From a virus: a stretch of 32,183 nt of DNA. The notes under the pieces were generated by a model, which saw nothing but the letters and a program-made list of their open reading frames with translations, searched no databases and was not told the origin of the DNA. The position numbers and the translations under genes were made by a program. Positions 1 through 32,183 of this stretch are shown here, piece by piece; within the stretch, counting starts at the first letter, position 1, and each line of letters starts with the position of its first letter. The DNA lies in IMG/VR virus record IMGVR_UViG_3300017752_000078. One strand, written 5' to 3'.

Positions 1-123
1 AAACGTTTGGTAATTCAGGGGACGCCATCGTGGTTGTTATGGACATCAGCGAACGGTGCCCCCTGTACTCTTTAATAGGCCAGTGTGTTGGGGTTCTCCC
101 TCACCTGACTGTGTATATTATAC
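1..123. repeat. Direct terminal repeat, left copy, identical to 32061..32183
   Basis: Comparing the two window ends base by base shows the first 123 nt (aaacgtttgg...gtgtatattatac) repeated exactly at the end. This indicates either a true DTR or the overlap of a circular assembly. Confidence 0.95.
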
Positions 124-145
124 AGCCGTACAGCCACCTTGTCAA
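117..145 (-). promoter_or_regulatory. sigma70-type promoter P1 (TTGACA-17-TATAAT, TGn extended -10)
   Basis: The minus strand reads GGTTGACAAGGTGGCTGTACGGCTGTATAATATAC. The -35 is at 145..140 and the -10 at 122..117. The -10 lies inside the terminal repeat and the -35 outside it. The promoter fires toward position 1. Confidence 0.6.
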
Positions 146-153
146 CCGTTAGG

Positions 154-342
154 CTATCCTTCCTTGTGCCACTCCTGATGGTAGGGTGAGTCCCTCATCG
201 CACCCAGCACCGCGGCGATCTGATCCCAACTGAACTCCTGGTCCCGTAAGTCTTTTATCAGCCTCTGAAACTTGTTGCATTGATCTGGCTGTAAGTCAAA
301 ACTCACACTGGAATAAAATTGTTCTTGTGTCATCCTTTTCAT
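154..342 (-). CDS. Small early protein with a probable helix-turn-helix (EFSWDQIAAVLG)
   Basis: 62-aa ORF located 5 nt downstream of the -10 of P2. There is no usable SD, so the transcript may be leaderless. The HTH-like segment is my reading only. Confidence 0.55.
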   Translation of the reverse strand: MKRMTQEQFYSSVSFDLQPDQCNKFQRLIKDLRDQEFSWDQIAAVLGAMRDSPYHQEWHKEG

Positions 343-347
343 ACTAC

Positions 348-375
348 ATTATAGCACATTTGGTAAAGGTGTCAA
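348..375 (-). promoter_or_regulatory. sigma70-type promoter P2 (TTGACA-16-TATAAT, TGC extended -10)
   Basis: The minus strand reads CAGTTGACACCTTTACCAAATGTGCTATAATGTAGTATG. The ATG of ORF 154..342 starts 6 nt after the -10. Confidence 0.65.
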
Positions 376-414
376 CTGGTGATAAAAAGGTCAGAGCGGT
401 AGGAATATATTAAA

Positions 415-442
415 ATTATAGCAGGATATCCGCCTTTGTCAA
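415..442 (-). promoter_or_regulatory. sigma70-type promoter P3, in tandem with P2
   Basis: The minus strand reads ACGGTTGACAAAGGCGGATATCCTGCTATAATTTTA (TTGACA-16-TATAAT, TGC extended -10). It lies 67 bp upstream of P2. Confidence 0.6.
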
Positions 443-654
443 CCGTAATAGAACCGCGAAAGAACGGCGGAAACGGTGTTCTATGGTGGTGTAGACCCTG
501 ATCAGGCTTGGTAAATGGTTTTCTACAGGATGATTACCAGAGGCGGCCTTCACCGTGTCGTACGGTGCCTAAACCGTGTGTCATATGGTGTCGCTAAACA
601 CTTCTTGCCCTTATCTTACCTTACGCAAATGCTCCAGCACACAGGGCCAAACCA

Positions 655-1236
655 TTAAAGATCTATGCCCATTTCCACACGCATACCTGCCTTGTGATTA
701 CCTAATGGCTTCATCCGTTTGAGATGATAATCTCTGAACAATGTGAATGTTTTCTGTGCATACATCCTACCGTTGGTAAATGTTCTTGCTGGTTCATAGG
801 TCACAAAACCCATCGCAATAAACTTGTCGCGGTTGGTGTCAAGGCTATCCTGTTCTATGTGTATGTTGAACCAACAATCCATTTCCTTGGCCACTCGTTC
901 TATTTCATCATACAATGCCCGTGCCAGACCTTGTGCTCTGTGTTGTGGCTTCACATAGATGGTTGCCACTCCCATTGTTCTGTGTGTTGCGAACGAACCC
1001 AACGCCGTTTCCGCGATTGCCACGCATTCATCCCCTTTATAAACCAACCAACTGGCCAGGCCCTTCTCGTGCTCCAATACTGAATTGAGCATATCCATTG
1101 TGAGCGAGTTCCAACCTGGCCTGTGTTTGAAGTAGTCCCGTTTGAATTTGTTGATCATCCTGATCCAGTCTCGCTTGTAATGGCGTTTGGGATCCTGTTG
1201 CAGGATCACGATCTCCAGATTTTGTTGTTTGTTCAT
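655..1236 (-). CDS. GNAT-family N-acetyltransferase (early region)
   Basis: Contains the classic GNAT motif A, IYVKPQHRAQGLARALYDEIERVAKEM (Q/R-x-x-G-x-A). I prefer the ATG at 1236 (MNKQQNLEIV...); the ORF-track start at 1251 is a GTG. The stop of the upstream gene lies 1 nt from this ATG (TAGTATG). Confidence 0.8.
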   Translation of the reverse strand: MNKQQNLEIVILQQDPKRHYKRDWIRMINKFKRDYFKHRPGWNSLTMDMLNSVLEHEKGLASWLVYKGDECVAIAETALGSFATHRTMGVATIYVKPQHRAQGLARALYDEIERVAKEMDCWFNIHIEQDSLDTNRDKFIAMGFVTYEPARTFTNGRMYAQKTFTLFRDYHLKRMKPLGNHKAGMRVEMGIDL

Positions 1237-1237
1237 A

Positions 1238-1621
1238 CTATGCTGGCTCACGCATCTGTTGATAGGCCGTCAATTGTGTAAGTTCCTGTTGGGTCATCTT
1301 CTGTAGATCTGCCTCCACAAAGGTGTCAGGCTCATACCACGCCATCAGACTGGATATGATATCCTGCTTTGATTCCTTGTCCCATAGTCTTCTGAAGTCT
1401 ATGTATTCCTTGGCATCACTTGGTCCCATCCGTTGTAAGATCCTACAGATGCTTTGGATCGCTTCTTCTTCTGATCCTTGTAGTTGCCACTCATATGGTT
1501 TGTTCATAAACTCTGGATCTGAATCTGCGATGGCTTCTTGTATGCCCATCGCGACCCTGATCATATCTCTGTTATAACCATATCTCTTGTGCCAGTATTC
1601 AACTATGTCTGATCTTTTCAT
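1238..1621 (-). CDS. Hypothetical early protein
   Basis: I prefer the ATG at 1621 because of the SD AAAGGGAGAACACAAATG. An in-frame ATG at 1651 sits at the predicted TSS of P4. The protein ends in ...REPA. Confidence 0.7.
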   Translation of the reverse strand: MKRSDIVEYWHKRYGYNRDMIRVAMGIQEAIADSDPEFMNKPYEWQLQGSEEEAIQSICRILQRMGPSDAKEYIDFRRLWDKESKQDIISSLMAWYEPDTFVEADLQKMTQQELTQLTAYQQMREPA

Positions 1622-1656
1622 TTGTGTTCTCCCTTTTGTTGTTTTACTCATACTTC

Positions 1657-1684
1657 ATTATAACACATCTTGGTAATGCGTCAA
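1657..1684 (-). promoter_or_regulatory. sigma70-type promoter P4 (TTGACG-16-TATAAT, TGT extended -10)
   Basis: The minus strand reads AAGGTTGACGCATTACCAAGATGTGTTATAATGAAGTATG. A GTGTTG/CAACAC stem-loop precedes it at about 1688..1707. Confidence 0.65.
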
Positions 1685-1722
1685 CCTTGCCAGGTGTTGT
1701 AAAAATGCAACACTTTCTGGCA

Positions 1723-2001
1723 TTATGCTGGCTCCTTCTTCAGGCCATAACGATATGTTTCGTCGTCAAACCAATGTTCTAATTTGAGGCTATCTAATAG
1801 TTCAAATCGTTCTGCTTTGTTTAAACGGTTCCAAAACTCTACGAACTGCCAACACCAATTATTATTGTTAAAGGGCCTACAATATTGATTGACCCGCTTT
1901 ACACAACGATCTTTTGATTCATACAAATGGATAGTGTTGTTCCACAACCCTAATTCAACGATCACACGATGTAATTCATTGGCATAATCTTCATATGTCA
2001 T
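1723..2001 (-). CDS. Hypothetical early protein (Trp/Asn-rich)
   Basis: 92-aa ORF. Its start overlaps the upstream stop (TAATG), preceded by the SD AAGGAG. It ends in ...KEPA. Confidence 0.65.
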   Translation of the reverse strand: MTYEDYANELHRVIVELGLWNNTIHLYESKDRCVKRVNQYCRPFNNNNWCWQFVEFWNRLNKAERFELLDSLKLEHWFDDETYRYGLKKEPA

Positions 2002-2162
2002 TATGCTGGCTCCTTCTGTTCATATCCTGCTTGTTGATTTTCAAAACCATATTCTGTATCGCAATCAGCACAATAGTATTCCCAATATTGGCCTCTTACA
2101 CCACTCTTGTATTGGGTCGTAGCAGGATTGTTCATACAGATATCACATTCTTGATCTGTCAT
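2001..2162 (-). CDS. Small zinc-ribbon-like protein (CDIC...CADC)
   Basis: I prefer the ATG at 2162 because of the SD AAAGGGAGAAAAAAGATG. An in-frame ATG at 2192 sits at the predicted TSS of P5. There are two CxxC pairs. It ends in ...KEPA. Confidence 0.65.
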   Translation of the reverse strand: MTDQECDICMNNPATTQYKSGVRGQYWEYYCADCDTEYGFENQQAGYEQKEPA

Positions 2163-2198
2163 CTTTTTTCTCCCTTTTTGTTGTTTGTTCATATTATC

Positions 2199-2226
2199 AG
2201 TATAGCATATATGGTAAATGCGTCAA
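2199..2226 (-). promoter_or_regulatory. sigma70-type promoter P5 (TTGACG-16-TATACT, TGC extended -10)
   Basis: The minus strand reads CTGGTTGACGCATTTACCATATATGCTATACTGATAATATG. Its spacer is paralogous to those of P2 and P4 (TTACCA core). Confidence 0.6.
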
Positions 2227-2253
2227 CCAGGCAAAAAGTCGCATAAAATGGGC

Positions 2254-2280
2254 AAAAAAAAGCCCCCAATCAAGGGGGCT
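2254..2280 (-). terminator. Rho-independent terminator
   Basis: The minus strand reads AGCCCCC-TTGATT-GGGGGCT followed by T8. Confidence 0.85.
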
Positions 2281-2353
2281 TATAGAAAGTAAGAAAGAAT
2301 AAAAAAAGTTATTCTTTCTACAAGATCAAAGCGGATTAGCACTCCCTTGTATT
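2254..2353 (-). ncRNA. Candidate small RNA of about 100 nt, running from promoter P6 to the terminator
   Basis: No ORF with a usable start. Three predicted hairpins: TACAAG/CTTGTA; the 11-bp AGAAAGAATAA/TTATTCTTTCT (2292..2319); and the terminator hairpin. A pyrimidine-rich single-stranded stretch (UACUUUCUAUA) lies between the last two. Confidence 0.45.
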
Positions 2354-2359
2354 ACTTTA

Positions 2360-2387
2360 ATAATAACACAGAAATAGGATGCGTCAA
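2360..2387 (-). promoter_or_regulatory. sigma70-type promoter P6 (TTGACG-16-TATTAT, TGT extended -10)
   Basis: The minus strand reads CAGTTGACGCATCCTATTTCTGTGTTATTATTAAAG. Confidence 0.55.
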
Positions 2388-2458
2388 CTGGCGAATGAGC
2401 CGCATAAGTTGGGGGTTTTTGGTGGTACCGTACAACCTGTGAGTGAGATCTACTTGGG

Positions 2459-2516
2459 AAAAAGGGGCGGACTTCATAGGATATATGGCATATACAGACT
2501 AAACAGTGCCGCCCCA
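2459..2516 (-). terminator. Candidate terminator: long hairpin plus T5
   Basis: The minus strand reads GGGGCGG(c)ACT ... AGTCCGCCCC followed by TTTTTCCC. The 7-10 bp GC stem encloses an inner TATAT-GCC-ATATA hairpin. Confidence 0.4.
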
Positions 2517-2935
2517 AGGGGTGTCTAAAATGTCATTTTAGAACTGCGTCCAGGTGACTTATAAGTCAAACATTCTGCAAGGAGTGTAAAGACAACACCC
2601 TGACGCAGTCGTATTTATGAGTGGTGATCTGTGACGGGTTTCAAAGGCGGCCACGCCACCTGAAGATTCGCCGTGCTCATCTTCATTTTTTTCTTTGTGG
2701 GAAGACTCTATGTAGATAGGAAGATCAGAGTCCACCTGTTTCCAGGTGGTGACACTATGTGAGTTAGGTTAGTCGTCATCCAGATGTTTCCTTGTGCGGG
2801 TGGCATTGATCCTTGCCGTACATCATCGTTTTGTTTAAACCTGGCTGGTGGTCAGTCCAAGTCCCGCTCTGCCATAATGAATTGTGCCTGTTGACTGTCG
2901 CGTTCTTGCTGGTGAGTGCTCCGCGTTGTGGTGTC

Positions 2936-2958
2936 TGTGTTTGCCTGTGTTTGCCTGT
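2936..2958. repeat. Tandem 10-bp repeat (tgtgtttgcc, 2.3 copies)
   Basis: Read directly as ctgtgtttgcctgtgtttgcctgt. On the minus strand this is ACAGGCAAAC ACAGGCAAAC ACAG, at the predicted 5' end of the P9 transcript. Confidence 0.8.
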
Positions 2959-2964
2959 ATCACA

Positions 2965-2994
2965 AGTATATATCCTAAACACCTGAAATGTCAA
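2965..2994 (-). promoter_or_regulatory. sigma70-type promoter P9 (TTGACA-16-TATATA or TTGACA-18-TATACT)
   Basis: The minus strand reads CCATTGACATTTCAGGTGTTTAGGATATATACTTGTG. Confidence 0.5.
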
Positions 2995-3052
2995 TGGTTA
3001 TTGGTTTGGTTGGTAGGGTTTGGTCTCTGCTTTGGTCTTCAAAGCACCAAAA

Positions 3053-3247
3053 TCACCAAAACCACCTTACCAGTTTTTTGGATTCCAATTTATGACTTTT
3101 GACACGACGACTGATGTGATAAGAGAAGACGCAGTAGTGCCAAGGATCACCAGGACATTTCACACTGCCTTTGCCTGAACCGTTCTTGGTGTCACAACGC
3201 CAGTGGCCAAGTTGGCGTACGATCTCAAGGAACCTGTCCTGTCTCAT
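3053..3247 (-). CDS. Small Cys/His/Trp-rich protein, hypothetical
   Basis: 64-aa ORF. Its ATG overlaps the stop of the J-like gene (TAATG coupling). It contains HWRC...KCPGDPWHYC. Confidence 0.45.
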   Translation of the reverse strand: MRQDRFLEIVRQLGHWRCDTKNGSGKGSVKCPGDPWHYCVFSYHISRRVKSHKLESKKLVRWFW

Positions 3248-5118
3248 TATGAGGCTATGGTGTGTCCAGTCACTGCCACGAAGTTGGATCGCCTGTCCAG
3301 TTCGTTCCTGGCCGCCACCCTCACGTCGTAGTTGCTACCTGTCAGGACCCCCTGTATGAAGAACTCCGTGTCGTTGGTGATGCCCGCCGTGGTGAATGTT
3401 GAATCTGAACTCAGTTTGAATTGCACGATGTATTCAGTGGTGAAAGGATCAGTGGACGCCGTCCAACTGGCCTTCAATCTAACGATGGTGCTGTTTGATG
3501 ACAGATATCCGCCTGTGTTGACATTTAGATTCTGTGCTGAACCTGACGCCAAGGCGAGACCACTGGGTGCCGCCACCGTGAATGGGTCAGGTAGGCTGGT
3601 TGTTGGTCTGGTGTAGTTGGTGCCTGAACCGTCTATGGCGTATGCACCTGACTGGTGCTCCAGTGCTGTTATCTCTATGTTGCCTGCGGTGTTGAGACGC
3701 ATATCCATTATCCTGAATACAGCGTCAAGGCTGAGGTTTGAATTCTGTACCCTTATCAGGTCGCCAACCGCGGTGTTTGACGTGGCCAGGTTTGTGGCGA
3801 AACTGACCAATTTCTCTGAACGTGATCTCCTCACGAAGACCCTGGCGTACTGCTCAGCGATCCGCCTGTCAGCGATGGTTGGCAGTGTGATCCGCTTCTC
3901 CAATCTTATGCTGTTGTCCTGTGACAGGAATGTGTTGTCGTCACTGCTACCTATGTCAGGGAAGGCCACCTCGTTGGGTTCGTAGTTGGCCGTGTTGTCT
4001 ATGTAGGTGACCACACACCTGTTGCATTTGTGTTGTTTTGATTCTCCCTCTATCTGCATACCGCCAATGATGTGATCATTGGTCACCGTGAAAACTGTGG
4101 TTGGTGATGCTGGCGTGGCAGTTATGTCCGTGTCGTCTCCCCCATTCTCAACCTTGAGGAAATACTTGCCCTGCTGGTATGGCATTATGCCCCTGAAACC
4201 TGCCAGGATGATCTTGCAGTTGCTCATCAGGTTGTTGGCTGTGTCTATGACCGCATCACAGGTGAATGCCCTGGATGTGTCTGCGTTGCTATAGGTGACC
4301 ATCGTGAAACATTGGTCAGCCGCTGATTTGAAACTGGTCCAGTCAAAAACATCGTTTTCAAGTCCCTTGCCGTACCTGTCATTCCGTAGGTAGTCCACCA
4401 ACACGTTCACAGGATTCTGTGAATATGCCCGTGTGTCTGATGCGTAGGCCGTGTTGTATGATGCAGGGTTTATGCCCGTGACATCTAAAATCTTCTTGCC
4501 CTGTATCTGGATCCTGATCTGCGGAACGCCACCTGAGTAGGGATTGTTGTCCGCGTCTTCCTGTGTCTCAATCTTCTTCCATTCAAATCTCAATGCGATG
4601 TAGCACAGTCCCCTTAATCTGTGATTAGAAGTCCAGTTGGGTGCTTCCTGTAATAATGTTGAGACAGTCTGGTCGTCCCTGCCATCAAAGAACTGTGCCT
4701 TCAATCTGTCCTTGTACCTGCCTGATCCCACTGTGGCCTGTACACCGTGTGCGTATGAACTCAATGTGATCTCGTTGTTGTCTATGAATAATTTTGTCAT
4801 CGCGTTGCACTGACCTTCACTCAACACCATCGCCACATATAGATATTGATTGGTGGTGCCGTTGGTGGATGTGAATACTCTTGTGCCGCCAACCTGTCTC
4901 TCGCCGTACACCACTGGTATCTCCTTGACCGCACCTTCTTGGTTGAGCAGTACACCCTGTATGGCCTGTGTCTGATCCTGTCCTATGTCGTAGTCTGGTA
5001 CATCTGTGCTGGCACCAAAAGGTGATGTCACTGCTGAAACCACACCGCTGATGACCTTGCCAACTCCCTTGACCACGCCCTTGACCGCCTTGGTGATTGA
5101 TCTTACTACTCCGCCCAT
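3247..5118 (-). CDS. Lambda gpJ / GTA g15-like tail-tip (host-specificity) protein with a C-terminal fibronectin-III-like domain
   Basis: Its motifs parallel lambda J: NPVNVLVDYLRNDRYGKGL (lambda has ...LTHPRYGMGKRL) and FTCDAVIDTANNLMSNCKIILAGFRG (lambda has ITCNAYLTTQRKAWDVLSDFCSAM). The C-terminus is FN3-like (EYIVQF...YDVRVAARN). I prefer the ATG at 5118 (MGGVVRSITK...), which overlaps the stop of the upstream gene by 13 nt. Confidence 0.9.
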   Translation of the reverse strand: MGGVVRSITKAVKGVVKGVGKVISGVVSAVTSPFGASTDVPDYDIGQDQTQAIQGVLLNQEGAVKEIPVVYGERQVGGTRVFTSTNGTTNQYLYVAMVLSEGQCNAMTKLFIDNNEITLSSYAHGVQATVGSGRYKDRLKAQFFDGRDDQTVSTLLQEAPNWTSNHRLRGLCYIALRFEWKKIETQEDADNNPYSGGVPQIRIQIQGKKILDVTGINPASYNTAYASDTRAYSQNPVNVLVDYLRNDRYGKGLENDVFDWTSFKSAADQCFTMVTYSNADTSRAFTCDAVIDTANNLMSNCKIILAGFRGIMPYQQGKYFLKVENGGDDTDITATPASPTTVFTVTNDHIIGGMQIEGESKQHKCNRCVVTYIDNTANYEPNEVAFPDIGSSDDNTFLSQDNSIRLEKRITLPTIADRRIAEQYARVFVRRSRSEKLVSFATNLATSNTAVGDLIRVQNSNLSLDAVFRIMDMRLNTAGNIEITALEHQSGAYAIDGSGTNYTRPTTSLPDPFTVAAPSGLALASGSAQNLNVNTGGYLSSNSTIVRLKASWTASTDPFTTEYIVQFKLSSDSTFTTAGITNDTEFFIQGVLTGSNYDVRVAARNELDRRSNFVAVTGHTIAS

Positions 5119-5597
5119 AGCCAATGTCCTTTCGTGTGTTGTCGTGTAATTCTCTTGATCTTGTGTTTTGTTGATCGTGCCCAGTATATTGGTCTGTTGG
5201 CACCCATCATCCTGACACTGTGATTCTTCAACCATTTCATAACATAGAACGCATCACGTGATGCCACGAAATCAATGTAGCACAGGTTGAATCCTGTGAT
5301 CCAATCCAATGTGTGTATCTTGCCTGTGGTGGTGAATTTGTGTAGCACCTGGTTGCTCATAAATGCCCAATTGGCGAAACCCCATATCTCACCATTTGTT
5401 TGGAAAACTTTGTATTGGTTATTCTTGATTGAAGGATGGATGTGTTGCCATAGGTCCACATAGGTCAAATGGTTATAACGATCAAACTTCAAATAGAAGT
5501 CAATCACATCATTCGTGATGCTTTTGATGGTGTTTGCTCCAACACAGACGCCTGTATATGCGTCAGGAATCTGTTTTGGGTATCTTTGCCTATCCAT
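5106..5597 (-). CDS. RTX-toxin-activating lysine-acyltransferase (HlyC/RtxC/ApxC, TAAT family)-like protein
   Basis: Pattern match to HlyC as I recall it. HPSIKNNQYKVFQTNGEIWGFANWAFMS compares with LPAIQANQYVLLTRDDYPVAYCSWANLS, and LDWITGFNLCYIDFVA with EDWTSGDRKWFIDWIAPFG. Candidate catalytic His (RYNHLTY) and Asp (YIDF) are 66 residues apart, against 70 in HlyC. The ATG at 5597 has the SD GGGAGA and overlaps the upstream stop. Confidence 0.7.
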   Translation of the reverse strand: MDRQRYPKQIPDAYTGVCVGANTIKSITNDVIDFYLKFDRYNHLTYVDLWQHIHPSIKNNQYKVFQTNGEIWGFANWAFMSNQVLHKFTTTGKIHTLDWITGFNLCYIDFVASRDAFYVMKWLKNHSVRMMGANRPIYWARSTKHKIKRITRQHTKGHWLWAE

Positions 5598-6048
5598 TGA
5601 TTTTTTTCTCCCAAACAAAGTCAATCTGGTTGTAGTCTTGACCGTGTAGTATGTTTAATTTTGTGTCGTTGTCGCACAGTAGACTTTGGTCTGTGGTCTG
5701 TATCTTCTCACAGTGGTTTGCCTGTGCCACTGCCTGTGCGTCTCTGAATAACGACGCATATATCTCCTTGGTCCTGTGATTAGGTGTCAGGTGTATCAAT
5801 GTGAACAGTCCCTGTGTCCTGTGGTTCCAAGGCAGGTTGTGTAGTTGTAGGATGTAGAAACCCACCATCGCATCATTGTCATAGATGCACCTGACCACGT
5901 TGCTGTTTAAAGACACCAATCGTTTCATATGCACGTTCCAATTCTGTTTGTCAAATTCTGTGTCAACGAAACCTCTTTCAAACACCGCCTTGTAAGCCAA
6001 TTCGTTGAAGTCGTTGAAATCTTTTATGTGAAAGTCTCTGATCTGCAT
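5590..6048 (-). CDS. GNAT-fold acyltransferase-like protein (divergent)
   Basis: The secondary-structure pattern is typical of GNAT: MQIRDFHIKDF...; DNDAMVGFYIL; LFTLIHLTPNHRTKEIYASLFRDAQAVAQANHCEKIQ; LNILHGQDY. The pyrophosphate-binding motif is degenerate. The ATG at 6048 overlaps the upstream stop (TAATG). Confidence 0.55.
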   Translation of the reverse strand: MQIRDFHIKDFNDFNELAYKAVFERGFVDTEFDKQNWNVHMKRLVSLNSNVVRCIYDNDAMVGFYILQLHNLPWNHRTQGLFTLIHLTPNHRTKEIYASLFRDAQAVAQANHCEKIQTTDQSLLCDNDTKLNILHGQDYNQIDFVWEKKING

Positions 6049-6629
6049 TATTTCCTGCCCCATTTTATGTCTTTCACTATCTCTGCTGAGAAGTTCATAC
6101 CAAGGTCGCCACTAAACACGCTCTGTTGGCTGGCATCGTTGGTCCTCCTGCCACTCTTCCTCTCAAAGTCTGCGAACAGACTGGCCACCGTCATCGTCAC
6201 TGTGGCTGTTGAATCCGTTTCCTTGATGCTGTAATTCATAATCCTGCCATCAAACACAGTGAACACGTCATCTGATGTGAAACTGTAATCGCTGTCAAGG
6301 ATCGCCCTGTAGATGACCACACGTTTGTTCATATAGTTGTTGTTCAACAACAGTGCCACTGTGGTGGTGTCAACAGCGGTGAATGTTAGATCAACCTGTC
6401 CAACTCTCAGGTCTGAACTCTCCGTGATGTTGCTGAAGTACAGGAATTGACCCTGTGCCAGGTATGTGTTTGCACCTGAGTCAGGTGCTGTGTTGCTGTC
6501 AAAGTCTATGTCTATGTTTGAACTTGTGAAATACAGGCTACTTGAAAGATGTAGTTCTATGAGATCTACACCAAATACGGATCTGGCCGCTAATTTAGTT
6601 TCTAAAGAAGATGCTAACTGCCTTGCCAT
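6048..6629 (-). CDS. Tail hub / lambda gpL- or GTA g13-like minor tail protein (tentative)
   Basis: 193-aa ORF, called from its position between the Dit-like and J-like genes. It is beta-rich, and its start uses TAATG coupling. Confidence 0.5.
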   Translation of the reverse strand: MARQLASSLETKLAARSVFGVDLIELHLSSSLYFTSSNIDIDFDSNTAPDSGANTYLAQGQFLYFSNITESSDLRVGQVDLTFTAVDTTTVALLLNNNYMNKRVVIYRAILDSDYSFTSDDVFTVFDGRIMNYSIKETDSTATVTMTVASLFADFERKSGRRTNDASQQSVFSGDLGMNFSAEIVKDIKWGRK

Positions 6630-7216
6630 TAGATCTCCTCATTGACTTTTATCTGATATTGGAACTTGCCATCAGTGCTTGATTTGTACTGGATGTTGTC
6701 GCCTGTTAGGTACACCTTGAATGGTACGTTGTCATAGATGACGGTTGTGGAATTTGTAATGCCTGTCACCAAGGGTGGATAGAAACTGATGGCGTCATTG
6801 GTTCCTGATATCGTCACATCTGCCGTGACCATATACACCTTTGTGTGATTTGAGAATTTGATGAGATCACCTTTCTTGAGTGTGCCTGAACCACCGTCCG
6901 TCTGACACGCACCCTGTCCCGCGGCCACTGTGGCATCGTTTGTGAGTGTGCCACTTGCTGTGCCCCTCGCATCCGTGACCACTGGTGGTACGATTGTGAA
7001 TGTGTCCGCCTGGCCATTCTGTGTGACCAAGAACGCATAATCACTCATCACGTCCGCCCTGTCCTTCTTTGGTGATTTGAGACTGAAACTCCAATACTGT
7101 GATCCAGTCTGGAGTCTCTGTGTCTTGCCAGATACGCTCACTGATGTCCTGGTGTTGGTGTTGCTTGTGAAATCTAAAGTTTGGAAACCTGCTGTTGATG
7201 GAAATGTACCTGACAT
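6629..7216 (-). CDS. Distal tail protein (Dit)-like minor tail protein
   Basis: 195-aa ORF immediately after the tape measure, with TAATG coupling. The call rests on position and a beta-sandwich-like composition. Confidence 0.55.
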   Translation of the reverse strand: MSGTFPSTAGFQTLDFTSNTNTRTSVSVSGKTQRLQTGSQYWSFSLKSPKKDRADVMSDYAFLVTQNGQADTFTIVPPVVTDARGTASGTLTNDATVAAGQGACQTDGGSGTLKKGDLIKFSNHTKVYMVTADVTISGTNDAISFYPPLVTGITNSTTVIYDNVPFKVYLTGDNIQYKSSTDGKFQYQIKVNEEI

Positions 7217-9237
7217 TATGCTGTTAAACTCCTTCTGCCTCGTTCAGCAAGACCTCTGTTGATCAATCCTATGATCAGGTCTTGTCTTGTAGTTAGTAGT
7301 GTGTCAAAGTCCGTGGCATCAATCGTGCTGATGTTGAAAGACACGTTGGTTGTTCCTGTGCCTGCCTCGTCCATTGGTGTGACGTTGGCTGGTCCTGACA
7401 CCAACTCTGGTCCCTGCTCTCCAACCACGCCAAACTGGCCTGACTGGATCCTACCACCGTCTGCGAAGAAACCTCCAAAGATGCTACCAACTATTGAACC
7501 TACTGGTCCAAACATACTGCCAGCGGCCTGCATAATGGCTTGATTCCTCAATGACTTGCTGAGTGCGTCTGCCTCACGTCTTGCATTTTTTATTTTCTCA
7601 GCCATCACGTCAAAAACGAAGATCTGTAATCCCAGTTGTACGACACCTGATATCAGTTGCCTTAGGACATTCTGTGCGAGATCACTCAATGACTCCTTGA
7701 AACTCTTGGCTCCCATTATGGCGTCTGCGAATGCGTCACCAATGCCCTGTTTCAGTGATCCAAAAACCTGTTTGGTAAGTCCAACCGCGAGGTCTATGGC
7801 TGAAAATTTCTCTTGTGCTGTTTCAAAGGTCTTGCCCAGGGCCTCCTTGTAGTCATCAACCGCTTTGGTCTGTTTCTTGGTCGTGTCCACATCTTTTTCT
7901 GCAGATGCGATTTTGTCATCAATGTTCTTCTTGGTCTTCTTCTGTAATGCTTCTTCTTCCCTCAATGATTTTAGGAATTCAAGTATGGCTGTGGTGTTCT
8001 CTCCGTAGGCATTCGCGTTCTCGCCCACTGTCTCTATCATCTGGTCTATTGATTGGACAGTCTTGCTTGACTCGTTGCCAACCCCTTTGAATTTTTTCCT
8101 CAATGCGTCCGCTTCCTTCTTCATTGATATCGCATTCTTCCGCATATTCTTTGCGGCGGTTTTCATTCCCAATGCGTCATAGAACTTGGCCACCTTTTCC
8201 TTGCCCTTGGCTATGAAATCAATCAGTCCAGCGAAAATGCCCACTATCTTGTCAGACACACCCGCGATCACGGCTACGATCAATTTGCCCTTTATACCCA
8301 GTGCGAGGAAACCAACCACACCCAAGGCCTTGATGTATCCTGGCAGTGAGTTGGTTGCGTTGACTATGTTGTTGAATGCACGTTGGAAGAAATCAATAAC
8401 TGGTTTAATTGCGTCAATGGCCATAGCACCACCAATCAGTGTCTTCTCAAACCCAGTCACGATGGCCTGTCCAAATCCCTGTGCGGCCTTCTCTATGTTG
8501 TCAAAATTATTTGTTATCGCTTTGTCAAAAACACCAACGATCGCCTTCAACCTATCAAATGGTCCTGCGTCTGATATTATCTTCTTGATGTTGAAGAACT
8601 TATCCTGTACCATTGATTGAAGTCCATCAAAGTTGTTGGCCAATGCCACGGCCGCCCCAGCGAACTCACCTCCTGGTCCAAAGACCCTGTCAAATGCTTC
8701 TGCTGTCTCTTTGGTGGTGACCTTGACACCATCCTTGAATCCAAGTAGTGCCTTGATACCTCTTTCCCTCAACAGGTCCGCGGCAGATATACCACCTGAT
8801 AAGGCCCTCTGGATCTGTTCTCCAGCAAGTCTGAAATCAAGACCTGATATGGCGGCCACGTTGGCCGTCAGTTGTAAATTTTTTCCTAATTCTTCTGCGT
8901 CTTTTGATACCACGGCCAAGTTACCTGATGCGGCCGCTATCTCTTCAAGTGTGAATGGTACGGTTCCAGCGAACTTGCTCAACGTCTCAAATGCCTTGGC
9001 ACCTTCTTCCGCTGATCCAAACAAGAACTTGAACCTGGTCTGTAGGTTCTCTACCTGTCGTCCAACGTTGATGACGCTCTGGCCAAACTTGCCAATTCCT
9101 ATACCAACCAATGCTCCTGCCGCCAACCTGGCCGCAGTTCCCAGGCCGCCAAGGCTCCCCCTCATCCTGTCAAGGTTTCTGTTTGCCTTCTCTACCTGTC
9201 TACTGTCCGCTTTTAGGACAATGTTTGCATCTGCCAT
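7216..9237 (-). CDS. Tape measure protein
   Basis: 673 aa, Ala/Gly/Lys-rich and helical, with hydrophobic central segments. The C-terminal motif GGRIQSGQFGVVGEQGPELV is typical of TMPs. It follows the chaperone genes. Confidence 0.9.
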   Translation of the reverse strand: MADANIVLKADSRQVEKANRNLDRMRGSLGGLGTAARLAAGALVGIGIGKFGQSVINVGRQVENLQTRFKFLFGSAEEGAKAFETLSKFAGTVPFTLEEIAAASGNLAVVSKDAEELGKNLQLTANVAAISGLDFRLAGEQIQRALSGGISAADLLRERGIKALLGFKDGVKVTTKETAEAFDRVFGPGGEFAGAAVALANNFDGLQSMVQDKFFNIKKIISDAGPFDRLKAIVGVFDKAITNNFDNIEKAAQGFGQAIVTGFEKTLIGGAMAIDAIKPVIDFFQRAFNNIVNATNSLPGYIKALGVVGFLALGIKGKLIVAVIAGVSDKIVGIFAGLIDFIAKGKEKVAKFYDALGMKTAAKNMRKNAISMKKEADALRKKFKGVGNESSKTVQSIDQMIETVGENANAYGENTTAILEFLKSLREEEALQKKTKKNIDDKIASAEKDVDTTKKQTKAVDDYKEALGKTFETAQEKFSAIDLAVGLTKQVFGSLKQGIGDAFADAIMGAKSFKESLSDLAQNVLRQLISGVVQLGLQIFVFDVMAEKIKNARREADALSKSLRNQAIMQAAGSMFGPVGSIVGSIFGGFFADGGRIQSGQFGVVGEQGPELVSGPANVTPMDEAGTGTTNVSFNISTIDATDFDTLLTTRQDLIIGLINRGLAERGRRSLTA

Positions 9238-9359
9238 TACTTTCGTTTCCTTTTCATTTCACGCATAGTTTTTTTATTACCATCCGCTTCAAGTTGAAGG
9301 TATCCTGCCCACAGTTCAAGTTCAACGGTAGTGAACTCCATTACTTGTGACAGGCCCAT
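9237..9359 (-). CDS. Short basic ORF in the -1 frame of the chaperone gene; a possible gpT-like frameshift extension
   Basis: 40-codon ORF ending in TAATG with the TMP start. Its frame stays open back to 9421, inside the 3' end of 9392..9757. Confidence 0.35.
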   Translation of the reverse strand: MGLSQVMEFTTVELELWAGYLQLEADGNKKTMREMKRKRK

Positions 9360-9391
9360 CTTTAGCCTGTCCGCCAACACCAAAAGGAGTC

Positions 9392-9757
9392 TTAACTCTG
9401 GGTTGGAATGGATTCCTTTGCCGCATCAACAGGTGTCATAGTCCTTGGACCAGCACTGTTGATCTGACCTACCACTCTTGTGACCACTGCAGGGTCAGCC
9501 TCGTGCATCAATGTTATCCTGTCCGCGTCTTGGAAGATTCTCTTGCCTTCCGCGTCCCTGGCCTTGATGATGAGACTTTCAACGAGACTATCAACTATCT
9601 TGCCTTCAGCCTGTAGTTGTATGATCCGTTGTTCATCTTTGAACGAATATGTCTTTCTACAATAGATCTCCATATCCCATTCTTCAACTTTTATTTTTTG
9701 CATCGCACCATCAATCGCTGAATTGAAGTGTGATTTTATTTTTTCTGTCGCTGACAT
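9392..9757 (-). CDS. Tail assembly chaperone (gpG-like)
   Basis: 121-aa acidic protein directly upstream of the TMP. The call is positional. Confidence 0.6.
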   Translation of the reverse strand: MSATEKIKSHFNSAIDGAMQKIKVEEWDMEIYCRKTYSFKDEQRIIQLQAEGKIVDSLVESLIIKARDAEGKRIFQDADRITLMHEADPAVVTRVVGQINSAGPRTMTPVDAAKESIPTQS

Positions 9758-10062
9758 TATCTTTTTCTCCTATATTTGTTAGCAACCTCCCTAACGGCTG
9801 GTCGTGTCATACCCTTAGGTGATTGGTTTGAATATCCATCGTCAAGCCTGCCAATGTAGGGAACGTTGTTTCTGATGGTGAATTTCATCCTACCATCACG
9901 TTTCCTCCATCCTGCTCTTGCACGACCAGAACGAACTGGTGTGAGTCTCTTCAAAGAATTGAAAAGATCGTTGGATATTGAGCGTACCTGCTTGGCCAAA
10001 TCCCTTTTAAGACCAGCGATAACTCCTTCTGCTTGGGGTGATATTGTTATTGAAATCTTCAC
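9757..10062 (-). CDS. HK97 gp10-like neck / tail-completion family protein
   Basis: Carries the motif TPVRSGRARAGW...NNVPYIGRLDDGYSNQSPKGM. It has a GTG start after the tube gene's TAATAA and no SD. Confidence 0.55.
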   Translation of the reverse strand: MKISITISPQAEGVIAGLKRDLAKQVRSISNDLFNSLKRLTPVRSGRARAGWRKRDGRMKFTIRNNVPYIGRLDDGYSNQSPKGMTRPAVREVANKYRRKR

Positions 10063-10065
10063 TTA

Positions 10066-10482
10066 TTACGAAGTTGCTGATTTCGTTAACGCAGTCGTTC
10101 CCTGAAAAGTGATAGAGGCCTCCGTCATCCCGTCAAAATTTGACGTGATTGAGTGCCCTGTCACTATTATGTTTCCTGCCAGTTTCTGACCTGTGCTTTC
10201 GCCTGAAGGGAAAACTTCAAGAGTCACTGGATCTGCACCCATTGTCTCTAACGTAGTCTGTCCCGCGTCATTGTCTGTAAGGAAAACATCTGCCGTACCT
10301 GAGAATTGTGTTAGACTTGGCAAGTATGATCTTGCTGTGTCGCCCATCACTGTAGATTCCACAGTGGCAGTTTCTTGGTCAATAGTGAAAGATCTAACTT
10401 CCGCTACCGCCACTTGGCTTCCACCTGAAGTCACTTTGATAACTCCTGCTTGGCCATCAAATGTAGTTGAACCGTATGCCAT
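10066..10482 (-). CDS. Major tail (tube) protein, TP901-1 / GTA g9-like
   Basis: 138 aa with a strong SD (AGAGGAGTAATCAAATG). The sequence pattern ...VRSFTIDQETATVESTVMGD...FSGTADVF... is typical of small siphovirus tube proteins. Confidence 0.8.
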   Translation of the reverse strand: MAYGSTTFDGQAGVIKVTSGGSQVAVAEVRSFTIDQETATVESTVMGDTARSYLPSLTQFSGTADVFLTDNDAGQTTLETMGADPVTLEVFPSGESTGQKLAGNIIVTGHSITSNFDGMTEASITFQGTTALTKSATS

Positions 10483-10486
10483 TTGA

Positions 10487-10681
10487 TTACTCCTCTGTTG
10501 TTAGATCTTTTGGACCGTCAAGATCTTTTTTAGTTTCAACCACCGCGTCAGCCTTTATCTTGTCTTTGCTTCCTTTGGTGATTTTTGTTGACGGAGTAAA
10601 GGTCCATCCGTCCTTCAGTCGTTGTTGGACTTGTTTGCCACCAACGGTTTCTGAATCTTTTCCTTTGAACATCTCAATCAT
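10487..10681 (-). CDS. Small Lys-rich hypothetical virion-module protein
   Basis: I prefer the ATG at 10681 (SD AAGGAG, TAATG coupling) over the ORF-track start at 10732. Confidence 0.55.
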   Translation of the reverse strand: MIEMFKGKDSETVGGKQVQQRLKDGWTFTPSTKITKGSKDKIKADAVVETKKDLDGPKDLTTEE

Positions 10682-11118
10682 TATAAGACTCCTTTTTTGT
10701 ATGTGTATTTGACATCCACAGTGATCACACATTCTCCAAGTGGTAGTTCTCTGTCAACCACATCTATGTTTCTTACCTGTGTCTTTACATTGTGAATATT
10801 TGCCACTGCCAGTGTGATGTCTCTGTCCCTTGACAGTTCAAGGGTCTCTTCAACCCTTTCAATTATTTCGTTCCTCAACGTGTCAACTTCCGTGCCCCTG
10901 ACATAGCATCTAAGTTCGTACTGTATCACGCCCTGTCTGGCATTCATTGATATGTCGTCCCTGACCTCGTTGTTGGTCACAACCAGTATCGCTGGGAACT
11001 GTGTGATCGCCAGTTTGCTGACATCAAAGAAAACTCTTGAGACCAGACCTGGTGCTGGATCATTCATATTCTCCAACTGTTCTACTATGTTTTTTGCTAT
11101 ATCTTCTCTTGCTGACAT
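10681..11118 (-). CDS. Head-tail joining / tail terminator-like protein
   Basis: 145 aa. The call rests on position and overall pattern (DUF3168-like from memory). Confidence 0.5.
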   Translation of the reverse strand: MSAREDIAKNIVEQLENMNDPAPGLVSRVFFDVSKLAITQFPAILVVTNNEVRDDISMNARQGVIQYELRCYVRGTEVDTLRNEIIERVEETLELSRDRDITLAVANIHNVKTQVRNIDVVDRELPLGECVITVDVKYTYKKGVL

Positions 11119-11567
11119 TATCTAATCAATCTACCTTTATAAAATGATTGTTTCTCACCGTCCGTGTATGTGCCTGATGAATCAAGGTCATAGTGGACGC
11201 CATCTTTCAATATTAGATCAAATTCCTCTTCAAACTTCGCCTTGTAAAAACCCATCTGTTCCCTGAATGAATCTCCATCAGGTTCAAATGTTGAAAGTTT
11301 AGGATAGATGTAATAGGCAAGAGTGTGATAGACCGCGGCCCTCGTGAACTGGCTTGAATTCAATCTGCTTGGTGATAGTTTCTCGCTACCTCCAATGACT
11401 GAAATATCATATCTTGTGTATCCAGTTGTAGGCCACCATTTTATATTCAGTAGTCTGATTATGTCGTCGTAAGTCTTCTCGTGCTGTGCTGACCAGTCTT
11501 GTATTCCATATTTCTTGATGTCTGGAACGTACTCTAACAGGTCCGTATCTGTCGCAAATTGTGCCAT
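11118..11567 (-). CDS. Head-tail connector / adaptor (gp6-like)
   Basis: 149 aa. The N-terminus MAQFATDTDLLEYV is typical of head-tail adaptors, and the gene follows the capsid module. Confidence 0.55.
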   Translation of the reverse strand: MAQFATDTDLLEYVPDIKKYGIQDWSAQHEKTYDDIIRLLNIKWWPTTGYTRYDISVIGGSEKLSPSRLNSSQFTRAAVYHTLAYYIYPKLSTFEPDGDSFREQMGFYKAKFEEEFDLILKDGVHYDLDSSGTYTDGEKQSFYKGRLIR

Positions 11568-11613
11568 TTGTAAAAGTCCTTCTTTTAGTTTCTACAAGGT
11601 CCTACCTTGTGTA

Positions 11614-12105
11614 TCAGTATTTATTGCGGAACTCCGCAGATGAGATTATCTCAACAGGCACATCAACCTTATCATCATTAACCACTACTATTTCGTTGTC
11701 CTGTGCCAATTGTTTCAAGAACTTCTTCTGTTGATTGTTGTACTTGCGTTGTTCTCCCTTGCCGTAATCAAAAACTGTTTTAAGATTAATCCCCCAATCA
11801 CAACCTATGATGTATATGGGCTTCTTAGACAGTTTTGTCGCCAGCAGAACCGCAAGGCATCCGCTGTTGAGTCCTTGTATGTTGTCATCTCCAATGCGAT
11901 TCCATTCGCCAGCGGTGGCGTAGTGAGGCCGTGTGTAGTACACCACGTTGTCTTCTTTTTGTATCTTGTTGATCACATCTGGATCATAGGCCACTACGAA
12001 ATCAACAGGTCTAACACGCCTGATGTAATTGCAACCAATCTCAAGGCCTCGCTTGGGCAGGTCCAAGAATTGTCGCTGACTGTGTCCGTTGAACCAAACA
12101 ATCAT
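11614..12105 (-). CDS. GT42 / DUF115 (Maf, MptE)-like small Rossmann-type protein; possible glycosyltransferase
   Basis: Signatures: MIVWFNGHS (GNGPS-like), EIGCN (RCN-like), and NSGCLAVLLATKLSKKPIYIIGCDW (compare TSG..M.AVA.ALGY.EIYL.G.D of CstII/Maf-type enzymes, from memory). No SD. It lies just downstream of the capsid terminator. Confidence 0.5.
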   Translation of the reverse strand: MIVWFNGHSQRQFLDLPKRGLEIGCNYIRRVRPVDFVVAYDPDVINKIQKEDNVVYYTRPHYATAGEWNRIGDDNIQGLNSGCLAVLLATKLSKKPIYIIGCDWGINLKTVFDYGKGEQRKYNNQQKKFLKQLAQDNEIVVVNDDKVDVPVEIISSAEFRNKY

Positions 12106-12111
12106 AGTCGT

Positions 12112-12142
12112 AAAAAAAAGGGGCCAATGTTGCCACGGCCCC
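12112..12142 (-). terminator. Rho-independent terminator after the major capsid gene
   Basis: The minus strand reads GGGGCC-GTGGCAACATT-GGCCCC followed by T8. Confidence 0.85.
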
Positions 12143-12169
12143 TTTTAGAGATTAGTGAGGTATCAACTA

Positions 12170-13018
12170 TTAAAGTTGATTGTCTCCTAATATTTTAACA
12201 CCATAAGAGTCGTGTAGTTCTTTAACACCGTAAACAGTTGATGCTACCACTTCTTCCGCTCTTAATGATTCGTCCCTTTGTGTAGCGATTCTGATATTTT
12301 CGCCAACAGCAAGACCTAAAGCATCTCTTGAGAATACTGCGTTAGTCACTGAAGTCGCTGAATCTTCAACCACGTTAGATGATTCAAAGATATCAATACC
12401 AGCAATTCTACCCACATAACCTTCTCTCATCGCTTCGTTCTGTAAGATACCCGCGTTTGGATTAGTGAATGTGTTTGTTAATGTTTTCTTAACATTGTAG
12501 ATCGCTTTTGGATGGAACACACCGTAGTATGGTCCTGGAACGGCATTTGATTTCAAAGTTGAATATGCTTTGAAAAGTAATTCAACAGTGATCTCGTCTT
12601 GGGCCGCACCCAAAGAGTTTGAAAAACCACTGAACAAACCAGTTAAGGCTTGGTCGTGTCTTTTCGCGATTGCTTCTCCAAAGATTCTACCAAGATCTGA
12701 AACAACATTACCTGTTGAGTAGTTTCTTGCCATATCTGTTAAGACAGTCATCGCACCTGCTTCCACAAGTGTGATATCTGCTTTGCTTGGAGTGATTGCG
12801 ACATCAGTTGAAGTACCTGCTAAATCAGTTCCTTCAGCCACGTTTGCCGCAGAAGCAGTGCTGTATAGAGGAACCTGTAAAATTTTGCCTGCGTTTGCTG
12901 GAACTGTGAAAGTTCTAACAAGACCTGGCATAATTGCAGTTTCACTCGCAACGAACATCGCTTCTTGTACGATTGGCGCTATTTTGTTCGCCAATGTTGT
13001 TAGTGTAGTTTGAGCCAT
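12170..13018 (-). CDS. Major capsid protein (HK97-fold type)
   Basis: 282 aa with a strong SD (AAGGAGAGCAAAAAATG). It directly follows the scaffold gene and is followed by a strong terminator. Composition and length fit small HK97-fold capsid proteins. Confidence 0.85.
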   Translation of the reverse strand: MAQTTLTTLANKIAPIVQEAMFVASETAIMPGLVRTFTVPANAGKILQVPLYSTASAANVAEGTDLAGTSTDVAITPSKADITLVEAGAMTVLTDMARNYSTGNVVSDLGRIFGEAIAKRHDQALTGLFSGFSNSLGAAQDEITVELLFKAYSTLKSNAVPGPYYGVFHPKAIYNVKKTLTNTFTNPNAGILQNEAMREGYVGRIAGIDIFESSNVVEDSATSVTNAVFSRDALGLAVGENIRIATQRDESLRAEEVVASTVYGVKELHDSYGVKILGDNQL

Positions 13019-13046
13019 TTTTTGCTCTCCTTATTATTGTTAATGT

Positions 13047-13748
13047 TTAATAGCCTTGTGTCTTTCGCCACTCAGCATATTTCTTTCTGTGTTCTGGATT
13101 GTTCATATCCAGACTCTCAACATCAACTTGAGGAACACCTTCTGTGCCAGTGTTTGATTTAGATCCACCACCTGGTTGTCCCGCTTGAACAAAGTGTGGA
13201 TTGGTGTTTAGGAATTCTGAAACCAACCCATCTATGTTAAGAGGATCACCATTGTCAGTGTATCTTGTTTGCCCTGTCTTGGGATCAACCACTTCAACCT
13301 CTCCTGCTTCTGACATCTTGATGTTTTCCCTAACCAGTCTCGCGACCTGTTCTGGATTCACCGCTTTCTTGGTTGATGCGGCATTTATAAGTGCACCATC
13401 CACCTTGATCTTTGTCAGTTCAGAAGTTAGTGTTGAAATCTTGTTGTTGAACTTGTCTGCGTTCTCCTTTAACAGTTTCTCAAACTCTGACTTCTCGTTG
13501 GCCTGGGAGATCTTTTGTTGTTCTTCCTGTGCCAAAAAGTTCTGGTATTTCTCAACGTCCACTTGACCAAACTTCTTCTCATACTTGGCTTCTGCTTTTC
13601 TTCTTACTTCAGCCGCCACAGCATCAATGTCTGCTTGAGTGTAGACTTTCGCGGGTTGATTGTCCGCTGTGTCCTGGATCGTGTTAGAGACTGTTTCAGT
13701 TGCCCCAGTGGCAGTTTGAACGTCTGGCGATGTTGATTCTTGACTCAT
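13047..13748 (-). CDS. Scaffolding protein
   Basis: 233 aa, acidic and coiled-coil-rich (EKLLKENADKFNNKISTLTSELTKIKVD), immediately upstream of the capsid gene. Confidence 0.7.
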   Translation of the reverse strand: MSQESTSPDVQTATGATETVSNTIQDTADNQPAKVYTQADIDAVAAEVRRKAEAKYEKKFGQVDVEKYQNFLAQEEQQKISQANEKSEFEKLLKENADKFNNKISTLTSELTKIKVDGALINAASTKKAVNPEQVARLVRENIKMSEAGEVEVVDPKTGQTRYTDNGDPLNIDGLVSEFLNTNPHFVQAGQPGGGSKSNTGTEGVPQVDVESLDMNNPEHRKKYAEWRKTQGY

Positions 13749-13800
13749 CGTAGTCCTCCTATTGTTATGCGTGGCAGGATTACCACTATGTGTTTATTTA

Positions 13801-14265
13801 TTAGTAAAACTGCTCAAACGAGTCTATGTCCCACTTCTCGTAGTATCCAGACTGTTTAAGTTTTTGTTGTGCTTGTTTCAGTTTTGCCATTCCCTGTATC
13901 ATTACCAATGGTGCTTTGCCATAACTGAATGATACACCCTTATGTAGTCCATCGTTGTCTGGGTGGTCATACATTATGGCGTAGTTGGGATTGTGTTGGT
14001 GTGCCTTCTTGCAAAGGTTGGATAGTTTTCGTTCTGTTATCTCGTCAGTGAAATAAAGGATGACAATGTCCAGATGCAGAATATCAAAAAGGTCACAACA
14101 ATGATCAATCTGAGATAGCACATCTTCTTTCGCCATTGAGATCTGTATCTTTCTATCTTCAAGTGTTCTTTTCGCAAAAGGACAGATTGTCGCTCCACTC
14201 GCCTTATGAGTTTTAGCAACAACCTGTCTGATCCATTTCTCAATGTCCTTACCTACGTCTGCCAC
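13801..14265 (-). CDS. Hypothetical protein (contains ICPFAK and HCC motifs)
   Basis: 154-aa ORF with a GTG start and a weak SD. Confidence 0.55.
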   Translation of the reverse strand: MADVGKDIEKWIRQVVAKTHKASGATICPFAKRTLEDRKIQISMAKEDVLSQIDHCCDLFDILHLDIVILYFTDEITERKLSNLCKKAHQHNPNYAIMYDHPDNDGLHKGVSFSYGKAPLVMIQGMAKLKQAQQKLKQSGYYEKWDIDSFEQFY

Positions 14266-14285
14266 TGGGTTTTCTTCTGCCAGAC

Positions 14286-14585
14286 TTAGATCCTTTGTTC
14301 TTCTTCTTTTTCTTGTCCATTGTGATCCTCCTTAATCCTGTGCTTGGTTGGGAATTTCTCTGGTCTGCCCTCGTTCCTTGATGGTGCATAAAGGTCCAGT
14401 AATTCAACTCCCCTGGCGTGAGCCACCCTCTTCAACAACACACAGGCCTTCCTGGCTCGTGCGGCATTGGTCTTGCTTGGGTGTTTCATCAATTTGTCGT
14501 AGTGTGTGAAGTAGTCAAGACACAGTTGTTTCAATTGCCTGTGCCTGGCCGTCTCTTCTGGTAATCTGTAAAGTTTCCTAATCAA
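14286..14585 (-). CDS. Small basic hypothetical protein, possibly DNA-binding
   Basis: 99 aa. It starts at a TTG overlapping the upstream stop. It has an Arg/Lys-rich helix (NAARARKACVLLKRVAHARG) and an acidic tail. Confidence 0.5.
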   Translation of the reverse strand: MIRKLYRLPEETARHRQLKQLCLDYFTHYDKLMKHPSKTNAARARKACVLLKRVAHARGVELLDLYAPSRNEGRPEKFPTKHRIKEDHNGQEKEEEQRI

Positions 14586-14790
14586 AATCTATCTGCTTCC
14601 AAGGTATTGCGATTCCATTGTGGTCTTGCACGGTCTCACCTGAATCTATGTAATTCGCTGATCCGTACCGTGTGTAGCCATTGCCTGAGGTCTTCTGCAG
14701 ATACACTTGACAAGGCCTTACTGGTCTTCCGTTCACTGCGTACTTTTGGTGATTTGTCTGCTGACCTTTTCTTGATTTTATTCCTGCCAT
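14578..14790 (-). CDS. Small basic hypothetical protein
   Basis: 70 aa, with the SD GGAGATAGAAGATG. Confidence 0.55.
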   Translation of the reverse strand: MAGIKSRKGQQTNHQKYAVNGRPVRPCQVYLQKTSGNGYTRYGSANYIDSGETVQDHNGIAIPWKQIDFD

Positions 14791-14793
14791 CTT

Positions 14794-15057
14794 CTATCTC
14801 CACGCCTTGATACTCCAATACGCAGGACTCAAAGATTTCTGTCCTTTTACTTTCTTTAGGATGCCGCCAAAACGGGCCAAGAAACTTTTCTTCCTTGCTG
14901 GTATGTTTTTCTTGATCCGCATATTGGGATCACCAAATCTCACTATCTGCACACGACCTGTTGACTTGTTGGTCACGTACACACCAAACTTCTTTGACTT
15001 GCCTGGTGTCCTGAATGGTTTATTGAGTGTTATCTTCCTGCCCTGGTACTCCGCCAT
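14794..15057 (-). CDS. Conserved small basic phage protein (KPFRTPG...VRFGDPNM family)
   Basis: I prefer the ATG at 15057 (SD GGAGGAACAGATG). From memory, the LNKPFRTPGKSKKFGVYV...FGDPNMRIKK motif recurs in marine phages and large viruses. It overlaps the 3' end of the portal gene by 38 nt. Confidence 0.65.
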   Translation of the reverse strand: MAEYQGRKITLNKPFRTPGKSKKFGVYVTNKSTGRVQIVRFGDPNMRIKKNIPARKKSFLARFGGILKKVKGQKSLSPAYWSIKAWR

Positions 15058-16597
15058 CTGTTCCTCCAAAAAATCTTGCTATCTCAGGATGTAGGTTTAG
15101 GATGTCCTCGTTGCTCATTCCCTGCTCAATCATCTCTCTCATATGTGCTACCATACCTGCTGGATTGGTCATTGGGTCGTGCTGGCCATCATCTGCCACC
15201 TGATTCTGCATTTCTTCTAATTCATCTTCGTCTTTGGCCAATATCTCTATCGTCTTCTGATCAATTATTGATTTAACATTTGGAGTCGCGGCGGCTGAAT
15301 CTCTTTGGGCACTCGCGGCTTTGTTGATTATGTCCATATCAAGGTTCTTGTCTCTGATATGGAATGCCATTGGGTATTTGATTTCTCCGTCCCAGGCCTC
15401 ACCTTGCCATAGACTGAATAATCTGAAAATTTGTTCTTCCGCCAATTCTAAATTCTTTGCCTTCTCACACAGTTTGGCGTCAAGCATCAGGAACTCTGAC
15501 TGCATCGCCACACCTGACATCTGTCTTGTCTCAATGGCCCTGATAGAACCCATATGTGCCATCCTGTCAATTGACTTCACAGTCTCGTCCATAGTTTTAA
15601 GTATGGCTTCAAGATTACCACCGTTGGGTTGTAGTAGGTATGGTTTAAGGTTTGGATCTAATTCTTCTGGCATATCAATGACCGCACCTGCTCCCGCCTG
15701 TGCTGAAACTGATCTTGTTTTCACCAATGAAGGGTGATTGGTAAGACTCACCAATTGTTCTGCTTCACTGTAAAGGTTGGCCAGGAATCTCTGACTCTGT
15801 GCCACACCTGAAATGTCTGAAACACCAATACCTCTGATTGGACCCTTGTTGGCATAACACCATACCGCTGGCACCTTGCCAAGGTTGTTGGGTCTTGATT
15901 CAATCTGTTTCATTGGCTGTTTGGCATCACTTGAATTGTATTCGTAAAGTTCAATCGTGTCTGGTGTCCATCTACGGATGTAGTAATCACCAGTCCTGTC
16001 ATATCTTTCGTCCTGTTCCAAGAGCATTAGTTCTGCTATCTCATAGTGTCCGTTTGGTTGTCTTATAAATCTCCAGTTCAGTATGTTCTCTGGTGTGTAT
16101 ATCTGACAGAACGGCCTGATGCCTTGTTCTAATTCTTCTGCCCTTGTGCCAACCACTGTCTCTGGTCTGTCAACTAAAACCAAACAGTGTCCATATATTG
16201 AACTCTGCACATTGACGTCTCTCATAAACGCCTCCCAACTCTGTCCTTCAAGATCAGCGTCTTTTAAGAACTGCTCTATCTCTGGTGAACTGTCTAACAG
16301 GCCAAAATCCCTCTTGGGTTGTTGTCTGTATAGGAATGCGTTGTATGTGTGAATGATTGAACGGCAATGGTTGTCTTCTGCCGCGTGTGATAATCTTGTA
16401 AGGTATTCGCCCTCGTTCTCGTACTGGTATCTCTTTAGATACATCCCCCTTTTGTATTCAGCACCACCAAGATAACTTCTCTTTAGGAATTTCCAATGAT
16501 TGATGTATGTGTCATAGTCTTGATGTACTGGTAGGCTGATGTTTTTGCCTGATGCATCAGTGAATGTCTGAGTTAAACCGTAGATGTCCTGTGGCAT
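15020..16597 (-). CDS. Portal protein
   Basis: 525 aa, immediately after terL with TAATG coupling. The size and acidic C-terminus are typical of portals. Confidence 0.85.
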   Translation of the reverse strand: MPQDIYGLTQTFTDASGKNISLPVHQDYDTYINHWKFLKRSYLGGAEYKRGMYLKRYQYENEGEYLTRLSHAAEDNHCRSIIHTYNAFLYRQQPKRDFGLLDSSPEIEQFLKDADLEGQSWEAFMRDVNVQSSIYGHCLVLVDRPETVVGTRAEELEQGIRPFCQIYTPENILNWRFIRQPNGHYEIAELMLLEQDERYDRTGDYYIRRWTPDTIELYEYNSSDAKQPMKQIESRPNNLGKVPAVWCYANKGPIRGIGVSDISGVAQSQRFLANLYSEAEQLVSLTNHPSLVKTRSVSAQAGAGAVIDMPEELDPNLKPYLLQPNGGNLEAILKTMDETVKSIDRMAHMGSIRAIETRQMSGVAMQSEFLMLDAKLCEKAKNLELAEEQIFRLFSLWQGEAWDGEIKYPMAFHIRDKNLDMDIINKAASAQRDSAAATPNVKSIIDQKTIEILAKDEDELEEMQNQVADDGQHDPMTNPAGMVAHMREMIEQGMSNEDILNLHPEIARFFGGTDGGVPGQEDNTQ

Positions 16598-17841
16598 TAT
16601 ATAATTGCTCCTGTTTTAACACTGAACCTTTGAGGTTCTGCCGTTTCGTATGCTGTCCTGATTGGGTAAAGAAATGAAATCAAATATCCTAATGCGTCAT
16701 TCATATGGTCAAATCCCTGTGTCTTATCTGGCAACACGGTTCCCTCTTTATAAGTGTGTTTGCTAACACTATTTAACAGATTCTTACAGGATGGGTGAAT
16801 GAATACCTGTCGCTCTCCTGACGCGGAACATAACTTGGCATTCACTGAATTTACACGATCCCTGACCGCCATATGCCTTGGTGGAACCTTGCAGATGAAG
16901 CCTGCGTTCTGTAGTATTGAAAGGTCAGTCCTACCACCCGCTGATGTTTTCCTTTGTCTTGATGCAGGATCTGGATACACGAATATCTTCTTGCCTGGAT
17001 ATCTACGATGTATCTCCTGGCACATCTCTTCCGTGTTTGAACTCCATATCTGTATCTCGTCCATCACATAAAGCACGCCGTTTTTGATGTGTGTCACCAC
17101 GGCGGCCATTGGGTCAAGGTTGAAGTCCATTCCTATGTGTATGATGTTGTTGTCAAGTGGTTCGTCAAAGTGTTTGACGTTCTCACTCATTGAGAAACCG
17201 TAATAAATTATGCCTGAATATGTCTCCCAGGTTGCTTGGTATTCCTGTCTGAAAGTCTTGGCATCAAGATCCCTCTTGGCCTGTTCTATCTCTCCAGCAT
17301 CAACGAAACCACCGTCAATGGTGGTGTACTGATAACTGCTCCATTCCTTCTCTGATGGATCCTGTCCCCTCTGATACAGGTCGTGGAACCAATTCATACC
17401 TTTTGGTGTGCCTTCAAACAAGGCCAGTCCCTGTGTGTCAGACAGTGTTGGTCTAAGCACTGTCGTCCAGGCCTCCTCGTCAATGTCAGCACATTCGTCA
17501 AGCACAAGGAAGTCAATACCAACTCCCCTTAGTGAGTCCTTGTTGTCAGCACCTCTCAAGCATATCCTTGATGTGTTTTTTAATTCTATTGTTAGTTCTG
17601 CCTCGTTGATCCTTTTGACCCAACGTAGGTCCTTCAATATCTGTTTGATCTTTACCCAGGCGATCTGTTTGGCCTGTCTATAACTTGGTGCCACGTACCA
17701 ACATATCTTGCCAGAATTCCGTGCGTGATAACACAGTTCTCTGATTGCCAAAGTGGTTTTACCAAATCTCCTGCCAGTGACCAACACCCTGAATCGTGCT
17801 TGGTCATCCGCTACCTTGCGTTGCGGTGTTGATAGTTTCAT
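16597..17841 (-). CDS. terL: Terminase large subunit
   Basis: Has Walker A (VTGRRFGKTT) and Walker B (DFLVLDECADI), plus a C-terminal nuclease-like half. Confidence 0.95.
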   Translation of the reverse strand: MKLSTPQRKVADDQARFRVLVTGRRFGKTTLAIRELCYHARNSGKICWYVAPSYRQAKQIAWVKIKQILKDLRWVKRINEAELTIELKNTSRICLRGADNKDSLRGVGIDFLVLDECADIDEEAWTTVLRPTLSDTQGLALFEGTPKGMNWFHDLYQRGQDPSEKEWSSYQYTTIDGGFVDAGEIEQAKRDLDAKTFRQEYQATWETYSGIIYYGFSMSENVKHFDEPLDNNIIHIGMDFNLDPMAAVVTHIKNGVLYVMDEIQIWSSNTEEMCQEIHRRYPGKKIFVYPDPASRQRKTSAGGRTDLSILQNAGFICKVPPRHMAVRDRVNSVNAKLCSASGERQVFIHPSCKNLLNSVSKHTYKEGTVLPDKTQGFDHMNDALGYLISFLYPIRTAYETAEPQRFSVKTGAII

Positions 17842-17859
17842 ACTGTTAATTATGTAGGG

Positions 17860-18168
17860 TTATTTCTCTTCCCAAGGTAATGGTCCTGTGGACTCTTCAT
17901 CTGTTGGTGAATCCTGTTGGCCCAACCAATTTTTTCCAAGGAACATAAGCATACGAGCATCGCCCGCCAATGCTTTTTCAAACTGTGCCCGTCTCAGACT
18001 CTTCTTACCTTCTGCCTTGCCCTTCTCTATGAGGTTCTTGAATCTCTTCTGTAGTGTGGTCACTGATGTGCCAACGCAGTCTGCTATCTCCTCGTAGGTG
18101 CAGTGCATTGAAGCCAGTTTGAATATAAGGTCGTGATCTAATTTGTATGATTTCTTCTGTGCGTCCAT
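17860..18168 (-). CDS. terS: Terminase small subunit (HTH)
   Basis: 102 aa directly upstream of terL. It has an HTH (CTYEEIADCVGTSVTTLQKRF) and a basic helix. Confidence 0.7.
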   Translation of the reverse strand: MDAQKKSYKLDHDLIFKLASMHCTYEEIADCVGTSVTTLQKRFKNLIEKGKAEGKKSLRRAQFEKALAGDARMLMFLGKNWLGQQDSPTDEESTGPLPWEEK

Positions 18169-18518
18169 TATAAACTTTTATCCTCGCATACGATCCTGAA
18201 ATGTCTTGCGTCAGTGTCACCCTGTGATGTGACTATCTTGCAACGTATGTTGTACACGTTGCCAGAGGTGCCACCCTGTAATCTGATGTTGACCAACTTG
18301 CCATTAGTGACCTGTATGTCTGTTGATGCATTGGTTGGGTGTACCAATGGATCTGTGTCACCAGTTGGTGATGTGATAGTCACTGTTGGTGTACCATTGA
18401 TACTGTCACCTGTTGTCAGGTAATCTGTGAAATCAAGTCCATACTGTATGTTAGACTCTGGATCCTTCGTGATGAACAGACCGTCGTTGTCTTTTTTGAA
18501 TCCTGTTAAGTTTGCCAT
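18168..18518 (-). CDS. Small beta-rich virion or fibre-associated protein
   Basis: 116 aa, TAATG-coupled on both sides. From memory, the pattern KDPESNIQYGLDFTDYL...GGTSGNVYNIRCKIVTSQG recalls a family found beside fibre genes. Confidence 0.5.
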   Translation of the reverse strand: MANLTGFKKDNDGLFITKDPESNIQYGLDFTDYLTTGDSINGTPTVTITSPTGDTDPLVHPTNASTDIQVTNGKLVNIRLQGGTSGNVYNIRCKIVTSQGDTDARHFRIVCEDKSL

Positions 18519-20461
18519 TAATGATTGCTCCTAACCCTTGGTGTTGAAAATCTGTTTGTCATTGGTGGTATGTTCAATTTTAAACTCCGTGTTTCTTGCG
18601 GTACAAGGTGTGCCCTTGTCTCTGCACTAACGATATTTACTCTATTTTCTGCCATTACCAATGTTTGTGTATTTTCAACTGGCACGACAATGGTCCTTGT
18701 TTCCGCATCAACCTTGATTGTGTTGAAAGGATCTGCTTGGAAAAACAGCCGTCCAACCTGTAAAGTGCTGGCTAATGCAGTCAACGCCGCCAAACCTGCA
18801 GGTTTGAATCTTGGCGATAGGTCTAATTCTGTAGCGGCAGTGATCGTTGCTTGACCTGAAGGTTTGAATGTTGGTTCAACCGCGAATGTAAAGGCTACAT
18901 CAATGTCAGCAAATGTGTCTGTTATCGCACTCGCGGTTAAAACTGGTGTGAACGCACCTGTTATGACAATAGGTGTGTCATCTAATGCGTATGATATGTT
19001 TGCAGTCAGTGATGGTGACATCGCTGACGTGATTGCTATGGTGACGTCTATGACACCTGATGCTGTTGGATCTATAGTGAACGTTGAAACAAGATTGGCC
19101 GCACCTGGCTCTTCCAATGCTGTGTCCTCAACCACAGTGAATGATCCTGTGTACGATACAGTGTCTCCCAGTTTGAATGTTGGTGCCAGCAACATTGATC
19201 CCGCTGACTCAACCACATACTGTTTCTCCCAAAGGTCGTTTGGCCAGTTGTCCCAACTTGCTTCATTGCCCAACCAACTCTCAACAGGCCAGTCATCCCA
19301 GGCTGTCGTGGCCAGGAATGTCCAGGTGTATTCACCTTCAACAGTCACGAAGTCGTCAACACTGAAACCTGTTTCAAAGTATGTGTTTAGATTGAAACTG
19401 TCCCAGGTGTAGTCACCCGTGATGTCGTAGATCACACCTGCGGAACTGGCCGCACTGGCTATGGCAGTGAAGTTGTCAATCACAGCAGGTTTGAATGATG
19501 GTGTTATGCTTAAAGTTGCAGTGCCCTGCAGTGATGCTGTCGCCAAAGCAAGATTGTTTGTTGATACCAACACGTTGGCGTTGGCCTGTAAATTTTTTGT
19601 TGCACCTAACTTGAACGTAGGTGTCGTTGCTGTTGTTGTACCAACTGACATATTGCACACAGCAAATTTCTTGTTGATACTGGTCTCGTTGACACTGAAG
19701 TTGGATGACACACTTGATTCACCAAGTCTTAGTATTGCTCCTTGTACAGAGATAGAGAATGTGCCCTGCAGTGCAGGATCGTTGTCTCCACCGTTGCCAT
19801 CAATGATGTGATCGTCACCCTCCCAAGTCCTCGTCAGCACTCCAGGATTTGAAACTGAATGTACGAATGTCTCTGGTGACGTGCCAATGAAATTGACAGA
19901 GATGTTGACTTTGGATAGGTTGTTGCCTGTTGTTGCTTGATTCTGATTGGCAGTGTCTAAGGTGACACCACTACCAGTGACTTTCAGAGTCCTTGTTGGA
20001 AATTGCGTTGATGTTGGCAGGCCCCTGTTGCCGTTGTAGACCACACTGTTGCTACTGCCGTCAAACAGTCGCCATTGGCTTGAACTGATGTACAGTCCAT
20101 CAACCTGGTTTGTGAAGTAAGTGGTCTCAGTGTCGTAGGCGTTGTTCAAAGACGAAGCGGAAATGTTGACAGTGGTTGGTCCAACGAAAGTGCCCGTGCA
20201 CCTTGTTGATGGTATGCCACGATGATCTTGTAAGAATGGATCACTGGCCTGTGCCTGCATTCCAATAATGGATTGGCCTGACTCAGGATTTGGACTTGAA
20301 TTTAACTGAACTGTATTTGTACCGTTTGCATTGGTTGTCCACAGTTTACGACCACTGCTGTTGCTGAAACCTGGACGAGATGTGTTGGTCTGTTGAAGAC
20401 CCACCTCAAGACCATAACTGGTATCAGTAGTGGTATATCGTACGACTCTGGTTGTTGACAC
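18518..20461 (-). CDS. Large virion or fibre-like protein with periodic PxFK motifs
   Basis: 647 aa with a GTG start behind a strong SD (GGGAGGTAATCCTCGTG). It is Ser/Thr/Asn-rich. Confidence 0.75.
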   Translation of the reverse strand: MSTTRVVRYTTTDTSYGLEVGLQQTNTSRPGFSNSSGRKLWTTNANGTNTVQLNSSPNPESGQSIIGMQAQASDPFLQDHRGIPSTRCTGTFVGPTTVNISASSLNNAYDTETTYFTNQVDGLYISSSQWRLFDGSSNSVVYNGNRGLPTSTQFPTRTLKVTGSGVTLDTANQNQATTGNNLSKVNISVNFIGTSPETFVHSVSNPGVLTRTWEGDDHIIDGNGGDNDPALQGTFSISVQGAILRLGESSVSSNFSVNETSINKKFAVCNMSVGTTTATTPTFKLGATKNLQANANVLVSTNNLALATASLQGTATLSITPSFKPAVIDNFTAIASAASSAGVIYDITGDYTWDSFNLNTYFETGFSVDDFVTVEGEYTWTFLATTAWDDWPVESWLGNEASWDNWPNDLWEKQYVVESAGSMLLAPTFKLGDTVSYTGSFTVVEDTALEEPGAANLVSTFTIDPTASGVIDVTIAITSAMSPSLTANISYALDDTPIVITGAFTPVLTASAITDTFADIDVAFTFAVEPTFKPSGQATITAATELDLSPRFKPAGLAALTALASTLQVGRLFFQADPFNTIKVDAETRTIVVPVENTQTLVMAENRVNIVSAETRAHLVPQETRSLKLNIPPMTNRFSTPRVRSNH

Positions 20462-20479
20462 GAGGATTACCTCCCAGTG

Positions 20480-20950
20480 TTAAGCGAGACTGATGCTTAG
20501 GTTACCAGATGATATTGTAAATTGGTCTCCTGATGAAACCGTTTTTGATGTAGTCAATGCACCATAGAACAAGATGTTTCCACTTGTGCTCGCATCTACT
20601 AAGGCAATGTGTGTGACCACTTGTCCTGTTGAACCCGCTGTCTGGTAGTTGGCAGTCGCCACTGGAAATGAAACTGTTGCGTTTGTTTCAATAGTACCAG
20701 TAGTGGTAGTACCAGCCGCCGCGAAAGTCACTGACTGTCTTGCATATGATCCGTTGTTGATTTCGTAGTATCCCCACTTGGATGTTGCATCTGTACCTGT
20801 AGTGTTTGACTCAAGAGCCGCCGCTACACCTGATCCTGAATCTGCGAACAATGCCACATAAACCGTTGAAGGTGCACCGTAGGCCGCACCAGGCGATCTC
20901 AAAGTGTGATCTAATAATTTGTCTTCTAAAAAGTTTGAAGCCGCTGACAT
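20480..20950 (-). CDS. Conserved fibre-associated phage protein
   Basis: 156 aa, SD AAGGAG. From memory, the pattern NFLEDKLLDHTL...VYVALF...YARQSVTF...VTHIALVDA..GNILFYGAL...GDQFTISSGNLSISL matches a family common next to tail-fibre genes. Confidence 0.65.
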   Translation of the reverse strand: MSAASNFLEDKLLDHTLRSPGAAYGAPSTVYVALFADSGSGVAAALESNTTGTDATSKWGYYEINNGSYARQSVTFAAAGTTTTGTIETNATVSFPVATANYQTAGSTGQVVTHIALVDASTSGNILFYGALTTSKTVSSGDQFTISSGNLSISLA

Positions 20951-20990
20951 AATTGTTTTCTCCTTTGTAATATTACAATGTTATTTATTG

Positions 20991-22235
20991 CTATGCTTGT
21001 ATCAATCTCATCTTGGTTGTGCCATAAGTCAGTATCGCACCTGAACTGCCCCACCTGTGTAGTCTAACTTCTTCATTACCGCTCAAGGACTCTGAAAAAT
21101 TCAACACCTCTGACAGTGTGTTTGTGGAATGCACATATTTCAACACTATGATCCGTGTGTTGCCAGGATCATAACCAGCGAACAAGAACACGTCATTGGT
21201 TGCTCCAAGGAAACAACAAGTTCCTGATGTGTCACCGCCTGTGCCAAAGTTTGACACTGTCACAATGTTTGACCTCTCCACGCTTGAGTCACCCGCCTTG
21301 TATGAGTCAAACACGAATTTGTTTGCGGACCCGCCACCTTCTCTCCTGATGAATATGGCTATGTCGTTGAAACCAACAGAGTTGTATGGTGGTGTGGCAT
21401 AAGAATCAATTTCGTAAGAATTAGAACCAAAGTTAGTGCTGTTGGCTGTGTCAAACTGTGTCATCGTCTGGCTGTTGGTTGGCGAACCTGAAAACAGTGT
21501 AACTGCCTGGGCACCTGCCGTGCTCAGGTCAATCTTATATGGTTCCAGTTTTTCTCCCTGGCCAAAACGATCGTTAAGGAAGAAAGGTGTGTCGTTGTCA
21601 ACGAATCCTGGCACGCCGTGTAGACTGCCATAGTAAAGACTGGTGTTGGTAGAACTCTCTGTTGACACTGTTGGTGTCTGTTCAAAATGATGACCTGATG
21701 TTTCTATTGTCTCGCCAAGTTTTTGCGTTCTGATGTTGTTGTAGCCTGTGCTGTCAGAATCTCTTGACACGAATATTGGTGTGGCGTGCTCTGTCCTGTT
21801 GGCAGTGCCTCCAGTTGCGTGTGAAACCGTTGAACCTGAAATGCTGAATATGTGATACACGTTGCTGTTGTTGTCTCTGCCATCATACAACACCTTGCCA
21901 TTCTGTAGTGGCGCCACCAATCCGTAGAATGAACTGGCCCCATAATTTGGGGTGCCAACATCACTTATGATTATGTTGCCTTGGCTGGTGATTGACAGTG
22001 TGCCAGAGTTGTTCCGCATCACATCATATTGGATCTTGTCGTTTGCAAAGCCCTGGTCAAGTGCTGATACCATCACACCATACTCGTTGTTGAATGGTGC
22101 GAATCCTATGAAGTGATTGACTGCCGCATTCCTTGTGAATGTGTTGTCGTTGCTACCGTCCCAGCCAACAAATGAATTGGCACCTGTGGCTGTCGTGTCT
22201 TGTGCTAAAATGCTTTTTGCGAATCCTATTGGCAT
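20991..22235 (-). CDS. Hypothetical virion-appendage protein (beta-rich)
   Basis: 414 aa, SD AGGAG. No family recognised. Confidence 0.65.
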   Translation of the reverse strand: MPIGFAKSILAQDTTATGANSFVGWDGSNDNTFTRNAAVNHFIGFAPFNNEYGVMVSALDQGFANDKIQYDVMRNNSGTLSITSQGNIIISDVGTPNYGASSFYGLVAPLQNGKVLYDGRDNNSNVYHIFSISGSTVSHATGGTANRTEHATPIFVSRDSDSTGYNNIRTQKLGETIETSGHHFEQTPTVSTESSTNTSLYYGSLHGVPGFVDNDTPFFLNDRFGQGEKLEPYKIDLSTAGAQAVTLFSGSPTNSQTMTQFDTANSTNFGSNSYEIDSYATPPYNSVGFNDIAIFIRREGGGSANKFVFDSYKAGDSSVERSNIVTVSNFGTGGDTSGTCCFLGATNDVFLFAGYDPGNTRIIVLKYVHSTNTLSEVLNFSESLSGNEEVRLHRWGSSGAILTYGTTKMRLIQA

Positions 22236-22242
22236 AGTGCTC

Positions 22243-23091
22243 CTACGCGAATGCTTTGGCTATGGTTGCTATCTTGTTGGTGCCATCGTTGAATATGGTC
22301 ACAACGTCTATGGCATTGGCGTCCGTTGACAGTGTTGGTGTGCCTCCCGCGAATTTCGTAGAAGTGAAAGCACCTGTGTTTGAACCCGTGCCATCCTGTG
22401 TGATGATTAGCGTCACACTGCCACCTGTTGGTAGATTTGAGATCGTGAATGTCGTGCTGTGTGCCAGTGTCACTGTGTGTACACTGGCCAAAGAGGCATC
22501 AACCGTTATGCCCGTTGAACTTGTCAGTGCGTTGATGTCTTCCTTGTAGTTCTTGTTGAACCTCAAAGTATCATCTATGTCTATAGTGTCTCCTGAACTG
22601 GCTATGGTTGAACCTGTGATTGTTAGGTCGCCGTTGCCGTTGTTGGTGATGTATCCTGAGTCATTGGTGAACATTGACACAGCACCTGACTTGTTGGTCA
22701 GTGTGTCAGAACTTGATGCTGTTATGAAACTGGTAAGTGTTGGTCCTGTGATAGTGACTGTGTCACCTGACACCGCTGTTGTGATGTTTGTGCCACCCGC
22801 TATCTTGAATGTCTCGCCTGCGTTGACTGCCGTTCCTGATGAATCATCCCCTACGAAAGTCGTGGCCGCCGCGGCTGTGCCAGTGCTGTCTGTGCCAAGT
22901 TCAAATCTTGCGTTTGATGAGTTGTACTTTAGAATCTGGTTTGCTGAAGGCGAATCAATGTTGAACATATCAATGATTGCATTGACGTTGTCAACATTCT
23001 GCTTGATGTCTGGTCGTGCCAATCTTGGTGAATCTGTACCTGCGTCTAAGTGTGTGGTTCCTGCTTTTGTTCCTGAGGGCCAAGTTGCCAT
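22243..23091 (-). CDS. Tail fibre protein (short)
   Basis: 282 aa, SD AAAGGAGA. It shares the FVGDDSSG..ETFKIAGGTNITTAVSGDTVTITGP module with the 1508-aa fibre. Its C-terminal domain (...SVTLIITQDGTGS...) is typical of fibre tips. Confidence 0.8.
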   Translation of the reverse strand: MATWPSGTKAGTTHLDAGTDSPRLARPDIKQNVDNVNAIIDMFNIDSPSANQILKYNSSNARFELGTDSTGTAAAATTFVGDDSSGTAVNAGETFKIAGGTNITTAVSGDTVTITGPTLTSFITASSSDTLTNKSGAVSMFTNDSGYITNNGNGDLTITGSTIASSGDTIDIDDTLRFNKNYKEDINALTSSTGITVDASLASVHTVTLAHSTTFTISNLPTGGSVTLIITQDGTGSNTGAFTSTKFAGGTPTLSTDANAIDVVTIFNDGTNKIATIAKAFA

Positions 23092-23119
23092 TGTGTTCGT
23101 CTCCTTTAGTGTTATTTAA

Positions 23120-24910
23120 TTAGATCGTGTCTGTCTTTATAATCCTATAATAGTTGCCACAGGTCAATAGAGCAACACCAGTGCCCATAGGCGTGATTGA
23201 TATGTTGCCTTCTGGCACCGTGCCAAGATTGACTGAATTGGCGTGCCTCGTGAATGTGGGTTGATCACTGGTCTGGTGATTGACTTCAAACACACTGATG
23301 TAGGCGGTTGTTGATTTACGCCACACCACCGCGAAGTAGTCTCCACTCAGTTGTGCCATCTTGATTGAATCTGGTTCGTATGCGGTGTTGGTTGAATCAC
23401 TGCTGTTGGTGTCTGAAACAGTGACCGCTATGTCGCTGATGCCCGTGTCAGTGGTTTTGAAATTAGACTGATCGTTATACCATACCATCCTGTCCTCAAC
23501 CAAGGTCTTGTCTGACGCACCATTGGTGTTGTAGGTTTGGGAGGTTAGTGGATTTGGGTTGCCAGTCATCCCATAGATGTATGGCACGCCCACTTGATCA
23601 GTGGCACCCGTCACATCACCATACAGTGCTATGATGCTGTCCTGTATCTTGATCATCTGTAGTTTGTTGTTCTGCTCAACGGCCCTATTCACGTCATCTG
23701 GCTTGTTCAACAGCAGATTGACACCGTAGTTGGCGTCCGTGTTGTTGGAACCTTCCCAACTGGCCATATTGCCCCACCAAAAACCATAGTAAGGATACTG
23801 GTCAGTGGCTATGCCTTTGGTGGCCGCTCCCCAGTCCTCAAAGAACCAAACCGTGTTGTGCTTAATGGCGTTGGCTGAGAGTGAGTTTAGATTGTCACCT
23901 CTCCTTGACACGTCGCTGGCCAGGGTGTATCTCCTGAAAGGCACCGTGTCAGTGTTGTAATTAAGTGTGGGTGATGTGTCATCAATCAAGAAGTCAAAGT
24001 GTGCCCCATACCTGCCGTTGGCACCAACGTTGGCCCCGTTGTGAGACAATTGTGATGTTGGACTCATCCAGTTGTTCCTGCCCACCACGTATTGGTCTTC
24101 GTATGTGTATTGTGCCTGACCGCTACCTGAATAGGAATCGTTGGTGTCCAAGAATAGTTCAAGTGCTGAACTGGGACTGCTTATGAGAGCATTGATGTCA
24201 TCCGCCCTCCACACGTTCATCAATGGCACCCTTTCGTAGGTTACTTGGTGACTTGCTCTCATTGGTTGTGCGAAGAAGATGTAGTGTGTGTGTGCGTTGG
24301 CTGGCACGGCCAGTTTGCCGTTTCCAGCGTCGCTGGCGTTGGGCCAATTATTTCCGTTGTGTGTGCTGTGATGATGTCCCAATGGTGCCCTGACCACATA
24401 ACTCCATTGCTTGAATGCTTGGTCCGTCTGTATGGCGTCTGTTGAGCCATCGCTGAAGTGGTTGAGATCAGATATCTTGCCTCCATCAGTGACACTGTCT
24501 AAAGATTCCTGGAAAGCAACCAAGCAACCGTTGTCCTCAATGCCCGTGGTCACCACCGTGGTCTGTATCTTGCCCGCGATGTTGATGTCGCCCATCGCGT
24601 ATCCACCGTTTAGGACTATCTGTAATGAGTCAGCGTCTGCCTTGTCAAATTTAACATATCCAAGGTATTGTGTGGTACCCTTGTTGATGGCCAAGAATGA
24701 TCTTGTCTTTGAGTGTGACAGGCTTGATCCCTTGCTGGCTGTCACGTCGTGCGTTGAGTCTAACAATGTGCTGGATTCGTCTTGCCATTGTTGCCAGGCT
24801 GAATCTTCAGTGGCATCATAGGTGCTCCAGTCTAATGTCCTGTTGGTTTCGTCTCCACCACCCAAAGAGCCTCCTGTCTGTATTGCCCTGCCCGCGCCTG
24901 GGAATGTCAT
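23120..24910 (-). CDS. Hypothetical large virion-appendage protein
   Basis: 596 aa, SD TTAAGGAGCAACTATG. It has a His-rich patch (LGHHHSTHNGNNW). No family recognised. Confidence 0.65.
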   Translation of the reverse strand: MTFPGAGRAIQTGGSLGGGDETNRTLDWSTYDATEDSAWQQWQDESSTLLDSTHDVTASKGSSLSHSKTRSFLAINKGTTQYLGYVKFDKADADSLQIVLNGGYAMGDINIAGKIQTTVVTTGIEDNGCLVAFQESLDSVTDGGKISDLNHFSDGSTDAIQTDQAFKQWSYVVRAPLGHHHSTHNGNNWPNASDAGNGKLAVPANAHTHYIFFAQPMRASHQVTYERVPLMNVWRADDINALISSPSSALELFLDTNDSYSGSGQAQYTYEDQYVVGRNNWMSPTSQLSHNGANVGANGRYGAHFDFLIDDTSPTLNYNTDTVPFRRYTLASDVSRRGDNLNSLSANAIKHNTVWFFEDWGAATKGIATDQYPYYGFWWGNMASWEGSNNTDANYGVNLLLNKPDDVNRAVEQNNKLQMIKIQDSIIALYGDVTGATDQVGVPYIYGMTGNPNPLTSQTYNTNGASDKTLVEDRMVWYNDQSNFKTTDTGISDIAVTVSDTNSSDSTNTAYEPDSIKMAQLSGDYFAVVWRKSTTAYISVFEVNHQTSDQPTFTRHANSVNLGTVPEGNISITPMGTGVALLTCGNYYRIIKTDTI

Positions 24911-24919
24911 AGTTGCTCC

Positions 24920-27900
24920 TTAACTGTATGTTGGTCCAAGCGTCCAGTAGAAAGTGTTGCTTGATCCGTTGTATCTTGAAAATATGTAAACCGTCTGTAT
25001 GTCGTTCGCACTACTTACTGAACTTGTGCTTGTGCCATTGGCGAACTTGAATGTCTCGCCGCCCGTGGCAGAGAAAGTCACGCCCCTTGCTCCTGATCCG
25101 TCTTGGACCAGATAGAGTGTGATACCCACTGACTGCTTGGCGTTGGTTGGGAAGTTGCTCATAGTGAATCCTGTGATGTTCGCTCCCAATGTGATCGTCT
25201 GTAGGTTACCGTTGGCCCAGTCTATGGTGTAGGCACCGTTTGAACTGTGTGTGGTGTTGTAAGAGTATTCGTCAAACTTCTCAACAGCACCAATCCTACT
25301 CCTCACTGAATCATCAGTGGTGTATAGGAAATATGGATCGTTGGTGTAAGTGGTGTTTGAGTTACCCTCTGACCTGTCGTGGGCGTAATACAACCCATAA
25401 GAGTTGGTCACCGTCATTGTTGAATTGTTGTATTGGTAGGCCACTGGACCACCAAGGTCTATACCATATGCGTTGGTTATCGTGCCGTTGATGCCATCAA
25501 ACTCCGCTGGTGAGTATATTCTAAGGCCTCTGGCGTTGGTGCTATTGATGGTTTTGTTGGTGCCTGTATAGTCGTAGAAGTAATTGTAGAGTGAACTGGC
25601 TGAACTGTTTCCAAGTGTAGCGGCGTCTGAACTGCTGTTGGTGATGTCATTACCTATATTGCCCGCGATTGGTCCCCTTGAACCACCTGAGTTGGTCACC
25701 GCCGTGCCGTTTAGGTCAATGTCGCCCAGCACATTCAAAGTTCTTAATCGTGCGTTGCTTGAACTGGAGTCCGTGCCATCAAGTTTCAATCTAAGGACTG
25801 CGGTGTTACCATACAGCCTCTTGCTACCCGCCGTGTGTGACAGGTCCTCGTAGTAGAGCATATTTGTGTTGTCAAACCTGTTGGCACTTGTGGAATTGAT
25901 GTTGCTGATGTCACCACCGTTACCTTTTAGAATTACGGCACCTGTGCCTGATGTGCCCAGTTCCATATCCGCGTTGGAACTGGTCGTGCTCATATTGTTG
26001 CCCGTGAAAGTGAAGTCACCCGTTGATGCTGAACCACCACTGCCTGATATCGTTATTGTTTTGGTCGCTCCTGTTCCAGATGCCGTCACACCTGAACCAA
26101 CGAAGTTGATCGTTGTGGCCGCCGTTGACAGTGCTGAACCTTCGTCCTGGACGGTTATGCTACTGCCTCCACCGCCACCTGAGTTGGCATCAACATATGC
26201 TTTGATAGATTGTTGTGTTGCAAGTTGTGTGGCACTATTTGAAGCCATATTGTCTTCGTCAAGTATCGCTGTGCCTGATACACCTGTGTTTAAGACAGGT
26301 GATGTTAAAGTTTTATTTGTCAATGTCTGTGTTGCCGCTGTTCCAACAATCTCTTGATCACCGCCTGCTGGCAATGTCAATGTGTTCGTGACTGAAGCAC
26401 TATGTGGTTGTGCTTTGACTGTCTGTCCGTGTGAGTTGTTCTCACAGTTTAAGACTATCGTGCCTGGATTCGTGTTGCCTTTGACCACGACCTTACCTGT
26501 TCCATTCGCCGCCAATTCAATGTCAGCATTTGAAGTAGTGACAATGTCGTTGCCGTTAAGGTCAAGGTTGCCACCCAGTTGTGGTGATGAGTCTTCTGAA
26601 ACATTGTTAATGGAAACTGCCTGTGCCCTCGCATCCGTGTAGTACAGGTTTGATGAGCCTTCACTTACTGTGTCAGTGTTGCCTTGTGTGTATGTGAGCA
26701 CACCTGTTGAACTGTTGTATGCCAGTTGTGTTGAGTTCTCTGAAATGGCCGCCCTTGCTCTGGCATCCGTGAAATACAGGTTTGATGAACCTTCTGTGAT
26801 CTCATCTGAATTATCTTTCGTGGCTATTTGTGTTGCTATGTAGGCCTTGATTGATTGTTGTGATGCTGTGTTTGTGGCACTATCTGAACTGAAATTGTCT
26901 TCATCCAATATGTTGTTTGCTATTCTGGCATCTGCCCTTGCATTCGTGAAGTAAAGGTTGCTTGATCCTTCACTGACTGTGTCTGTGTCACCCTGTGTGT
27001 ACGTGAGTGCACCAGTTGAACTGTTGTATGATATATTGCCTGATGCTGAAATGCTTGACCTTGCTCTTGCCGTCGTGTGGTAAAGATTAGTTGATCCTTC
27101 ACTGACATCGTCAGTGTCTCCACTCAATTCACCCAATGCGTCTTTGGTCGCCACTTGGGCATCTACATATGCCTTGACAGATTGCTGTGATGGTACGTGG
27201 GTAGCACTATTTGAAGCAAAATTGTCTTCGTCTTTGAGTGCATTCGTTATTCTTGCATCTGCTCTGGCATTTGTGAAATATAGATTCGTTGAACCTTCTG
27301 TTATCTCGTCTGAATTATCTTTTGTGGCTATCTGTGCATCAACATATGTCTTGATTGCTTTAGCAGAAGCGATTGTGTCGTCTGAACCACTAACACTTGA
27401 TATGTCTGTGTCTAAAACACCTGACTTCAGGTCTGCGACATCAATGTTTGAAATGCTGTTTCCTGTGCCTTCAACATCAAATGTTTTGTTTGTCAATGTT
27501 GTTGTTGAACTGCCAGTTATGAAAGAACTTAGATCAGGTCCTGTTATGGTGACCGTGTCACCTGACACTGCTGTGGTTATGTTCGTGCCACCTGCTATCT
27601 TGATGTTGTCATTGTCCTTGGCACTGAACGTGACACCAGATGAATCATCTCCAACGACCGTGATGTTTGAATCTGTTAGGAAACCTGCACCATTTGTCAG
27701 TTGGTTGTTGTTGCTTGGTATCGTTGGTGTGCCAGAAAGGTCTGAATAAGCACCTGATGTGGCCACTGTGTTCAAACCTAAGTTTGTCGCGGCATTTGTT
27801 TTCTGTGTGGAAGTCAATCCTTGGTTGTTGACATCTATCCTTAATCTGTTGCCCAATGCTGAACTTGTTGTTGTGGCGAAGTTGGCGTCATCTCCCAATG

Positions 27901-29446
27901 CTGATGCCAATTCATTCAATGTGTTCAAGGCACTTGGTGCTGAATCCACAACGCCTGCCACCTCTGCGTCAACGTATGCTTTCACTGACTGCTGTGATGG
28001 AACCTGTGTCGCTGAATTTGAAGACATATTGTCTTCATCTACGATGGCATTTGATACCCTGGCATCTGCCCTGGCGTTTGTGAAATATAAATTGCTTGAT
28101 CCTTCACTTACCGTGTCTGTGTCACCCTGTGTGTATGTGAGTGCACCTGTTGAACTGTTATAACCTATGCTACCTGAAGCACTTATGGCAGATCTTGCCC
28201 TTGCTGTTGTGTGGTAAAGGTTAGTTGAACCTTCACTGACATCGTCAGTGTCTCCACTCAATTCACTCAATGCGTCTTTGGTCGCCACTTGTGCATCAAC
28301 ATAAGTTTTGATTGCTTTGGCACTTGCTATGGTGTCGTCTGAACCACTAACACTTGAGATGTCTGTGTCCAATACACCTGATTTGAGATCAGCAACATCT
28401 ATGTTTGAAATACTGTTGCCTGTTGCTTCTACGTCAAAAGTTTTGTTTGTCAATGTCAATGTGTCTGATGCTATCGCGGCATCTTGGGCATCAACATATG
28501 CTTTGACTGACTGCTGTGATGGTGGTCTTGATGCTGAATCTGTAGAGAAGTTGTCTTCATCTATCAAACTCAAATCACCTGCGTCAACATATGCCTTGAC
28601 TGACTGTTGTGATGGTACGTGGGTCGCACTGTCACTGGCCATATTGTCTTCATCTTTGATTGCGTTCGTGATTCTGGCGTCTGCCCTGGCATTAGTGAAA
28701 TATAAATTCGTAGATCCTTCACTTACATCATCAGTGTCACCTGATAGTTCGCCCAAAGCGTCTTTGGTAGCCACTTGGCTGTCAACATATGCTTTGACTG
28801 ATTGCTGTGATGGTATTTTAGTGGCACTGTCTGATGCCATATTGTCTTCGTCAAGCAACGCATTGGTTATCCTTGCGTCCGCTCTTGCATTTGTGAAATA
28901 TAGATTAGAAGAACCTTCAGTTATCTCGTCTGTGTTGTCTTTGCCAGCCACCTGTGCGTCAACGTATGTCTTGATCGCCTTGGCTGAAGCCAATGTGGTG
29001 TCAGTGCCTGCCACTGAACTGATGTCTGTGTCTAAAACACCTGATTTAAGATTGTCTACTTCTATGTTTGAAACTGTGTTGTTGTCAGCGTCTATGGTCT
29101 TGTTTGTTAGTGTGGTAGAACTTGAGGCTGTAAGGTATGTTGATAGATCAGGACCAGTTAGGGTCAGTGTGTCACCACTTACTGCCGCCGTGATATTCTG
29201 TGTACCTGCTATCTTGAATGTCTCGTTTTGGCTTACCGTTGTGCCCGTTGAATCATCACCAACGAAAGTTATGCCCGCCGTGTCGCCTTCTGATGCATAG
29301 CCAAGGCTCTGCCAGTTGCTTGAACCTGTTCCTATCTTGAATCTATTTGTGTCTGATTCCCAACCAAACTCACCTGCGGCCAACGTTGGGTTGTTTGAAG
29401 TCCAATTTGATGCCGTGTCTCTTCTTAATTGTATCTGTGTAGCCAT
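24920..29446 (-). CDS. Giant repeat-built tail fibre protein
   Basis: 1508 aa. The N-terminus IQLRRDTASNWTSNNPTLAAGEFGWESDTNRFKIGTG is the classic fibre/hyaluronidase-type N-terminal motif. It also has SAPSALNTLNELASALGDDANFAT, many EGSSNLYFT and DEDNMASDSAT..SQQSVKAYVD repeats, and a C-terminal tip domain related to that of 22243..23091. Confidence 0.9.
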   Translation of the reverse strand: MATQIQLRRDTASNWTSNNPTLAAGEFGWESDTNRFKIGTGSSNWQSLGYASEGDTAGITFVGDDSTGTTVSQNETFKIAGTQNITAAVSGDTLTLTGPDLSTYLTASSSTTLTNKTIDADNNTVSNIEVDNLKSGVLDTDISSVAGTDTTLASAKAIKTYVDAQVAGKDNTDEITEGSSNLYFTNARADARITNALLDEDNMASDSATKIPSQQSVKAYVDSQVATKDALGELSGDTDDVSEGSTNLYFTNARADARITNAIKDEDNMASDSATHVPSQQSVKAYVDAGDLSLIDEDNFSTDSASRPPSQQSVKAYVDAQDAAIASDTLTLTNKTFDVEATGNSISNIDVADLKSGVLDTDISSVSGSDDTIASAKAIKTYVDAQVATKDALSELSGDTDDVSEGSTNLYHTTARARSAISASGSIGYNSSTGALTYTQGDTDTVSEGSSNLYFTNARADARVSNAIVDEDNMSSNSATQVPSQQSVKAYVDAEVAGVVDSAPSALNTLNELASALGDDANFATTTSSALGNRLRIDVNNQGLTSTQKTNAATNLGLNTVATSGAYSDLSGTPTIPSNNNQLTNGAGFLTDSNITVVGDDSSGVTFSAKDNDNIKIAGGTNITTAVSGDTVTITGPDLSSFITGSSTTTLTNKTFDVEGTGNSISNIDVADLKSGVLDTDISSVSGSDDTIASAKAIKTYVDAQIATKDNSDEITEGSTNLYFTNARADARITNALKDEDNFASNSATHVPSQQSVKAYVDAQVATKDALGELSGDTDDVSEGSTNLYHTTARARSSISASGNISYNSSTGALTYTQGDTDTVSEGSSNLYFTNARADARIANNILDEDNFSSDSATNTASQQSIKAYIATQIATKDNSDEITEGSSNLYFTDARARAAISENSTQLAYNSSTGVLTYTQGNTDTVSEGSSNLYYTDARAQAVSINNVSEDSSPQLGGNLDLNGNDIVTTSNADIELAANGTGKVVVKGNTNPGTIVLNCENNSHGQTVKAQPHSASVTNTLTLPAGGDQEIVGTAATQTLTNKTLTSPVLNTGVSGTAILDEDNMASNSATQLATQQSIKAYVDANSGGGGGSSITVQDEGSALSTAATTINFVGSGVTASGTGATKTITISGSGGSASTGDFTFTGNNMSTTSSNADMELGTSGTGAVILKGNGGDISNINSTSANRFDNTNMLYYEDLSHTAGSKRLYGNTAVLRLKLDGTDSSSSNARLRTLNVLGDIDLNGTAVTNSGGSRGPIAGNIGNDITNSSSDAATLGNSSASSLYNYFYDYTGTNKTINSTNARGLRIYSPAEFDGINGTITNAYGIDLGGPVAYQYNNSTMTVTNSYGLYYAHDRSEGNSNTTYTNDPYFLYTTDDSVRSRIGAVEKFDEYSYNTTHSSNGAYTIDWANGNLQTITLGANITGFTMSNFPTNAKQSVGITLYLVQDGSGARGVTFSATGGETFKFANGTSTSSVSSANDIQTVYIFSRYNGSSNTFYWTLGPTYS
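26612..29266. repeat. Intragenic nested segmental duplications in the giant fibre gene
   Basis: aa 161-250 and aa 701-790 align almost identically at an offset of exactly 540 aa (1620 nt). Motif counts: 9 copies of (S/T)EGS(S/T)NLY(F/H/Y)T, 7 of DEDN(M/F), 7 of QQS(V/I)KAY and 3 of SAKAIKTYVDAQ. Confidence 0.85.
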
Positions 29447-29925
29447 TATGCTGATGTTCCTCCGTTGATGGCACTGGTTCCACCATAAGATGAATTGGCC
29501 GTGCCGCCGTCAATATTTATTGCGTTGTTGATGGTGCTGGCATCAACCGTCAGTGTGCCGTCAGTCGTACCTATGGTGATGCCACCAGCACCCGCCACTG
29601 GTAAGATGTTGCCATCTGACACCGCGATCTGTGAACTGTCTGGTGCCTGGAAAGTTATGCCCTGTGCCTGACTTGTGCCTTCAATGGTCAAGGTTGAACC
29701 TGACACTGAAGTTTGTATTCCCGTGCCACCTGCTATGGTCATCGTGTCACCCTGTGTGACGTCCTTTGACCCTGTGTCCGCCGCGATGGCGTGTGTTGAA
29801 TCACGAAGATTTATAAGAGTTGAGTCAATGTCTTCAAACGTCAGTGGTGCGTTCTTGTTGAGGTTCTCTGTTGATATAGAACTTGTAGATTGTCCCCTTG
29901 TGACAATAGCGGCCTTAGTTGGCAT
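29446..29925 (-). CDS. Fibre-like protein (paralogue of 29963..30637 at the N-terminus)
   Basis: 159 aa, SD AAGGAGAT. The N-terminal motif LTFEDIDSTLINLRD parallels LTNEELDSNFINLRD in the neighbouring gene. It contains an IAGGTGIQTSVSGSTLTIEG module. Confidence 0.7.
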   Translation of the reverse strand: MPTKAAIVTRGQSTSSISTENLNKNAPLTFEDIDSTLINLRDSTHAIAADTGSKDVTQGDTMTIAGGTGIQTSVSGSTLTIEGTSQAQGITFQAPDSSQIAVSDGNILPVAGAGGITIGTTDGTLTVDASTINNAINIDGGTANSSYGGTSAINGGTSA

Positions 29926-29962
29926 CCAGGATCTCCTTTGTAATTACAGAGATATTTATTTG

Positions 29963-30637
29963 TTATACAGTAGAGTTGTCGTGAACATATCGCCAATCAC
30001 TGCCATCCCAGTAGGCTGGCTTGTATCCGCTGGATGATATAGATATCAACATACCTGTCGTGTAAGTCGTTGGCAAATAACTTGAATTGTAAGGTGCCAA
30101 TCTAATTTCACATCCTTGGTGGTTGCCATCAAGGTTGATTGTGAATGGCTTTATGGCTGTTGACTGCTGTGCACCAGAACCATAAACTGCGAACACACCG
30201 TCCAAACTGCCTTGGTGATTGAAATCAAGATTATCGCTTTGGCCAAATCTTGCTATGTTTCCAATGTCAGTGCCTGTGGAACCAGCGGTGCTGATCTGCA
30301 CAGGATCATTGAAGTTTATTGTTGAACCGCTTGAACTTATTGTGTCACCTGATCCTGAGATGTTGCCCATTCCACTTGCACCACCACCACCAAGGTTTGA
30401 AACCGTGATGTCGCCGTTGGCATCTGCTGTTATGGTGCCACCTGAGAAATTGATCTGTGTGTCCGCGGTTATGGTGTGCTGTGTTGAGTCATCCGCCCGT
30501 AGCCTCCAACCCTGATCCCTGAGGTTTATGAAGTTTGAATCCAACTCCTCGTTGGTTAGTCCTGAACCTTTTGGTATTGAATCTGCTGTGACTGTGGAAC
30601 TTGTTGCTGATCTCGTGACCAGTTTGGCTTTTGGCAT
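29963..30637 (-). CDS. Fibre-like protein
   Basis: 224 aa. Its N-terminus (KGSGLTNEELDSNFINLRD) is a motif I recall from marine-phage fibre proteins. The C-terminus reads ...AYWDGSDWRYV. Confidence 0.7.
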   Translation of the reverse strand: MPKAKLVTRSATSSTVTADSIPKGSGLTNEELDSNFINLRDQGWRLRADDSTQHTITADTQINFSGGTITADANGDITVSNLGGGGASGMGNISGSGDTISSSGSTINFNDPVQISTAGSTGTDIGNIARFGQSDNLDFNHQGSLDGVFAVYGSGAQQSTAIKPFTINLDGNHQGCEIRLAPYNSSYLPTTYTTGMLISISSSGYKPAYWDGSDWRYVHDNSTV

Positions 30638-30656
30638 TGGCTATTCTCCGTTTTTG

Positions 30657-31040
30657 TTATTTACTCCAATCAAACAGTCGCCTGTCTGGTGAGTCTTCCT
30701 CCCTGATCCTCAACCTGATGGCCTCCTTGACCAACATCATCATCTTCCAGATGTGGTAGTTGTTGCCGCCAGTCTTGTACTTGTCTGATTTCTGCCTCAC
30801 ATAGAACGGTTCCCTGTCCTGCACCTCTTCCAACCACGACTCCCAGTCAGTGCTGGTGTAGTCTGGATGTTGTTCCGCCCAGTATATCAGGTAGAACAGG
30901 CTCTCAACGGTCATTGAGTCCACCTGTCGCCAGATCCACTTGTCATCCCGCACACTCTTGCCGTACAGTTTGTCGTGTTCCGCGAATCTGTCAAAGATGT
31001 CAGCCACCTGCTCCTGTGCTGGTGTGTAATTACTGCTCAT
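30657..31040 (-). CDS. Hypothetical early protein (Trp-rich, acidic)
   Basis: 127 aa. It overlaps the upstream stop by 11 nt, with an SD-like GAGGAAG. Confidence 0.6.
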   Translation of the reverse strand: MSSNYTPAQEQVADIFDRFAEHDKLYGKSVRDDKWIWRQVDSMTVESLFYLIYWAEQHPDYTSTDWESWLEEVQDREPFYVRQKSDKYKTGGNNYHIWKMMMLVKEAIRLRIREEDSPDRRLFDWSK

Positions 31041-31503
31041 TTCTCTTCTTCCTCTTGATGTAGTTGCCCTTGGCGTCCTTGGGTCTGGTCCTACGCATCG
31101 CCTTGTCCCTCTGCATCAGCGTGACATTGGCCAGGTTCCAACCTTTGAGTGTGTTGATCCTGACGAGATTGATGTGTGTGTCCGTGCCCAGTTCACCAGT
31201 GCCCTTGTGCCCACTGTTCCTGCCCCAGACCCCTTCACACTGTTCAAACAGGGTCACATATTGCTCCCAGGTCAGTGACCAGGGTTGGCACCAGTACTTG
31301 GCCTGTGCCCTGGCCCTAAGGTACCTGTACCTGTGTTGTCTCAGGTGTTCTGGGAACAGCCAACGGTGTGGTTGTGGTCCCATATCCTTGTATCTCTCCC
31401 GCATTATATCGCTCATAGCCTGGCGTCTCTGATCAGTCCAGCCGTTCCTGGGGTCACCTTTCAGTCCCTTGTTCCAGGGTACATTTCCGTTCTTGAATGG
31501 CAT
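31030..31503 (-). CDS. DNA-binding protein with a NUMOD3-like motif and a degenerate HNH-like C-terminal half
   Basis: N-terminal FKNGNVPWNKG is NUMOD3-like. Downstream, WSLTWEQYVTLFEQC....LVRINTLKGWNLANVTLMQR resembles the LT.EEF..L...C.YCG....DRID..KGY...NV layout of small HNH endonucleases, but the Cys/His ligands are absent. SD ACAAGGAGACGCGATG. Confidence 0.6.
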   Translation of the reverse strand: MPFKNGNVPWNKGLKGDPRNGWTDQRRQAMSDIMRERYKDMGPQPHRWLFPEHLRQHRYRYLRARAQAKYWCQPWSLTWEQYVTLFEQCEGVWGRNSGHKGTGELGTDTHINLVRINTLKGWNLANVTLMQRDKAMRRTRPKDAKGNYIKRKKRNEQ

Positions 31504-31531
31504 CGCGTCTCCTTGTTTGTTAATAGTATTT

Positions 31532-31561
31532 ATTATATGCTAAACAAGGTGAGGCTGTCAA
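31532..31561 (-). promoter_or_regulatory. sigma70-type promoter P7 (TTGACA-18-TATAAT)
   Basis: The minus strand reads CCATTGACAGCCTCACCTTGTTTAGCATATAATAAATAC. An 8-bp stem-loop, TTTTTGCG-GAA-CGCAAAAA (31579..31597), precedes it. Confidence 0.6.
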
Positions 31562-31603
31562 TGGTTTTGCGAAGATTTTTTTTGCGTTCCGCAAAAATTT
31601 GCG

Positions 31604-31918
31604 TCAGGCTGGTTGATGGTTGAACTCCTGCTTCTTGAGTGTTCGCTCTTTGACAAGAGTAAAAACCCAACCGTGTTCGTCGTGCCAATGAGGTCCCCAG
31701 GTCTGTTCGTGTAGCACCAAGGATTCAGAGTCATCATCATAGACACCTGTGAGCAAATGACGGACACCTGAATCAAACTGGCGGTGAGCCAGTCCAAGGT
31801 CATCCCTGTGTGGGTCAGCGACGTGGTTGAAGTAGTTGTTTGACCTTGCCATACCATCTTTGTGATAGTAATGATTGATCACATACTTGGTGAATGGTTG
31901 TGGTTTGTGTTTGTTCAT
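31604..31918 (-). CDS. Hypothetical early protein (His-rich)
   Basis: 104 aa, SD TAGGAGAAACTATG. It has a 5' UTR of about 70 nt from P8 and ends in ...HQPA. Confidence 0.6.
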   Translation of the reverse strand: MNKHKPQPFTKYVINHYYHKDGMARSNNYFNHVADPHRDDLGLAHRQFDSGVRHLLTGVYDDDSESLVLHEQTWGPHWHDEHGWVFTLVKERTLKKQEFNHQPA

Positions 31919-31990
31919 AGTTTCTCCTATAGGTTTGGGACGGCAGTATAACTCCTAAGAGCGACCGTAGCCTACCAACCGTCCTCTACA

Positions 31991-32018
31991 ATTATAGCAC
32001 GGAACTGGTTTGTGTCAA
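31991..32018 (-). promoter_or_regulatory. sigma70-type promoter P8 (TTGACA-16-TATAAT, TGC extended -10)
   Basis: The minus strand reads GGGGTTGACACAAACCAGTTCCGTGCTATAATTGTAGAGG. It is the first promoter inside the right repeat copy. Confidence 0.65.
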
Positions 32019-32060
32019 CCCCCTATGATTTGGATATTTTTGTGATCGCACTACGCCACC

Positions 32061-32183
32061 AAACGTTTGGTAATTCAGGGGACGCCATCGTGGTTGTTAT
32101 GGACATCAGCGAACGGTGCCCCCTGTACTCTTTAATAGGCCAGTGTGTTGGGGTTCTCCCTCACCTGACTGTGTATATTATAC
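32061..32183. repeat. Direct terminal repeat, right copy, identical to 1..123
   Basis: Exact match to 1..123 by direct comparison. Confidence 0.95.

What the first reader, a model, noticed from the sequence alone, without database searches (positions are those of the whole stretch)
2254..2387. Promoter-to-terminator unit encoding a structured RNA of about 100 nt and no ORF
P6 (TTGACG-16-TATTAT) is followed about 100 nt later by a textbook terminator (GCCCCC/GGGGGC plus U8). The interval contains no ATG- or GTG-initiated ORF with a correctly spaced SD. It folds on paper into three hairpins, including a perfect 11-bp AGAAAGAATAA/TTATTCTTTCT stem. A single-stranded pyrimidine stretch (UUCUUUCUUACUUUCUAUA) is complementary to purine-rich AGAAAG/AAGGAG-like ribosome-binding regions used throughout this genome. 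A phage sRNA acting on RBS regions, phage or host, is plausible.
Basis: partly seen in the sequence, partly recalled or inferred. Interest (0 to 1): 0.6.

Follow-up and report, generated by a model that had tools for sequence, protein, structure and literature searches.

The report
Phage small RNA with kink-turn hairpin
A marine phage carries a roughly 100-base non-coding RNA gene whose first hairpin is kept almost letter for letter in several unrelated phages and has the sequence signature of a protein-binding kink-turn, so it is a real, undescribed phage RNA family whose job is still unknown.

Summary
On the minus strand, a near-consensus extended -10 promoter (2387-2360) is followed about 100 nt later by a strong intrinsic terminator (2281-2254). 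The interval folds into three hairpins and has no conserved ORF.

It is the 5' hairpin (2350-2320). I found it in nine distinct versions in marine viral and metagenome contigs, in three different RNA architectures. One lineage carries two tandem promoter-terminator units and shows almost no protein similarity to this phage.

- The outer stem covaries: 5 pairs change on both sides, and 0 of 500 shuffles reach the observed score.
- The centre is invariant and meets every sequence rule of a standard kink-turn.
- The ORF starting in the hairpin varies from 9 to 47 aa and is frameshifted in some copies.
- Rfam has no match.
- The unit is accessory. Close relatives have nothing in this slot, or two protein genes, one a methyltransferase.
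- Pairing with the phage's own ribosome-binding sites is no better than for shuffled sequence.

Best reading: a trans-acting early sRNA whose kink-turn hairpin binds a protein. This is inferred, not shown. A weaker lead is that the hairpin apex copies the helix H6 apex of gammaproteobacterial 23S rRNA. The scan had not found this element on other DNA.

The parts
2360..2387 (-). Sigma70-type promoter P6: -35 TTGACG (2387-2382), 16-nt spacer, TG (2368-2367), -10 TATTAT (2365-2360). Predicted start near 2353.
   Evidence: scan. The promoter is kept in L003, L038 and L043.
2320..2350 (-). Conserved core hairpin, 31 nt; one more pair, 2351:2319, extends it. Outer (NC) stem: 2350-2345 with 2325-2320. 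Candidate sheared G:A pairs: G2344/A2343 with G2327/A2326. 3-nt bulge: 2330-2328. Apical (C) stem: 2342-2340 with 2333-2331. Loop CUAAUC: 2339-2334.
   Evidence: Nine distinct versions were aligned (A3). Covariation is shown. The model R1 finds it at 57-68 bits. The kink-turn rules come from PMC8191799.
2292..2319 (-). Hairpin 2: an 11-bp perfect stem with a 6-nt U-rich loop. Its sequence is not conserved but a hairpin is always present here in the closest group.
   Evidence: L003, L038 and L043 each have a different hairpin at this place.
2282..2291 (-). Single-stranded linker containing CUUUC, the only linker letters invariant in the four group-1 versions.
   Evidence: There is no sequence-specific pairing to the phage's own start regions.
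2254..2281 (-). Intrinsic terminator: an 8-bp G+C-rich stem, a 6-nt loop and a run of eight U.
   Evidence: Conserved in L003, L038 and L043.
2199..2253 (-). The next copy of the repeated terminator-promoter cassette (P5), which restarts transcription for the 63-codon gene. The sRNA unit sits between two copies of this cassette.
   Evidence: L002 has a single cassette and no unit.

Best explanation
The unit is an independent, accessory early gene for a small non-coding RNA of about 100 nt. It belongs to an undescribed family of marine-phage RNAs.

Shown:
- It has a host-type promoter and a strong terminator.
- Its 31-nt hairpin is held nearly invariant across phages that otherwise differ greatly.
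- The hairpin's outer stem covaries.
- G:U pairs fit only the transcribed strand.
- No ORF is conserved.
- The unit is present or absent among close relatives, in a variable slot at the head of the early region.

Inferred from sequence rules: the invariant centre of the hairpin is a standard kink-turn. It has a 3-nt bulge, tandem G:A and A:G, and a C:G pair before the bulge, with G at position 3n. A 3-bp stem and a loop starting CUAA cap it.

Inferred mechanism: the RNA acts in trans early in infection by binding a protein through this kinked hairpin, as a decoy or a recruiting platform. Hairpin 2, the linker and the terminator would serve as an interchangeable stabilising scaffold. The partner protein and the effect on the host are unknown.
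For: - Promoter, terminator and fold.
- Homologues: the exact 20-mer of the core occurs in viral contigs L036 and L037 and in 10 metagenome contigs, L038-L047. Indel variants are L098 and L028. A second tandem copy is at L041:1185-1227.
- L043 keeps all 31 core letters, although its tail-tip protein matches the window's at only about 55-60% amino-acid identity.
- The L036 lineage shares only one weak protein segment with the window, and no portal homologue was found in its 82%-complete record.
- Covariation: 93.9% of cells are paired, 5 pairs change on both sides, 0 of 500 shuffles reach the score, and slid controls give 30-57% paired.
- Extending the stem across the bulge adds a pair that breaks in L098 and L028. 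This fits free bulge positions L2 and L3.
- The kink-turn definition and folding rules are from PMC8191799 and PMC4382518.
- Not coding: the frame is 9-47 aa long and is shifted by a 1-nt insertion in L098.
- Accessory: present in 2 of 5 near-complete relatives. L002 has an empty slot. L004 and L005 carry an unknown gene plus an FkbM methyltransferase there.
- Tandem diverged paralogues, each with its own promoter and terminator, are typical of trans-acting sRNAs.
Against:
- The kink-turn call rests on sequence rules alone. The whole centre is invariant, so only two variants (L098, L028) separate it from an ordinary bulged stem.
- No L7Ae-type or other RNA-binding protein was recognised among 20 proteins of the phage scanned against Pfam, including the early ones. 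From my own knowledge, the known bacterial kink-turn binders YbxF and YlxQ are mainly in Firmicutes.
- The host is unknown.
- In the L028/L098 architecture the hairpin lies about 180 nt inside a longer transcript with no canonical terminator. There it may be part of a leader rather than a free sRNA.
Confidence: 0.42

Rival explanations
1. Base-pairing sRNA. Exposed pyrimidine-rich or loop sequences would pair with ribosome-binding regions or other sites of phage or host mRNAs, perhaps with Hfq bound at the U-rich 3' module.
For: - The architecture resembles Hfq-type sRNAs: a U-rich single strand followed by a terminator with eight U.
- Weak sub-threshold Rfam matches to VrrA, RyhB and MicA come from that 3' module.
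- CUUUC is invariant in group 1, and CU-rich anti-SD-like words (CUCCUUU and similar) lie 5' of the core in the L036 and L041 units.
- The loop begins CUAA. From my own knowledge, this fits the YUNR U-turn seen in antisense recognition loops.
Against: - The linker and the whole RNA pair with the phage's own 38 start regions no better than shuffles.
- The best antisense runs in the genome are at the chance level.
- The invariant letters sit on both strands of a stem, not in one open stretch.
- The CU-rich word changes place and sequence between architectures.
- Host targets could not be tested because the host is unknown.
Confidence: 0.17
2. Cis-acting leader element. The hairpin would modify the transcribing polymerase, or the fate of the transcript, in the manner of put-type processive antitermination, attenuation or a processing signal. 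In that case transcripts from P6 would read through the terminator into the early genes.
For: - The element always lies downstream of a strong promoter and upstream of genes on the same strand.
- In group 1, two hairpins abut with no spacer. From my own knowledge, this recalls the two-stem put RNA of HK022.
- In L028 there is no terminator between the hairpin and the next gene.
- The early region is punctuated by terminator-promoter cassettes.
Against: - The terminator is strong and is followed at once by its own restart promoter, so read-through is not needed.
- Close relatives with the same cassettes lack the element.
- The terminators differ completely between architectures while the hairpin stays the same, so there is no conserved antiterminator pairing.
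- Tandem self-contained units argue for a product rather than a leader.
Confidence: 0.15
3. DNA-level feature or recombination scar. The interval would be what remains between two copies of the terminator-promoter cassette, or a protein-binding site in DNA, with no RNA function.
For: The unit is flanked by two paralogous cassettes and is an exact indel relative to L002. Cassettes like these could promote module exchange.
Against: - A scar would not keep 31 letters unchanged across lineages while the flanks diverge.
- Compensatory changes preserve a hairpin.
- The invariant G:U pairs would be A:C mismatches on the other strand.
- The site is not a palindrome, as most DNA operators are.
Confidence: 0.05
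4. A small peptide gene: the GTG-initiated frame 2342-2280, 20 codons.
For: An SD-like GGGAG precedes a GTG, and the first six residues would be the same in most copies.
Against: - The SD abuts the start with no spacing.
- Frame length is 9, 11, 11, 13, 15, 20, 24, 39 or 47 codons, with unrelated tails.
- L098 and L028 shift the frame by loop insertions yet keep the downstream nucleotides.
- The only variable core positions are compensated in the stem rather than being synonymous.
Confidence: 0.02

Closest known systems
Standard kink-turn (k-turn) motif, as in H. marismortui Kt-7 and in the k-turn hairpins that Huang and Lilley found in bacterial intergenic RNA motifs (PMC8191799, PMC5061560)
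   Same: A 3-nt bulge is followed by G:A and A:G. The pair before the bulge (-1b:-1n) is C:G. Position 3n is G, which predicts folding in Mg2+. Position 4b:4n is C:G. The non-bulged strand reads G-G-A-G as in Kt-7. The bulge positions vary (UUU, UAA, UAG) while the G:A pairs never do.
   Different: No structure or probing exists. The canonical helix is only 3 bp and is capped by an invariant loop start, so recognition seems to extend beyond the kink. The RNA is a phage-encoded sRNA, not a riboswitch, an rRNA or a snoRNA.
Phage- and prophage-encoded trans-acting sRNAs made from short promoter-to-terminator units (lambda OOP, DicF, the P1/P7 c4 RNA, the Stx-phage StxS; recalled from my own knowledge)
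   Same: It is a small, self-contained transcription unit in a phage, non-coding, ending in an intrinsic terminator, and accessory among relatives.
   Different: Those RNAs act by base pairing with identifiable targets. Here no complementary target exists in the phage genome, and the conserved part is a structured hairpin rather than an open seed.
Helix H6 apex of 23S rRNA, E. coli nt 58-69, at the tunnel-exit docking site beside uL23 (PMC13434473)
   Same: The 3-bp stem plus the CUAAUC loop of the core matches the H6 apex of some Gammaproteobacteria in 11 of 12 letters. With the 5' flank the match is 15-16 of 18. In both RNAs these letters form a hairpin apex.
   Different: The 3' flank and the lower stem differ. 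The covariance-model E-value is only 0.63, and the shuffle test gives 3 of 200. The host rRNA is unknown. Loop variants in other family members were not matched to any rRNA.
HK022 put RNA, a cis-acting processive antiterminator (recalled from my own knowledge)
   Same: Two adjacent stem-loops lie just downstream of an early promoter and upstream of a terminator.
   Different: There is no sequence similarity to test against. The element is dispensable in close relatives, each unit has its own restart promoter, and in other architectures the hairpin is not promoter-proximal.

Membership tests
Kink-turn motif | Three-nucleotide bulge flanked by a canonical helix on its 5' side | tested here: met
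   The bulge is 2330-2328 (UUU; UAA in L098, UAG in L028). It follows the 3-bp helix 2342-2340 / 2333-2331. The definition is from PMC8191799.
Kink-turn motif | Tandem G:A and A:G pairs immediately 3' of the bulge | tested here: met
   G2327/A2326 lie opposite A2343/G2344. All four are invariant in 9 of 9 versions. Met at the sequence level only.
Kink-turn motif | Flanking positions that permit folding (-1b:-1n C:G; 3b:3n not Watson-Crick, with 3n = G) | tested here: met
   C2331:G2342 and U2325:G2345 are both invariant.
Kink-turn motif | The tightly kinked three-dimensional conformation, or binding of an L7Ae-type protein | not testable with these tools
   This needs FRET, crystallography, probing or a binding assay. 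No L7Ae-like domain was found in 20 phage proteins scanned.
Any Rfam 15 family | Covariance-model score at or above the family's gathering threshold | tested here: not met
   There were 0 matches at gathering thresholds over the whole window. In 2150-3300 the best scores were 26-27 bits against thresholds of 50-52 (Ref84, rseX, VrrA), and all rest on the terminator.
Base-pairing anti-RBS sRNA (c4-type or anti-SD loop sRNAs) | An exposed sequence complementary to the leaders or ribosome-binding sites of target genes beyond what composition gives | tested here: not met
   For the phage's own genes, the linker does no better than shuffles, the body does no better than shuffles, and the longest antisense runs are at chance. 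Host genes were not testable.
RNA anti-CRISPR (solitary repeat mimic) | Sequence matching a CRISPR repeat that occurs in arrays in bacterial genomes | tested here: not met
   The core 20-mer has 0 matches in one genome from each of 185,579 species. The degenerate 19-letter pattern gives one match, at a coding junction.
tRNA or tmRNA-like element | Cloverleaf detected by ARAGORN | tested here: not met
   0 genes were found in the window.
Small protein gene | A conserved reading frame with coding-type substitutions | tested here: not met
   Frame lengths are 9-47 codons, the frame shifts in L098 and L028, and the variable positions are stem-compensated.
put-type processive antiterminator | Read-through of downstream terminators that depends on the RNA in cis | not testable with these tools
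   This needs in vitro transcription. Context argues against it.

The most novel reading that the evidence does not exclude
The invariant apex of the hairpin (a 3-bp stem plus a loop starting CUAA) would be a molecular mimic of the helix H6 apex of the host's 23S rRNA. That apex is a surface element at the ribosomal tunnel exit beside uL23, and it contacts SecY. The phage would make this decoy RNA first in infection to capture a host factor that normally recognises that rRNA hairpin. Candidates are an assembly or docking factor, or a ribosome-directed defence nuclease. The kink-turn would present the apex.
Probability: 0.12. Interest if true: 0.85.

Novelty: new member of a known kind. Interest (0 to 1): 0.6.

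Why it matters
Few phage-encoded small RNAs are known outside model phages, and almost all of them act by base pairing. This one is a compact RNA module carried by dissimilar marine phages. It is placed in a hypervariable slot at the head of the early genes, where relatives carry a methyltransferase-containing gene pair. Its conserved part looks like a protein-binding kink-turn rather than an antisense seed.

If that is right, it would be an RNA-only host-takeover or counter-defence factor of a kind not yet described for phages. It would also give a defined 31-nt bait for fishing out its protein partner. Finally, it adds a new covariation-supported family to the catalogue of structured RNAs.

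Tried and rejected
- **Phage database:** near and distant DNA searches of the region against 50,697 phage records found no match.
- **Short-pattern scans:** the 14- and 15-letter scans of viral contigs returned almost only chance matches. The one useful hit was L098. L096, L097 and L177 are not members.
- **Bacterial genomes:** the only pattern hit, in a Roseibium MAG, is a gene junction and therefore chance.
- **TIGR-Tas and box C/D guides:** rejected after reading PMC12045711. There is no array and no Nop-domain protein.
- **Hammerhead or other ribozyme:** no Rfam support.
- **Kissing of loop 1 with the terminator loop:** four complementary letters exist in the window, but L003 and L043 do not keep them.
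- **Pairing of the core with the 16S rRNA 790 region:** 13 of 16 letters are complementary, but the score is within the shuffle range.
- **First duplex scan:** it timed out and was replaced.

Full report
**What is in the sequence**

Every gene in the window lies on the minus strand, and so does this unit.
- The -35 hexamer is at 2387-2382. After a 16-nt spacer come a TG at 2368-2367 and a -10 hexamer at 2365-2360.
- A start near 2353 and a terminator give an RNA of about 100 nt. The terminator has its stem at 2281-2260 and a run of eight T at 2261-2254.
- RNAfold predicts three hairpins at -33.8 kcal/mol, z = -4.9.
- A 20-codon GTG frame exists, but its SD touches the start codon.

**Setting**

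The window is a complete phage genome of about 32 kb, and its first 123 bases equal its last 123.
- It encodes terminase, portal, capsid, tape measure and a J-like tail-tip protein.
- Its nearest cultured relatives by portal protein are Phage DSL-LC06 (42% identity) and HTVC111P-type pelagiphages (about 48%).
- At 45.9% G+C it is, from my own knowledge, well above the roughly 30% G+C of SAR11 genomes, so SAR11 is an unlikely host.
- The unit lies just after the end of the tail operon (3247) and after a conserved non-coding stretch of about 850 nt. This is at the head of a cluster of strong host-type promoters.

**Relatives**

Thirty-five viral contigs encode a related tail-tip protein.
- Among these 35 loci, only L003 keeps the unit, at 79% identity over 206 nt.
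- L002 (88% tail-tip identity, record 99% complete) has one terminator-promoter cassette where the window has two copies with the unit between them.
- L004 and L005 carry an unknown gene of 243-255 codons plus an FkbM-family methyltransferase in the same slot.
- Of five near-complete related genomes, two have the hairpin and three do not.

The unit is therefore an accessory early module.

**The conserved element**

Searching for the best-conserved 20 letters recovered the following:
- two viral contigs;
- ten metagenome contigs;
- no bacterial genome out of one genome per 185,579 species.

A covariance model (R1) then found a second copy in L041 and L045 and a divergent copy in L028. A degenerate scan found L098.

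This gives nine distinct versions in three architectures.
- **Group 1** (window, L003, L038, L043): the hairpin sits 3-5 nt from the predicted 5' end. It is followed by a second hairpin of variable sequence, a short linker with CUUUC, and the same terminator.
- **Group 2** (L036, L041/42/45): units of about 175-195 nt with other promoters and other terminators. A long 5' hairpin domain precedes the core. In L041 and L045 two diverged units stand in tandem, each with its own promoter and terminator. This lineage shares only one weak protein segment with the window, and no portal homologue was found in the 82%-complete record behind L036.
- **Group 3** (L098, L028): the hairpin lies about 180 nt downstream of a consensus promoter, inside a longer transcript with no canonical terminator.

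**Structure evidence**

On the nine-row alignment A3:
- 93.9% of cells form standard pairs;
- five of the eight outer-stem pairs change on both sides;
- 0 of 500 shuffles reach the observed score;
- sliding the partner by 1-3 columns drops pairing to 30-57%.

The A:U / G:C swap at one pair occurs in both group 1 and group 2, so it arose more than once. The invariant G:U pairs fit only the transcribed strand.

The frame that begins at the GTG has 9 to 47 codons with unrelated tails. A one-letter loop insertion in L098 shifts it while the nucleotides downstream stay the same. The element is therefore RNA, not protein and not a duplex-DNA site.

**Kink-turn reading**

The invariant centre has these parts:
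- On the 3' strand: a 3-bp helix, three unpaired letters, then G-A, then U and the outer stem.
- On the 5' strand: the outer stem, then G, then G-A, then the 3-bp helix.

This matches the definition of a standard kink-turn, and it also has the preferred C:G pair before the bulge and G at position 3n. These features predict folding in Mg2+ (PMC8191799; PMC4382518).

The only changes inside the centre fall where a kink-turn tolerates them. Bulge positions 2 and 3 read UUU, UAA or UAG, and the 3' half of the loop varies. A model that pairs through the bulge loses a pair in those two variants.

This is a sequence-level test only. The three-dimensional fold and any protein partner are untested. No L7Ae-like protein was recognised among 20 phage proteins scanned against Pfam.

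- The free linker pairs with the phage's 38 start regions better than with random coding windows. Shuffled linkers do as well, however, so this is a composition effect.
- The whole RNA body is no better than shuffles.
- The longest antisense runs in the genome are what chance predicts.

Other phages in this scan were reported to carry sRNAs that mirror their own ribosome-binding tags. This one does not. Host targets cannot be examined because the host is unknown.

**A lead, not a result**

Running model R1 over the E. coli rrnH operon put its second-best hit on 23S rRNA nt 58-69, with 11 of 12 letters matching (E = 0.63).
- With the 5' flank, 15 of 18 letters match in E. coli, and 3 of 200 shuffles score as high.
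- In another gammaproteobacterial variant 16 of 18 match, and no shuffle reached that score.
- These letters are the apex of helix H6. Its hexaloop varies by lineage in Pseudomonadota, and the CUAAUC form was found in 14 of 301 sampled genomes.
- In E. coli, A63 of this loop stacks on SecY beside uL23 at the tunnel exit (PMC13434473).

Mimicry of this rRNA hairpin is possible. However, I tried several comparisons and the statistics are modest.

**Known families**

- Rfam 15 has no match at curated thresholds. The sub-threshold hits rest on the terminator.
- ARAGORN finds nothing.
- No CRISPR-repeat-like occurrence exists in bacterial genomes.
- TIGR-type guides do not fit.

**Verdict**

It is probably released as a discrete sRNA in groups 1 and 2 (about 0.7) and plausibly contains a kink-turn (about 0.55).

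Its function is unknown. Protein binding in trans is my preferred mechanism (0.42 for the full statement). Base pairing with host targets and a cis-acting leader role remain open. It is a new family within a known kind of thing, the phage-encoded small RNAs.

Noticed in passing
window 2390-3246 (minus strand): The non-coding stretch of about 850 nt between the tail-tip gene and P6 is conserved at 74-97% in L001, L002, L005 and L006. This is better than the sRNA unit's own 79% match to L003. It carries its own consensus promoter at 2994-2965. A long-range G+C-rich hairpin plus a T run near 2515-2459 could end a transcript of about 500 nt. No Rfam match was found.
   Followed up: partly
window about 2445-2420 (minus strand); also L002, L038, L043, L036, L041: A motif of about 20 nt ending in CAGGTTGTA lies 30-70 nt upstream of the first early promoter in both group 1 and group 2 phages, although their proteins are hardly related. 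It may be a genome end, a packaging site or a regulator site.
   Followed up: no
window 2199-2262 and 2382-2420; L002:8760-8830: A terminator-promoter cassette is repeated before early units. It consists of a run of C, an A/T-rich stretch with TTATGCG, and then GGTTGAC. Module gain and loss between relatives occurs exactly at these cassettes, which suggests they serve as recombination joints. Group 2 phages have an analogous but different cassette.
   Followed up: partly
L005:3812-5226 and L004:4045-5423: In relatives, the slot taken by the sRNA unit holds an unknown gene of 243-255 codons overlapping a 220-codon FkbM-family methyltransferase gene (PF05050, E = 1e-21). This could be a self-protection or modification module.
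   Followed up: partly
L041:1128-1190: The upstream unit of the tandem pair has a second hairpin whose apex again reads GUG followed by CUAAC. Next to it is a word identical to the 3' end of 16S rRNA (CACCUCCUUU). The repeated apex hints that the GUG plus CUAA loop is itself a recognition element.
   Followed up: no
window 17860-24910: Several large genes have no PHROG or Pfam match: 18518-20461, 20991-22235 and 23120-24910. Two small ones match fibre and adaptor proteins of podophage GP4 (PF23140, PF23148). No replication gene was recognised among the ORFs scanned.
   Followed up: no

What the first reader, a model, noticed from the sequence alone, without database searches (positions are those of the whole stretch)
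5106..6048. Two coupled GNAT-fold acyltransferases, one HlyC/RtxC-type, embedded in the tail-tip module
Between the hub-like gene (6048..6629) and the J-like tip gene (3247..5118), lambda-like tails carry K/I and GTA-like tails carry an NlpC/P60 peptidase. Here that slot holds two overlapping genes instead. One is a divergent GNAT-fold protein (5590..6048). The other is a protein of about 163 aa (5106..5597) that follows the RTX toxin-activating acyltransferase signature: P.I..NQY......WA..S ... DW..G....IDfvA, with candidate catalytic His and Asp at HlyC-like spacing. All four genes are chained by overlapping stop/start codons (TAATG, ATGGATAG, ATGGGCGGAGTAG). That implies co-translation and co-assembly with the tip complex, not a randomly inserted moron. 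TAAT enzymes are known only as acyl-ACP-dependent lysine fatty-acylases of secreted RTX protoxins. A phage copy wired into the tail-tip operon suggests lipidation of a virion protein (tip protein or tape measure) to aid membrane insertion during DNA delivery. Alternatively it could be an injected effector that modifies a host protein. I know of no description of either.
Basis: partly seen in the sequence, partly recalled or inferred. Interest (0 to 1): 0.85.

Follow-up and report, generated by a model that had tools for sequence, protein, structure and literature searches.

The report
Phage tail-tip acyltransferase gene pair
A marine phage carries two acyltransferase genes inside its tail-tip operon, one related to the enzymes that attach fatty acids to bacterial toxins, which suggests (without proof) that the phage attaches a lipid to its own tail tip.

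Summary
Gene B (5106..5597, minus strand) passes Pfam's HlyC/TAAT threshold, and its predicted fold matches ApxC best. Gene A (5590..6048) is a divergent GNAT-fold protein. Both lie between the hub gene and the J-like gene.

The arrangement hub, [A], B, J recurs in about 75 of 79 related viral contigs sampled. Both genes are under strong purifying selection.

- The catalytic His of TAATs is missing. Its column holds a near-invariant Tyr. The catalytic Asp, and an Arg shared with the four aligned TAATs, are kept.
- TAATs are not restricted to RTX toxins. CdiC lipidates the receptor-binding domain of CdiA.
- The gene is already annotated as "toxin-activating lysine-acyltransferase" in pelagiphages HTVC026P, HTVC111P and HTVC112P. 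No function has been discussed for it.

B is absent from a sister clade with a near-identical tail tip, so it is accessory. The same slot holds other GNATs in related phages.

My best reading is late acylation of a tail-tip protein from host acyl-ACP. The best candidate substrate is the cationic amphipathic N-terminus of the J-like protein. This is inferred, not shown. I found no lysine whose presence tracks the presence of B.

The parts
5106..5597 (-). Gene B, 163 aa. A TAAT (HlyC/RtxC)-family homologue of a phage-specific branch that carries Tyr in place of the catalytic His.
   Evidence: Pfam PF02794 at 42.6 bits against a gathering score of 25. Foldseek top hit is ApxC 4WHN, TM 0.69. dN/dS is 0.04-0.14.
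5475..5477 (-). Codon of Tyr41 of B, which sits in the alignment column of the TAAT catalytic His (HlyC His23).
   Evidence: The column is Tyr in 60 of 62 phage homologues and His in 4 of 4 reference TAATs. Among 100 library representatives it is Tyr in 59, which are the close relatives, and His in 30, which are distant and of typical TAAT length.
5271..5273 (-). Codon of Asp109 of B, which sits in the column of the TAAT catalytic Asp (HlyC FIDWIAP).
   Evidence: The column is Asp in 44 and Glu in 18 of 62 phage homologues. It also aligns with ApxC in phmmer.
5590..6048 (-). Gene A, 152 aa, with a possible alternative start at 6063. A divergent GNAT-fold protein of the phrog_1249 type.
   Evidence: No Pfam hit. 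phrog_1249 at E 9e-12. AlphaFold2 pLDDT 87, and Foldseek finds 635 PDB matches with E <= 0.001, the top 50 listed being GNAT acetyltransferases (TM 0.62-0.78). The motif-A loop has no glycines (HRTKEIY). dN/dS is 0.04-0.10.
6048..6629 (-). Tail hub protein, N-terminal part. It resembles lambda gpL and the N-terminus of T5 pb3.
   Evidence: phrog_2048 at E 3e-31. tblastn hits 'minor tail protein L' and 'baseplate hub' annotations.
6629..7216 (-). Distal tail protein.
   Evidence: Pfam DTP-pb9 B domain and phrog_1302 at E 3e-26.
7216..9237 (-). Tape measure protein, 673 aa.
   Evidence: ORF and position. The syntenic gene is annotated as tape measure protein in HTVC026P, HTVC112P and DSL-LC06.
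3247..5118 (-). J-like central fibre / hub protein, 623 aa.
   Evidence: Pfam Phage-tail_3 plus FN3. phrog_31 'central tail fiber J' at E 4e-52.
5017..5118 (-). N-terminal 34 residues of the J-like protein (MGGVVRSITKAVKGVVKGVGKVISGVVSAVTSPF). A cationic amphipathic segment and the candidate acylation substrate. This is inferred only.
   Evidence: Hydrophobic moment 0.65, with 5 K+R and no D/E in the first 22 residues. None of 2000 shuffles reached that moment. Comparable segments exist in relatives.

Best explanation
A and B form an accessory cassette of two GNAT-superfamily acyltransferases. It occupies the variable slot between the hub gene and the J-like gene, where lambda has K and I. The window is a complete 32-kb marine phage genome of the HTVC111P-like group.

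B belongs to a phage-specific branch of the toxin-activating acyltransferase (TAAT) family. This branch keeps the general-base Asp/Glu, an Arg shared with the four aligned TAATs (HlyC R120 column) and the substrate-side motifs. It replaces the catalytic His with an invariant Tyr. Tyr is the usual general acid of ordinary GNATs.

The most likely working, inferred and not shown, has three steps:
1. B is made late, together with the tail-tip proteins.
2. B takes a fatty acyl chain from host acyl-ACP and amide-links it to a lysine, or to the N-terminal amine, of a tail-tip protein. The best candidate is the lysine-rich amphipathic N-terminal segment of the J-like protein encoded immediately downstream.
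3. The lipid helps that segment anchor in or insert into the host outer membrane at the start of infection. This would parallel CdiC lipidating the receptor-binding domain of CdiA.

A, a divergent GNAT, would add a second acyl or acetyl mark or assist B.
For: Shown:
- TAAT homology by profile and by fold.
- Asp/Glu conserved in 62 of 62, Tyr in 60 of 62, Arg141 in 60 of 62, plus Q61, W77-A78, W99 and G102.
- Strong purifying selection on both genes.
- The same gene order, distal tail protein, hub, [A], B, J, in roughly 75 of 79 IMG/VR loci sampled. Protein identity to B ranges from 34% to 96%, and more than 514 viral stretches match in total.
- A always sits with B or with another GNAT in the same slot.
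- Three different GNAT-superfamily lineages fill this one slot in related phages: the A type, a canonical PF00583 type and the TAAT type. This argues for selection of acyltransferase activity at this position, not random cargo.
- No separate promoter-like or terminator-like signals.
- The J-like N-terminus is a strongly amphipathic cationic segment.

Precedent:
- CdiC, a TAAT, lipidates a surface receptor-binding protein. Its His-to-Ala mutant keeps partial activity, so loss of the His need not abolish catalysis (PMC8510554).
- Lambda gpI and the F7 pyocin hub-internal protein carry hydrophobic helices proposed to enter the outer membrane (PMC12874032).
Against: - No acylation has been observed, and the substrate is unknown.
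- The canonical catalytic His is absent.
- B is absent from 63 of 78 loci whose hub proteins are 77-94% identical to that of HTVC202P. The tail tip therefore works without it.
- The loci that carry B form only about 2 clades, so covariation tests have little power.
- No Lys, or any other column, in the J-like, hub or distal tail proteins discriminates loci with B from loci without it.
- Phages without B, and lambda J as I recall it, also have MG- and Lys-rich N-termini.
- Homologues of B also sit in early or replication regions of unrelated pelagiphages (HTVC103P, 104P, 115P; loci L055, L056). There the substrate cannot be a J-like protein.
Confidence: 0.35

Rival explanations
1. B (and A) are accessory enzymes whose target is not a virion protein. 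The target could be a host envelope or cytoplasmic protein, another phage protein, or a small amine. The tail-tip slot would simply be a tolerated insertion point in a tightly packed genome.
For: - Presence and absence differ between sister clades with near-identical tail tips.
- Homologues lie in early or replication regions of podovirus-type pelagiphages and in L055/L056.
- No covarying Lys was found in the tail-tip proteins.
- A and B have slightly lower GC (42-43%) than their neighbours (46-51%).
- Overlapping junctions occur genome-wide.
Against: - The slot is filled again and again by GNAT-superfamily enzymes, not by diverse cargo.
- The position is stable from 34% to 96% protein identity.
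- Late co-expression with tail genes is poor timing for host takeover.
- No own promoter or terminator signal was found.
Confidence: 0.3
2. A and/or B are catalytically inactive. They would serve as assembly factors or structural parts of the tail tip, functional stand-ins for lambda K/I or the GTA g14 protein.
For: - The canonical TAAT His is lost in B.
- The motif-A loop of A lacks the usual glycines, and A has no Pfam GNAT hit.
- Both occupy the slot of assembly proteins.
Against: - The Asp/Glu, Tyr and Arg at active-site columns are near invariant, which is unexpected for a dead enzyme.
- The same family occurs outside tail operons.
- Sister phages build the same tip without it.
- The DSL-LC06 protein in this slot passes the Pfam GNAT threshold.
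Confidence: 0.15
3. B and/or A are packed in the tail tip and delivered into the host as effectors. Once inside, they would modify a host protein at the moment of infection.
For: Their position lies among genes whose products sit in or near the tail lumen. No direct evidence supports it.
Against: - There is no targeting or fusion to tail proteins.
- The proteins are folded, of 150-160 aa, with no tape-measure-like or ejection-protein features.
- The homologues in early regions are not tail-linked.
- PADLOC finds no relation to known defence systems.
Confidence: 0.08

Closest known systems
CdiC, the lysyl acyltransferase of class IV contact-dependent inhibition loci (TAAT family; PMC8510554)
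   Same: Same protein family (Pfam HlyC). It is encoded next to a large surface or delivery protein that must engage a Gram-negative outer membrane. The proposed logic is the same: lipidate the cell-contacting part to anchor it in the target membrane.
   Different: CdiC has the His37/Asp107 dyad, whereas the phage branch has Tyr/Asp(Glu). The CdiC substrate and its lipid (3-hydroxydecanoate on Lys1467) have been demonstrated. Nothing has been demonstrated for the phage protein.
HlyC / ApxC / CyaC, the RTX toxin-activating acyltransferases (PDB 4WHN)
   Same: Profile match above the Pfam threshold and best structural match. Shared motifs are NQY, WA, DW..G and (I/V)D..(A/S), plus the Arg of the HlyC R120 column.
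   Different: No RTX toxin or type I secretion genes are nearby. The proteins are shorter (130-165 aa against about 170). The catalytic His is replaced by Tyr. The context is a phage tail operon.
'Toxin-activating lysine-acyltransferase' genes annotated in pelagiphages HTVC026P gp47, HTVC111P and HTVC112P gp46 (GenBank MN698240, MN698245, MN698246)
   Same: Direct homologues with 35-43% identity, at the same position between the L-like hub gene and the J-like gene.
   Different: Those phages have B only, with no gene A. Their B lacks the 26-residue N-terminal extension. Their genomes have about 31% GC against 46% here, so the hosts probably differ.
Lambda gpK/gpI and RcGTA g14, the occupants of the same slot in other long-tailed phages (from general knowledge)
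   Same: Same position in the tail-tip operon, between the hub (L-like) gene and the central fibre (J-like) gene.
   Different: No sequence or fold relation: neither A nor B shows an NlpC/P60, MPN or gpI-like domain. In Roseobacter phage CRP-6 the slot holds a DUF6950 protein instead.
Phage DSL-LC06 'glucosamine 6-phosphate N-acetyltransferase' (WKW35137; phrog_1249)
   Same: Same PHROG as gene A and the same slot between the hub and J-like genes. hhalign aligns the beta4-alpha3 region, including the shared P-x-x-R-x-K stretch.
   Different: It passes Pfam PF00583, which gene A does not. It stands alone, without a TAAT-like partner.

Membership tests
TAAT / HlyC family (Pfam PF02794) | Sequence profile match above the curated threshold | tested here: met
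   42.6 bits against a gathering score of 25, E 6.9e-11. The pelagiphage homologues score 49-62 bits.
TAAT / HlyC family (Pfam PF02794) | ApxC-like fold | tested here: met
   The AlphaFold2 model (pLDDT 75.8) finds 4WHN chains as its three top PDB hits, with E 1e-7 and TM 0.66-0.69. The next hits are ordinary GNATs with E above 1e-3.
TAAT / HlyC family (Pfam PF02794) | Catalytic Asp (HlyC FIDWIAP; CdiC Asp107) | tested here: met
   Window D109. The column is D in 44 and E in 18 of 62 phage homologues.
TAAT / HlyC family (Pfam PF02794) | Catalytic His (HlyC His23, ApxC His24, CdiC His37) | tested here: not met
   The column is Tyr in 60 of 62 phage homologues (window Y41). The nearby H43 is His in only 23 of 62. 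Among 100 library representatives the column is Tyr in the close relatives and His in the distant ones.
TAAT / HlyC family (Pfam PF02794) | Acyl-ACP-dependent acylation of an internal Lys of a partner protein | not testable with these tools
   This needs biochemistry or mass spectrometry.
TAAT / HlyC family (Pfam PF02794) | Genetic linkage to an RTX toxin or CdiA substrate gene | tested here: not met
   The neighbours are tail-tip genes. The nearest analogue of a substrate gene is the J-like gene immediately downstream.
GNAT superfamily (gene A) | GNAT fold | tested here: met
   pLDDT 87. 635 PDB matches with E <= 0.001, the top 50 listed being GNAT acetyltransferases (TM 0.62-0.78).
GNAT superfamily (gene A) | Pfam GNAT profile match | tested here: not met
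   The window protein has no hit. Only 3 of 21 homologues reach E 0.0045 for PF00583. phrog_1249 'acetyltransferase' is matched at E 9e-12.
GNAT superfamily (gene A) | Motif A pyrophosphate-binding loop, R/Q-x-x-G-x-G/A | tested here: not met
   The loop after beta4 reads HRTKEIY and has no glycine. R92 is invariant. The Pfam-positive DSL-LC06 protein has the same type of loop (YRNKYHA).
Lambda K/I-type or GTA g14-type tail-tip slot proteins | NlpC/P60, MPN/JAB or gpI-like domain | tested here: not met
   No such Pfam, PHROG or NCBIfam hit for A or B.

The most novel reading that the evidence does not exclude
A large and globally abundant group of marine phages fatty-acylates its own tail-tip protein. 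The enzyme would be a Tyr-type TAAT drawing on host acyl-ACP, assisted in some lineages by a second GNAT. The tail tip would then carry a covalent lipid anchor that helps it engage or penetrate the host outer membrane. This would be the first lipidated bacteriophage virion protein and a third substrate class for TAATs.
Probability: 0.3. Interest if true: 0.85.

Novelty: new variant of a known kind. Interest (0 to 1): 0.58.

Why it matters
Covalent lipidation of a tailed-phage virion protein has not been described, as far as I know or could find.

If B acylates the tail tip, it would add a new way for phages to engage Gram-negative envelopes. It would also extend TAAT enzymes from toxins and CDI effectors to viruses. 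The phages concerned are among the abundant marine groups: more than 514 IMG/VR stretches match, and the group includes cultured pelagiphages.

Even without that, the Tyr-for-His branch is a natural test of the debated TAAT mechanism. The debate is between a covalent His intermediate and direct attack with a general acid.

The question can be tested now. Cultured phages that carry B (HTVC026P, 111P, 112P) and a cultured relative that lacks it (HTVC202P) both exist.

Tried and rejected
- **Lysine covariation.** I looked for a Lys in the J-like (first 700 aa), hub or distal tail proteins that tracks the presence of B, among 78 loci with closely related hubs. I found none, and no discriminating column of any kind. 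The loci with B form only about 2 clades, so the test is weak.
- **N-terminal 'MG' of the J-like protein.** I considered it as a myristoylation-like signal. It is also present in phages without B and, from memory, in lambda J, so it is not informative. The third residue is G/S/K in loci with B and F/I/L/W in loci without it. That difference is confounded by phylogeny.
- **Relatedness of A and B.** hhalign of A against B finds no similarity, so they are not duplicates.
- **Relation of A to the CRP-6 DUF6950 protein.** hhalign finds none. DUF6950 has no PDB sequence relative and no literature.
- **Wider search for A.** tblastn of A and of the DSL-LC06 GNAT against 50,697 phage records finds no further relatives. 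A profile search of 5.8 billion proteins finds nothing outside the same clade.
- **Locus search with a hub alignment.** It failed because the alignment is too divergent.
- **The ApxC structure paper.** I could not read it. The dyad assignments are taken from the CdiC paper.
- **Other searches.** PADLOC, NCBIfam, Rfam and tRNA searches gave nothing relevant.
Full report
**What is in the sequence**

All genes of the region are on the minus strand. In transcription order:

| Gene | Coordinates | Evidence |
|---|---|---|
| Tape measure protein | 7216..9237 | ORF and synteny |
| Distal tail protein | 6629..7216 | Pfam pb9 B domain; phrog_1302 |
| Hub N-part | 6048..6629 | phrog_2048; related to 'minor tail protein L' and the N-terminus of T5 pb3 |
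| Gene A | 5590..6048, 152 aa | see below |
| Gene B | 5106..5597, 163 aa | see below |
| J-like central fibre | 3247..5118 | Phage-tail_3 + FN3; phrog_31 |

The window is a complete phage genome. Its first 123 bases are repeated exactly at its end. It encodes a large terminase, a portal and a major capsid protein.

**Gene B**

- B matches Pfam PF02794 (HlyC, RTX toxin acyltransferase family) at 42.6 bits, above the gathering score of 25.
- phmmer against PDB sequences finds ApxC as the best hit. The 'YIDFVAS' of B aligns on ApxC 'FIDWIAP'.
- An AlphaFold2 model built on 13 sequences has pLDDT 75.8. Residues 1-20 are disordered.
- With Foldseek, that model finds the three ApxC chains of 4WHN as top hits, at E about 1e-7 and TM 0.66-0.69. 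They are well separated from generic GNATs.

**The catalytic residues**

I confirmed my remembered E. coli HlyC sequence: it is 100% identical to annotated hlyC genes. I then fetched EhxC, a Ralstonia TAAT that lies next to a ShlB/FhaC-type transporter gene, and a Microbulbifer TAAT. These four were aligned with 62 distinct phage homologues.

| HlyC column | Reference TAATs | Phage homologues | Window residue |
|---|---|---|---|
| Asp (FIDWIAP) | D in 4 of 4 | D in 44, E in 18 of 62 | D109 |
| His23 | H in 4 of 4 | Y in 60, F in 1, W in 1 of 62 | Y41 |

It is His in only 23 of 62.
- The placement agrees with the predicted helices: Y41 sits five residues before helix 2, as His23 does in HlyC.
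- Other columns shared with the TAATs are near invariant: Q61, W77-A78, W99, G102 and R141 (the HlyC R120 column).
- A scan of 1.84 billion representative proteins gave 123 relatives. Of the 100 that are 110 residues or longer, the close ones carry Tyr (59) and the distant ones, which have the typical TAAT length, carry His (30).

B therefore belongs to a distinct Tyr-type branch of the family.

Conserved Asp/Glu, Tyr and Arg argue for a working active site, not a dead one. In ordinary GNATs a Tyr commonly serves as the general acid (general knowledge). In the direct-attack model for TAATs the His only protonates the leaving thiolate, and the His-to-Ala mutants of ApxC and CdiC keep partial activity (PMC8510554).

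**Gene A**

- A has no Pfam hit and no PDB sequence relative.
- It matches phrog_1249 'acetyltransferase' at E 9e-12.
- Its AlphaFold2 model is confident (pLDDT 87). It matches 635 PDB chains at E <= 0.001; the top 50 listed are GNAT acetyltransferases (TM 0.62-0.78).
- The motif-A loop lacks the usual glycines (HRTKEIY), while many polar residues are invariant in the family.
- A and B are not detectably related to each other.
- Both genes are under strong purifying selection. dN/dS is 0.04-0.10 for close pairs, similar to the hub gene.

**Comparative genomics**

*Cultured phages.* tblastn against 50,697 phage records finds B only in Pelagibacter phages.
- In HTVC026P, 111P and 112P the homologue is already annotated as 'toxin-activating lysine-acyltransferase' or 'RTX toxin acyltransferase family protein'. 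It sits in the same place, between the L-like hub gene and the J-like gene.
- In HTVC103P, 104P and 115P it lies in an early or replication region.
- The preprint describing these phages lists HlyC only in a figure legend. Other literature searches found no discussion of it.

*IMG/VR.* More than 514 viral stretches encode relatives of B. I classified the neighbours in 79 fetched loci with HMMs for the neighbouring genes. Nearly all loci read distal tail protein, hub, [A], B, J.
- The clade of the window has A plus B, with B at 40-96% identity.
- The HTVC111P-type clade has B alone.
- Only L055 and L056 lack the tail context.

*Gene A.* A is confined to about 40 loci and is always in this slot. 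In three loci (L119-L121) an A-like gene of 34% identity is followed by a canonical Pfam GNAT instead of B.

*Other occupants of the slot.* The lake phage DSL-LC06 has a single phrog_1249 GNAT that passes Pfam. Roseobacter phage CRP-6 has a DUF6950 protein. HTVC202P has nothing.

*Presence and absence.* Among 78 loci whose hub is 77-94% identical to that of HTVC202P, 63 go straight from the hub gene to the J-like gene and 15 carry B. Those 15 fall in about two clades.

**What this means**

B, and the A+B pair, is a stable and selected but dispensable part of the tail-tip operon. It is not an essential structural protein.

Three separate GNAT-superfamily lineages recur in this one slot. This is the best argument that acyltransferase activity is wanted at this point of the operon, and that these genes are not arbitrary cargo.

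At least 13 gene junctions in this genome overlap in the same way. There is, however, no promoter-like or terminator-like signal setting the pair apart.

**Mechanism**

The closest working analogue is CdiC, not HlyC. CdiC is a TAAT that attaches 3-hydroxydecanoate to a Lys of the CdiA receptor-binding domain, and the lipid improves binding to target cells (PMC8510554).

By analogy, I propose that B uses host acyl-ACP late in infection to acylate a tail-tip protein. The candidate is the N-terminus of the J-like protein:
- It reads MGGVVRSITKAVKGVVKGVGKVISGVVSAV.
- It is cationic and strongly amphipathic, with a hydrophobic moment of 0.65 that none of 2000 shuffles reached.
- In the HTVC111P-type phages the equivalent segment is followed by a hydrophobic helix.
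- These phages have no separate gpI-like gene. In lambda and the F7 pyocin, the hub-internal protein carries hydrophobic helices thought to enter the outer membrane (PMC12874032).

All of this is inference. I found no lysine whose presence tracks B. Phages without B have similar N-termini. The early-region homologues in podovirus-type pelagiphages must have another substrate.

I therefore give the virion-lipidation reading about 0.35. The rivals are an accessory enzyme with a non-virion target (about 0.3), a non-catalytic assembly role (about 0.15) and an injected effector (under 0.1).

**Novelty and verdict**

The gene's existence and its family name are already in public annotation. Three things are not described:
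- the Tyr-for-His branch of the family;
- the recurrent acyltransferase slot in the tail-tip operon, including the A+B pair;
- any function for these genes.

I rate it a new variant of a known kind, of moderate to good interest. It is testable at once, because cultured phages with and without the gene exist.

Noticed in passing
window 1-123 and 32061-32183: An exact 123-bp direct repeat sits at the two ends of the window. The window is therefore a complete, circularly closed or terminally redundant genome of 32,060 bp.
   Followed up: yes
whole window, compared with loci L001-L005: The window has 45.9% GC, and related A+B loci have 41-53%. The HTVC111P-type pelagiphage loci have 30-32%. The host is therefore probably not SAR11. 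Genes A and B (42-43% GC) are somewhat lower than their neighbours (46-51%).
   Followed up: partly
window about 2200-3050: An ORF-poor stretch of roughly 0.85 kb lies just downstream of the J-like gene and a 64-aa ORF. The GC-skew sign changes there. No Rfam family and no tRNA were found.
   Followed up: partly
window 24920-29446 (-): A 1508-aa ORF matches phrog_697 (structural protein) and phrog_1197 (tail protein). It is probably a giant fibre or structural protein.
   Followed up: no
protein clusters P0007 and P0017 (homologues of B and A): Both clusters list a longest contig of 104,430,999 bp. Phage DNA of this type seems to sit in a very large assembly record, possibly eukaryotic or concatenated.
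   Followed up: no
L001, L002 (HTVC026P, HTVC112P) and bioRxiv 10.1101/2019.12.14.876532: The HTVC111P-type phages are described as podoviruses, and the preprint states that no SAR11 siphovirus is known. Yet they encode a full tape measure, distal tail protein, hub and J-like module typical of long non-contractile tails.
   Followed up: no
window 5520-5597 (residues 1-26 of B): B in the clade that also has A carries a conserved 26-residue N-terminal extension (MDRQRYPKQIPDAYTGVCVGANTIKS) with low model confidence. It is absent from B in phages without A. It may be a contact surface between A and B.
   Followed up: no
window 6048-6063: Gene A could start at the ATG at 6063 (MGQEIMQ...) instead of 6048. 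The upstream codons are constrained by the invariant C-terminal KWGRK of the hub gene in another frame, so conservation does not settle the question.
   Followed up: partly
L119-L121 (for example L121 3989-4892): A related lineage has two GNATs in the slot: an A-like protein and a canonical PF00583 GNAT in place of the TAAT-like gene. Its J-like N-terminus has lost nearly all lysines (GGLGDIIEKVVGGIGDLIGG). This is a single event, so it is only suggestive.
   Followed up: partly
L092 (Ralstonia solanacearum megaplasmid CP052129): A bacterial TAAT gene lies directly after a ShlB/FhaC-type two-partner secretion transporter gene. This is the CdiC-like arrangement, not the RTX arrangement.
   Followed up: no
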